NCBI GenBank assembly: GCA_951406725.2
Contig: OX597821.1
Span: 27,900,001 to 27,964,000 of the forward strand
Direction of reading: 5' to 3'
From: Octopus vulgaris
Taxonomy: Eukaryota
Length of the DNA: 64,000 nucleotides
Of this stretch, positions 1-64,000 are shown in pieces. Position numbers and translations under genes: made by a program. Below the pieces are notes generated by a model. That model did not search any database. It was not told the origin of the DNA and worked only from the letters and a program-made list of their open reading frames with translations. Positions within the stretch are counted from its first letter, which is position 1. Each line of letters opens with the position of its first letter.

Positions 1-155
1 GCGAAATACGTGGTGCTTCGTCTGTCTTTACGTTCTTAGTTCAAATTCCACTGAGGCCGATTTTGCCTTTCATCCTTTAGAAGTCGAAAAGTTAAGTACC
101 AGTTGTGCACTGCGGTCGATCTAATTAACTGGCCTCCTCTCCCAAAATTTCTCTA
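1..155 (+). mobile_element. tRNA-derived SINE, Meta/MESC-domain-like, cut off by the window edge
   Basis: B-box-like GTTCAAATTCC followed by the Meta-like core TTTGCCTTTCATCCTTT..GTCGA..TTAAGTACCAG, shared with many copies in the window. Confidence 0.8.
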
Positions 156-313
156 GAGTAGAGAGAATATCAAAGATGTGTCTCTTTATGAATATGCTTG
201 CATATTTGACTGCACGTCATTTGGGTACACTTGTGTGTGTAACATTCGTTTGTGCGTATATTTGTATGTATGCTTGTATGCGTGGTCAGTAATTGTCATA
301 TATACATATATAT

Positions 314-617
314 GTGGAGGCACATGGCCTAGTGGTTAGAGCCGCCGACTCACGGTCGAGGCATCGCGGGTTCGAATCTCAGACCGGGTGATGTGTGTGT
401 TTATGAGCGAAAACACCTAAGCTCCACGCGGCTCGGCAGAAGGTAATAGCGAACTTCTGCAGACTCTTTCGCCACAAATTTCTCTCACTCTTTCCTTCTG
501 CATCTTGCAGCTCACCTGCGACGGACCGGCGTCCCGTCCAGTTGGGGAACCTATACGCTAAGAAACCGGGAAACCGGCGCTTATAAGCCAGGCATGGCTC
601 GAGAAGGAACAAACAAA
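314..617 (+). mobile_element. Full-length tRNA-derived SINE with V-domain-like core
   Basis: A box TGGCCTAGTGG, B box GGTTCGAATCT, GCGACGGACCGGCGTCCCGTCCAG...GAAACCGG core and (AAAC)n tail. Very similar to 21001-21305. Possible low-complexity TSD ATACATATATAT (302-313 / 618-629). Confidence 0.88.
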
Positions 618-648
<31 letters not shown>

Positions 649-1389
649 AGTGTGTGTGTGTGTGTGTGTGTTTATATAGATATATATATATATAGAGAGA
701 GAGAGAGATAGAGAGAAAGAGAGAGAGAGAGGCAGTGTCATATTCATCTTAAATAACGTCTTGCTAATATATAGAAGGCGTTGTTGTATGAAGTTAGTTA
801 AAATTAGTTACATCACAGCTTGCTTTCCTTCATTTTCGTTTCCTCTTCAATGATTATTTAAATAAATTGGCCATATGTTAAGAATTCCTGTTCCTTATTG
901 CGGTTTATAACACACCAAGAAATATTCTGCCGTGATTGTAATCGCGATTCGAAATTTAGATCATCGATTCCCTATACTAGATAATTTGTAGATTTAAATT
1001 ATATTTCATGCAACCAACAATAGATATTTCAGGTTGATATCAACACAAGTTAAGATTAACACTTAACATTTGGTTCGTTTGGCGTCAAAACCATTCCGAT
1101 TTATTCTGGTTATATTTCAAATAACTAAAGGAATTAACTGACAAACAACTTTTTTCTCTCTCTCTGTCTATCTGTCTCTCTCTATCTCTCTGTCTCTGTC
1201 TCTCTCTTTCTCGAATTATCTGTGTGTGATTGTGTACGCGTGTGTGTACGAGTGTGTGTGGACGGGTGTGTGTGTGTAAGTATATATGTAAGCATACATA
1301 GAAACTAATATATATATATAAGTATGTATGTATGTATGTTTATCTATATATACATATATATTCTTCTATTTTTTTCATTCATTTCACTG

Positions 1390-1472
1390 TGGCCCCGCTA
1401 AGTTACGGTGACGTAAACACACCAACATCGGTTGTAAAGCGATGGTTGGGGAGGGGACAAACACAGACAAAC
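1390..1472 (-). mobile_element. Fragment of CORE-like SINE family (3' half)
   Basis: Reverse complement matches the ACAACCGATGTTGGTGTGTTTACGTC..GTAACTTAGCGG segment of 31797-32235. Confidence 0.75.
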
Positions 1473-1478
1473 AAAAAT

Positions 1479-1539
<61 letters not shown>

Positions 1540-1557
1540 TCTGCATATATATATTAT

Positions 1558-1609
<52 letters not shown>

Positions 1610-4045
1610 CACATACACATACAAACACTCCTGTAATATATGTCCTACTGTGTATAGTTATGCAAGTACGGTTTGCATGCATTTTGGAGGGACCGCATGT
1701 GTTTTTATACACGCCATTGTCTTAAATATTTTTATACGCATCATTATGTTAAACAATTTCTGTTTTAGAGCTTCTCTGGAAACATGGTGTTTCGTAAAGC
1801 CTTTTGAAAACGCTATGTTGAACGAGGAACAAAAACATTTTAAGTCATTTCTTCAATCCGATTAAAAATTTCTACATCCTCTTTTCCATTTCAAAGGGAG
1901 TATTGCAGGACACGGATGAATGTTTCTTTTATTTAGCGATATCATATAGGGTTTAGAGTGGAAATGCCAGTGAAAAAGCTAACTGCCATAGACAAAGATG
2001 ATCCTATCACTTATAATTCTACGTCACGCATGACCGGAGAAATGTAACAGATAAATATTTCACAGTAACAGATTTATATTTCAGAGTAACATACTGTGTG
2101 GCCGTTGCAACATCTTAGACAACTATATAATTTCCATGTGGATATATCTAATTTACAATTTGTTAGTCCACCGTTATCTAAGTGAGTAATAGTGGTACAT
2201 ACATCTCTGATACTTTATGGAAGTTGTTGTAGTATGGAACAACAAATCAGAACGATCTACAGTGCTACAATTATACATTAAGCTATAGAGCTACTGAAAA
2301 CTATTCTATATTTTTTTCTAAATTGTTATCAATACTAATTTTGCTGGAACTCCAATGCATACCACTTGATAAAGAAGATAAATACATAAATGTTTAAAGC
2401 AAAATTTGACATTGGTTTCTACAATTATTTTGAGACCAAATAATTTTACTCTTTTTTCATATTTGTTTTATACAGTGATGGGATCAATGGATTAAATATC
2501 ATTTTATCAACGAGAAAATGTAAGTTAACGTACATCGAGGTTCGAACACAGCATGTATTAAGGTAGAAATGTATACCACAAAATACTTTCACAAGTTCTT
2601 TATAAATTGTGACATCCATATCCTCCATCATGTCTCAAATATTGATTTCGTTTTAATAGCCAGAAAGATAATTTCTCCCGGTGAGGGTCGATTAATTTTT
2701 GCAAAGTTTGCTCAATCGACAGCAATATATTACTAGAATTCGTTTATTGACATTGCTATTATAAATTGGGAAATTAGATTTGAGCTGAGACGCATAAGAG
2801 GTGAAACTAAATCTTCTAATGTGTTTCATTTTGGAAACTTCCATATTAAAAGCTATGTTAGTTTTCATGGGGATAATGAGAATGTTTGACATTCATTAAT
2901 TTATTAAAGGTATCAGTGTTGTTAATGAGAATTGGCTTCAACTATTTATCGACGCAATCTTTCTAACGTCATACACCATTCGGCTAAGGTTTCATTTATG
3001 CTGGATTCATTTTAACTGACACAAATAACTAATATTCTAGCGGATGTCAGAAATTAGAAGAAGTATAATCTCCATGTCTTCTATAAGAGTGAACGTTCAT
3101 GGAAATTGTTTTAAGTGAAGAATATTACTAACCGAGACGAGTCTTTAGAGATGTGCATATGGTTACAAGACAGGTGAGTGGTAGTAGTTAATTCTCCCTC
3201 AAGCTGAAGGCTGACATTAAATATGCGTTCAATGTTGGAAAGTAATCATTGAAAAATAAAACAGAAAAGAGAAACTGGACACTGGAACGCGTCCAGAATG
3301 ACCGAGGGTTAAAAAAGCTATCCCATATTACCGACAGATTAAATTGTGGTCATATATTCCTTCTTCACTCGTTTTAATACTGTTTAGTATAGCTCTCTTA
3401 ATTCAACTCTCAGAGAATGGAATAAGCAGAGCAACCGCACACAAGAATGTTGCTGAGGAGGCCACAGATGTTTGACAAAGGATTTCCGGACAATGGATAT
3501 GAGTTAGAATAAGAAGAGTAATAAAAGCGTGAAGAATGTATATATAGTGCGTGGGTATATTTGGCACAAAAATAAAATAAAATACCATCCCGAAATACAA
3601 CTATATCTGTTTCAACACACGACGTTACCCCAGGAATCTTGCAACACAAATTCATAATCGTAAAGATTAATTACTATTTAATATATTCACTAAAAATACT
3701 GCCTAAAATAGCGCTGCATATTCTGGTGAGGAGGTACAGATGAGTAAAATGTCCTCAATGATTTGATGCAATATAGAAGAGTAAAACGACCTCAATGATT
3801 AACTTGTACACAAATAATCACTGCCGGAATATGTAAGGTAAAATTGAATAACCGAGTGAGTTGTAAATATATACTCTAAAGACATTAGAATTAGTGCCAT
3901 TCAGTTTAATTCCACCAACATCTGACTGTTGGCTGCATCTAGTACAACATTAATAAGGAAAAAATCTGGCGTTTCGAGAGTGTGTAACTGAAATCAATAT
4001 CAATTTCCTACTTGGTGCCAAATATATTCCTTCTAGTTATATTAT

Positions 4046-4262
4046 ACGGCGGTGAACTGACCGAATCGTTAGCACAACGAGCAAAGTGTTTAGCGGCAAT
4101 TTGTCTGTCTTTACGTTCTGAGTTCAATTTCCGCCAAGGTCGACTTTGACTTTCATCCTTGCGTTGTCGATAAAAACGTACCAGTTGAGCACTAGCGTTC
4201 ATTTAATCAACTTTCTCCACTTACGCGAAATCTTTGGCCTTGTGCAAAACTTTGAAATCAGT
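4046..4262 (+). mobile_element. Meta/MESC-like tRNA-SINE
   Basis: GGCGGTGAACTG..GAATCGTTAGC head, GAGTTCAA B box, GTCGACTTTG.CTTTCATCCTT core, GGCCTTGTGC 3' part. Confidence 0.82.
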
Positions 4263-5248
4263 GTTATAACGTATATCATAACCTTACCTACTCTGACCCC
4301 TAAAAGATTTACATATATATCATGTTGAATTCTAGCCTAAATTAAGTATGCTAGTATTCTGGAGATTCCTATCGAAGAATCCTGCAAAATTCACAGTGTT
4401 TTCAACATTCCCCCTGTATACAAGGCGTAAATAGAATTCATGGGCCAAACCTATGATGAGCATGACATTCTAGTACAATTTCGTAGGAAGGCTGTTTTAC
4501 CAGAGACTTTTTCAGTATACATTTTCATTTCGAGAATAATATTTTCATGTATATAATTGTGTTCAAAAATAATTTCTGTATTTTTTACTTCCAAAAAAAA
4601 AAATTTGATACTTAAATGACGTTTCAGAATTAAAATTACGTTTAAACTGAAATGAGAATTGTTGTTTTACTGATTGATATACTTTGGAGACTAGTTTACC
4701 TAATGTAAACTTCATTTTTTTCCCTTCGGATGTATGTTTTTAATCAAGATATCATCTTGATTAAAGAGGGACATAATTTTATTTATTAGAGTGAAAGCAA
4801 ATAGACTTTAGAATATTTAATCAGACTGGGATTCACTTGAATAAAAGCTAATACACAGTTAATATAATAAAGTCTGATGAAATATGTTGTTATTAAAGTG
4901 GTTTTGAAACTAATATATTAAAATACCGCTACGCCACGGGCGATAAGGACGGTTGAAAGTGTTAAGAAGTGGAATCGAAAAGAAAATAATCATAATGACA
5001 TTTCGAGATTCTATAGTTGTTAAGATAGAGAAATTGATATGATTTATTCTTTCTATTGATTCGTCTCCAACAACAGCAGCGGTTTGGCTTCTCTTTTATT
5101 CAGTAATTTATTTTCCGTTAATACACCGCTGGTAATTTGTGGCTTATTTTAAATGGTTTTTCAGTCTTCACATAAATATAACAATTCTAATTCGTCTCCG
5201 AATGCTTCAATTAATGTATGGCAGAACAATCTTTGTGGCAGTTGCTTT

Positions 5249-5260
5249 TTCTTCTTCTTC

Positions 5261-5292
<32 letters not shown>

Positions 5293-5332
5293 CTTCTTCT
5301 TCTTCTTCTTCTTCTTCTTCATTCTTCTTCTT

Positions 5333-5363
<31 letters not shown>

Positions 5364-5612
5364 ATCTTCTTCTTTTTCTTCTTCTCTTCTTCCTCCTTTT
5401 CTTCTTCTTCTTCCTTCTTCTTCTTCTTCTTCTTCTTCTTCTTCTTCTTCTTCTTCGTCTTCTTCTTCTTCGTCTTCTTCGTTTTCCTCTTCTTCTTCTT
5501 CTTCTTCGTCTTTTTCGTTTTCCTCTTCGTCTTCTTCTTCTTCTTCTTCTTCTTCTTCTTTGTCTTCTTCTTCTTTGTCTTCTTCTTCTTTGTCTTCTTC
5601 TTATTATTATTA
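5249..5612. repeat. Long imperfect (TTC)n/(GAA)n microsatellite
   Basis: About 350 bp of TTC triplets with GTC/TTT interruptions, then (TTA)n. Confidence 0.97.
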
Positions 5613-5614
5613 TT

Positions 5615-5716
5615 ACATTTGTGAAGAAAAACAGATACCCTTACCCCCACCCTAACCCTAACCCTAAAACAGATTGAAATGCAATAGAGCGATACTAGGC
5701 TCATAATTATGGGTTT
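5615..5716 (-). mobile_element. Inverted internal fragment of the TTAGGG-bearing TIR element at 6262-6681
   Basis: Reverse complement of about 6315-6415, including CCCTAACCCTAACCCTAA. Confidence 0.85.
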
Positions 5717-6261
5717 ATTATTATTATTATCATTATTATTATTATTATTTTTATTCTAAGAGAAGGACTTTAGTCAAAATCACAGATCGAAGTACTTAAC
5801 GAGGAAGTTTATGTTATCGGGCCCCGAAACGAATTGAAAGCATTTGTTAAGTTGATCTTAACAGAGTTTGAACCGAGAATGCATTCTTTACAAAGCGTGA
5901 GAAAGAATACAACAAAATATTTTCTTGTGAACTCGTTACTATGCATTAGTATTTAACTTAGGCACATTGCCAATAATATTGATTCGATACTATCTATTCA
6001 TTACTTCATTGGCGTGATTCCGCAACCCCAGAGAAATAAAACATACAATTTAACTCGGCCAGATTTTAAACTATGTTGTAAGAAATCGGAATAGACAGTC
6101 TAACACATGTCTTCCGAGCTCAAATGATTCTTCAAGCTCGCCACTTTTATAATATTGGATTTCTCATTAGCTACGAAATCTAACATTTGTAGTGAGGAAA
6201 TGATATGCTCAAATACTTGAATAGTGCAATTTTTTGTGGATCTCCTAGGGATAAAATGCTT

Positions 6262-6681
6262 GGATTTGTTCGGTTTGAACGGCAGTTTTTCTAGCGGTGT
6301 CATATGAAATTGTCACCCATAATTATGACCCTAGTATCGATCTATTGCATTTCAATCTGTTTTAGAGTTAGGGTTAGGGGTGGGGGTAAGGGTATCTGTT
6401 TTTCTTCACAAATGTAAATAAACCCAATCTGTTTCTTAAACGAGGAACATATTCATACGGCACAGAATGTTTTTTTTTACCTCAATAGACGTATTTGATT
6501 GGTTGAAATTGCAGAAATTGAAGAAAAAAGGCAACAAATACCTTACAAACTATAGAATTTTCTCAATAAAGCCAAGAGAAAAAGATGTTTTATAAACACA
6601 TTCTACCAGTAGACGAAGTTTAACATTTTTTTAGTTACCTAGAAATTATGTTAAAAACTGCCGTTCAAACCGAAAAGACCC
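6262..6681. mobile_element. Non-autonomous DNA transposon (MITE) with ~29-bp TIRs, 8-bp TSD and internal TTAGGG repeats
   Basis: Left GGATTTGTTCGGTTTGAACGGCAGTTTTT, right AAAAACTGCCGTTCAAACCGAAAAGACCC. AAATGCTT duplicated at 6254-6261 and 6682-6689. Confidence 0.88.
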
Positions 6682-7139
6682 AAATGCTTAACTGATAATA
6701 AGGGAATTTGAATTCAAAACGTAAACAACCTCAAGTAAATGTAACACTGAAAATCACTGGATTTGAACCTAAATCGTTTGAAACACAAGCCCGAGGCCGT
6801 ACCAAGTGGAGCTATTATATCGCCATCGGAACCAAAAAATTCGAAACCACCAAAAGGGAGAAGGAAGAAATCAAACGACAGGACAGAACGGTTGCACAAA
6901 ATCATCCTCGTCCTGCACCAACATTACAATGCCATTAAGTCTTGCATGCAAGAATTTGTCTTTATTGTTATCAATGGTATCACCGTAAAGGAAAGCGTTC
7001 AGCAAAGAAGAAAATAAATTCTCGTACACGAGGTAAATTTGACGACGTCGAAATAACACAAGGTAATTTGTGTAATATTCTGACGATTACATATACCAAA
7101 CAATACAAATATTTATTAGTCGAATATGTAAAATTAAGT

Positions 7140-7860
7140 GCCTTTTCACCGACAGATTTAAAAATTAATTCTTTGTAACTAAAAACTTTCAGACTTCGGA
7201 CGCTGCTAGAATGTGTCATATAAAACATCTTTTACTCTTAGCGTTTTTGAGAAACGCTTATATTTAGGAAGTTATTTCACGTTAAAGTTGTAGTATTTCG
7301 GTAATTTAAACCAATCAATAGCTGAGTAAAATTACTGCTGTTGTTTGTCAACTAGAACTTCCGGTGGTGTATATTTCGTTTATCACCGTTATATATGACA
7401 ACCCTAACCTTAACCCTAAATCCTAAACATTAAACCTTGGCCCTAACCCTGACCCTAAAACCTTAAACCTAACCCTAACCCTAAAGCCCTAACCCTAACC
7501 CTAAAGCCCTAACCCTAACCCTAAATCTTTAACCTTAACCCTAAAGTATTACAGCTAAAACCAGTACAAACACATGAACGATGTCACAAATAACAGTGAC
7601 ACACGAAAAATACACCGCTGATAATTGTTGTTGACAAACAACGGCAATAATATTATTCAGCTGAATACACGTCATTGATTGGCTGAAATTCACGAAATAC
7701 TACAACTTTAACGCGAAATAACTTCCTAAATATAAGCTTTACTCAAAACCTCTAAGAGTAAAAGTTGTTTTATATGACACATTCTACCAGTGTTCGAAGT
7801 TTGAAAGTGTTTCGTTACAAAAAATTATTTTAAAAATCCGTCGGTCAAACGGTAAAGATC
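7140..7860. mobile_element. Foldback element: ~260-280-bp inverted arms around a (CCCTAA)n-like core
   Basis: 7140-7400 is an imperfect reverse complement of about 7580-7860. 7401-7545 is degenerate CCCTAA/CCCTAAA repeats. The right arm resembles the right arm of 6262-6681. Confidence 0.88.
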
Positions 7861-8372
7861 TCATTGTTTTACTGATCTCAGAAGGGAGAAAAGCAAATTC
7901 ACTCACGCTGAATTTGCAAACGGAAAGCAAAGAGTTGTAAGTAAATAGCATGAGATGTGTGTTTTTCTTATTAAATAAATAAACAAATAAATAAATGATG
8001 AGAACAACATCAATAAAAGAGGAAGCACTCTGGATTTAGACACTATGAAACAGATGCGAGGAGTTAGTCCATTATATCTGTCTCCGTTCTCCATTTACCT
8101 AGAAATAATGAATAGCAAAGATGACCTCCGACTCACGGAAAAAGTACAACTTGGGCTTTCATTCTCTCAAAGATGTGGAGTTATACTAATTACCATTTAC
8201 GTGTGCCACTATAATTAGCTTAATTTCCAAATCAGTTTGCTTTAAAAAAACAAGTAATGTTTAATTAAAAAAATAAGCTCTATTACTTCAATAATTTACG
8301 TATGGTCGTAATCATCAGAACAATCAAGGAACCTCGTCTAATACTCAAATCAGACAATCTAATTTAAGTTAG

Positions 8373-8430
<58 letters not shown>

Positions 8431-8633
8431 TTGTTTCTTTACTACCCACAAGGGGCTAAACACAGAGGGGACAAACGGGTTAAGTCGATTATATCGATCC
8501 CAGTGCGTAACTGGTACTTAATTTATCGACACCGAAAGGATGAAAGGGTAAGTCGACCTCGGCGGAATTTGAACTCAGAACGAAATACGGCAACGCATTT
8601 CGCCCGGCGTGCCAGCGTTTCTACCAGCTCGCC

Positions 8634-8635
<2 letters not shown>
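8431..8635 (-). mobile_element. Meta/MESC-like SINE inserted in (TAA)n
   Basis: Reverse complement of family consensus with the TTTAGCCCCTTGTGGGTAGTAAAGAAA 3' end, flanked on both sides by (TAA)n. Confidence 0.88.
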
Positions 8636-8679
<44 letters not shown>

Positions 8680-8680
<1 letters not shown>

Positions 8681-8955
8681 GGTATATGTGGACTACACAA
8701 ATGTATATGACGTGATCCCACACTCGTAATTTATTGATTGACTTAAACTGCTTAAGTTCCCCCATAATATAATGAAGTTAATACGAAACTCAATGATAAT
8801 GTGGCATACTGAACTCTCACCATCGGAAGATAAGCTAGGAGAGGTAAATATCAAAAGAGGAATCTTTCAAAGGGACAGTCTGTCGCCTCTACTATTTGTT
8901 GTCTGCATACCGCCACTAAGAAGCGTTTTAAGAAAGATGAGTGTGGGGTACATGC
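8680..8955 (+). pseudogene. R4/Dong-like non-LTR retrotransposon RT fragment
   Basis: ORF 8772: ..GEVNIKRGIFQRDSLSPLLFVVC.. matches the RT motif GIFQGDSLSPLLF. Confidence 0.8.
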
Positions 8956-8959
8956 TACA

Positions 8960-9418
8960 GCATATGTTCTGGTCAATACCACAAATTTTCTTGTCAATTG
9001 CTTGACCTTCGCCAGTTGAGCATTTTACTTAGTGGCTGACGATACATGCAACTCTGACAACGAGCAGGAGTAGATGTTGTAAGGAGTATCATAGCCATGT
9101 GGCGAATGGAATTCTTTGTGCTCTGAATAATTCGACTCTGGAAACATAGGTGTTTCATTCAACATCATTAAACAGACCTTACTCAGGGATTTTTCGATCG
9201 GGATGGTGTACTCAACATAAAAACAGTTTTAACTGGTCTCCACCTGTAATATCATGCGCTGTTTATCTTAATATGTGATCACCATGTCGCGCACAAATGT
9301 GTGTGATGTGCCTGGTGTAGCCTTGTGGGACAGGTTGTCATGATGAGTACATATTGTTCTTCGTATATCTATATATCAGTGTCATTTTGATAGCATGCAT
9401 TGCTACCTCAATCAAAGA
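8960..9418. mobile_element. Unclassified interspersed repeat, copy 1 (truncated)
   Basis: Colinear similarity with 9740-10183; ends in (TAA)n. Confidence 0.75.
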
Positions 9419-9419
9419 T

Positions 9420-9629
<210 letters not shown>

Positions 9630-10185
9630 CGCAATGATGCAGTACCAGACAGTGGCTCTCATGGCTTCTGATCTTAACTGACCAGATGTTTTATGATATA
9701 AATTGTTTAATCTTGATATAAAACATAGGCAACAGCAAATATTCTGCTGAGCACCACAGATTTGCTCGTCAGTTGTTTGACCTTAACCAGGTGAGTATGT
9801 TCCTTGTTCACTGACGATATGGGCATCTCTGATCACGAGCGGAAATAGTGGGGGTGCATCATAACAATGTGTATAGAGTAATTCTTTGGGGTTTGGATAA
9901 TTCACCTCAAGAAAAATAGGTGTTTCATACATCAACCTTAAACAACCCATTTTTAGAGACCTTTTGATCGGGATGGGCTACTGAACCAGAAGAAAATTCT
10001 AACTGGATCTTACCTGAAGTTTTATACACTGTTTATCTTGATATGAGATCACCATGTCGCGCGCATATGGTTGTAATGGATGTGCCTGGTATACTCTTAT
10101 CAGACGGTTAGTTATGAGGGTTATATTGGGCTTCGTATATTGCACCCGTGTCACTGTAATGGCATGCACTGCTTTCTCACTCAAT
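9630..10185. mobile_element. Unclassified ~555-bp interspersed repeat, copy 2, embedded in (TAA)n
   Basis: Similar to 8960-9418 (e.g. GATCACCATGTCGCGC, GATCGGGATGG); flanked by TAA-type repeats on both sides. Confidence 0.75.
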
Positions 10186-10206
10186 GATGATGGTGATAAT
10201 AATAAC

Positions 10207-10270
<64 letters not shown>

Positions 10271-10292
10271 GTAATAGTAATAGTAGTAGTAA

Positions 10293-10328
<36 letters not shown>

Positions 10329-10419
10329 CAGCAGTAATGATAATAATAATAGTGATGATGATGATAATGATGATGATGATGACGTCCAAAAGTTCTTTAT
10401 TAGGCATATTAAGTCTTAC

Positions 10420-10840
10420 TTAGAATTACAACAAATATTCAAACTGACACTGCGTTCGGACAACAATACTGTAAATTAATTACATTAATTTGGACCTGAT
10501 ATTGTTGTAAATATTTATTACACGACCTCACGGTACATAGGAAAAGAGGGACCGATAGAACGACGACTTTCTGGTTCATTAATCTTAATCAGCAATTGGA
10601 TACCATATATCCTAAAGCTAATTGCGATTTCATATTGGCTTTAGTATAAATGGTATCCAATTGCTGATGAAGATTAATGAAGCAGAAAGTCCTCGTCCTG
10701 TCGATCCCTCTTTTCCTGTTCATGGTAAGGTTGTACAACAAACAATTACGACCGTCTTTTGTATTAAGTTAATAGAATTAATTTATGTAATTATTATACA
10801 AACAAAAGGTCGGCAAGAATATTTTGTTGTAATCCTCACT
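10420..10840. repeat. Long imperfect inverted repeat (hairpin)
   Basis: About 10520-10622 is the reverse complement of about 10633-10737; outer ATTACAACAAATATTC / GAATATTTTGTTGTAAT also pair. Confidence 0.85.
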
Positions 10841-10946
10841 AAACTTTAGTAAAAGAAATAGGCATTTTTTTAATGACGAAAGTAGTAATTTATATATTGA
10901 TAAATGAAAGAATGGTGTCGAACGACGATTTAACAAAATTTCTTTA

Positions 10947-11029
10947 TTCTCGACATATGTTTCGAAGACTGCATATTCTTAATTCCGAAGGAATAAAGGG
11001 TGCATTATGCTGTCTTCTCATCAGGAAAG
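10947..11029 (-). ncRNA. Type-I hammerhead ribozyme motif (Penelope/retrozyme-type), core intact
   Basis: Minus strand: tttc-CTGATGA-GAAGACaGCATA...TATGCaGTCTTC-GAAA-CATATG-TC-gaga. Palindromic stem III ACATATGT, GUC triplet. Confidence 0.8.
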
Positions 11030-11134
11030 ACAAGGAACTTATGTCAGCATCATGACGAACAAAACCTTTTAGATGACTGCCCACACGGAGTCCATAGTGA
11101 TAATCCGTACCAGGATAATTCATTCAACTACTTA

Positions 11135-11193
<59 letters not shown>

Positions 11194-11489
11194 TACAAAT
11201 AACGAGTACCATGCTGATAGAGAAATACATACATGAAGGAAAAATGAAGTAATTACACATTCAGAATCACCATGGGAACGGAATATGCTTTCTGCACCAG
11301 CTGATTTCAATCTCCAGGTGTGTGTTTAAAATTACCAAAATCCGTTCTTTTCATTTTCTCTACACTCACTCATTAGTCAATAAATTCACTAGAGAAAATC
11401 ATCTCCATCACACTCCATTTCAAATATCCCTACTGTCCATCACCACCACCACCACCACCACCACCGCTATCACTACAGTCGCCTGTATT

Positions 11490-13900
11490 TCTGTATTTCT
11501 TTTATTTCAGGTTTTGTTGTAACTCATGGAGTCTTGCAGTCTTACAGGCATCGCACTAGCTACCTGTAGCCTACGGTTACATGCTATCTCTTCTTTTAAA
11601 CTATGTAATAGTTTCCTGATTATCCTGGCCGTGCCAAGAAGGCAAACCTTTTGTGACAGTTCTACTGGGCACTCTATTCCGATTTCCATTATATTCCTCT
11701 TAATACCTTCTGAGACTGTTCCCAAGGACCCAACAATAATTGACACTACCTTCACCTTAATTTTCCATAGCCGTGTTATTTCGTAATTAAAATGGTTGTA
11801 TTTATCTATCATCATCTTTATGAGTGTTTTCTTCTATCAATTGCGTTGCCATTTTTCCCGATATATAGCGCAAGAAAACTCAGTGCATGTATTAATAAGC
11901 CATTACGGTAAACACGATCAGATTGTTTATTTACAAAATCAAATGCAGAGATGGAAAAAAAGAAAAGAAATTTATTTACATGGAAGTTTAGTGTTTTTTA
12001 TTGCGACCATGCTCTTCTCATTATGTGAGATGTACCAGTTAAAACAGCAAGGGATAATTCTGAAACAATTGCTTATTTCGTTTGGTTTTGAATCATTTCT
12101 AGTGCTTCTACAAGGATTGGTATTGCAACTGCTTTCAGATTCCACATTTTTTCGAGTTCAATGAAGAAATTTTTATATTTTTCAGTTAGTCAAATTCCTT
12201 AGTTACAATATTATGATCACAAGCGATACTCATGTCAATCAATAAACAGACCTTATAACGTTGAGCTCTTACAATAATATCCGACTTATTAGTTTTAATG
12301 GTTTCGTATATAATGGAAAGTGCCAAACAATTGTTACAATTTTTCGTTCAGCAAATGTCTGAAGGTGGTGCTTGCACCACCTGTCAACAGTTTTGATTTA
12401 TGCCGACACATAAACTTTTGTATTGTAGATATTGGCCAACTCTGTCATGTCTTGATGTATACTCTACTTGAGTTAAGATTGTACATATAGCGATTAATTG
12501 GGCCACTGCTTCAACCTACACATTGCAGAATCGTTGCTTTGGATCCATTCTCTTTTCTCACATTGGCTTGGTAGTTCCGGATCAACAAGCTTCGATCTTG
12601 AGCAGCTAAGATGAAATCACTACTTTCCTAGTTTTTCGATCTATGCTGACCAGTCCTTCGTTTGTCCATTCCACAACTCCTGCGTAGTAACGGATCACAC
12701 TTTCATCTTACGTGACGATGACTATAATCAGGTTCCATCATTTCAGCTTAGGTCTACATAGATTTTTAACTCTTCTGGTGTATTCAGAATTAATTTTCAC
12801 CTTCATATTGGTGTTCATTTTTTGCCCTAAATATAAAAGATACATATATCACTCTCCATTCACTTCTGTTATGCGTTCATCAACCTGAAGTTGTACTCCA
12901 CTGTTATCTGCTTTAGGCCCTCTCCTCAATAACAGAGCATTTCTCTATACCAAATACCAACTGGAAGTCTTAAGAGAAAATTCGTGTGGTACGAATAATG
13001 GAATCCCGTTGACCTCTGCTAGTTCAAATCATTCATAAACAGAAGCTAATTGATTGGTCTCATATTTTTCTGTAACTTGTAACTAGCTCCCATCTTTCTC
13101 GGAATTATGGAGAGTGGTGACACATGAACAATAAACAATAATAGTGACACAGACTCTCTTCGAAAGATTTACTTCTTCATGTCGACTTGTCCAAGTTCTC
13201 TGCCACATGCAGTCATAACTGGCTTCCAATTAATCATACTGCTTTTGAATAAGTAAATCGTACTCTTAACTACCCTGATCATCTCCAGGCATTTCAGAAT
13301 CCACAACTGAGGAACCACATCATATGCCTTCTTATGGTAAATCCAAGCCAATGATAGGTTTATCAACCTTGTTCGGTAGTTCCTAAAAATTGCCTTAGCA
13401 ATGACAAAATTTCGTTTTTCTTGTGATCTCTTCCTGCAGTCTTTCTGTTCATTCGCTAGCGGTGATTTTTTTCAAGGTGTTATACAATTAATTCTCTATT
13501 TTCACAATTAGAAGCTTCTACATCATAAGTAAACAAGGAATCGGAAGTTAGTTGGTTTGGTCGTTCTGAATGAAGTCAGCTCTTCCTTTGACCATCCATT
13601 CTAGTACAATTCATTGGTGTACACAACCTTGCAGTTCTCTTTTTTCTGTGGTTTAGGATAAAAATTAATTAAAACTTTGAACCAAAAACTTTGGGCGACT
13701 TCTGGGAAAGCTGTCTTCCAATTTCTCATCATACCAAGTGTGACTTGAATATCTTCCGTTGTTATGACAATGTACTCCTATATCTCCAAGTTTTTTTCAG
13801 TTCTTTTTCACTTCATGTAGTCGTGGCGACCTGTTGTTTTATTTTACATACTCTGACCAGATCCTACTCAAAACCTAAGTAGGATTGTTAAATATAACCA
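11490..13900 (-). mobile_element. Degenerate R4/Dong-like RLE LINE
   Basis: RT-like NLSLAWIYHKKAYDVVPQLWILKCL (13169-13366) and RLE C-terminus KVVSIIVGSLGTV...QKVCLLGTARIIRKLL (11507-11815); many stops and frameshifts. Confidence 0.85.
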
Positions 13901-14489
13901 GAGGTATGTGTAATGTTTATTGTCGTTTCTGATACTCCAATTGATTGTCAGATGATGAGCGTACACTCGAAATATGTTCACTAGAGTTACTCGGTTTTAA
14001 GTAAACTTATTCTAGACAACAGAGTCTCTCCAATTACACATTATTCTTCAAGTTGAAACTGAAGAAAATTATGAAGAGTAGGCTGAGGTGTGAAGTGTGG
14101 GTCTAGAACTTTTCAGTCCTTTCTGCGTAAGCGAGCAAAAGGATGGAAAGTAACCGCTCCCTTTTCATGGTCTGGCGGTTATCAGCAGTAACATCGTCAG
14201 CATGGTTTTAGATGACGGATACTAGCAATCAGCACAGGAAGATATTTGTTCGATAAACGTTCACAAAACAGCACGCACAGACATCGAATGAGAGCGTCGG
14301 AATCATTGCCGTTTCAGAATATGAATAGATCCATATCAACGTTGCATCGTTGCAACTGATTGAAATGCGCTGCTAAACTTTATTTCTGCTTTGAAATCAT
14401 TTCCAAGGTTACAAAAAAAAAAACACTTTTCATAAAATTTCATTTGTTCAAAGCTTAATCTGACTTGCTTCATTATTTTGCGTACAATA

Positions 14490-14670
14490 AGTTGACGAAG
14501 TGGCAGAATCCTTAGAGGACCGGGCAAAAAGGACTTCGCGGCATTTCGTCCGTCTTTACGTTCCGAGTTCAAAGCACCCGAAGTGAACTTTGCCATTCAT
14601 ACATTCTGTGTCAATGAAATAAGTACCAGCTGAGCACTGAGACCAATAAAATCATCGAAGCCCCGCTCCT
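14490..14670 (+). mobile_element. Meta/MESC-like SINE (diverged)
   Basis: TGGCAGAATC head, GAGTTCAAA, AAATAAGTACCAG. Confidence 0.75.
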
Positions 14671-16180
14671 AAATCACAAATTGCATAATAATCTATCTAT
14701 ATGGCAGTTTTTCTTTATCAGATAAAATATTATTTACCGCATTACAGGTCGTTCGATTTACATTCAAATTGAGACTATGTGGGAGAAATGGATTTATGCA
14801 GTTCTAAAGCTTTATCAAAGCAAAATCATTTAATCATGCATAATCGTAGGTAAATTTGTTCAGTTGAATACGCCAACAAAATAGAAATTTATTTTGTCCT
14901 GGAAAAGTAAAATGAGCCTTGCGTAAAACTGTAAATTTCATTACAATTGCACAAAATAGTTGAATACATTTTAGTATAGCAATATACTTCACTATGTGTA
15001 ATATTCACGTTCCTTAATTGTATAGTAATTCTGTAACGTGATTAGTTAATGCTAATATGGAGTTTCACACGCCGTTCGAGAATTACTGTCTATGTAGCTA
15101 TTTATATGATTATAATGATGAAATTAGCCGACATTTGACGTGAAGTTTAGGGAAAATTCGCATACGTGTTACCTTTTAGTAATGTATGCACTGCTTTTGG
15201 GAGATGGAATATATTGCCAAATTTGGTCATACGACAAAACAATGAATGATTGCAACATACACAGAGATTGTGCTTATATTCAGATTATATCGATTGTATT
15301 GTAATTGTCGAGAATGTATGTGCTGCTTTCGTCTACTCTGTATATAACCCTCCCTTGCCCCTCCTCTTTGTTCATTTTGTTCGATTCCTTACACAGGTTA
15401 TATAATTTGAGCTAAGAGGGATTTTCAAATAAGATTATGTCAAATAGAAGCGTTTCGCTTCAAGATTAGAATTTAACGTATACTTAAATTGCTACAATGA
15501 AGAATTGAAGCAAATTATGCTATACGGCTCATTGCAGTATTAGGCTTAGAGACCGTTCATCGAATAGAATAACGATTACAAATATATCTAATTAATTTTG
15601 CATTACAAACGTCATCGGCGTCATTACTTTCAGATTCTATATAATTTTCGCGTTGTTTCTACAGCTCAACGCTTTAGACTTTGATATTATCTTAAAAAAA
15701 AAAAGAAACTTAAAATCTAAATAAAAATAGAGTGAATATCGAATTGCGGATGTGCGCGTATGTATGTGGCGGCAAGAAACTCTAAGAAAGGAATTATGAA
15801 AATTTTTCTCGTTCCAGTCATAAAACATGCTTTATTAAATGATATTAATATCATCTTATTCTTAGCACTATTTTATTCTGTGATAGATATCATTTTTGTG
15901 TAGATGCTTATTTGTGTGACAGTTTGTATGTGTATGAATATATGTAGAATTTCCTTTAATATAGCTGTATTGTTTGCGATAAAATGCTAAGCTAAATCGT
16001 TAGCTGGCCATTGTAAATTTATGAACTATAATGTGATGCAGTACAATAGTCTTAGTCACCGGAAGTGCTGGTAATAAACATTAAAAATATGGCGCCGGAT
16101 TCAATTACATCTTCCTATTTGAAGTGTTATTACGAGAATATGGCGATAGAAAATAGCGTAATAGATATGTATATCAATTG

Positions 16181-16214
<34 letters not shown>

Positions 16215-16815
16215 GTATGTGTGTGTGTGTGTGAGTGAGTGTGTACGCGTATATGTTTGTGTGCGTGTGTGTGTGTGTGTATGCGTATGTGTATGTGCAC
16301 GCGCGTGTGTGTGCAACCGAATAAAAAAGAATAACAAAAATTCATTTCCCCCCTTAAATTCCGATATTGATTATGTGTTTCACTCCGCATTTAGGGTTGA
16401 TATCACATTATATCACTTTACATATAATATTGGCGATTGATAAAGTAATTTGCAAAGCAGACATATCAATGACCCTCTGTTATGTTAGACACATATTCCA
16501 ATTCTTCTATATAGACGTAGAAAGTTAGATACATTAAATCGAACATTAGCGAAGCTATTCGCATACACATTCTATAGGCACGTGTGCAGATCGTTGGATT
16601 GTAATTAATGGTCATACCAATTATAACAGTTGTATTGAAGCTAGGTGAATCATTCATCCTACGTCGCTAAATATATCACAACAGACTTAATGATATTATC
16701 ACCACAAGTGAACTGTAATACAATTTATTGATATTCCTTGCATTTGCACATGGAGATTACACAACAGCAGCAGCAATATTAACAGCAATAAAACTACAAC
16801 AATTACAACAAAAAA

Positions 16816-16856
16816 TACTACTACTACTACTACTGCTGCTGCCGCTGCTGCTGCTG

Positions 16857-16928
<72 letters not shown>

Positions 16929-16932
16929 TTAC
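16816..16932. repeat. (CTA)n/(CTG)n microsatellite
   Basis: Direct inspection. Confidence 0.95.
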
Positions 16933-17254
16933 TCGGTATCATTTACTGATGCTCGGCATCTTTTAATTATTTCCATAATGTTACTGTCGCCCACCAACAA
17001 CTTTATATGCAATTTAATAATCCAACGGATGGAAGACCTGTATCTGAGGATGTACATCTAAAGTATTAAAGCAACCTGGAAGAATACATGCATATACATG
17101 GGGTATTTCATAAATCTACCAATGTAAAGAATCGTTTAAGCATGAAACTACTAGCAGCTCTTTTCGTAATTTTGTATTAACTTGATATTTATGTCTAACT
17201 GCATGGAGTACTTACTTTGTTGGTTGTTCCTTTTTGAGATCTGTGAATTTGTAA

Positions 17255-17351
<97 letters not shown>

Positions 17352-17390
17352 TTATATATATAATCAAAATAAGCAACAAGAATAACATAT

Positions 17391-17720
17391 TCTTTGTAAG
17401 CCTAGTACTTATTCTAACGGTCCCTTTTGACGAATCGCTAAGTTACGGGGACATAAACAGACAAGCATCGGTTGTCAAGCGATGTTGGGGGGAGGGCTAA
17501 CACAGACACACAAATACACACACGCATGTATATATATATATATATATATACATATATACGACGGGCTTCTTTCAGTTTCTCTCTACCAAATCCACTCTCA
17601 AGGCTTTGGTCGGCCCGAGGCTATAGTAGAAGACACTTGCCCAATGTGCCACGCAGTGGGACTGAACTCGGAACCATGTGGCTAGTAAGCAAGCTACTTA
17701 CCACACAGCCACTCCTGCGT
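17391..17720 (-). mobile_element. CORE-like tRNA-SINE with internal (TA/TG)n
   Basis: Reverse complement of the 31797-32235 family (GCAGGAGTGGCTGTGTGG head, TGGGCAAGTGTCTTCTACTATAGCC core). Confidence 0.88.
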
Positions 17721-17727
17721 TTATATA

Positions 17728-17796
<69 letters not shown>

Positions 17797-17854
17797 ATAT
17801 AAATGTATATATATGTATATATATGTATATATATATGTATATATAATTATAATA

Positions 17855-18293
17855 ATATTAGGGAATAAATCCAAAATTAGGGGAAAAATTAGATTTAGGA
17901 TTAAATCAAATTTTATAGTATAAATATATTATACTATATTATATTAGAGATAAAACCACTATTAGGCAACTCAAACAGTGAAAAACATAAGCCAATACAT
18001 AAAATTAATTAAAAAATATAAAAGTTAAAAATTAAAAAAAATATTTAAATAATTTAAACTTACAAATTTTAAATATATATATACAAATATATATATATAT
18101 ATATGTATGTATATTTTTATATTTATATATATATATATTATTTTATTTATTAATTAATGAATTTATTTATTTTTATATAAATATCAAAAGTATTAAAAGT
18201 TTAATAATACATTTGATATTTATATTAAAAAAAATTAATAAATAAATTAATTAATAAATAAAATAATATATATATATATATAAATATAAAAAT

Positions 18294-18366
<73 letters not shown>

Positions 18367-18809
18367 GGGCTTAGTAAAATAAATTACTTTGCCACATACT
18401 GAACTCATTAGAAATAGCAGCTAAAGAAATTTCTTCAGCTATTTCTAATACTTAAAGAAGATCTCTCTCAGATAGTGTTTGCCTAAACCAACTCACAAAG
18501 GTATGGGGAAAAAACATTAAAAAATGAAGCGCACTTGATTTTTTAATGTTTTTAATGTTTTTTCCCCATACCTTTGTGAGTTGGTTTAGGCAAACACTAT
18601 CTGAGAGAGATCTTCTTTAAGTATTAGAAATAGCTGAAGAAATTTCTTTAGCTGCTATTTCTAATGAGTTCAGTATGTGGCAAAGTAATTTATTTTACTA
18701 AGCCCTTATATATAATGTAATATTTTGAATTCGCCTAAAATGGTCCCTTTACATACTGAATACTTGGTGAAATTGATTAATAATTAATTAATTTTACCCT
18801 CAATTGTTG

Positions 18810-18867
<58 letters not shown>

Positions 18868-18997
18868 ATATATATATTTAAAATTTATAAATTTATAAAT
18901 TTAAATATTTTAAAATTTTTAACTTTTATATTTTTTAATTAATTTTATGTATTGGCTTATGTTTTTCACTGTTTGATTTGCCTAATAGTGGTTTTAT
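17855..18997. mobile_element. Multi-hairpin non-coding element in (TA)n, Penelope-like (inferred)
   Basis: Outer inverted repeat about 17950-18090 / 18860-18997, AT-rich hairpin about 18104-18305, and perfect ~158-bp inverted repeat 18366-18523 / 18549-18706. Shares motifs with 61863-62222. Confidence 0.75.
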
Positions 18998-19013
18998 ATG
19001 TAATTCAATATAA

Positions 19014-19076
<63 letters not shown>

Positions 19077-19184
19077 GGACACACACATAATATGTTCAAG
19101 TATAGTGGTAGTAGTGATACATTTGTTCTTTTAATACGATCGTTGCAACAATAGACGATTCAATGATATAATGATTATAAAGGT

Positions 19185-19385
19185 TTGAGTAATATTACAG
19201 CGTATTAAGACACGGAGCTGATAGTATCATTAACATCTTCTGAGTTCAAATGGCACCGTAGTCGACTGTGCCCTTCCTCCTTCTCGGCTTGACAAAATAA
19301 GTAGCAGTTGAACACTTTTGCCAATGTAATCGACTTATATTCTACCTCGAAACTGCTGGCCTTGTGCTAAAATTTGAAACCAGTG
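19185..19385 (+). mobile_element. Diverged Meta/MESC-like SINE
   Basis: GAGTTCAAAT, GTCGACTGTGCCCTTCCTCCTT, GGCCTTGTGCTAAAATTTGAAA. Confidence 0.65.
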
Positions 19386-19829
19386 GTATAGCATGTTGCA
19401 CGTGATACTTATTGCAGTATATTAGAAAGCTCTCGAAGGTAGAAACTTAAAAATACATTAAAAAGACGGGAAATGATATTTAAATGCCCAAAATATAGTC
19501 ATTGTAAATTAATATCGGTTATGGCATCCGGGTCAGACATACATATATCAACGTACATATTTCTAGATATCCATGCACACAGACACACGCAACGCAACGC
19601 ACACACAGACTCACAGACACAAACACATTCATACACACACGCACACATATATACATACACACACACACACACATGTGTGTGTGTGTGTGAATACAGAAAA
19701 GAGAAAATGAGAGAGAGAAAGTGAGGAAGAGAGAAAAGAGGGAGAGAGAGAGAGCTAGAGAGATTCTGCTGTTGATTGTTTTTCCCTGCTGCCAAGGTAT
19801 TTTAGAGTTTCTGCTTTTAAATTATTGAT

Positions 19830-20780
19830 CATATGCCTCAATCTCTAATGTCTCATCTCTGAGTCGTATCCTGCTTATATCCGTCTCATATGATGTCCTG
19901 CTTTTATCAGTCCCATATAATTTTCAGTGTGTATGATTGATATTATACTGAATATAAAAAAATATTGAAAGTCCTATGGTACATATTTCCTGTTTTTTTT
20001 GTGTGTTTTTTTTTGTATGCTATCTCATCCTTCTTACTGTCGAACTTCTGGCCTTTATTCCAGAAAGGTGATTTTTATTCATCTGTTGCTGATTTTTTAG
20101 GTCCTTTCAAATTTTGAGCATGTAAAGTTTGCAATCCTAGATTCAATGAAGATATTTGTTCCTTCCCACCTTTTTTGAATTTTTATGGTAGTTTCTTTAT
20201 TCTATTAACAATTGCCTGTTGCATTGGCCTCGATTTTATGCTTGTAGACGAAAAGCAGTTTTGTGTCTGCTTTCTTCAAATCTTGTAAATACCTTTACTT
20301 CTCATTCACTCGTGTTGTCCTACTGTAAATATATAATAATTGTCTTGCAGTAGGCCCTTGCCTATCTGTTTTCATCATAAAAATTTTTATATCCGAATCG
20401 GCTTCGGAATGGTGCATTCTAAATGCAGTCATTATTTACTTGATTTCCTGTCTAGTCTTCTTAATTCGTTTAACGTCAAGTTGACAAAATTATACCTATA
20501 ACTTATTATTAGAGCTAGTGCATTGATGTATTTAACCGTATATATTGTTACGTTCAATTCTGTTCTTTTTTAAAAAGAAATGTTTCTTTTATGCTTCTTC
20601 TTAAATAATTTAATGGTTCTTTTATATTCCTTTCCGAATATTTCCTTTATTTGTGTGCATTGCAATCTTTCTAGATCATTAATTTGAAGTATGTTTATGC
20701 TTGTGGCTACTTTTTTTCTTCTAATTCTGTTCGCTTTCTCCTTCAACTAATATGATACTAGCGTGCTTTGTCTCTACTAC
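19830..20780 (-). pseudogene. Degenerate R4/Dong-like LINE fragment (RT thumb region)
   Basis: Minus-strand translation near 20350-20570 resembles TELN...INALA...ELRRLDRK...FRMHHSEAD, typical of this clade. Confidence 0.65.
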
Positions 20781-21000
20781 GTTACTTCTCAAGATTTAAC
20801 CTGCAGAATTATTTGCCATTGTGCATTACCATACTTAATGTGTTTGCTTGTTATCGGTACTAACTTACGTATGTTTCAGAGAATGCCCAGGTACAGAACA
20901 TTGTGATATACTTCTGGGAGTTACATCAGAACATGCAAATAGTCTTAGTAAACCTAGAGTTTTCAGTTAGAGAATACTTTTGACAGTAATCAACATTTTT

Positions 21001-21305
21001 GTGGAGGCACATGGCCTAGTGGTTAGAGCAGCGGACTCGCGGTCGAGGGATCGCCGGTTCGAATCTCAAACCGGGTGATGTGTGTGTTTATGAGCGAAAC
21101 ACCTAAGCTCCACGCGGCTCCGGCAGAAGGTAATGGCGAAACTTCTGCTGACTCTTACGCCACAACTTTCTCTCACTCTTTCCTCCTGCACCTTGCAGCT
21201 CACCTGCGACGGACCGGCGTCCCGTCCAGGTGGGGAGCTTACACGCCAAGAAACCGGGAAACCGGCCCTATGAGTCAGGTATGGCTTGAGAAGGAACAAA
21301 CAAAT
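21001..21305 (+). mobile_element. Full-length V-domain-like tRNA-SINE with 14-bp TSD
   Basis: A and B boxes; AGTAATCAACATTT at 20985-20998 and 21306-21319. Confidence 0.92.
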
Positions 21306-22089
21306 AGTAATCAACATTTAGAACCAGCTGTGTTTTCAAAGCACACTTTGTGTTTTGACTGGATGTGTGTTACTTCCTGCCCAACAAGTAATAATCTATA
21401 CCGGGGGAATTATATACATACATATACATGAATGCGCGCGTGTGTGTGTTTGTGTGTCCGCATTAGAATATATATATGTATTTATATATATACGTAAATA
21501 TATGTAGCACTATGGTTGATGTCACAGAAATCAAGAAATAAAAATGTATCAAACTGGAATATTCCACTGGTAAAGTGATAGGCTATTATTATTTTTTTCC
21601 CAAATGTCCATCTCGTTTAGAATTATGAAATTGATTTCCATTTGCTTCGGACATTCTTCATATACTTCTTTGTTTCTGGTGATTCCATACGTACCCCTAT
21701 TATTTCTAGAATGCACGAAATAAAAAGTCCCTCAAAGGTGTATGACAATTAATCAATGGAATTCCGTGATTTCTTTTTCTACTTCAACAATTTTTCACAG
21801 ATATTGAACAGTAATTTGTATTCACATTCAAAACTAACTTTGTAGCGTCCTCTCTGTTCTTATGGAAGAAAGTTATTCATTTGTTTAAATTACACTGGTC
21901 AGTATTTATACAACATATCCAATCTACCTCAATAAAAATATAGTTCAGTATTAAATCCGTTTTCATCTTGGTATTTTTGTGCTTTTCTTTAGTTCTGTTA
22001 ATATTTACAATATTTCTCCCAAACAAGATGTCGATATAATATATATTTCACTGCTAAAGATTAGTGTCTGAAGCAGACATATCTACACA

Positions 22090-22320
22090 TACTACAGCCC
22101 AAGCAGTCGTTGGGAAGCTCCTACGGAATGTATCAAAGTTCTTTCCCGAACTACAGGCTCATAAGACCGATTCCTAGATTCTCTGAAGCATATAGTGTCT
22201 ACTAGACGGGACGACGGTCCATCGTAGTATATACCAGTTTTGTCCGTGGCTGGAACAGAGAAGTCCACGAATCGAAATCCGCAATGGCCGTAGCCATTAC
22301 GCCGCACGTACCCATACAAG
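22090..22320 (-). mobile_element. Old V-domain-like SINE
   Basis: Minus strand: GGCGTAATGG (A box), GATTTCGATTC (B box), CGATGGACCGTCGTCCCGTCTAG (V-like). Confidence 0.55.
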
Positions 22321-22633
22321 AACAAGCACATACACATACATACATACATACATACATACATGCATACATACATACATACATATATACTTACATACATACA
22401 CACATACATGCATGCATATATACATACATAGATACATAGATACATAGATACATACATACATGCATACATACATACATGCATACATGTATTTAGGCACATA
22501 TAACTCTGCAATTCAAGTAATAGAAATGTAATGAAATTTTTACAGTTCAGTTGTGCAAGATATAATTGAATACTTAAAAGTGACTGAAAATTGTAAGATA
22601 ATTTAATAAGAATGAAATGATGTATATATGATG

Positions 22634-22674
<41 letters not shown>

Positions 22675-22709
22675 TTATTTATTTATATATATGTATATAT
22701 ATATATTTA

Positions 22710-22794
<85 letters not shown>

Positions 22795-23589
22795 TGTATA
22801 CGTGTTTGTTAATTTCCGTGTGTGTGTATGTGTGTTGTTTGTGTGTTTGTCTGTGTGTATTATATGGGTTGGCAATTATATTAGGTTATTGTGCAAATAC
22901 TACCTGGGATGGAATGCTACTCGTTGGCTAGATTGAATAGTAACACTGTTTGAATATATCTATTCTTTGCCCAAATTATTCCTTTTTTTTTCCGAGGAAA
23001 TATGTTGCTAGTCTCCTTTGATTATATTCATATACATACAAACATACATAGCTACGTACGTACGTACGTACATACATGCATCGAGAGACATACACCCGCA
23101 CCCACATACATATATGTATATATCAGAATATGAAAATGTACTGGGATACATCTAAATGGCTTGTTTCTAGAGGCTTGACTAGTTTCACAGATTTTTCTGA
23201 TATTCAAATGTTAAGAATGCCTAGAATGACATGGCTATATGCTGCAGCCGTCTTTCTCCTGATGCATCTTCATAAATTCTCCTTTTATGAATATAACATT
23301 GTTGAAATAAGTATCTGTTTAGGAAACAGCTTAATTGGCAGAGGATGATCACGTGATTAGGCTTATGTGATCATTGTCTTAGATCATTAGGCAGAGGATG
23401 ATCCCCTGATTAGCACATTCTTAGAATCTCGGATACATCCTATACGAAACCTGGTTCGATTTAAATAAATCTATAATACTGTATAATATAAATATTAATA
23501 TAACTGCTGTGTGGACATATATACCAGCTCTTGTCTTTCTCTGACTTACTGATTGTAAGACAGCTTATACGCATACATCCATATATATA

Positions 23590-23645
<56 letters not shown>

Positions 23646-23688
23646 TACATACACACGCACATACACAAACACACATATATATATATAC

Positions 23689-23757
<69 letters not shown>

Positions 23758-24959
23758 AGTATGTATGTAAATATGTATATACATCTGAAAGGAAAACTAA
23801 TGCCACTGGTATTCGTATATGTTTTTCAGTTTCTTTATGAGTTTTCAAGTGCATCGAGCATAAGTGGTTTGGAATTAGAGTCAGTCAAACAGTAAATTCT
23901 TCATTACACAACTAACTTATGAACTTTACTGTCAGACGAAATATTTTAACGGAATTATTGAACTGAGAGCATTATAAAATATTATCTTAAGTTACATTAA
24001 TCAATAATAGAAGATGCCATGTTCATGTTTTCTCTAGCTCTTTAGAAAACATGAAGCAATACAGTTATTTTCTCTTGTTGATGTATCTATTCCTCTTGCT
24101 AACCATCAAATTTTATTCATTATGATTTTAAGAATATTCCCATTTACTGCAGATGTGTAAAGGCATATTGAAATGCTAAATTCAGACTTAATATATTTGG
24201 AAAATAAAATATATCTCGATAAAGATATAATTAACCTGCTTTATATTCCTTTTAGTCTTTCCGTTTTCGAATTTAATCCCACCGTGTAGCAACTTGGGTG
24301 TCTTCTGGCATTGCTTCGAGCTGGCCAAAATTTTGTGAGTACATTTTGTGAGTAACTGAAAGATGTTTGTCGTATATATGTATCATATATATGTGTGTAT
24401 GTGTGTGTTCGTGGTTGTGTGTGTGTGTGTCTTAATGTCTGTGTAGAAAAAGAACATAGCTTAAAAAGAACGAGTAAAATAATAAAATATAGAAGATAAA
24501 TGATAATTTATTTTGAAATAGGTTTTGTACGCATTTGTTTTACATAATAATGCAGTGAGTGTTTTATTATTTTGTTCAATTGTAAGTTATGGAATAAAAA
24601 GATACTTAATATTTCCAAGTTATAATTCTTTATATATGAATTATTTAAAAATCGTAGGTGTTTTCCTATTATTCGTAGAGAATAGTCATCGGTGTTCATC
24701 ATTTTCGATAATGCTAAAAATGTTTATATTCAGCATTTTTTGGAATATTTTTGAAAAATAACAAATATGGTTATATGGTCAATGTATTCTACCAGAAAAC
24801 CCCAACAGATTAAATCATTCATCGATCAACATTTTCATTGGATAGAACTGATAGAATAATATAAGTCTCACTAACATATAATAATGGATATTCTTTTACT
24901 TTTTTATACATTCCAACCCTAAAGTTGTGGTTATGATGCAGCACTGTCAGTGAGAACAA

Positions 24960-25160
24960 CCCACTAGTCATGTACTGAGTTGGTCCACTTATCTCTGCAA
25001 GATGCATAGAGCTGCTTTCTCGGTTTCTCTGTCAGGTATATTCCTCTCTGGATGGGACACTGGTACGTCACTGTGTTACTCATTTTTACCAGCTAAGTCA
25101 ACTGGAAGAACCTTATTATGGTGTGTCCAACACACTAACGACTAAACCACGAGCCTAACA
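24960..25160 (-). mobile_element. Degenerate SINE with V-like segment
   Basis: Plus-strand CGGTTTC...CTGGATGGGACACTGGTACGTC resembles the reverse of the V core. Confidence 0.5.
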
Positions 25161-25382
25161 CCTTTAATATCTTGGTACAAGATTACCAAATTACAGGTAA
25201 AATGTTACCAAGCCGTCCCTCCTCCATCCTAGTATTTAGGAGTACATAAGGCGGAAAGTATCCGTCAGGACACAAACTTAGATCTTGTGCTGTATAATTG
25301 CAATGTTGTGGAAATTTCTTACAAGTGTTTGTAAAGAAAATACATATATAATAGCATTTGTCTCCGAAATATATTTCACAGT

Positions 25383-26580
25383 GTAAATGCAGGTCAACTT
25401 GGTACCGGTTTCGAAATTTAGCACCAAATAGGTTCCTGATTTCTCATCAGCCAAAGAGTGCCTGCTAAATTACTACTAAAATTCTCCCCCTTCATGCCTA
25501 CAAAGGTTCGTTTGAAGTGACAAAACACTATAGAAACAAACGAAATGTGTACAATTATTTATAAATAAATATAGCGATGGTATCATTAAAATACCATCAC
25601 GAGTGGCAAGCGAATTATCAGCCGTACAGGCAAATTAATAAAATATATACGTACAATATTAGATAAGTACATATATTCACAAGGGTACTACATTAGTACG
25701 TATAACGCTAAAAATAGAAGTTAAAATACTTCTGTACCACCGAATACTCACAAAATTATTAAATATATGGTAGGAAAAACTATCAGTGAACAATAATAAT
25801 GCCTTACATCTACTGGGTCAGAACAAGTAAATGCTGGTCAACTTGGCACCGGTTTCGAAATTTAGCGCCAGATAGGTGCCTGATTTCCTAGTAGCCAAAG
25901 TCTTCCAGCTAAATTACTACTAACATTCTCCCCCATCATGCCTGCAAAAGTTTGTTTGAAGTGACCAAGCACTAAAGGAAGGAATGAAATGTGTAAAATT
26001 ATTTATAAATAAATATAGGGATGGTATTTTTTCTTCTATTTTTAGCGATGTAGGTACCCATGCAGTATCCTTGTGTATATATGTACATATCTAATATTGT
26101 ATGTATATTGTTTTATATTTATTTCCCTATACGGCTGATAATTCGCTTGCCACTCGTGATGGTATTTTAATAATACCATCGCTATATTTATGTATAAATA
26201 ATTTTACACATTTCGTTTGTTCCTATAGTGCTCGGTCACTTCAAACCAACTTTTGCAGACATGATGGAGGAAAGTTTTAGTAGTAATTTAACTGGCAGAC
26301 TTAGACAGATGAGAAATCAGTCACATATTTGGCACTAAAGTTGACGAGCATTTACTAGTTCTGACCCAGTAGAGGTAAGACATTATTATTGTTCACTGAT
26401 ATTTTTCCTATCGTGTCTGCGATAGTTTTAGGACTATTCGGTGGTACAGAAATATTTTTGACATCAATTTTTAGAGGTTTAGGTACTCATGTTATATTGT
26501 ATGTATATATTTTATTAATTTGCCTGTACGGCTGATAATTCGGTTGCCTCTCGTGATAGTATCTTAATAATACCATCCCT
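25383..26580. mobile_element. Hammerhead-containing 444-bp unit in direct and inverted copies (retrozyme/Penelope pLTR-like)
   Basis: 25383-26028 is about 1.45 tandem units (CTTGG at 25398 and 25842). 26030-26580 is an inverted, permuted stretch longer than one unit. Ends at (TA)n. Confidence 0.85.
25398..25456 (-). ncRNA. Minimal type-I hammerhead ribozyme, core intact
   Basis: Minus strand: tttgg-CTGATGA-GAAAT..ATTTC-GAAA-CCGG-TA-ccaag. Stem I TTGG/CCAA, palindromic stem III ACCGGT, GUA triplet. Confidence 0.82.
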
Positions 26581-27895
26581 ATATATATATATGGGGGCGG
26601 GGTCTATGAGGGTTTGCAAGTGTATGTGTAACTTTTCAGTAAGTTTCTATATCTAGATGTATATATGTATACACACACAGACACACAATTTACACATCAC
26701 ACGACTACCTCATACCCCATGTGTTTTAAGCAATTAGTAAGCTCGGAATGCCCACATGGAAACAGGCACCTATATGTCTGTGGCTTTCGACTCACTAAAA
26801 TTACCCAAAATTTGCAAACTTTACAATCTATTAACAAGCAAATTATTAATAGCTATAAATTTCATGTCAATGATTACCATACAAAACTACACCAGTGCAC
26901 TCAATCTGAATTCATTTGGAACAAAAGCTGAGACAAATTGGAAGATGGGAGACTAATAGAAAAGGCCCTTCTTATTTTTACCTTTTTATTTGTTTACTTT
27001 TATTCTTTCCACTCTTGTCCTATTTATTCTTGGGTTTATAATCTTTCTAGTAACATTTTTAACAATGTCCTCTAACTTTACCAATTTACGCTGCACAAAC
27101 TGTGCTCATTATCCCATTTTATCATAATTCAAGGGGTTGAAAGATGCTAAATTCAAGATATCGTATTTATTTAGATTTTTTTTCATCCACTATAGTCATT
27201 GGCTTAAACCATACTACATATATTTATCAGTGCTAACTCTGATTACTGAAAATTCTGTTCAGTATAAATTCATTCTGTTTGAGTATTGCTGACTTGCGAA
27301 CTTTTATCATCGTGTATTGCTATGTATGATCCGGCTGTCAGCCTTGTCCTAGCAAGCTCTTGAGACTAGAAAAGCCATCAAGCAGAGATTACTTGTCACT
27401 GGTAGAGAGGAAGATCCTTGATCTTGATTTGATGGTTGTTCCATTATGGGAGTGTCATTTATCATTCCCTTTGCATACATTTTTAACCCATAAACATACC
27501 TTTGTGTATTTGTAAGTCATCAGATTTTCCTCAAATGAATACGTGAGAAAAATGGCATATGTATCTCAGTTTATTAAAACAAATTCTTGCTGAAGGCCAG
27601 AAAATACTAATATTATCAGATTGAGTAATAATTTAGACTGTCTGTTGCTACTGAGTCAAATTAAAAGACTGGTACATTTTTCCAGTGTCCATTCCTTCGA
27701 AGGATTATTTGTTTAACAAACAGATTGCACTTTATATTTTATCATACATCAGTGTCATTCTCCATCAATTTAGTCCGATCTCTTAAACGGCAATGCTGTT
27801 AACATTGAAATTGAAAAGATGTCTGTTCACACAGAAGAGGTTCTCTGAAAAATATAGAATATTAAAGCTGTCCAATAATTGGGTTGGAAAGATAT

Positions 27896-28046
<151 letters not shown>

Positions 28047-28690
28047 CGCACACACACACGTACAAACACACATCTATATGCGTGTGTGTTTGTGTGTATG
28101 CATGTGACTGCAAGAGTGCATTTATGTAAGAATATTTATATGTCCATACATCAATGGCTATCTTTTTCTTCCCTCAGTTTTATTTCTTTTTCTCTGTCTA
28201 TATCTTCGTTCCTCTTACATCTCTGCCGCCCATTCGCCAATCTACTCTCTCTTTCTTTGGCTTATTGCAACAAATCTTCATACTTTATATTGGAAAGTAA
28301 TAAATTATTTGTAGGCCGATATCATACATAAACTAGTCTGGCGTTATGTGAACTGTTGCAGAAATGTTATATTTTCATAGAACTTCTGGCTTGTTTATAA
28401 TGAGATATTGCTGTGATATGAAAGTCTGACTCCAAAATTGTGATAAATTATTGAGTTGCAATGATTGCATTAACTAACAAGATGAATTATTTAGACTTTT
28501 GTTGGTCGTATTTGGTATTGAATAAGATATATATTGTGTCGTATAATGTATTTTCTAGGCGATTTAGCGAATGCTTAACTGTGTTTTGACAGTGCGTGTG
28601 ATTTTTCAATTTTGATTTTAAATATTCATGACAAGTATTGAGTGTGAATTTGAAAATTGCGTATTTCATCCAAGGATATTTTACCTACAG

Positions 28691-28777
28691 ATGTATGAAT
28701 CCGGTGTCGTTTGGAATTTTCCTTGCACCTTTGATGTTTGTTGCATAAACGGATATAACACAAGAGACTTTCTGAAG
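28691..28777 (+). CDS. Candidate isolated 87-bp exon (MYESGVVWNFPCTFDVCCINGYNTRDFLK), product unknown
   Basis: Acceptor TTTTACCTACAG, donor AAG|GTATGT, length divisible by 3, only one open frame, apparently non-repetitive sequence. Confidence 0.3.
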
Positions 28778-29721
28778 GTATGTCTGATTCTAATGCAACA
28801 TTTTAACAGAAACACTCAACAATAAATGAGGAGGGATGGAAAATAGCATATTAGCGATATATGTATACGTAAACCATATCCAGTATGGTTGATGTAATAT
28901 CAATACCCTTGAACTCATATTAAAGTTTCAGTACAATGCAGAATTTATTAATAATAATGCAATATTCGCAATTACAACTCGATGAGACATGTGAAAAGTA
29001 GAAAGGTAGGTAAAACAGTAACTGTTATAATTATATTGCACATTTTTTATTCACAAAATATGCATAAGGTAGGATCTAAATAACGGTACGAGACTGGTGA
29101 AGTTGACAGATTTAACGTGTCGCTTAAATTTATGCTGGCTGATACTTGAAGGGAGAACAACGAGAAATTTCAGGGCTAGATAGATGTTAATGCAATGGTT
29201 CAAACAAAATGTTCAAGAATAAGGTTTGTATAGGACAATACTAGTTTTGTGCGGGTATTGTTGAAATAAGACACTACATTGTATACTGATTCTCACACAG
29301 AGTGAGAGGTCAGTATGATCTAGCAAATGACTTCAAATATTCACCTGAAGAAACACATATTACACTTTTAATGGATGATACTGATTACACAATATATTAA
29401 TTAGTGTTAATCATATCGTTTCCCAATGTACTATGCGTGTAGCCATGTCTGAGAACAATTGTAATGAATTTATGTAGAGAGTGGCATTCTATCCAGTATC
29501 TATTTATTCATCTATGAATATAAACACTACGGACATTATAGAATTCCTGATGTATAACCACTAACAAAACCTTTGTCACTGTATGAAGTTATCAGGTAAC
29601 CAATAACTGTGGAAGGGCTTTGCATAGCATACCGCACGATTTTTACTAAAATGCTGCATGAATGTATGTATTATTTATATATACATACTTATATACATAT
29701 AATACATACATGTATACATAC

Positions 29722-29857
<136 letters not shown>

Positions 29858-31231
29858 TATAACGTAAATTATGTACTGCACTACACAAATAAGACATAAA
29901 TCAAGAGACGAAATTGCTTTACATTATATAAATATTTATGGATTCCTTAGAGCTTATTCCCGTAATTCTTAGAAATGGACGAGTAACTACGTATCCAAAT
30001 ATTCAAAAATTAATAAAATATTTATCATTTTCCCTATTTCAATGTAAATTTTAAGCCGGCATTCTATATAATTTTTATATCCCTGGTGTATCTTTGTTTG
30101 TTTGTGCGCAAGTATGTTGTTTTGCTATCTTATTTTTTGAAGTAAACATATGCGTCTATGTTTATCTCTGTGTATTTTTATGCTGCGTTTTGTACATATG
30201 AATGCGAGGCTTATATTATATTCATCTTATATACGTGAATACTGGTCTATATATCAATGAAGTAAATGCAATTAAATCTGTATTATCATTATATGTCTTC
30301 GGATTATCTGTTTACAAACAAATTTGAATAAAATTTCATGGTAGAAGACGAAAAACTACAACATTCAAAATACCCAATAAGACTGTCTAGATAGGAAATG
30401 TCCAAAGCTATAATCATTTCAATTTTATTTTCGTTCAATTATTTCTTTCTCCATTAGATTTTAGTTTTCTCTCTGTGTTTTGTCTGTGTTTCATTATATT
30501 TTCTTTCTTTCTGGTTTTGTTTTATATATTTCTTTATTTCATCTTTCAGTTTTATATGATGAAAACTGATTTAGCTTTGATATTATACAGAGATCTCATC
30601 CGCTTCCAATACTGAACAAAAGAATCGATATTTTTTATGATATGATTTAACAATATACAAGCTGGAACAGAATACAACATGAAACAATAGTCTTCAATCT
30701 TGAATATGCAATGACATGTTTCTTTCATATAACAAAGAATTTTATATCAATAAATACCTTATTAGTGAGATACTCTAGCCTCAAAGAAAGATATAATTTC
30801 CGAATAGAATAACTCTGATACGAATATTATGTTCAATACATGGAAGCAATATATACACATACATACATGGCACAGAATGAATTTATACTGAACAAAATTT
30901 TCACTAATCAGAGCTATATATACACACACACACAAGCATATACATATATATATATGAATAGACAGATAAATATATATGTATATGTACACACGCAGATTAT
31001 ATATGTGTGTGTGTGTTTGTATGTGTGCTTGTATGTAAGTGTGTGTGTATGAACATATACGTATGACCGCATGTGATTGTGTGCGTTTGAGTATTAGATT
31101 AGTGCGTGCTTAGATGTTTTCTTTTGTACCTATATTTTGGAAATATATATTTCTATATAATAAATGTGTACTTCGATCCCAAACTACATTTTTCTCTTTA
31201 CCTATCTAATAATTTGTCTATCTCTCCCTCC

Positions 31232-31359
<128 letters not shown>

Positions 31360-31613
31360 CCATGTATCTATCAACCTATCTATCTATCAAATTTTATCTA
31401 ACCGTGTATATATACGTATATATATTATAATGTATATTATAACGTATATAACGGTAATATCATAAACGTAATAATAAGATCACACATATATGTGGGTCTG
31501 TATACATAACATACCTGTTTATTGAACCTGCTATGTGGGATTACGTTTTAAGGTGGCTGATCTGCAATGCAAGATTATGTTAATAACAACTGTTGCACAG
31601 TTGCTCAAAATGG

Positions 31614-31780
31614 TTTTGGTGTGTTTACGCCCCCATAACTTAGGGGTTCGGCAAAAGAGACCGATAGAATAAGTACTAGGCTTGCAAAGAATAATTTCTG
31701 CGGTCGATTTACCCGACTCAAGACGGTGCTCCAGCATGACTGTTTTAAAATAACTGAAATAAATAAAAGAATAAATAAAC
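31614..31780 (+). mobile_element. 3' half of CORE-like SINE, tandem to the next copy
   Basis: GGTGTGTTTACG..AAGAGACCGATAGAATAAGTACTAGG..GGTGCTCCAGCATG. Confidence 0.82.
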
Positions 31781-31796
31781 AAAAATAATATCCATA

Positions 31797-31963
31797 GGCG
31801 TAGGAGTGTTTGTGTGGTAAGTAGCTTGCTTACCAACCACATGGTTCCGGGTTCAGTCCCACTGCGTGGCACCTTGGTCGAGTGTCTTCTACTACAGCCT
31901 CGGACCGACCAAAGCCTTGTGAGTGGATTTGGTAGACGGAAACTGAAAGAAGCCCGTCGTATA

Positions 31964-32016
<53 letters not shown>

Positions 32017-32235
32017 GTATGTGTGTCTGTGTTTGTCCCTACAACATCGCTTGACAACCGATGTTGGTGTGTTTACGTCCCAGTAACTTAGCGGTTCGGC
32101 CCAAGAGACTGATAGAATAAGTACTAGGCTTACAAAGAATAAGTCCTGGGTCGATTTGGTCGACTAAAGGTGGTGCTCCAGCAAGGCCATAGTGGAATGA
32201 CTGAAACAAGTAAAAGAGAAAAGAGTAAAAGAGTA
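31797..32235 (+). mobile_element. Full-length CORE-like tRNA-SINE with internal (TA)n
   Basis: tRNA-like head (GGTTCAGTCCC), CACCTTGG...AGTGTCTTCTACTA core, (GTAAAAGA)n-like tail. Confidence 0.9.
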
Positions 32236-33195
32236 ATACATATATTCCTGTATACATACATGCATATATACATAATTCTTCACACGTTTGAATGAGAAAA
32301 ACAAGATCATGTAACAATGTTAAATGGAAGCAGGCATTTCTAATCTGCAAACCACAATGCTATGAACAGAGATGAGAGCAGTTTTATTTTATTTTCATAC
32401 TTCCAACTTTCATATCCATGTATCACAAACAATCTCCACTTGAATTATCTCGTGTCTTTACATAACGCTTGAAACACTGAAAAGTTGAAAATTAACTTAG
32501 CATATTTCTGGGATAACATCAACGTTTTGATAGCATCAACATATTTCGTGTTTGTGATTGGGCAGGAAATACATTTATTGTTGTCGTGTGCCTGTGAACG
32601 CAGTCATTGTAGCCGTATCTGTAATAACAAGACTCTAATAATAATTGTTCAATGCAGGCCTGCTTCCCAACCACATAGTTCCTGGCTGTTTTCTTTCGGT
32701 TCACCAAAGACGTGTTTAGTGAATTAGTAAATAGCCATGTTATGCAACCCCGAAAAACTGACTCAAAAGCCAGAATCATTAGACGGTAGCGAGCATAATG
32801 AAATAGGAGTTTTATATGCATGTCCTTAACTTTGACATAAACAAATTTAAAAGATACACAAGTACACAAACACACACACTTACACACACACATATATATA
32901 TAGTACAAAGTAAGATAGGGGTTATGGGGGTGACCCACTATGGGATATCAGTTATCCAATATGCTGCTACAATGGAGTTGAGCAATTTAAGTTGGATTGT
33001 CTCTTGACCATAGGCTGAAACAGCTGTAAGGAGCATTTTATTTGTATTAATTTTATTGTATTATTAATTTGCATATTGATGTATATGGTTTTGTTCGATT
33101 TTCATGTTCATATATGTATAATTAATAAATAATATGAAATTGTAATATCCGTAAGTTGATGATCGAAATGAATTTGTTCCTCCCTTTTCTTATTT

Positions 33196-33249
<54 letters not shown>

Positions 33250-33898
33250 CATGTGATATTAGCCACTAAGTGCAGTCTTAATTTTAGGTTGCTCACTACT
33301 ATTTCCTTTTAGGGTGTTTATTGTTGAAAGATAAAGTGATAGAACGATAAACTGAAAGGCAAAGCACGTAGCGATACTACACTGTTGGTTTCGGGTGTTG
33401 TGTGTTAATTTGCCGTTTTTCTTTTCTTTTAATTTAAAAAAAATGCTCATTCTATTATTTTGTGTGTGTGTGTGCGTGTCTTTCTGTCAGTACTTGTCTC
33501 CCATCACCACTTGCCAAACGGTGTTGATGCGTCTCCAATCAACGCTCTGCTTGACAACCTATGTTGCTGTGTCTCCAAACACAGCGCGACAACCGGTCTT
33601 GGTGTATTCACGTCTCCGTAACATAGAGGGTTATGTTTAAGTGACCTATATAATAAGTACCAGACTTTATAAAAGAGCAGGTCCGCAGGCTAATGATTAA
33701 AACAATTAAAATATAAAAGATATTCTAATTAGACTAATTAATCAGTCATTCGATAGTTTTGAAACTATTTCTGCATGACGTTACATCATAGTGTCATACA
33801 GTGGTTTGCGGTTGTGTGTGATGGCTTCTTATTCTTATCGTGTAACTTTGTATGTATGCGAGGCTTGCAATTACGCTTCTACTCACTGTTCAAGTATA

Positions 33899-34743
33899 CG
33901 AGGGAGTACCCAAAATTAACCAGAAACATTCTCTGTGGCAACAGTCTACCTCAGGCAACAGTCTACCGGCTGGCATCGATGTGTGGGTAAATACTGCACT
34001 CGGTGCGTCTTTGTTTTGTAATGTTTCTCTCCTATTCGTCTATGTTTACGTTGCTGAAACAAAAGAACTGCATACATCCGTGAAATTCTGTTTTCTGTCG
34101 GGGAAAATGTCTGCCGAAACAGTTGACATACTTCAAACAGCTTAGAAGGGCGCTGCCATGAACAAAGCATTAGTTTACGAGTGGTTTCCACGCTTTAGGA
34201 ATGGTCACTTGTTGCTTGAGGACCAATGTCATTCACAGCGACCGTCGACCCCCCAAATAAATGAAAACGTCATGAAAAATAATGAACTCATCTTGGGAAA
34301 CCGTCACACAATTGACGAATATGTTGGTGTGTCCTGGGGCTCCTGCCAATGAGTTATGAGCGAGGAATTGCGAATGAAAACAGTTACAGCAAAATTTGTG
34401 CCTCGCCTGCTCACGGAGGGTCAAAAGCAGTGACTATTGTATGGCTTTCGTGAACTGAAAGAACAGCTGGAAGATGACCCGGTACTTTTTACGAAGATCA
34501 TAATTGGTAACGAAAGCTAGTACTACGGAATTTGAAGAGGTGGAAAAGGTGAAGAAAGAACGATGTAGGCGTTAAAATGTATCACTTTTCAAGAGTCTCA
34601 GAATTGCTTCAAATAGTGGATAACGAGTCTGGACCGATGCATTCAAATAGAGAATACTTGGAAGGGAATAAAGGTGTAAACATGGAAAACTAAGTGAATA
34701 AAATAATAATGCATATTTCCGGTTTCTTTTGTGTACTACCTTG
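33899..34743 (+). mobile_element. Internally deleted mariner transposon relic
   Basis: TA TSDs and imperfect ~28-bp TIRs. Translation VKFCFLSGKMSAET..VYEWFPRFRNG..AKFVPRLL is a mariner HTH/linker. Confidence 0.88.
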
Positions 34744-34809
34744 TACTTTGCATTTCTGCAAAATATATAACTTTTGAAATTTTGTAACTTGTTGGGTGTT
34801 TACATTTTA

Positions 34810-35147
34810 TCCTTTATCATTTAATTGGATCAGTCATGAGACTGCGGCCATACTGGGATAATACCTTGAAGAATCTTCAGTCGAATGGTAAGTTAAGTTA
34901 GGGTGTGGAGGGTAAACATACCGGCACCAGTTGTCGAGTGGAGGCAGGGGAAAAACACAGACACAAAGACACACATGTATATGTACGACGGGCCTCTTTC
35001 CGTTACCGTACAGCACAATCACTTACAAGGTCTTAGTCGGCCTGAAGCTGTAGAAGACAACTGCTCGAGGTTCCACACAGTGGGATTGAACCCGGAACCA
35101 TGTGATTGGGCAGTAAGTTTCTTGCCACAGAACCAAGACAGCGCCTA
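34810..35147 (-). mobile_element. Diverged CORE-like SINE
   Basis: Reverse complement similarity to 31797-32235. Confidence 0.78.
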
Positions 35148-35257
35148 TGTGTTCTAAAATGCTTCAGTAAATATGTTTGATCCCAATGACTAACCATATC
35201 ATATGCATATTAAATATTTACATCAAATTCTTTGGTAGTTAAACTTAGGCTAAATTA

Positions 35258-36439
35258 TTACGTTGGCAAGTATAAAATTTGTAGTAAGGTATTTGGTCAA
35301 CTTTGACTGTTGCTAATTTTCTGCCGTTATTATATTTTGACAATCTTTATTTTTTGTTAGAAAGCTGACACCATCATTAAAAGAAAAATCTACCTCATTT
35401 TGCGCTTTATAATGTATTTATATATTGTTATTCGCTATTTTTCTTTAAGTCGGAAATTCATACTGTTCTGAAATTGGTGTTCTTTCTTGGAATTACAGCA
35501 TCACAGACAGCTCAAAATATTAAATGGAGTATTTCATTCTAATGTTATTACGCCGCAGACTGTATCAAATTTCGTTCTGTTAAAATCGACCTTACAAACG
35601 AGCAACGCGGTCGACCAGAAACACAGGTCATAATGACGAACTAAAAGCCACCGTCGAGTCAGATCCATCTCAAAGTGTCCGCGAATTATCGTTGCTGTTT
35701 GGTGATATCAAGGAAACAATATTGTCTCACCTACTTCAAATCGGTAAAACGAAAAAGTTGGATAAGTGGGTTCGATATGAACTCAACAAAAATCAGAAAC
35801 AACGTTTGGAAGCCTGCACTGTGCTAATTTCTCGTCACAAAAATACATCACTTTTGAATCGAATTGTAACATTTGATGAGAAATGTATCCAATACAACAA
35901 CCGTAAATGACCAGCACAATGGTTGGACAAAGACGATCCACCGAAACTGTCCAAACAGCGAAATTCACCAAAAGAAGCTGATGGTATGTGTTTGATCGTC
36001 TGTTGCTGGTGTGATCCATTATGATTTCCTTAAACCTGGCCCATCAATCACGCCCGGAGTATATTGCAGCCACTGGACCAAATGATGCACAAACTTAGAA
36101 AAGAACAACCTAGATTAGTCATCAGAGCCATTCCTATTTTATTTTAACGCAACTCCAGACCACACATCGCGAAACTACAGGAGTTAGAATTGGAAGTTTT
36201 CATCCACCATACTCACCTGATATTGCCACCACTGACTACCACTTCTTCCAGAATTTGGATAACTTTTGATAGGAAAAAACATTCTTTCCGACGATGCTGT
36301 AAAACAGGCCCCCCAAGATTTCATTCACTCTAGATTGCCAGGCTTTTACAGTTCATATTTTGGTGAATAAAACTAGTCATTTTATTTATAAAAGATTAGC
36401 AAACTTTTTTTTCTACAAATTTCTTACCTGACGACCAAA
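35258..36439 (+). mobile_element. Near full-length decayed mariner (Hsmar1/cecropia-like, inferred)
   Basis: KKLDKWVRYEL..RIVTFDEK and HPPYSPDIATTDYHFF motifs, degenerate TIRs ending AAATTTGTAG, TA flanks. Confidence 0.9.
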
Positions 36440-37009
36440 TAAATAATCCAAGCATCTGATATTTTACTGCAGAGTGAGTGGCTGAATAAATTTAATCTAC
36501 GTACGACTGGGGAGTGCCGTTTCCCAATGGAAAAACACTGGAACAAAGGTTACTATTTAATAGAGCAGATGTTTGCATTTCATAGGGAGATGTTATTGAA
36601 TGGGATGCTGTTTGAATTACGAAATGCTGCTTTTGCTTCTCAATAGATAAGGGGGTTTGTTGGCTTATTGGTAACAGGTTTCAATCTGACATTCCGTTGA
36701 GATTCCATGCAGTTGTAGTCTGTTAAAATTTGCATGACGACAGAAGAAAAGGAATTTTCAATTTATTTGCGTCGTTTTATTAAAAATATCTAAAATTTCT
36801 CTTTAAAATTTTATAAATAGAATCAACTAAAATGTTGGATATTGTAGCTAATATCCAATTAATTGTTGGCGTTCTAACAATATGAACATTCAAAAGGTTT
36901 ATATATGTACACACACGCCCACACACACATACACACAGACACGCACAAATACATGCATACACACAAGTATACAGCTCTCTCTCTCACTCTTCCCCTCTCT
37001 CTTTCTCTG

Positions 37010-37116
<107 letters not shown>

Positions 37117-38061
37117 TTACAGAGAGAGAGAGAGGCAGAGAGAGCATATATACGAAAATGTAAAGAAATAAAGTAACAATGGCAATTCCTTTTTCATGCC
37201 TACACAAATATTACATCGAACTTCGATAAAATTTTCGTTGATTACATAGTTTCTGAAAAGAAATATTGCAGTTGATCCTATGGACAATACACCTTTCACG
37301 AAGAATGCGTGCTTTGTATGCTTGAGAGACAAAAAATGGCACCCGTATATGTGTGGGCATGTTTGCGTGCGTGTGTGGATATATTTTCAAAGCAAAATAC
37401 ACATATATACCCACACAGGTGCATGCACGTTGTCATATTAGTAACAACATGTGCTTGTGTTGTGTGCGTATTGTATGTGTGTATGCGCGTACGTGTTTGT
37501 GTGTGTATGTGTGTGTGTGTGCATGTGTGTCTGTGCATATGCATTTTTATGAATAAAAATGAAATGAATATACTGCTAAAGTTTTATAAAGTAATGTGTC
37601 CTGAATGTACAATGCGAGTTTTGGCTGTCAGATAAAGTAGAAGAAATACTACGTAAATTCATTGGGTAGAAAATTTCTAAAATCAATTTTTGCGATGCAT
37701 AAAATATATTTTGTTTGAGATTTTGAAAACAGTTAGTTTGGAGCTATTCACACAAGTTAATATTAAATGCATGGAATATACTATGTACTTTATTGTGTAC
37801 TTTTACGTATCTATTATATATTTACATATATACGTTCCGAAACACGTAAAATGATATAATTTTGCTAATATGTAGGACTGCCTGCTTTCTTTTGACACTA
37901 CATACGGACAAATATTTTACAATTATATCAACATATATTCATATAGAAGCAAATATGTGCCCCAGTATATATTCATACGCACACACATATACATATATAT
38001 GCGTGTATGTATGCGTAAGTATGTCAGTGTGTTTGTCTATGTGCGTATGCTAATATGAATG

Positions 38062-38098
<37 letters not shown>

Positions 38099-38428
38099 CG
38101 ATATGCATATGTGCATGAGCATTTATGTTAAATGTGTGAACATTCATGGTTATAAATGATTATGGCTGAATTATCGTAAAATGCGGGCGTTCATCTGTGT
38201 GTGGTCGAATATAAAAATTTAATATTGAAAGATATTGATTGTATAATCACTAAACATTTACAGCGGCTTCATTAAATGCTATTTATCAAGAACATGACAC
38301 AGTGAAATTATATTTCAATTCAAGATTATTTCTGTTTCGTTGTCACATTACACACTGAATAATTTTCTCCCATTGAAACAGCTTGTATACATACGCCACA
38401 CACACACACACACATATGCAGATATATA

Positions 38429-38476
<48 letters not shown>

Positions 38477-38550
38477 CATACACAGTTATAAATATATATA
38501 TATATAAATACATAATAAATATACACACACATATACATTTATACATACAC

Positions 38551-38668
<118 letters not shown>

Positions 38669-38686
38669 TTCAGAGATTTATTATTG

Positions 38687-38735
<49 letters not shown>

Positions 38736-39479
38736 GTATATATATGTATCAAGAGAAAGAGAGCAAGACAGGGAGAGAAGGGGCATTTTATAGATAGTAA
38801 TAGATTTATCGATATATAGATGTGTAATTTTCTCTTATCTTTTTTCTTGTTTGAATGTTTGTAATGCCACTATATTGACACCAACTTGAAAGAGCTCAGT
38901 TGATCATAACAGCAACAATAATTATTTTCCGTGTGCGGTACGTATCGATCTCCTTCTTTTTGAAAAGGGAAACGAAATTTGAAAATAAAAACCACCAGCG
39001 AATAGTAAATTGAAGTTCTAATTTGAGAGAGCCCGTTAGCAAAATCTATATAGATTGTTTTGTGTTCTGTGTATTGATGCCCTCCCAAAATACAGCGTCC
39101 TTAAAAATTTGTTTGTATTTATATGTATATTATTCCAGGGAGTTTAAAATTCTTCAGTAAAATAATCTCATGTCACTTAGTTACAATTTAAGGATTTCAA
39201 AGTATGCTATTTGAATTCTTACGAACGCCAAGAATTCTAAATTTACGTTGCCACAGAAGTTGTTTGCCAATATAACACGCATTTTCTATAATCAATAAAC
39301 ACATTTTAACGTCGTATTTCCAATTTTACCTATTTACAGACTAGTTTGTTTAGAATTCAACGACATTTTAATCAATATAGACAACTACATTATAAAAAAA
39401 AATACACCGACAACTGAACATCTTGATGCCTTTCATGTTCACTGCGAGAGAACGCAAAGTATTGAAACTAATGTGTTTA

Positions 39480-40010
39480 AAGGCGGCCTATATACGGCAC
39501 CACAGTGACAGCATAGGAAAAAACCTCACTTTGCCCCTCTGTCCACAAAATACTTCGTCGACAGCTCATGAAATTTGGACGTGATGGGAGGACTGCAATT
39601 ACTAAACCTCTCATGTACGCCATGATAAGCGGAAACATTGCTGTCTGGTTTATCAAACATGGTCAGTGGGATAATATCATCACTGAGGAACTTCCGTTCA
39701 TCCTATTTTGAAAATCGGAAATGTTTTAAGTCTGGAGTCGACCCCAAAAAGCCTTCAAGCCCCATGTTTTAGCCTCTAACGGAAAACGTAGAGTTGGATC
39801 TGATAGTATTTTGGAAACCGTATCGTAGACTAAAGAATTATTTAATCACTTTGGACAATCATATGCATCTTATGGTACTCGTTTTTTCCTCGGGTTAGCG
39901 CACTATTCCAGAATGAAAAAGAGTCGACCCACGCGGCTAATAGGTTTCAAAATTTGTACAAAGGCCACAAGGCTACAAGGGCTGCCCCGCTCTCCAAATT
40001 AGGATTTCAA
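39480..40010 (+). pseudogene. Tc1-like transposase relic
   Basis: Broken motifs GRTAITKPL, VWSRPQKAF and ALFQNEKESTHAA (cf. FQQDNAPxH). Confidence 0.55.
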
Positions 40011-40206
40011 TATGCAGTTCATTTCTGGTGCATTTTCTAGCAGTTAGTCAAGAACCGCTTCAATCTGCCAGCGTCACCAAAAGAAATGAAGTAAATCTAT
40101 ATGAAAGTTAGTGCAAAATGCCCCTTACAACATTTCAGAAGGTACCAGGATTTAGTGAAACTATAATTGATTACCCACTTAAAATAACCTGGTATTGAAT
40201 AATAAC

Positions 40207-40456
<250 letters not shown>

Positions 40457-40466
40457 GATGATGATG

Positions 40467-40567
<101 letters not shown>

Positions 40568-40601
40568 AAGAAGAAGAAGAAGAAGAAGAAGAAGAAGAAG
40601 A

Positions 40602-43100
40602 ATTGGAAGTATGATATTGAAAGAAAGGTCCTGAAAGTTGTAATGGAAGAACTGAAATAGTGCCTCGTTGCAAAGGAAGCAAATATAGTAAGATACGACA
40701 AAAGAATGAAGGGATACGAGCAGAATGAGTTACTCAGAAGTGATTCATTCTACAGAAAAATAAATGGAGAGTATAAAGATGAAAGTTCGGTGCCAGATGA
40801 TATTGCAGGTGAAAGACTTTGGAGTGAAATGAGGAGCAAAGACAAGGTGCACAAGAAGGATGCTGAATGGTTACAATAAGTGAAATAAATAGTAGTCTGT
40901 CCACAACAGGCAGAACTAGTCATTTCAGTTAGGGAAGTAAAAGAAATCAACAAAAATATGGACAACTGGAGAGCTCCGAGACCAGATGTTCAAGGCTACT
41001 GGAGCAAAAGCTTTCGTGAAAGTCATACACGAATAACTGCACCACTCAACACCCTGTTAAATGCCAACCAAATGACACCAGAGTGGTTGACAATGGGTAG
41101 GACAGTGCTGTGCTTGAAAACATCGAAAAAGGCAATACGGTAGACGATTACAGGCAATATCCTGCTTGCCGCTTATGTGGAAATTATTGACTGGAATAGT
41201 CGCAGAGTCAATGTGTGGACATCTGTTAAAAATGGTGTCCTCCCACATGAGCAGAAGGGGTACAAGCACAAATGATAGACATAACTGTACTTAAAGACTG
41301 AAAGTGGTGGAAAACTAACTTGTCCATGCCACGGATCGATTATCGTAAGGCATATGATAAGATCCCATATTTTGGGATTATGGAATATATGAATCTACTT
41401 AGTATTGCATCGCATGTTCAGCGACTGCTTGGAAAAAGTATGGCGAATTGGAGAATGGACCTGACAGCATATTGAAGAAGTTTAAGGACAATAGAATTCA
41501 GGAGAGGCATCTTACGAGGGGACTGGATGTCCCCCGCTGATCTCTGTACTGTACATGATACAACAAACTTTGATTCTGAAGAAAGCAAAGGGGGTGGGGT
41601 ATGTTTTCAAGAGCCGCTAACAAAAAGTCAACCACGTGTCATTCATGGATGACCTCAAACTCTATTGTAAAGATGAATTCCAAGTTAGTTCCCTCGTTGA
41701 TACGGTGTATACTTTCAGTGCTCATATCAGAATGGCGTTTGGACTGAAAAGGTGTGATGTGTTACTCTTAAAGAGAGACAAAATTAAATGCATGGATAGG
41801 CTAGCGATACTGTTGGGAAGGGAGTTATTCAGCAAATAGAAGAGTCGGGCTATAAGTTCTTGGGAATACTGGAAATGGATAAATTGCTGGAGAAAGAAAT
41901 GACAGAAAACTTTAAGGTGGCGTACTTGCGCAGACTGAGACTGATCCTTAAGTTTAAATTAAACAGACAGAATATGATTGAAGTTATCAAAACCTTGCCG
42001 CGCATGGACAGTAGACAAACTAAACAGCTTAGACAGAAAGACATGGGAGTTGCTGACTAGATATGGGATACACCACCCAGTAAGTGACACAGACAGACTG
42101 TATGTACCAAAAATGGGGAGGAAGAGGACTAATTGGATACGAACATAGCATTAGAGCAGAAGAAAACAACATAGTATGGTATGTAAAAAAATTGCCACAG
42201 AACCGCTATTATTGGAAGTAAGAAGTTCGGGCTGGTATGCATGGAAGATTGCAAAGATAAAGCACTGTACAAGGCCTTGAGAATGAATGAAACTGAAAAT
42301 GTGTGGATAAAGAAAAGAGCGTATGGACAATTTCATAGGGATGTTGAAGATAAGACAGACAGAGAAAAAGATGGCTATGGACTACTAAATGTGATTTAAA
42401 ACAGGAAACGGGGGATCTCATATGTGCTGCCCGAGAGCAACTGCTATGAACCATTTACATCAGATAGAGACTAGACAACACTTCAGAAAGTAAAAATTGC
42501 AGAATTTGAGGGAAAATGGTGAAAGCGTAAGGCATGTTACCAGCCAATGTACGCCACTAGCCCAGAAGAAATATAAGAGACACCACGATAATATAGCCAG
42601 GCTGTCCATAAGTATGGACAACACAGAGCAAAAATTTGGTATGACCACAAACCTGAAGGCATCGTCGAAAATAGAAATGCAAAGATCCTAAGGGGATTTT
42701 ATCATTTAGTGCAACCATGAGATAGATAATAGGAAACCAAACATAGTGTTAATTGAGAAAAAAGCAAAGGATGCTGGATCATAGATATAGCATGCCCAGC
42801 TGACAATAGGATATGCGATAAGAAAGAAAGAAAAGTCGACAGATATGACAAGTAAGCTTGAGAATTTAAGCAGTTGTCGGTGCCCTGGGAACAGTGAGTG
42901 AAAATCTTTGAGAATTACATGGAACGAATAGGGGCTGCAATAATGGTGCAGCACTCGGAGAAAACAGCACTGCTTTGAACCGCTCGGATATTCTGGATGG
43001 TGCTCGAAAATAAGAGGTGTTACCTTAGTTCACTAGTAGTAAACAGCTGACACCGTAGTACATCCCCAGCGTTAGAAGCTGTGCAAAGACAATAAAATAA
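40602..43100 (+). mobile_element. Degenerate R4/Dong-like RLE LINE, ~2.5 kb
   Basis: NWRAPRPDVQGYW, TPEWLTMGRTVL, FMDDLKLY (RT), HVTSQCTPLAQKKYKRHHDN (CCHC region) and RLE terminus; TAA/GAT tail. Confidence 0.92.
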
Positions 43101-43156
43101 TAATGATGATGATGATGAAGATGATGATGATGATAACAATAACAATAACAATAATA

Positions 43157-43232
43157 GGACATTTCCCCCATGGACAACATTCCCCCAAGAACTCCTGAGG
43201 ACAACAACTCCCTAGGAAAATTACCCCTAAGC
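43157..43232. repeat. Short tandem GGACA(T/A)..CCCC repeats, possible DNA transposon subterminal array
   Basis: GGACATTTCCCCC, GGACAACATTCCCCC, GGACAACAACTCCC, GGAAAATTACCCC. Confidence 0.5.
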
Positions 43233-44539
43233 AGTTAATCCTTATGTGTATCGTATTTTCCGTTGCATAAGCCGCTATTGTTTGACTGGGAAATTTGGTG
43301 TGCCTGTATTTTTTTATAAGTTTCAGGATGAAAATAATTTGTGTATTGAGAGGGAAGATCGGTCGGTGAACAACGTGAAAGACTACTGCTATAGTACATT
43401 AGTGCCCGGAAGAAAACAAAGCATCCTTGTTTCGTTTTACTTTCTAATTAACTTCATCATAACACCTACTTAATTTCATCATAAGGTACGCACTTTTGCA
43501 GCATTGAAGTTAGCTCGCAAATTTTCTTGCATGAAAATATAATCATGCATGCAATTCTGTATCCGCTTCAGAATTAACTTCTCATGAAATACCTTCTTGT
43601 TACCAGTTAAGATATGCTTGCGGAATCCGTAAGAAAGACATTCACTTTGATTTGTCATAGATTAAATTTCTCGTTTTAGACAAATAGGTGTAAAAGCATT
43701 GAGACAGCTCACAGTGCCACCTAACCAGACTGTGTGATGCATCTATTTCGGAGTGGCTCTCAACCTACAAAAACAGAGATCTGAAACGGAGACATGAGAG
43801 ACAGGCCCCACTTTAGATATTTGATTGGTTTCGCTAAGGTCCAGATCTGAACTGCACATTTGGTAGAGGATGGCTGATCATTTCAAGGTACTGATTTGCG
43901 TTTATTTTTGCGTTCTCTTTCTCCAATATTTTCGACTGTCTCAATAAACCTTTCATTGTTCTCATACAGCCCAATCTCAAAACGATATATTAATGTCACT
44001 GCATTTTCAGGCATTCAGTAATTAGTTTATTTCTTCCTTGCGCCACGGGGAATAACACTTTATTCTAGATTTTGTCTGTTATCAGCATATCTGAACATAC
44101 CTACGTCACCAATAAAATCAATGAAAGGTGAAGTATAACAAGAAAATTATAAAGTATAACTGAAATTATGAATATTATAAATGCGATAACATACAGTAGT
44201 TTTACAGTAATGCGATAACAATTCATATAATTGGTATGCAATTAGAGAAAACACCTGTTTTCAATATGGATAGAATTGAATCATATCGTAATTAGCATCG
44301 TTTTCAATTTTACCAAGCAACACCGAAAGAGACGCATCAAAGTGTGTCTTTGCTATAAGCTCCATTACAGAAGAGCTCTTACTGTATATACTTTGTTCAT
44401 AAATATACAACCAATATTGTGGACAAATATCGACTAGTTGCTATGTGAAAGGTTTATGTTATTTGCTTCTCGCAACCATGAGACTATTAAAACGTCAGCC
44501 TACGATGTGATTCATATTGGTTTCGTATACTAGCACGAA

Positions 44540-45196
44540 ACCCCAAATTTTTTTCGTGGGGCGAGGGTGGAGTCGATTAAATCTATCCCAGTACTCAACT
44601 GCTACATATTTTATCGGCCCGAAAGGGCTGTAAAACAAAGTCGACCGAGGCGGTATTTGATCTCAGAACATAAAGACTGACAAAATATCGCTAAGCATTA
44701 TGTCCGATGTGCTAACGATCTAGATAGCTCGCTGCCTAATTGTGTCATTAATATTGGTTCCAAATATTGGCAGAAGTTCAGTAAGTTCGGAGGTGAAGAG
44801 GCTAGTTGATTATATCGACCACGGTTCTCAGGTGGTACTTATTTTATCGATCTATAAATGTTGAAAGGTGAAGGCGACCTAGCACGTAATTTAATTTCAA
44901 AAAGTAGGGACGGAAGAAATGCCGTTAAGCATTTTGACCGGCGTGCTAACGATTCTGCCAGCTCACCGCCTTAGAATGTGATTAATATAAATTTCATATT
45001 TTTACAAAACGCCAAAGATTTCGAGGTAGAGTGTAAGTTTATTACGTTGAACCCAATGTTTAACTGGTACTTATTTTATCGTACCTGAAAGGATGAAAGG
45101 TACAGTCGACCACGGTGGAATTTATATTCAGAACGTAAAAATGGACGACATGCCGCTAAGCATATATATATAGCGATTCTGCCAGTTCCCCACCTT
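44540..45196 (-). mobile_element. Three tandem Meta/MESC-like SINEs
   Basis: Units at about 44540-44738, 44770-44972 and 45005-45196, each with TACT..TTTTATCG..AAAG..TCGACC and CTAAGCAT-like motifs. Confidence 0.82.
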
Positions 45197-45228
45197 AGAA
45201 GGATGCGATTAGTATAATACAATTCATT

Positions 45229-45425
45229 AGGCGGCAAGCTGGCAGGATCGTTGGTAACCTGAGCGAAATGCTGAGCAGCATTTCATCCGTCTTCATGTTC
45301 TTAGTTAAAATTCCACCGAGGTTAACTTTACCTTTCATCCTTTCGTGATCGATGAAATAAGTACCAATTGAACACTCTGGTCGATGTATTTGTCTTATCT
45401 TCTCTCTTAAAATTGCTGACATTTT
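45229..45425 (+). mobile_element. Meta/MESC-like SINE, head-to-head with the preceding array
   Basis: GGCGGCAAGCTGGCAGGATCG head, CCTTTCATCCTTTCG core. Confidence 0.82.
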
Positions 45426-46396
45426 GAAGGTGCTTATATGATACAAATATGAGAAACTAGCTTCATGAATACATTTAAAATTCAAAATGAAAGATAATAA
45501 TTTTTTTCAAATACTTCAACGAAATTATTGAATGCTGTTTAATTACAGAGAAACAAGAATTAATAGCTTCGGGTGGAAAACATTTTTGATTAGAAATTGT
45601 ATGAAAATATATTTAAAAAAAAACTATTTAAGCTTAACTCAATCTGCAGACCATTAAAAGAAATCATGTATGCTTCTTGAATTCAAGTGAATTTACTAGA
45701 AAGAAAATTTTGTCGGAAGAAAAAATACTTTTAACTAGGCGAAGTTGATTTAATAATCTAGACTAAATACCGCCTGTACCAAAAGTTAGGAATGTTATAG
45801 AAAAAGAAAAGTTACGAAATAAAAGCTATTTGTCTGTCTGTCTTTCTGTCTCTGTCTCTCTCTCTCTTTCCCCCTCTCTCTCTCCCTCTGAAAGGATTTT
45901 GCGTAGTAAATAATCATTACCTCCAACAATTGCATTTTGTTCAATTCTCTCCATTATCAACAACAATTCGGTTGCTGGTAAAATACATGTCAGCGTTATA
46001 CTGATGCCGATAGTCCGTTTAATTCCATATTCAAATTTCGATGTAGTCAATCATTCTTGTATAACTGTACAATACAACTTATCACTGTTCGTGGACAAAT
46101 AACTGGAAACCTTTATAATATTAACGCATTTGTAATATACAATAACTCAATTTATAAGACGTTTTGAAAAAAGCATTCTCTAAATACAATAATACGGCTG
46201 ATAAAGAGCTGATTCGTCCACAAATATATGCATTGTGTAAGAATAAATATGAACATTCACTACAAAATAGATATGTTCAATTCAATACATATACAGCTAT
46301 AATAATTTTAAAGAAAGTATTAAATCAACTTTAAATATATTTTACACAGAATATATGTCACTATATTTCGTGAACTATTATCTTGTAATAATATAC

Positions 46397-46441
<45 letters not shown>

Positions 46442-46603
46442 CATATATATATATATACATACATATATATATATGTATGTATATATATATACATACATAT
46501 ATATATATATACATACATATATATATATATATACATACATATATATATATATATGTATGTATATATATATATATATATATATACATACATACTTACATGT
46601 GGG

Positions 46604-46670
<67 letters not shown>

Positions 46671-46954
46671 GTTGTGTATGTATGAATAAATGCAAGATCC
46701 AGGGATCGAGATGTAGGAAGAAATTTAACAATATGAGGAAACTATATTTAAAAAATATATTTAAAATATATTTAAAACAAAAACAACTTTCATGACCAAT
46801 AGTGGCTTTTTGAGACGGAATGTTGCGTGTTATGTTTCTTTATCGAAGAACGATGGCCAGAAAAGAAGTTCTTTTTTATATTCCACGGTAGGCGACCAGG
46901 ATTGCCGACTGTGCGAAAAAGAATTCACAAGATTTACGGAATGGAGTAGGCAAA

Positions 46955-47025
46955 ATCCGGGGTACATATGTTTCATAGCGAGTTGAACGAGGTTTTTACT
47001 GCCGGCTACTCTTCAGGCCAAGGAT
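46955..47025 (-). ncRNA. Type-I hammerhead ribozyme motif, core intact, stem I imperfect
   Basis: Minus strand: atccttggc-CTGAAGA-GTAGC...GCTAT-GAAA-CATATG-TA-ccccggat. Confidence 0.65.
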
Positions 47026-47099
47026 AACTTGAATAAATTAGTCATTATCGCAGGGAAGTACTTGTCGCAAACAGGATCAAAGTAGTATAATAATCACAT

Positions 47100-47433
47100 T
47101 TTACGGATTCCATGGACAGCGAGGCTCACCAATGGAGAGGTTCTTAACCAGATCAACCGAAACTGTCGCTAGAAGCTAGGATCACCAAGCATAGATTGAC
47201 ATATTTGGGCCATATTATGCGGAGAAAATCTCTGGAGAAGGACATCATGCTCGGAATGGTCAGTGTCAAGAGAGGAAGAGGCCGACCAAGATCCCGCAGG
47301 CCTGACACCATCAAGAGTGACACGGGAATGGCCATAGCCAACCTGATAGAAGCGACCCAGGATAGAACTGGCTGGAGGACACTGATCCATCGAGTAACCG
47401 AGAGTCGACTTCGACTGAGCGGATAGATAAATA
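47100..47433 (+). mobile_element. RTE (BovB-like) LINE 3' end
   Basis: YLGHIMRRKSLEKDIMLGMVSVKRGRGRPR...WRTLIHRVTESRLRLSG* followed by a (GATA)-like tail. Confidence 0.9.
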
Positions 47434-48126
47434 GAATATTCACCGGCATATATCGGCAATGAATCTATTCTCAAAATACTAATAATTACAACCTCACCCC
47501 AGCCTTGTATCTGTATCACACACACACATATATATTCCACTCACCCACCCACACTACCACTTTGTATTAAACTGACACTAGTTTCTACCTAATACTTTAT
47601 CCCCTCTCTATATTCTACTCCCTGCCGCTTCGCTCCTAAACCCACAAATACATACGCCTACGTACTCCTCCACAACTTCATATGTTTTTTTTTTCTTTTT
47701 TTTGTACCAAATTGTGCCTTTCGGCCATAGCAACCCCTCGACTACAAACAACCACTATCCATGTTTGAATCTCCCACCTTACCTTGCTTTATTTACACAC
47801 ACTTTCTTTGTCCCCCACGATAAATATATTTCTCCTCCCTTTTCCCTCCAATGTATCTTCTCTTCAAATGCCAATTCGACTATTATAGTCTGTGTTTAAG
47901 CAAAACTACTATATTATCTACTACTGACCTGTTCAGTCCCTCCTTCCTCTCACTCCCCTAAAGTTTATATTATCTTATTAGTTTCATCGTTCTCTTCTTT
48001 CTCTCCTTCTAATACTTATTTCTCCCCACATTTATATACCTGTGTCATCAACACTGTGTCATCAACACATTCTTATTGAGGTCAACATGTACGTCCCTGC
48101 GGCAATGTAGCCTTTAATCTAATCAT

Positions 48127-48304
<178 letters not shown>

Positions 48305-48314
48305 CATTCATGTA

Positions 48315-49141
48315 CGTGTTCTGATCAATAAGCATTCAGATTATTGGCATAGTAACGAAGCTGAAGCACGCAGAGTAAGGCCGCTTGGTACAGATTGATC
48401 TTTTAAGTCAGATGCAAATGCGCACTAAATTTTATTGTTCTACCTCACTTCTGTTTACAGTAGTGATTAGAAGGAAGGTATGCAACGTGTAATTGTCGCA
48501 AATAACATGACAGAGGTGGTTGAGCAGAGAATCTGCATCAAATGCTCAGAGGCGTACGCAAAGTTTTCAAAAAGTGTTCATCATTCTTGAGACTATCAAG
48601 GAGTGTCTTTTGATCAGCTGAAAGCAGTTTTTTGCACAAACATGACAGGCACGTGTCTCATATGCAAATCTTCACTTATAATGGATTGAACTGAACCTTA
48701 ACTAATCTGCACAACCTCTGATAACACAGAGATAGTGATTGGGCGATTTCCTCTCACAGCCGCACGCATATCTGCGATGTTTCACTCAGTTCTGCTGGGT
48801 GCGGGCCTCCCAGAACGTTCGTAAATATCGACTGCTTTTCGGTCATCTTGGAAACGTCTAAACCACTCATACACTCCTTTCCATACTCTTTCTGCAAATT
48901 TGCGTAGGCTTCTGACCAGGTATCGCTATGGCAAATTTCGCTGTCAGTGTCAATGCGAAGATTACACGTTACACACTTTCCTTCCAAGCACTGCCGTAAA
49001 CAGCAGAATTGAGCTAGAACGTTTAAACGTAGCGCACATGCACTGCAGAGTTCAAGGTCAGTATTTTCCAAGCGGCTTTACTCTGCGTACCTTAGCTTCG
49101 TTAATATGGCAACAGTCTACATACGTATTGATCAGATCTCG
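48315..49141. mobile_element. Mariner-derived non-autonomous element built from two inverted 5' ends
   Basis: TA flanks; TIRs CGTGTTCTGATCAATA / TATTGATCAGATCTCG. Plus strand MTEVVEQRICIKCSEAYAK; minus strand WSEAYANLQKEYGKECMS..RSGRP. Confidence 0.82.
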
Positions 49142-49659
49142 TATATATACATTTATATATATATCCATATACACATAAATTTCTGACTATATCTAATATA
49201 TACATGTACATATGCATATGACTGTGTGTTTGTGAGTGTATGTGTGTGTTCATGTATGTAAGTAGGTATATTTGTACATATAATATATTAAATTTTAATA
49301 TAACGCCAATTTTAATATTGTTCTGATATCAATATATGTTGGGTTTTTTTTAATGGGAATACGCTTTGCTGGCTATAGACGTTGATGGAGGCAAGAACCA
49401 GTAATTGATAGAAATTATGTAATGCTTTTACGTATTGAACAGTAAATTGTCTGAGTTCAAATTTCCTTTCCAAATGCAGCATTCTTTTAATTTATATCTG
49501 GAGGGATGGAATGATAAACGAAATTTTATTTGATTCATAGAGAAACAATAAAATGAGAACTATACCAAATGTATTTGAATATACTTTTAATTGAGTATAT
49601 TTGCCGGGAGATAAATTGCTGCTTTATATGGATATAACTAATTAAAACATTTCAGTTTG

Positions 49660-50018
49660 CAAGGACAAGTCAAAAAGGATCGGCAATTACAATAAAGCCT
49701 CCTCCAACTGGACACACTGTGTTCGGTTCTGCCGTCTGAAAATATTGTATACTCGTGGTTTCGTAGCTGAGGCTTGAGTTTGACTGCTCCTCTTCTCTTC
49801 CCTGTGTTGAAAAGCAAATAAGGCCGTGTGCAACAAGGAAGAACAGAGAGCAGTGATCTGATTTCTCTAGATTGAAGGTGTTTCAGAGACTGATATTCAA
49901 TGCAGTTTTTCAGTAAAATACGGGGTACAACATTCTACGGTGAAGAAATCTGTGATTGGATCGAGGAGTTTAAGATGGCCGGACATGTTTGAAGTACGAA
50001 GAGAGAGGGAGAGTGAGT

Positions 50019-50064
<46 letters not shown>

Positions 50065-50950
50065 AAGACGCTTTTCAATACCCACTACTGGCGTCAAGAT
50101 TCAGCAGGATCGAGAAATGGTTCTGATGAACCGACGTGAGACCATCAATGATGTGGCAGTTTCACTGCAATCTAATCATGGTTCTGCATAAGAAATTATC
50201 CTCGAAAATCTTCGCTTCTGTAAGGTCTGAGTGAAATGGATGCCAACAAAATAACTTACGATTGAAAGATCCCACGATTCTACTTATGCCCAATCGACCG
50301 CAGAAGCGATAAAGGCGGAGTTACTTTCGAGAGGATACTTGTAGGAGATGAAACTTGGGTTCTTCACTTTCATTCTCAATCCAAACTTAAGAGTATGGTA
50401 TGGAACTGGAATCGCCTGCGAAAAAGAAATTCAAGTTCACGCTTCCGGAGAAAAGGGACGTATACTGGAATTTTATCTGGAAAAGATTCACCAAGCGTAG
50501 GAGTGGCTGTGTGGTAAGAAGCTTGCTTACCAACCGATGCTGGTGTGTTTACGTCCCCCTCACTTTGCGGTTCGGCAAAAAGAGACCGATAGATTAAGTA
50601 CTAGGCTTACAAATAATAAGTTCTGGGGTCGATTTGCTCGACTAAAGGAGGTGCTCCAGCATGGCCGCAGTCAAATGACTGAAACAAGTAAAAGAGTAAA
50701 AGAGTAAAGTGTAGGCTATAGTGAAATGCTGGTCAACAGCTTGATGCCAGTGATTTGCCACCAAACGCCGAGTTTTGCAATCAAATCAACTGTTGCACGA
50801 AAATGCACGCCCACATACAGTCACCTACACTGTTGAACCTCTCGAAAAGCTAGAGGACTATGTCGAAAAAATTAATCAATTCTTCGACACCTGCTTTTGA
50901 TTTACTAAATTAAAGAAAGAAGAGGGCTTATGGTTTTTAACTTACCTACG
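49660..50950 (+). mobile_element. Decayed mariner interrupted by (GA)n and a SINE
   Basis: ERILVGDETWVLHF and LLHENARPHT motifs; ends approximate. Confidence 0.82.
50495..50708 (+). mobile_element. Internally deleted CORE-like SINE nested in the mariner
   Basis: Head joined directly to the 3' half at CAACC; (GTAAAAGA)n tail. Confidence 0.88.
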
Positions 50951-52022
50951 GGGAAATATATACACTGTGTTTACTAGAAATCGTGAATTTCTCATAAATA
51001 ATAATTGTTTGTTATAATTCAACTCTGAATCATTTGATGTTTTGACTCGGTTAAAATAATGATATATGCGATCCAAGAACATCTTTATTAACTTATTTCA
51101 AAACTGACATGTCAATAGATAATTTATAACCCATTTTCAAGTATTTTAGATAATATTAAACACCGTAGATTTAAACAGTCTTCAGAATACAGTTTTTGCT
51201 ATAATACCACAAGTTATGAGTTAATATTATAGAAGACAGGCAATGAGTGTGAGGAAATTTAATATATAGTAATACAATCAAGGATGTATAACTAAATATA
51301 TCAATATTCCTATTCAATTAGTTAAAGGCTAGTTTAATGTCGTAATGATGCCATATTCAGGCATTTCAATTACAGAACAATAACTTATGACGACACATTT
51401 CATATCTTCGGATCCTTCCAATCACTTGAAAATAAATCTTCTTCCAGGCGATGTATATCATTTTCTAGCAGGTCCTTATTTCAACACAGAGAGGCTACAA
51501 TAATTAATTGTTAATTGTTTGGCTCGGAGACACAACACAAATTCCTAGAACACTATACGAACCCATTTCCTAACAGCGCCGCTCTTATTAAAATCATCGA
51601 TAGTGTTAACGCCTCACAGTCAGATTAATGCAGAAATTATGAATTGTCCTATTATCAACATCAGACAAAGGAAATTTTCAGAAGTCAGATAATGCGAACG
51701 GCTATCAAAACCGCTAACATAAAACTCTATTTAAATGTCATATTTCTGAAATAAATTGACACAAATGAATCTGTGTTGGCCGACAAGATAGCCGGGGGAT
51801 AAACCGACTAGTATTACATACCTCATACCAACTTGTCTTTCCTAATCGATAAGCTGTACCTAATTCTTTCATTTCTTCCATTACTTACCTCCTACGCACT
51901 CAGAAACCATAACATTTCTCTCTTGATCATTACTATTTTCCTCTCACTCACCCACTTACCGTTTCTGTGAACTTCAAATTCTATTCCTCAGCATCACTCA
52001 CTCTCCCCTATTCACTCACTCC

Positions 52023-52064
<42 letters not shown>

Positions 52065-52834
52065 GTCAATCTACCTCTGTATTGATTGCTGTATAATCTG
52101 TACTATTCACATACTTTTTTTTATATTAACATTACATTTATCAACACTGGCGCTCTGCATTAGGTTGTTGCTTGAATTTTCGGAAGTTTCATAACACAAT
52201 ATCAAGAAAACAGTATTATACGTATGAGAAGAGACTGCGAGGTTGTTAAATTCCGATTTAATAATAATGAACTGAAGCGGACAATATTTGTGTCGAATAA
52301 AAATACCATTTGTAACATAACAAATGTAAAGTTTATGGCCCATAACGAGTAGAAAGGCCGAAAGGATGCAAACATTTGTGTTAATTCCTTTGCAATTTAT
52401 TGATATCTGAAGGCTATAATTTGAATAATCAGTGTAGCGTGTATTTTCTTCCTTCAACAGTTTGCTAACAATAAATATTCCCTGAGACTGCTATATTGGT
52501 TACTTCATCTTTATTTTATTTTATTTATTTATATTTTACTGTTAAAATTCTTGTAATTTACATTTTTTTTTCCAAACAAAATGCCAAGAATTTGTCAAAA
52601 TCCAGAGGGTTGTATGCGTTATTTTATTACGTATGTTTTGTTTTGCATAACAAATACAATTAATCACGTTTATTGGAAACGAAATAACTGAAATTACACA
52701 GATGTGAAGAAGTCTAAGAACAGGGGTTTGAAATTAATAATTACTTATGAAAACAGATTTGAAAACAATAATGTCAAGTGGGAAAGCATTATAAGGTAAC
52801 TGCTATGATTCACGTATCTCATTATATCTATGTT

Positions 52835-52835
<1 letters not shown>

Positions 52836-52915
<80 letters not shown>

Positions 52916-53005
52916 ATCTATATATATATATACGTATATATATACACACATATATATACATACACATACATATATATATATATATTTATATATATATATA
53001 TAGCA

Positions 53006-53080
<75 letters not shown>

Positions 53081-53086
53081 TGTGTG
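52836..53086. repeat. Compound (TATC)n-(TA)n-(TG)n microsatellite
   Basis: Direct inspection. Confidence 0.95.
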
Positions 53087-53489
53087 CTTCATTTGGCTAC
53101 AATGAATCATTATCCACTTCATCGTATAACACACTTTCGGATAATGGCAATTCATGCTACATTTCATTGCCCAACATGCTGCGTTCCAATTGACGATATA
53201 CTCGAAGGCAACAAAAATGTTTATGATTTTATATATTTTCGTTTTCTGAAATTAGGTAAGCAGTAAAAACTAAGCATTATAACAAATGCACCTGCATCGC
53301 ACTTATAATGCTGTTAAATCGAATACGATGTGTATTTGCATCTGTATACCCACAGACTCCCGTATATATATATATTATGTATGCGTACACATGTATACAT
53401 ATGTTTGTATATATATACATATATATATATATATTTATATATATATATATGTATGTTTTTATGTATATATACATAAATATATATGTATA

Positions 53490-53536
<47 letters not shown>

Positions 53537-53926
53537 TTATGCATGTATATCTACATACGTGTGTGCATATATTATTGTCATGTTCCATGCTCTCTCGCAG
53601 ACAGCTTCGTTGAGCATATATCTACAACATAATTGAATGAAAGCTCTTATTTTCAAGCAAAGTAATACAGTGTCGTCATTGCAATGGTATTCGTACTGCG
53701 CAGATAATCATAAGAAAATACAGAGGCAGATTGAAATAATGAGGGAGGGAAGCGGAGAGAGATGAGTGAGAAAATGTATACCTGTAGAAAATGAAGATGC
53801 TTCATCTCTTGATTCTTTTTGTTGAGTGTATCGGTTGTTTCGTGAATCGAACTACCTTTCATTGAATGCGTAAGTAGCTTGATATTCTACAAATTCATGT
53901 ACCTGAAGAAAATCTCCCGTCATAAT

Positions 53927-53985
53927 GGTTGCTCCCTCTCGAGCCATGCGTGGCTCATAAGTGCCGGTTTCCCGGTTTGTTGGGC
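53927..53985 (-). mobile_element. 3' fragment of V-domain-like SINE
   Basis: Reverse complement resembles AAACCGGGAAACCGGC.CTTATGAGCC..GCATGGCTCGAGA. Confidence 0.78.
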
Positions 53986-53987
53986 AA

Positions 53988-54390
53988 CTGTCTTCTATAG
54001 CTGCGGACCGACTAAAGCCTTGTGAGTGGATTTGGTAGATGGAAGCAGAAAAATACCCGTCGTGTATGTATATCTATATATATATATGTGTGTGTGTATG
54101 TGTGTGCGTTTGTGTGTGTGTGTGTGCACGTTTGTGTGTGTGTATGTATGCATATATATTTATGGGAGTGTTTTTGTGTTTGTATTTGTACCCCCGCCGT
54201 CACTTGACAACCGATGTTGGTGTGTTTATATCCCCGAAATTTAGTGGTTCGTCAAATAGACCAATAAAATAAGTACTAGGCTTAAAATGAATAAGTCTTG
54301 GGGGCGATTTGTCCGATTTCTTCTAATAAAGGAGGTGCTCCAGTATGGTCGCAGTGAAAGGATTAAAGCCTGTAAAAGAATAAAAGAATC
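53988..54390 (+). mobile_element. Headless CORE-like SINE
   Basis: Starts at TGTCTTC-TATAGC; AAAGCCTTGTGAGTGGATTTGGTAGA; 3' half present. Confidence 0.82.
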
Positions 54391-55717
54391 ACATACAATG
54401 CCCACTATTGAATCATTTTTATTAAAAAGCATAAATGGATTGACATGGATATAAACATTTAATCTGTGATATAAAGCACGAAATATCTTTTAAATTTTGT
54501 TCGATTTACGCTAAAGCAGGAATAGCTAATTAAAGATTAATCTAATTTGATGTATCAGTCTTAAAAAAAGTACTTTAAAACGTGATCTGCGTCAGGAAAT
54601 TAATTGATTTGAATCGTATAACATGATAGGGCAATATGCCAAGAGATGAGGTGAGTATAGTTGTTTGTCTCTATGTGGAGTCATTTCAAATTATGAATGG
54701 GATACAGCAATACACGATGTTTTTTAACCGTATCACACTTATAATGCTTAACGACATTCATATAAGTTTTATTCATTTAATATTTATCACTCTTTGATAT
54801 TTCTGTTTTCATTTCGATTAAACAGTTAACCGCAAAACAAGCCGAAATATTTTTTTGGCTCATGTTGTCAGTATGTTTTGTTTCTGTAATCTTTATGATT
54901 CAAGCGCTTAATTGCTGTTCATATATGTAATACATGATCTGTGCACAAGCTTCTCAGATCAATCCAATTTGTCCATATCCATCATGGTGCTATCTAATCT
55001 TAAATGAAAATAAGGTGAAGATCATAAGATATTCTGATTAAATGGCTGCCCCCAAGTATTCACCGTGTCTGAAAACTTTCAGCAAATCATGATCTTTCAT
55101 TCCTCTTTAATACAATATACTAGGCACGATTAACGCATAGTCAAAGATTAAATTCCGATCGAGGGATAAGTGTTTATCGTAGAAATATATTGATAAGTCA
55201 GAAAGAAGATTTACATGGAAGAGAATGATATGCGCGCTGACCAAATTCAAACATATTGTCTTTGTTTTGAATGTCAGAACGAAGGACTTATATTAATACA
55301 TCCTAAAATTCAGAGCGTGAAAGGTATCAGGAGTTTTCCAAAGGTTTAAGAAAAGTTGATACAAATCAGACAGCGGAATGTTGTTCATTAGTACAATTAG
55401 TAAATACTGGTATTTTCCTAGAGATGTTATTATTGTACCTGAGCAAGTATTCTCGTTTAGGAGGACAAGAATTACGGATCGGTAATTTGAGGATGCTCTT
55501 CTTTTAAGTTTGTCTTTAGAATTATTCCATTTTATTAGCTGCAAAAATATTTACCCATGTGATATGCACTCATTTTTTTGCTTCATTATGTGTTTCAAGG
55601 CAGTCTCGTACAGATATTCATCCAGTAACCGGCAACCAGGTATGGTTCGAGCTCTTTCTACTTTTACACAGTTTTATATGACTTCAACATATTTACTTTC
55701 GTAATAACAACCTCTTT

Positions 55718-55955
55718 CCAAGGCGGAGATTCGGCAGAAATGGTAGCATGCCCGGCGAAATGCTTAGCGATCTTTCGTCTGTCTTTACGTACTGAGTTCA
55801 AATTCCACCGAGGGCGTCTTTGCCGTTCCTTCTTCTGGGAATTGGTAAATAAAGTACCGGTTACGTTCTGGGGTTAATCTAATCAACTGGACCCCCCCCC
55901 CCCCAAAAAAAAAAAAAAAATTCGGGCCTTGTGCCTGGAATACAAAAGAATAATA
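55718..55955 (+). mobile_element. Meta/MESC-like SINE
   Basis: GGCGGAG..GGCAGAAA head, GAGTTCAAATTCC, TTCGGGCCTTGTGCC. Confidence 0.78.
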
Positions 55956-55999
55956 ACCTTTTTTCGTAGCAGAACATTTTCCACGTACTCTTTTCATTT

Positions 56000-56950
56000 G
56001 TCTCTACCATGCTTCATAATTATATTTGACGTGTCCCCCAATGATTCCGCCAAAATATTTTACTGCTTCCGCATTCGCTTTTATCCTATCACGTACCCCA
56101 ATTTCCTTCAGGAATAGCAAATAGGGTTTTTCTTGGTTTGATTTATATTGGCATTATGCTTCAACTGATTGTTTCTACAGAATTACTCGTTTTGTCAGAC
56201 TTTGTCTATCATTTCTGCTTTAATTCTACGATAATTTTTCAAAGTTTCTTTTTCTTAAGTAATATATATTCTTAACCAGTCTTTTCTGTTCCTCTATACT
56301 TCAAAAACTTAGTTCTACTTGGATAATTCCCAGGGTTACTAAACTTTATTAGTATCTGTCTTTTTTTTATCAAGTACCTACTTGCCTGTTCTTCTGCTGC
56401 CATTTATTCCCACCAAGAAACCTACAACTAAATTAGCACCTGTAAATTTCAGTATTTTCGCATGAAATCTATTCAATTCCGATACTTTTGTTTTCACCTT
56501 TTCCTTAACAATATCTTGATCCAAGATCTGTAGATAAATTGATTCTAAAACCTTCGTTTTATTCACTTTCTGCCTTAGACTTTCAAGGCATATTTGCGTA
56601 TATTTACGTATTTGCCGCAGCTATGATCATCAAATTATTTTCCTTTACATGGACGCTGCCTCATGACTTTGTTTCAAGTCCCAATATTGATTTCTCTTGG
56701 CTGGCTCCGATATTCACAATCGCAAATTAGCTGTTGTCATCCAGCTGACATTGCAATATTCAGTTGATCGAATTTCTACGAAAATCAGAGAATCATTTTC
56801 TATTCCTAACAGGCATTATATGGCATTCTATCAGTTGTTCATTGCCCCACGTTCTTTTCCTAAGAATCATCGTTTCCTTGGTTTATTATTAGATAAGATT
56901 CCTTTCCACTCTTATTTATTTCGTTATTCTGCTAAATTTTTAGACAAGAG
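56000..56950 (-). pseudogene. Possible N-terminal region of a Dong-like LINE ORF, very decayed
   Basis: Minus-strand RKRTWGNEQLIECH resembles the clade's N-terminal motif; weak. Confidence 0.4.
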
Positions 56951-57184
56951 TAACGAGTAGACACGCCCAGTGTCCTGGAGGAAATGAAATTTAAGATATT
57001 TTGAAATATAGCTGAAAGCTTGGTGAGAGAAAGTGGCGAGGACAGTACAGAAATACCTCCGTATAATACAAGACAATCTTTTAAATTGTGAAGGTTTTTC
57101 TAAGGATGTGGGCACTACTTCACAGCATAATCTTATGAATGTCTTACGCACAGTATCCAATATCGTGATGCTGATGATTGAAGA

Positions 57185-57275
57185 TATTTTGTCTACCGGG
57201 GGTTTGTCCTCTCTGTCACGTCACAGCAAGGACTTCAGACAGTACATTGCGCAATATGCATGCAGATCCAAGAAA
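57185..57275 (-). mobile_element. Very short Dong-like 3' end
   Basis: Minus-strand LGSACILRNVLS followed by a short UTR. Confidence 0.5.
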
Positions 57276-57334
57276 TTATAATTATTAAATTATTAATCAT
57301 ATACACACAACAGATTATACTGTTGTAAAAGAAA

Positions 57335-57960
57335 AAATAGTAACATCGGGCTACAGCAAGTAACCTTAGATGCCAAGAACACTCTTAAGCATCCTAGCTG
57401 TCCTTAATAACACTGTTTTCTGGAGCTGTGGTAAACTGTATTTTATGCCTATTTCTTCTATCTATCTATTCAAAACATTAGGGATTGTGCCTAATGCACC
57501 TACAAATCCCGTGATACATTTTACCCGCACTTTCCATAGTCCCTGTAATTCAATGGCTAGGTCCTGGTACATTAATATGTTTTCTATACCTTTCATATTG
57601 ATTTGTTTCATTATTTGGGACTGTAAAGTCAATTATCTGCCACTTTCTACTGTCTTTATCTACTACTACTAACTCAAGCCTTGTAGATTCTATCACTCTG
57701 TCACAAAATCTTATATTTTTTACTTTCTAGTACGTTACTAGGTTCAAGGTCATACCATTTATCAGTATGTTCAAATACTAGATTTCTACATAAGGCCCAA
57801 CGGATTACTCTCCAAAAAGTTGTCATGTATTTTCTTGTATTCTTTCTGAGTCGACATGCTACATTCACTTATTATATGAGTAACTTACTCTATAAGTAAC
57901 GCTTTCCTCTTTTTATTTGCATAACATACATTGGGAATCTATTTGGTATTTGTCTATCTT
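57335..57960 (-). mobile_element. Dong/R4-like LINE 3' portion (RLE domain)
   Basis: Minus-strand VGALGTIP...QLQKTVLLRTARMLKSVLGI*. Confidence 0.82.
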
Positions 57961-58984
57961 GGCTTTCATCCAATTGGTGGCCTTGTGCCTCCAATAGACA
58001 GGATTATCATTATCATTGCAAGTAGAAATAGTAGTAGTAGTTGATCTACATACAATCTTGTATATAAATATACGTGTACTATACACAGATATAACTAGCT
58101 TGATTCCATGTGATTGTAATTTTTCTTTAAAAATAACTTATATATATACAATTGTCCATATATTTATTAACATTTCTGACGAACCAATCGATATTTGAGG
58201 TCGTGATTTGCTGTGTAATAGTCCTTGCATGGCTGATAACTATTCTTCCATGAATGCTTTGTTTAGCCAAATTATTGAAATTTGTAGTATATATTTATTT
58301 TCACAGCTGTGAATTCTCAAACAAAATAAGTCAGATTATAATTCAAACCAATATTTATAAAATGTTAATTAAATAAATATATATATTTAAAATATTTAGT
58401 TCTAGTCTATATAGTCTGCAACTAAATAGAACCAACTTGGATGATTTGAATTTTCGCCTCTCATTCCTTGTTATATTTTTTCAAGTACCAAGGCAACTAG
58501 CTGGTATAATCTTTAGCACGCCGGGAAAATGCTTAGTGGAATATAGTCCGGCTGTATGTTCTCGCTCCAAATCCTCTGGTGTCGATTCCTATTTCATCAT
58601 TTTTTCGCAGATTAAATTGTTGGCCTGAGAGGGGAATAAGAGATGGGGCAACAACGACTTAAACGTTTAGCCCATAATTACATGTTTCGTCTGTTCCTCA
58701 ATAAACTGCTCTTATTTCTTTTAGTGCTATGTTCAACGATATAGTCGATCGACTTGACACCATTTTATATTTTAAGACATGTAACAGTACTGTAGGTGCA
58801 TCGCTAAGAGAGACATGAGCAAATCAATAAGTTTGTTAAGTATTGACAGGTAAATATAAAATTAGATTTGCACACGGACACATACACCCAAACACATACA
58901 TACACACACACATGCACACACACACACAGACAGTGTTCCAGGCAATACACACACACCTACGTACGTACGTACCTACCTACCTAT

Positions 58985-59245
58985 ATATAAATAACGGGAA
59001 AGTTTACGAAAATAAACAAAAGACGAAGGCAAGTGGTGTACAAAACAAACAGATGTATTTGTATAGCGCTCAGGAATAGAAAAAAATCTTTTACATTTCG
59101 AGCCTAGGCTCTTCTACAGAAAGGGACACAGAAAAAACAAGGAAAGAAACAAAGAGAGAAAGAAATGTGTGTAGTAGCTAACGATCTACCATGGCGTCTG
59201 ACTCGGACAGAATAGTCAGAAAGGAAGGGGAAAGTAGGGGAGAAA
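58985..59245 (-). mobile_element. Penelope-like terminal remnant with a degenerate minimal hammerhead
   Basis: Minus strand CTGTAGA-A-GAGCctagGCTC-GAAATGT at about 59085-59125; TA-flanked. Confidence 0.5.
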
Positions 59246-59249
59246 TATG

Positions 59250-59323
<74 letters not shown>

Positions 59324-60519
59324 AGTGAGTGTCTGTGTGTGTAAAAATCATCTGCACAATTTCACAATTTCTGGTAAAAGATACACCTCAGCTCCTATTG
59401 TAACCTCGAACAATAGAGTGGTCCAGGATTATAATAGAAGACACTCACATATAACAGAGGATACTAGAGAAGAGGATATTTGCATTATCCACTGATTTGA
59501 AAATAAAAATTTTCAGAAACAACAGAATAGAACAAAATGGAAAAGCTTCGTAGTTGTCCGTGTGTCCTCCTTAAGAATTACCTCGACGTTGGAAACAATA
59601 CTATAGTATATTTATTGTAGAAAATATTAACCTTTTTAAAACAGGAATATTTTTACTAGCAAAAAGTTTATCCCGAAAATATTGATAGCCAGAAAAGAAA
59701 ATGGTAAATAAAAATGTTAAGTAAAGGGAATAAAATATAAAACGAAAATAGGTAAACAAACGAAAACAAGGAAATAAACAAATAAGTAAATAAAACAGTA
59801 AAAACTGCATATACAAAAAGACAGGTGAAAAATAGAGAGAAGTGAAATAGATTTATTTAAATATTAAACAACACATCATTTTAGAAACACAAAGCACGTA
59901 GGATAGTTGAGAATATTCATAAATCTGCATTTGAATATTTGAATACAAGAAAAAAATAGGAAACGAAATACAGTGAATATTTGAAAAGAAGAAAGACAGG
60001 GAAAAGCACACAGCTAACTGCGAACTGGAACATACACACACTTACACAGACCAAGACACACACACACAAACAAATATACACACGCACAAAGACGCACGCG
60101 CACACACACATGCACATACACACATACACACACATAGGCACAAACGCAGATAAATGCATAGATATAGGTGTATGAATATATATGTATGCATATACATGTA
60201 TATAAGTATATTTATGAGTGTGCGTATATATATTTATATGTATGTATGCATGTATGTATGCATGTATGTATGTGTGTATGTATGTATGTTGTATGTTGTA
60301 TGTATGTATATATGTATGTATGTGTGTATGTATGTATGTATGTATGTATGTATGCCTTTTCATACACACACGCGCATGTACTCCGTCCCCATGCCATACG
60401 TATATGCATACACAAACGTATTTTATCTCATACTGACACTAATTTCTGTAGCAATACGCTCACGCTTATCCTTTCTCACATATTGGTTTCAAATGTTGAC
60501 ACAAGTCCAGTAATTTAGA

Positions 60520-60940
60520 GTGAGGTGTTAAGTCGACTCCATAAATTACAGGGCACAACTGATACTTATTCTATCGACCCCGAAAGATTGAGAGGTAAAG
60601 TCAAACTTGGCGGATTGGAAATCAGATAAAAAAAACGGACAAAATACCTATTTCTTTACTACCCACAAGGGGCTAAACACAGAGAGGACAAACAAGGACA
60701 GACAAACGGATTAAGTTGATTACATCGACCCTAGTGCGTAACTGGTACTTAATTTATCGACCCCGAAAGGATGAAAGGCAAAGTCGACCTCGGTGGAATT
60801 TGAATTCAGAACGTAGCGGCAGACGAAATACCGCTAAGCATTTCGCCCGGCGTGCTAACGTTTCTGCCAGCTCACCGCCTTCGGACAAAATACCGCCAAG
60901 CATTTCCCGGAACTGTAACGATTCTGTCAACTCGTCCCCT
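60520..60940 (-). mobile_element. Older Meta-like SINE interrupted by a younger copy (60649-60881)
   Basis: 13-bp TSD CGGACAAAATACC at 60636-60648 and 60882-60894. Confidence 0.9.
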
Positions 60941-61741
60941 CTATACTTTCTTATAAATGAACATCAAAATTATGGTCGTTAACTGTTGTATGCTTTATTT
61001 TCCACTTGTTTGTATGTCATCGTAATTTCCACTTTTGCCAGTTTCCTCGTTCAAGGAAACGTTCTACTCTTCCTCTCGATGTATGGACTACTCATTACTA
61101 GATTATCCTCACTATCTACGAAGGAGTGCTTATAAGTTCCTGGTTTTGGGTAAAAGAAAATACAGGAGGATCAGTTAATTATGATCTTATTCAACATATT
61201 CCCCTCTCAGTTTCTTAGATTTATTGCAGGAGACCTTCAGTTTTTTAAGCCCTGTAAAAGAACTCGGAAGGTTTGGCTTCCAACAAGGTCATTCACAATA
61301 CACTTAAAGCCACAAACTTTGGCTGATGGATTCCTGAAATGGAACCCACCCATATATTTTTCCTAGTTCACAATTGTAGAGTTTGAAATCAGTTAAAAAT
61401 TGCGAAAACCTCTGTTCGTGAAATTTGTAGATATGCGATATTATTTGCTTTCATATAAAATGGCCTTGGCAAAATATAGCACTCAGGATACGATGTATCA
61501 TTCGAAATGAAGTGCATAATTCACCCGGTGGACGGCTTTGCATTTTATATGGTTTACAGATTTTAGCATTGTCTCGCTTCGATATTTACCCATGAAAAAC
61601 AATAAATATCTGTATAAAGACTTAAAGATATACGCATTTTCCTGACGTATGTGTTGTATGCATGCATATAAGTATAAAGTGTGTGTGTGTATGTATATAT
61701 ACACATTATATGTATATATATATATATACATATATATATAC

Positions 61742-61774
<33 letters not shown>

Positions 61775-61803
61775 CATACATACATACATACATACATACA
61801 TGC

Positions 61804-61862
<59 letters not shown>

Positions 61863-61865
<3 letters not shown>

Positions 61866-62222
61866 TAATAAAAGGGTTCTAATAAAGCAAAGATTTGCTT
61901 CACCACACACCGAAGTTAAGAAATAGCAGCCAAAAATCTTAGCTATTTCTTCTACTTTAAAAAGGGTCTTCCAGAGAAACCAAAATACTTGAAGGTTATT
62001 CAGACAGTATTTTGGTTTCTCTGGAAGACCCTTTTTAAAGTAGAACAAATAGCTAAGATTTTTGGCTGCTATTTCTTAACTTCGGTGTGTGGTGAAGCAA
62101 ATCTTTGCTGAACCCTTTTATTAGTATTACTTAAGTTTGCTGTGTAACGGTCCTTTTTTCATACCGAATTCTACTTGGTGAAATTATTGATTACTTCTTA
62201 ATTAATTAATTTTACCCTTTGT
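61863..62222. mobile_element. Hairpin element in (TA)n, relative of 18366-18810
   Basis: Inverted arms 61863-61989 / 62006-62126 (one mismatch, one 6-bp indel); tail TACTTGGTGAAATT..AATTAATTAATTTTACCCT. Confidence 0.82.
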
Positions 62223-62241
62223 TATATATATATATATATAT

Positions 62242-62525
62242 ATATTAGAAGAAATGAGGCACTCAGAAATTCGGATGGTTTTATATTTACAGATATTTAT
62301 TTGTACATTACATGTTTTTATACATCATATAACTTAGATCTTTCTCCCATTCTAGTGGGTTTTTCATTTCGAACTGTGATGGTAGAAAGCGCTAATATAT
62401 GACCTAAGTTTTATAAAAACATGTAATATACAAGCAAATATCTATAAATATAAAATCATCCGAATTTCTGAGTACCTCATTTCTTCTAATATAAAATACC
62501 TCTACATCATTTCCAAACCTTCCAA
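62242..62525. mobile_element. Hairpin element in (TA)n
   Basis: About 62242-62340 is an imperfect reverse complement of about 62400-62492. Confidence 0.78.
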
Positions 62526-62574
62526 TATATATATATCAAAAACTAAATGGAGTTAAAAGCATGTGTTATCCAAA

Positions 62575-62670
62575 TTCTCTTACAACGATATATGTTTCGA
62601 AAACATCATTACTATTATTCCAAAGGAATAAAATGTTGTAAAGCAATGTAATCTTCTCTTCAGGGAATTG
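62575..62670 (-). ncRNA. Degenerate hammerhead, homologous to 10947-11029
   Basis: CTGAAGA-GAAGAT...TTATTCC-TTT-GGAATAA...TTTTC-GAAACATATATC; stem III mismatch and poor stem I. Confidence 0.5.
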
Positions 62671-62749
62671 AAGAAATAAAATTCGTCAATAAGACATTTT
62701 AACAGAATATGATGGATATGTATAGTGATGAACTAAGCGCTATTAATAA

Positions 62750-63295
62750 TATAATTATCAAGTAGTTAGCGTGAAAAACCTCAGAATGGAAAAATATATT
62801 AATTATTCATTTTAAATATATTTATTTATATTAAGGGCATTACTATACATAAATGGCTCACGGTAGGAGGGACTCTCAAAGACAAAGCTACCATAATAAA
62901 CACATTTTGTACCGATGCGAGGGAATGCAACTCTCGAAGCGAGGCTTTTAAAAACAGATTCAGCTGCAGATCCTATGATTTCATAATTAGTGCACAAAAT
63001 GCACTTTTTAAATCGTCAGTGCATGCATAATCAAGACACATAAAAATGAACAAAAAATCAACGTACCAGACGAACACCAAATGTATCCAGCATTGTACAT
63101 AGAATTGTTCATACATAAATGTGTATAGTACAATGACTTTATTTATTATGGTAGTTTTGACTTTAAAAGTCCCTCCTAGCCTGGGGCTTTTATGTATATT
63201 ATTGCCCTTAATATAAGTAAATATATTGAAGAGAAATACTTCATGGATTTTTCCCTTATGAGGGTTTTTTCGCTAACTACTTGATAAATTCTTAT
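62750..63295. repeat. Imperfect foldback (arms about 62750-62912 / 63127-63295)
   Basis: TTATCAAGTAGTTAGCG / CGCTAACTACTTGATAA, TAGGAGGGACT / AGTCCCTCCTA, CTACCATAATAAA / TTTATTATGGTAG. Confidence 0.82.
62957..63032 (-). ncRNA. Type-I hammerhead motif in the loop of the foldback
   Basis: Minus strand: tgca-CTGACGA-..AGTGCA ttttg TGCACT..-GAAA-TC atag GA-TC-tgca. AUC triplet; base of stem II imperfect. Confidence 0.6.
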
Positions 63296-63348
63296 AAAGA
63301 TTTTATCCTATTTTAAATTATATATATATATATATATATATTTATATA

Positions 63349-63857
63349 CTAGCAGTATCGCCCGGCGTTGCTCGGGTTTGTAAGGGAAATAACTATATAA
63401 GCATTTTTAGAGAGTTACTTCCTTTATAGATGCCAATTCGGGCTTTGTTAGCCATTTCTGTCTTCAAGCCATGAAGTCGTTTTTCTAAAAGAACGCTGGT
63501 CTCCTTGACAACGCATTACGACGTTGATTTCCTTAAACTCCCTTCCCCACAGCTTGACGAGGGAGGGAAGAAGAGGGAGAAGCAAACACAGGTGCAGGTG
63601 TTTGAGCATGGACGCCAGCTCCGCCGCCATCGACACACGAAAAATTATGCATTAAAATGGAATAAAAAATGATGTTAAATAATTTTTAAAATCGTAGACT
63701 CATCGTAGACGCGCGCTAATAGCCAGACGGGCTCGATATTAATCACGACTATAAGATACCCGAATTTGGTTAAACTGCACCGCAAAATGTGGGAGGAGTT
63801 AGGAATCTAAATCGTAGGAGACAGACACTCACACAACTACAGTTTTATATATATGGA
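63349..63857 (-). mobile_element. Non-autonomous Helitron
   Basis: Minus strand begins TC(CATATATATAAAA), ends with hairpin CCCGAGCAACGCCGGG then CTAG, inserted between A and T with no TSD. Confidence 0.88.
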
Positions 63858-64000
63858 TATGTATATATATTTATATATACTCCTCACTCTCTTATTTTCC
63901 TTTGCCTTTCTTACTTTGCACTTCACCTTGTCCTTGTCTCTCCCTTTTTCTCGCTCTCTCTTTCTCTCTCCGTTCTCTCCCTCCTAAATTCCTTTCTTCC

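Follow-up and report, generated by a model that had tools for sequence, protein, structure and literature searches.

Positions 25383-26592 of the window, by which we mean the whole 64-kb stretch of DNA analysed here, are occupied by about 2.8 copies of a 444-nt non-coding unit that is 33% GC and shows about 14% pairwise difference among its copies, as determined by self-comparison. Unit coordinates are defined such that U1-444 corresponds to 25383-25826. The unit recurs first as a direct repeat with a period of 444 (25383-25583 against 25827-26027, 86.6% over 201 nt) and then as inverted matches (25414-25729 against 26342-26024, 85%; 25561-26031 against 26592-26169, 76.7%), which confirms the direct and then inverted copies of a 444-bp unit described in the original prediction; the 444-nt period was not detected by Tandem Repeats Finder. 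The features of the locus are the following.

25383-25826, ribozyme-sense strand minus: copy A, the full 444-nt unit (U1-444), from self-comparison
25398-25455, minus: HHR1, an intact Penelope-type type I hammerhead with predicted cleavage, from a custom descriptor and folding
25574-25600: 11-bp hairpin (U192-218; z -5.15), a candidate start or stall signal for the reverse transcriptase
25827-26028, minus: copy B (U1-202), in direct tandem to A and ending after the first hairpin arm, from self-comparison
25842-25899, minus: HHR2, with the core broken to CUACUAG and the triplet GUG, stems and palindrome kept, from the sequence
26024-26028: head-to-head inversion junction with a 5-nt microhomology, GTATT, common to B and C, read from the sequence
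26024-26355, ribozyme-sense strand plus: copy C (U347 to U1), inverted, from self-comparison
26301-26345, plus: HHR3 remnant, with the core CAGAUGA and an 18-nt deletion that removes GAAA, the palindrome and the cut site, from the sequence
26356-26584, plus: copy D (U444 to about U187), in tandem to C and with a 29-nt internal deletion, from self-comparison
26580-26592: (TA)6T tract abutting the right end, a likely target site by analogy with the insertions described in PMC8557442

The copies make up two arms, A+B and C+D, each longer than one unit and joined head-to-head, with the ribozyme-sense strand running leftward in A and B and rightward in C and D. Copies B and D together amount to one complete monomer, with an overlap of about 16 nt at the 11-bp hairpin. 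The repeat had been said to end at this hairpin, which holds for both inversion breakpoints, whereas the right end reaches 26584-26592, that is, 6-14 nt beyond, into the TA tract. Similarly, the copies had been called circularly permuted; the phase shift is there, but the arrangement is better read as a continuous 2.8-mer, the 5' part of which is inverted at the hairpin. The pairwise differences (A-B 29/205, A-C 46/329, A-D 34/234, B-C 28/187 and C-D 26/140) and the private differences over 187 columns (14 in A, 13 in B and 14 in C) are star-like, as for copies of one age. An exact inverted match of 42 nt between A and C lies near the hairpin (approximately 25585-25626 against 26131-26172), with only 2 private differences of A in the 92 columns around it; this match may be fortuitous, or it may stem from constraint or from gene conversion of one arm by the other.

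A hammerhead or its remnant is present in all three passes over U16-73, and in one of the three, HHR1, the motif is intact. HHR1 consists of a 5-bp stem I (UUUGG/CCAAG), the core CUGAUGA at 25450-25444, a long stem II closed by GAAAU/AUUUC and followed by GAAA, and the palindrome ACCGGU at 25409-25404 with the triplet GUA and a predicted cut at 25403/25402; stem III comprises one pair and a palindromic tetraloop, a form that requires a dimer. The stems, core and palindrome bear out what had been claimed of copy 1 (an intact hammerhead with a GUA site), and the broken core and GUG triplet noted for copy 2 are likewise found in HHR2. For copy 3, the reported loss corresponds to the 18-nt deletion, to which the previously unremarked change of the core has to be added. 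The hammerhead call rests on a custom type I descriptor, without support from Rfam: the strict form of this descriptor produced two matches in the 64-kb window (25450 and 11024) and none in 100 block-shuffled windows, whereas an Rfam search returned no hammerhead among the six matches with E≤10 in 25300-26700, and no hammerhead family was among the 150 of 173 window-wide matches listed.

Unconstrained cofolding of HHR1 with HHR2 yields a double-hammerhead topology (-34.5 kcal/mol) with stems I and III swapped, in which the intact core 1 faces triplet 2 (GUG) and the broken core 2 faces triplet 1 (GUA). On its own, HHR1 favours a non-hammerhead fold (-13.0 vs -8.6 kcal/mol), and the cofold of HHR1 with itself is a different structure; activity is predicted for the swapped dimer alone. 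Cleavable hammerhead triplets follow the NUH rule, by which neither site of the HHR1/HHR2 double hammerhead is expected to cut. With the intact core opposite GUG and the broken core opposite GUA, the locus would release no monomer or circle, and the model predicts a dead copy, unable to cut or circularise. Moreover, because only one of the three motifs is intact, the locus lacks the two consecutive complete hammerheads that are the rule for an active retrozyme.

The abundance of the unit was assessed by aligning contigs from 4 of the 24 listed runs to 24900-27100 at 80% likeness; organisms C, E and F, which contributed small shares, were left out. For organisms A, B and D, the DNA runs gave a summed contig depth of 48, 46 and 11, respectively, over the unique left flank, compared to 304-29,125, 242-34,525 and 19-1,114 over the element bins, values that are not a copy number. 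The unit is plainly highly repeated, and the multi-copy character ascribed to it in the original prediction is borne out in all three organisms. No RNA run was listed as containing the sequence, which speaks neither for nor against expression. Run X21, guessed to be RNA, provided 122 aligned contigs with cover on other repeats too; it may be DNA and is uninformative. Two other high-copy repeats flank the element, one at 26750-26900 (depth up to 41,937), whose loose ends at 26756 and 26894 recur consistently in three organisms, and one at 25048-25121 (up to 26,506).

Among the positions listed, the majority contig letters restore CUGAUGA over the core of copy 2 (25889, 25891 and 25892) as well as the stem II pair at 25434 in copy 1, indicating that the family has an intact motif at the sites damaged in these copies. 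Joints were found at 25572 in two of the three DNA runs and at the TA end in one. In all three DNA runs, the summed depth decreases from about U186-296, past U444/U1 and across the hammerhead, and is lowest at U112-148, a pattern that resembles 5' truncation and would place the 3' end of the family just past the hairpin; depth from contigs does not allow parts to be ranked and may be inflated in AT-rich sequence, so that this is a weak hint. An orthologous left-flank contig enters the element in A (to 25412) and in B (to 25421; 34 of 516 flank positions different). In organism D, the left-flank contig (63 of 488 different) ceases to match at 25389 and goes on for another 158 letters, which points, weakly, to an empty site and to a target microhomology of 7 nt. 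A first metagenome scan gave no matches. The two matches of a second scan lie in GC-rich contigs, L001 (2035-2080) and L002 (3001-3046), which carry a near-identical stretch with the hammerhead core pattern followed by GUG; they show no homology to the 444-nt unit beyond a 14-nt pattern and were treated as unrelated.

The statement that the unit has no long open reading frame stands: no frame of the locus runs for more than 61 aa without a stop, and the majority sequence contains 5-14 stops per unit in every frame. A coding origin was considered and rejected because a run of 114 codons without shared stops shrank to at most 83 codons on majority letters. No Pfam match was obtained for the locus frames scanned, and the scan of the window frames produced a single weak, unrelated match; neither a reverse transcriptase nor a GIY-YIG domain was matched in any of the 171 non-low-complexity window frames of at least 55 aa (171/171 scanned), a search that is insensitive to decayed pieces. 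The arrangement of an autonomous PLE, with an ORF for both of these domains between pseudo-LTRs (pLTRs), was not found in the locus or among these window frames, nor was a tRNA module. The hammerhead region is no better kept among the copies than the rest (27/138 differences, compared to 14-16% elsewhere), so that the locus, judged by its sequence, appears to be a fossil with no sign of host function.

Two further hammerheads lie in the window. The first, also of type I and of the Penelope type but unrelated, has its core at 11024 (minus strand, within 10411-11192), a long stem II closed by 6 bp, the palindrome ACAUAUGU and GUC at 10952. On one side of it lies a 436-nt fold-back palindrome (10411-10846, 74%) and on the other a (TA)n tract (11137-11192); it shows no similarity to the 444-nt unit. 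A decayed relative of this hammerhead (core at 62663, minus strand, within 62222-63348) adjoins a 253-nt palindrome (62241-62493) and an inverted pair (62755-62900 and 63142-63287), with (TA)n tracts at both ends. Altogether, three hammerhead loci with inverted repeats occur within 64 kb. Among the remaining features, the frames 11510-11833 and 13172-13471 (both minus), which had no Pfam match, resemble pieces of a LINE with a restriction-like endonuclease; for the former, no homolog was found among proteins of similar length. The frame 35584-35910 (plus), without a Pfam match at E 0.01, resembles a fragment of a Tc1/mariner transposase. At 18462-18610, there is a 149-nt near-perfect inverted repeat, MITE-like, that gave a spurious match to an Rfam microRNA.

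The short, low-GC unit, tandem within both arms, has the makeup of a retrozyme; the hammerhead, with its palindromic helix III and predicted dependence on a dimer, is of the PLE type; and the partial tandem with an adjacent head-to-head inverted copy is the architecture of a PLE insertion. It is, in our opinion, likely that the family belongs to the class of non-autonomous, Penelope-dependent hammerhead repeats. More specifically, the locus is probably an old, decayed retrozyme-type insertion of about 2.8 copies, likely produced in a single event by a Penelope-like reverse transcriptase and endonuclease that acted in trans on uncut multimeric RNA. The Penelope mobilisation put forward in the original prediction thus gains from the hammerhead type and the insertion architecture, and not from the window frames, where no such enzyme was matched. 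The copying from a template longer than one unit, also put forward there, is borne out: if one arm had been made on the other, 645 nt would have been needed with 461 available, or 607 with 347 available, and since neither arm can template the other, a more-than-unit template is needed for both. For the same reason, fold-back self-priming of one arm on the cDNA of the other, which has been proposed for the palindromic inverted junctions of PLEs (PMC3846280) and would agree with the microhomology at the junction, is rejected as hardly credible unless part of one arm was lost later, all the more so as B resembles C no more closely than it resembles A.

At its left end, the repeat continues for 20 nt after the predicted hammerhead cut, implying that the template was uncut or re-ligated there. 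The following route could have produced the arrangement. A tandem master locus would be transcribed through several units, and a helper protein, acting as described for the anole PLE (PMC11167929), would cut both strands of AT-rich DNA and begin reverse transcription at an internal site of the RNA, not where the ribozyme cuts. Priming of one strand would take place at the TA tract, immediately 3' of the 11-bp hairpin, with D and then C being copied, and that of the other at U1, with A and then B being copied as far as the hairpin; the two cDNAs would then join head-to-head via GTATT, the junction seen in the sequence, in an inversion of the twin-priming type, and the copies would subsequently decay to their present divergence. 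Alternatively, the order on one RNA may have been B, A, a 97-nt gap, C and D.

We give this twin-priming route an even chance. The points against it are that no target-site duplication of at least 7 nt is present at the locus, that no tail-sized offset separates the outer ends, which are about 260 nt apart in unit phase, and that a later inversion yields the same order of the parts. A TA tract is seen at the right end only. In favour of the preferred reading as a whole, B and D end together at the hairpin and have in common a G at U193, a position occupied by C in copies A and C; counting against this reading, the coincidence of the ends has a chance probability of only about 0.08, and the G is a single site.

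Within the same class, the template could have been a monomeric circular RNA, reverse-transcribed in rolling-circle fashion from two primers for about 1.4 rounds each, which is possible albeit rather unlikely. Each arm is longer than one unit and repeats at 444 nt, and the arm lengths, as well as the star-like distances among the copies, fit a circle equally well; the monomer folds better than shuffled sequences (z -2.98), and the circle is the published model for animal retrozymes (PMC7229834). However, a circle alone explains neither why the inner end of B meets the outer end of D nor the G at U193; furthermore, the hammerhead is of the PLE type, with its low activity in vitro (PMC4209133), and the anole PLE uses uncut RNA as its main template (PMC11167929).

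We consider it improbable that the unit belongs to an autonomous element of the Penelope/Neptune type, as its pLTR, and that the locus is a cluster of truncated pLTRs and no non-autonomous family of its own. Most PLE hammerheads are indeed single or opposite-strand motifs from truncated PLEs (PMC4209133), and Penelope-like families are described as abundant in octopus genomes. Nevertheless, the arms here pass from unit to unit at the period of 444, with no coding DNA between the hammerheads, and only 5-12% of the aligned contigs continue into unlike sequence.

Finally, a plain direct tandem (A, B+D, C) might have come first, with a later genomic micro-inversion, one break of which fell at the hairpin, flipping D+C. 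This would give an identical order of the parts and agree with the lack of a visible target-site duplication, and hairpins and TA tracts are fragile. Such an inversion would, however, have had to stop exactly at the end of the repeat; two other hammerhead loci in the window also adjoin inverted repeats and TA tracts; and PLE insertion itself regularly gives rise to head-to-head inversions (PMC8557442, PMC3846280). Overall, a later inversion appears decidedly improbable. The insertion of a multimeric, uncut transcript, primed on both target strands, is the most economical account and is retained as the preferred reading.

The mechanism by which animal retrozymes are mobilised is described as remaining to be elucidated (Li, Clavereau and Pollet 2026, bioRxiv 10.64898/2026.07.22.740005), mobilisation having so far been deduced from co-occurrence and phylogeny. 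A non-coding hammerhead unit that bears the marks of Penelope insertion, with two arms of more than one unit and both breakpoints at one hairpin, links retrozymes to Penelope insertion directly. Because the family is high-copy, the choice between a circular and a linear multimeric template can be tested by counting ends. A more far-reaching and doubtful proposal is that the family represents a circular-RNA retrozyme copied by the Penelope machinery, which a hairpin would guide to a fixed start some 280 nt downstream of the ribozyme, with priming on both target strands. If that were true, the genomic copies would be a direct record of animal retrozyme insertion, no such family would have been characterised in a cephalopod before, and its thousands of ends would decide between a circle and a linear multimer as the template.

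The class itself, the derivation from Penelope pLTRs, opposite-strand hammerhead pairs and head-to-head inverted insertions have all been published already. In the literature covered, which includes few subscription journals and none of the repeat catalogues (Repbase, Dfam and the O. vulgaris library), no such family is described in a cephalopod; the family may thus already be catalogued. The term "ribozyme" does not occur in two cephalopod repeat papers, and 235 hammerhead-1 hits are counted in the giant squid genome paper.

The closest likeness is to the non-LTR retrozymes (Cervera and de la Pena 2020, PMC7229834), tandem non-coding units with type I hammerheads that are expressed as circles, with lengths of about 170-400 nt (350-390 bp in mussels). 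The similarity extends to the short, AT-rich, non-coding tandem with one type I hammerhead per unit, to the many genomic copies, and to the proposed status as non-autonomous PLE derivatives; retrozymes have also been derived from PLE pLTRs, with units of 51-972 bp (Li, Clavereau and Pollet 2026). Non-LTR retrozymes differ in having a canonical 6+4 bp hammerhead, in contrast to the PLE-type long stem II and short stem I of the locus; inverted arms are a feature of the locus, and the word "inverted" does not occur in the text of PMC7229834. In vitro, one of nine predicted Xenopus retrozyme dimers was cleaved (Li, Clavereau and Pollet 2026), a low rate of success that, by analogy, would count against the preferred reading.

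The PLE hammerheads have a long helix II, a helix I of 4-5 bp and a palindromic helix III, and form pairs 100-700 bp apart on opposite strands (PMC4209133). HHR1 matches this anatomy except that no unpaired base separates its positions 9 and 10.1, as is described there. The hallmarks of PLE insertion include a partial tandem, an adjacent inverted, 5'-truncated head-to-head copy and (TA)n targets (PMC8557442, PMC3846280), and the protein of the anole PLE cleaves AT-rich DNA on both strands and extends the two, starting inside the RNA at a stem-loop (PMC11167929). The locus resembles these EN+ PLEs (Penelope/Poseidon and Neptune; PMC4209133, PMC3846280, PMC8557442, PMC11167929) in the palindromic helix III and the dimer dependence of the hammerhead, predicted in the present case, in the partial tandem with a head-to-head inverted copy at what is likely a (TA)n or AT-rich target, and in ends away from the ribozyme cut, one of which is beside a stem-loop. 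It differs from them by the lack of an ORF for reverse transcriptase and GIY-YIG, by having both arms longer than one unit, by an outer-end offset of about 260 nt, where inverted insertions of standard PLEs have a "tail" of 30-40 nt, and by a hairpin end about 280 nt downstream of the cut, compared to about 90 nt in the anole PLE.

The non-autonomous PLEs of Chlamys, such as MRC1 (PMC8557442), are likewise non-coding derivatives with pLTRs and multicopy head-to-tail insertions, but they are algal, most lack hammerheads, and their 3' homology to an autonomous partner is known; the palindrome motif is absent from one supplementary text file of this source. Twin or dual priming of L1 (PMC2837659) provides the parallel of two opposite cDNAs that derive from a single RNA, are primed internally at microhomology and become joined 5'-to-5', and differs by its poly(A) start and target-site duplications, neither of which is found at the locus, where the template would have been multimeric. 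Compared by structure to all these systems, the locus appears to be neither an active copy nor an autonomous PLE and has the organisation of a retrozyme-type parasite of Penelope.
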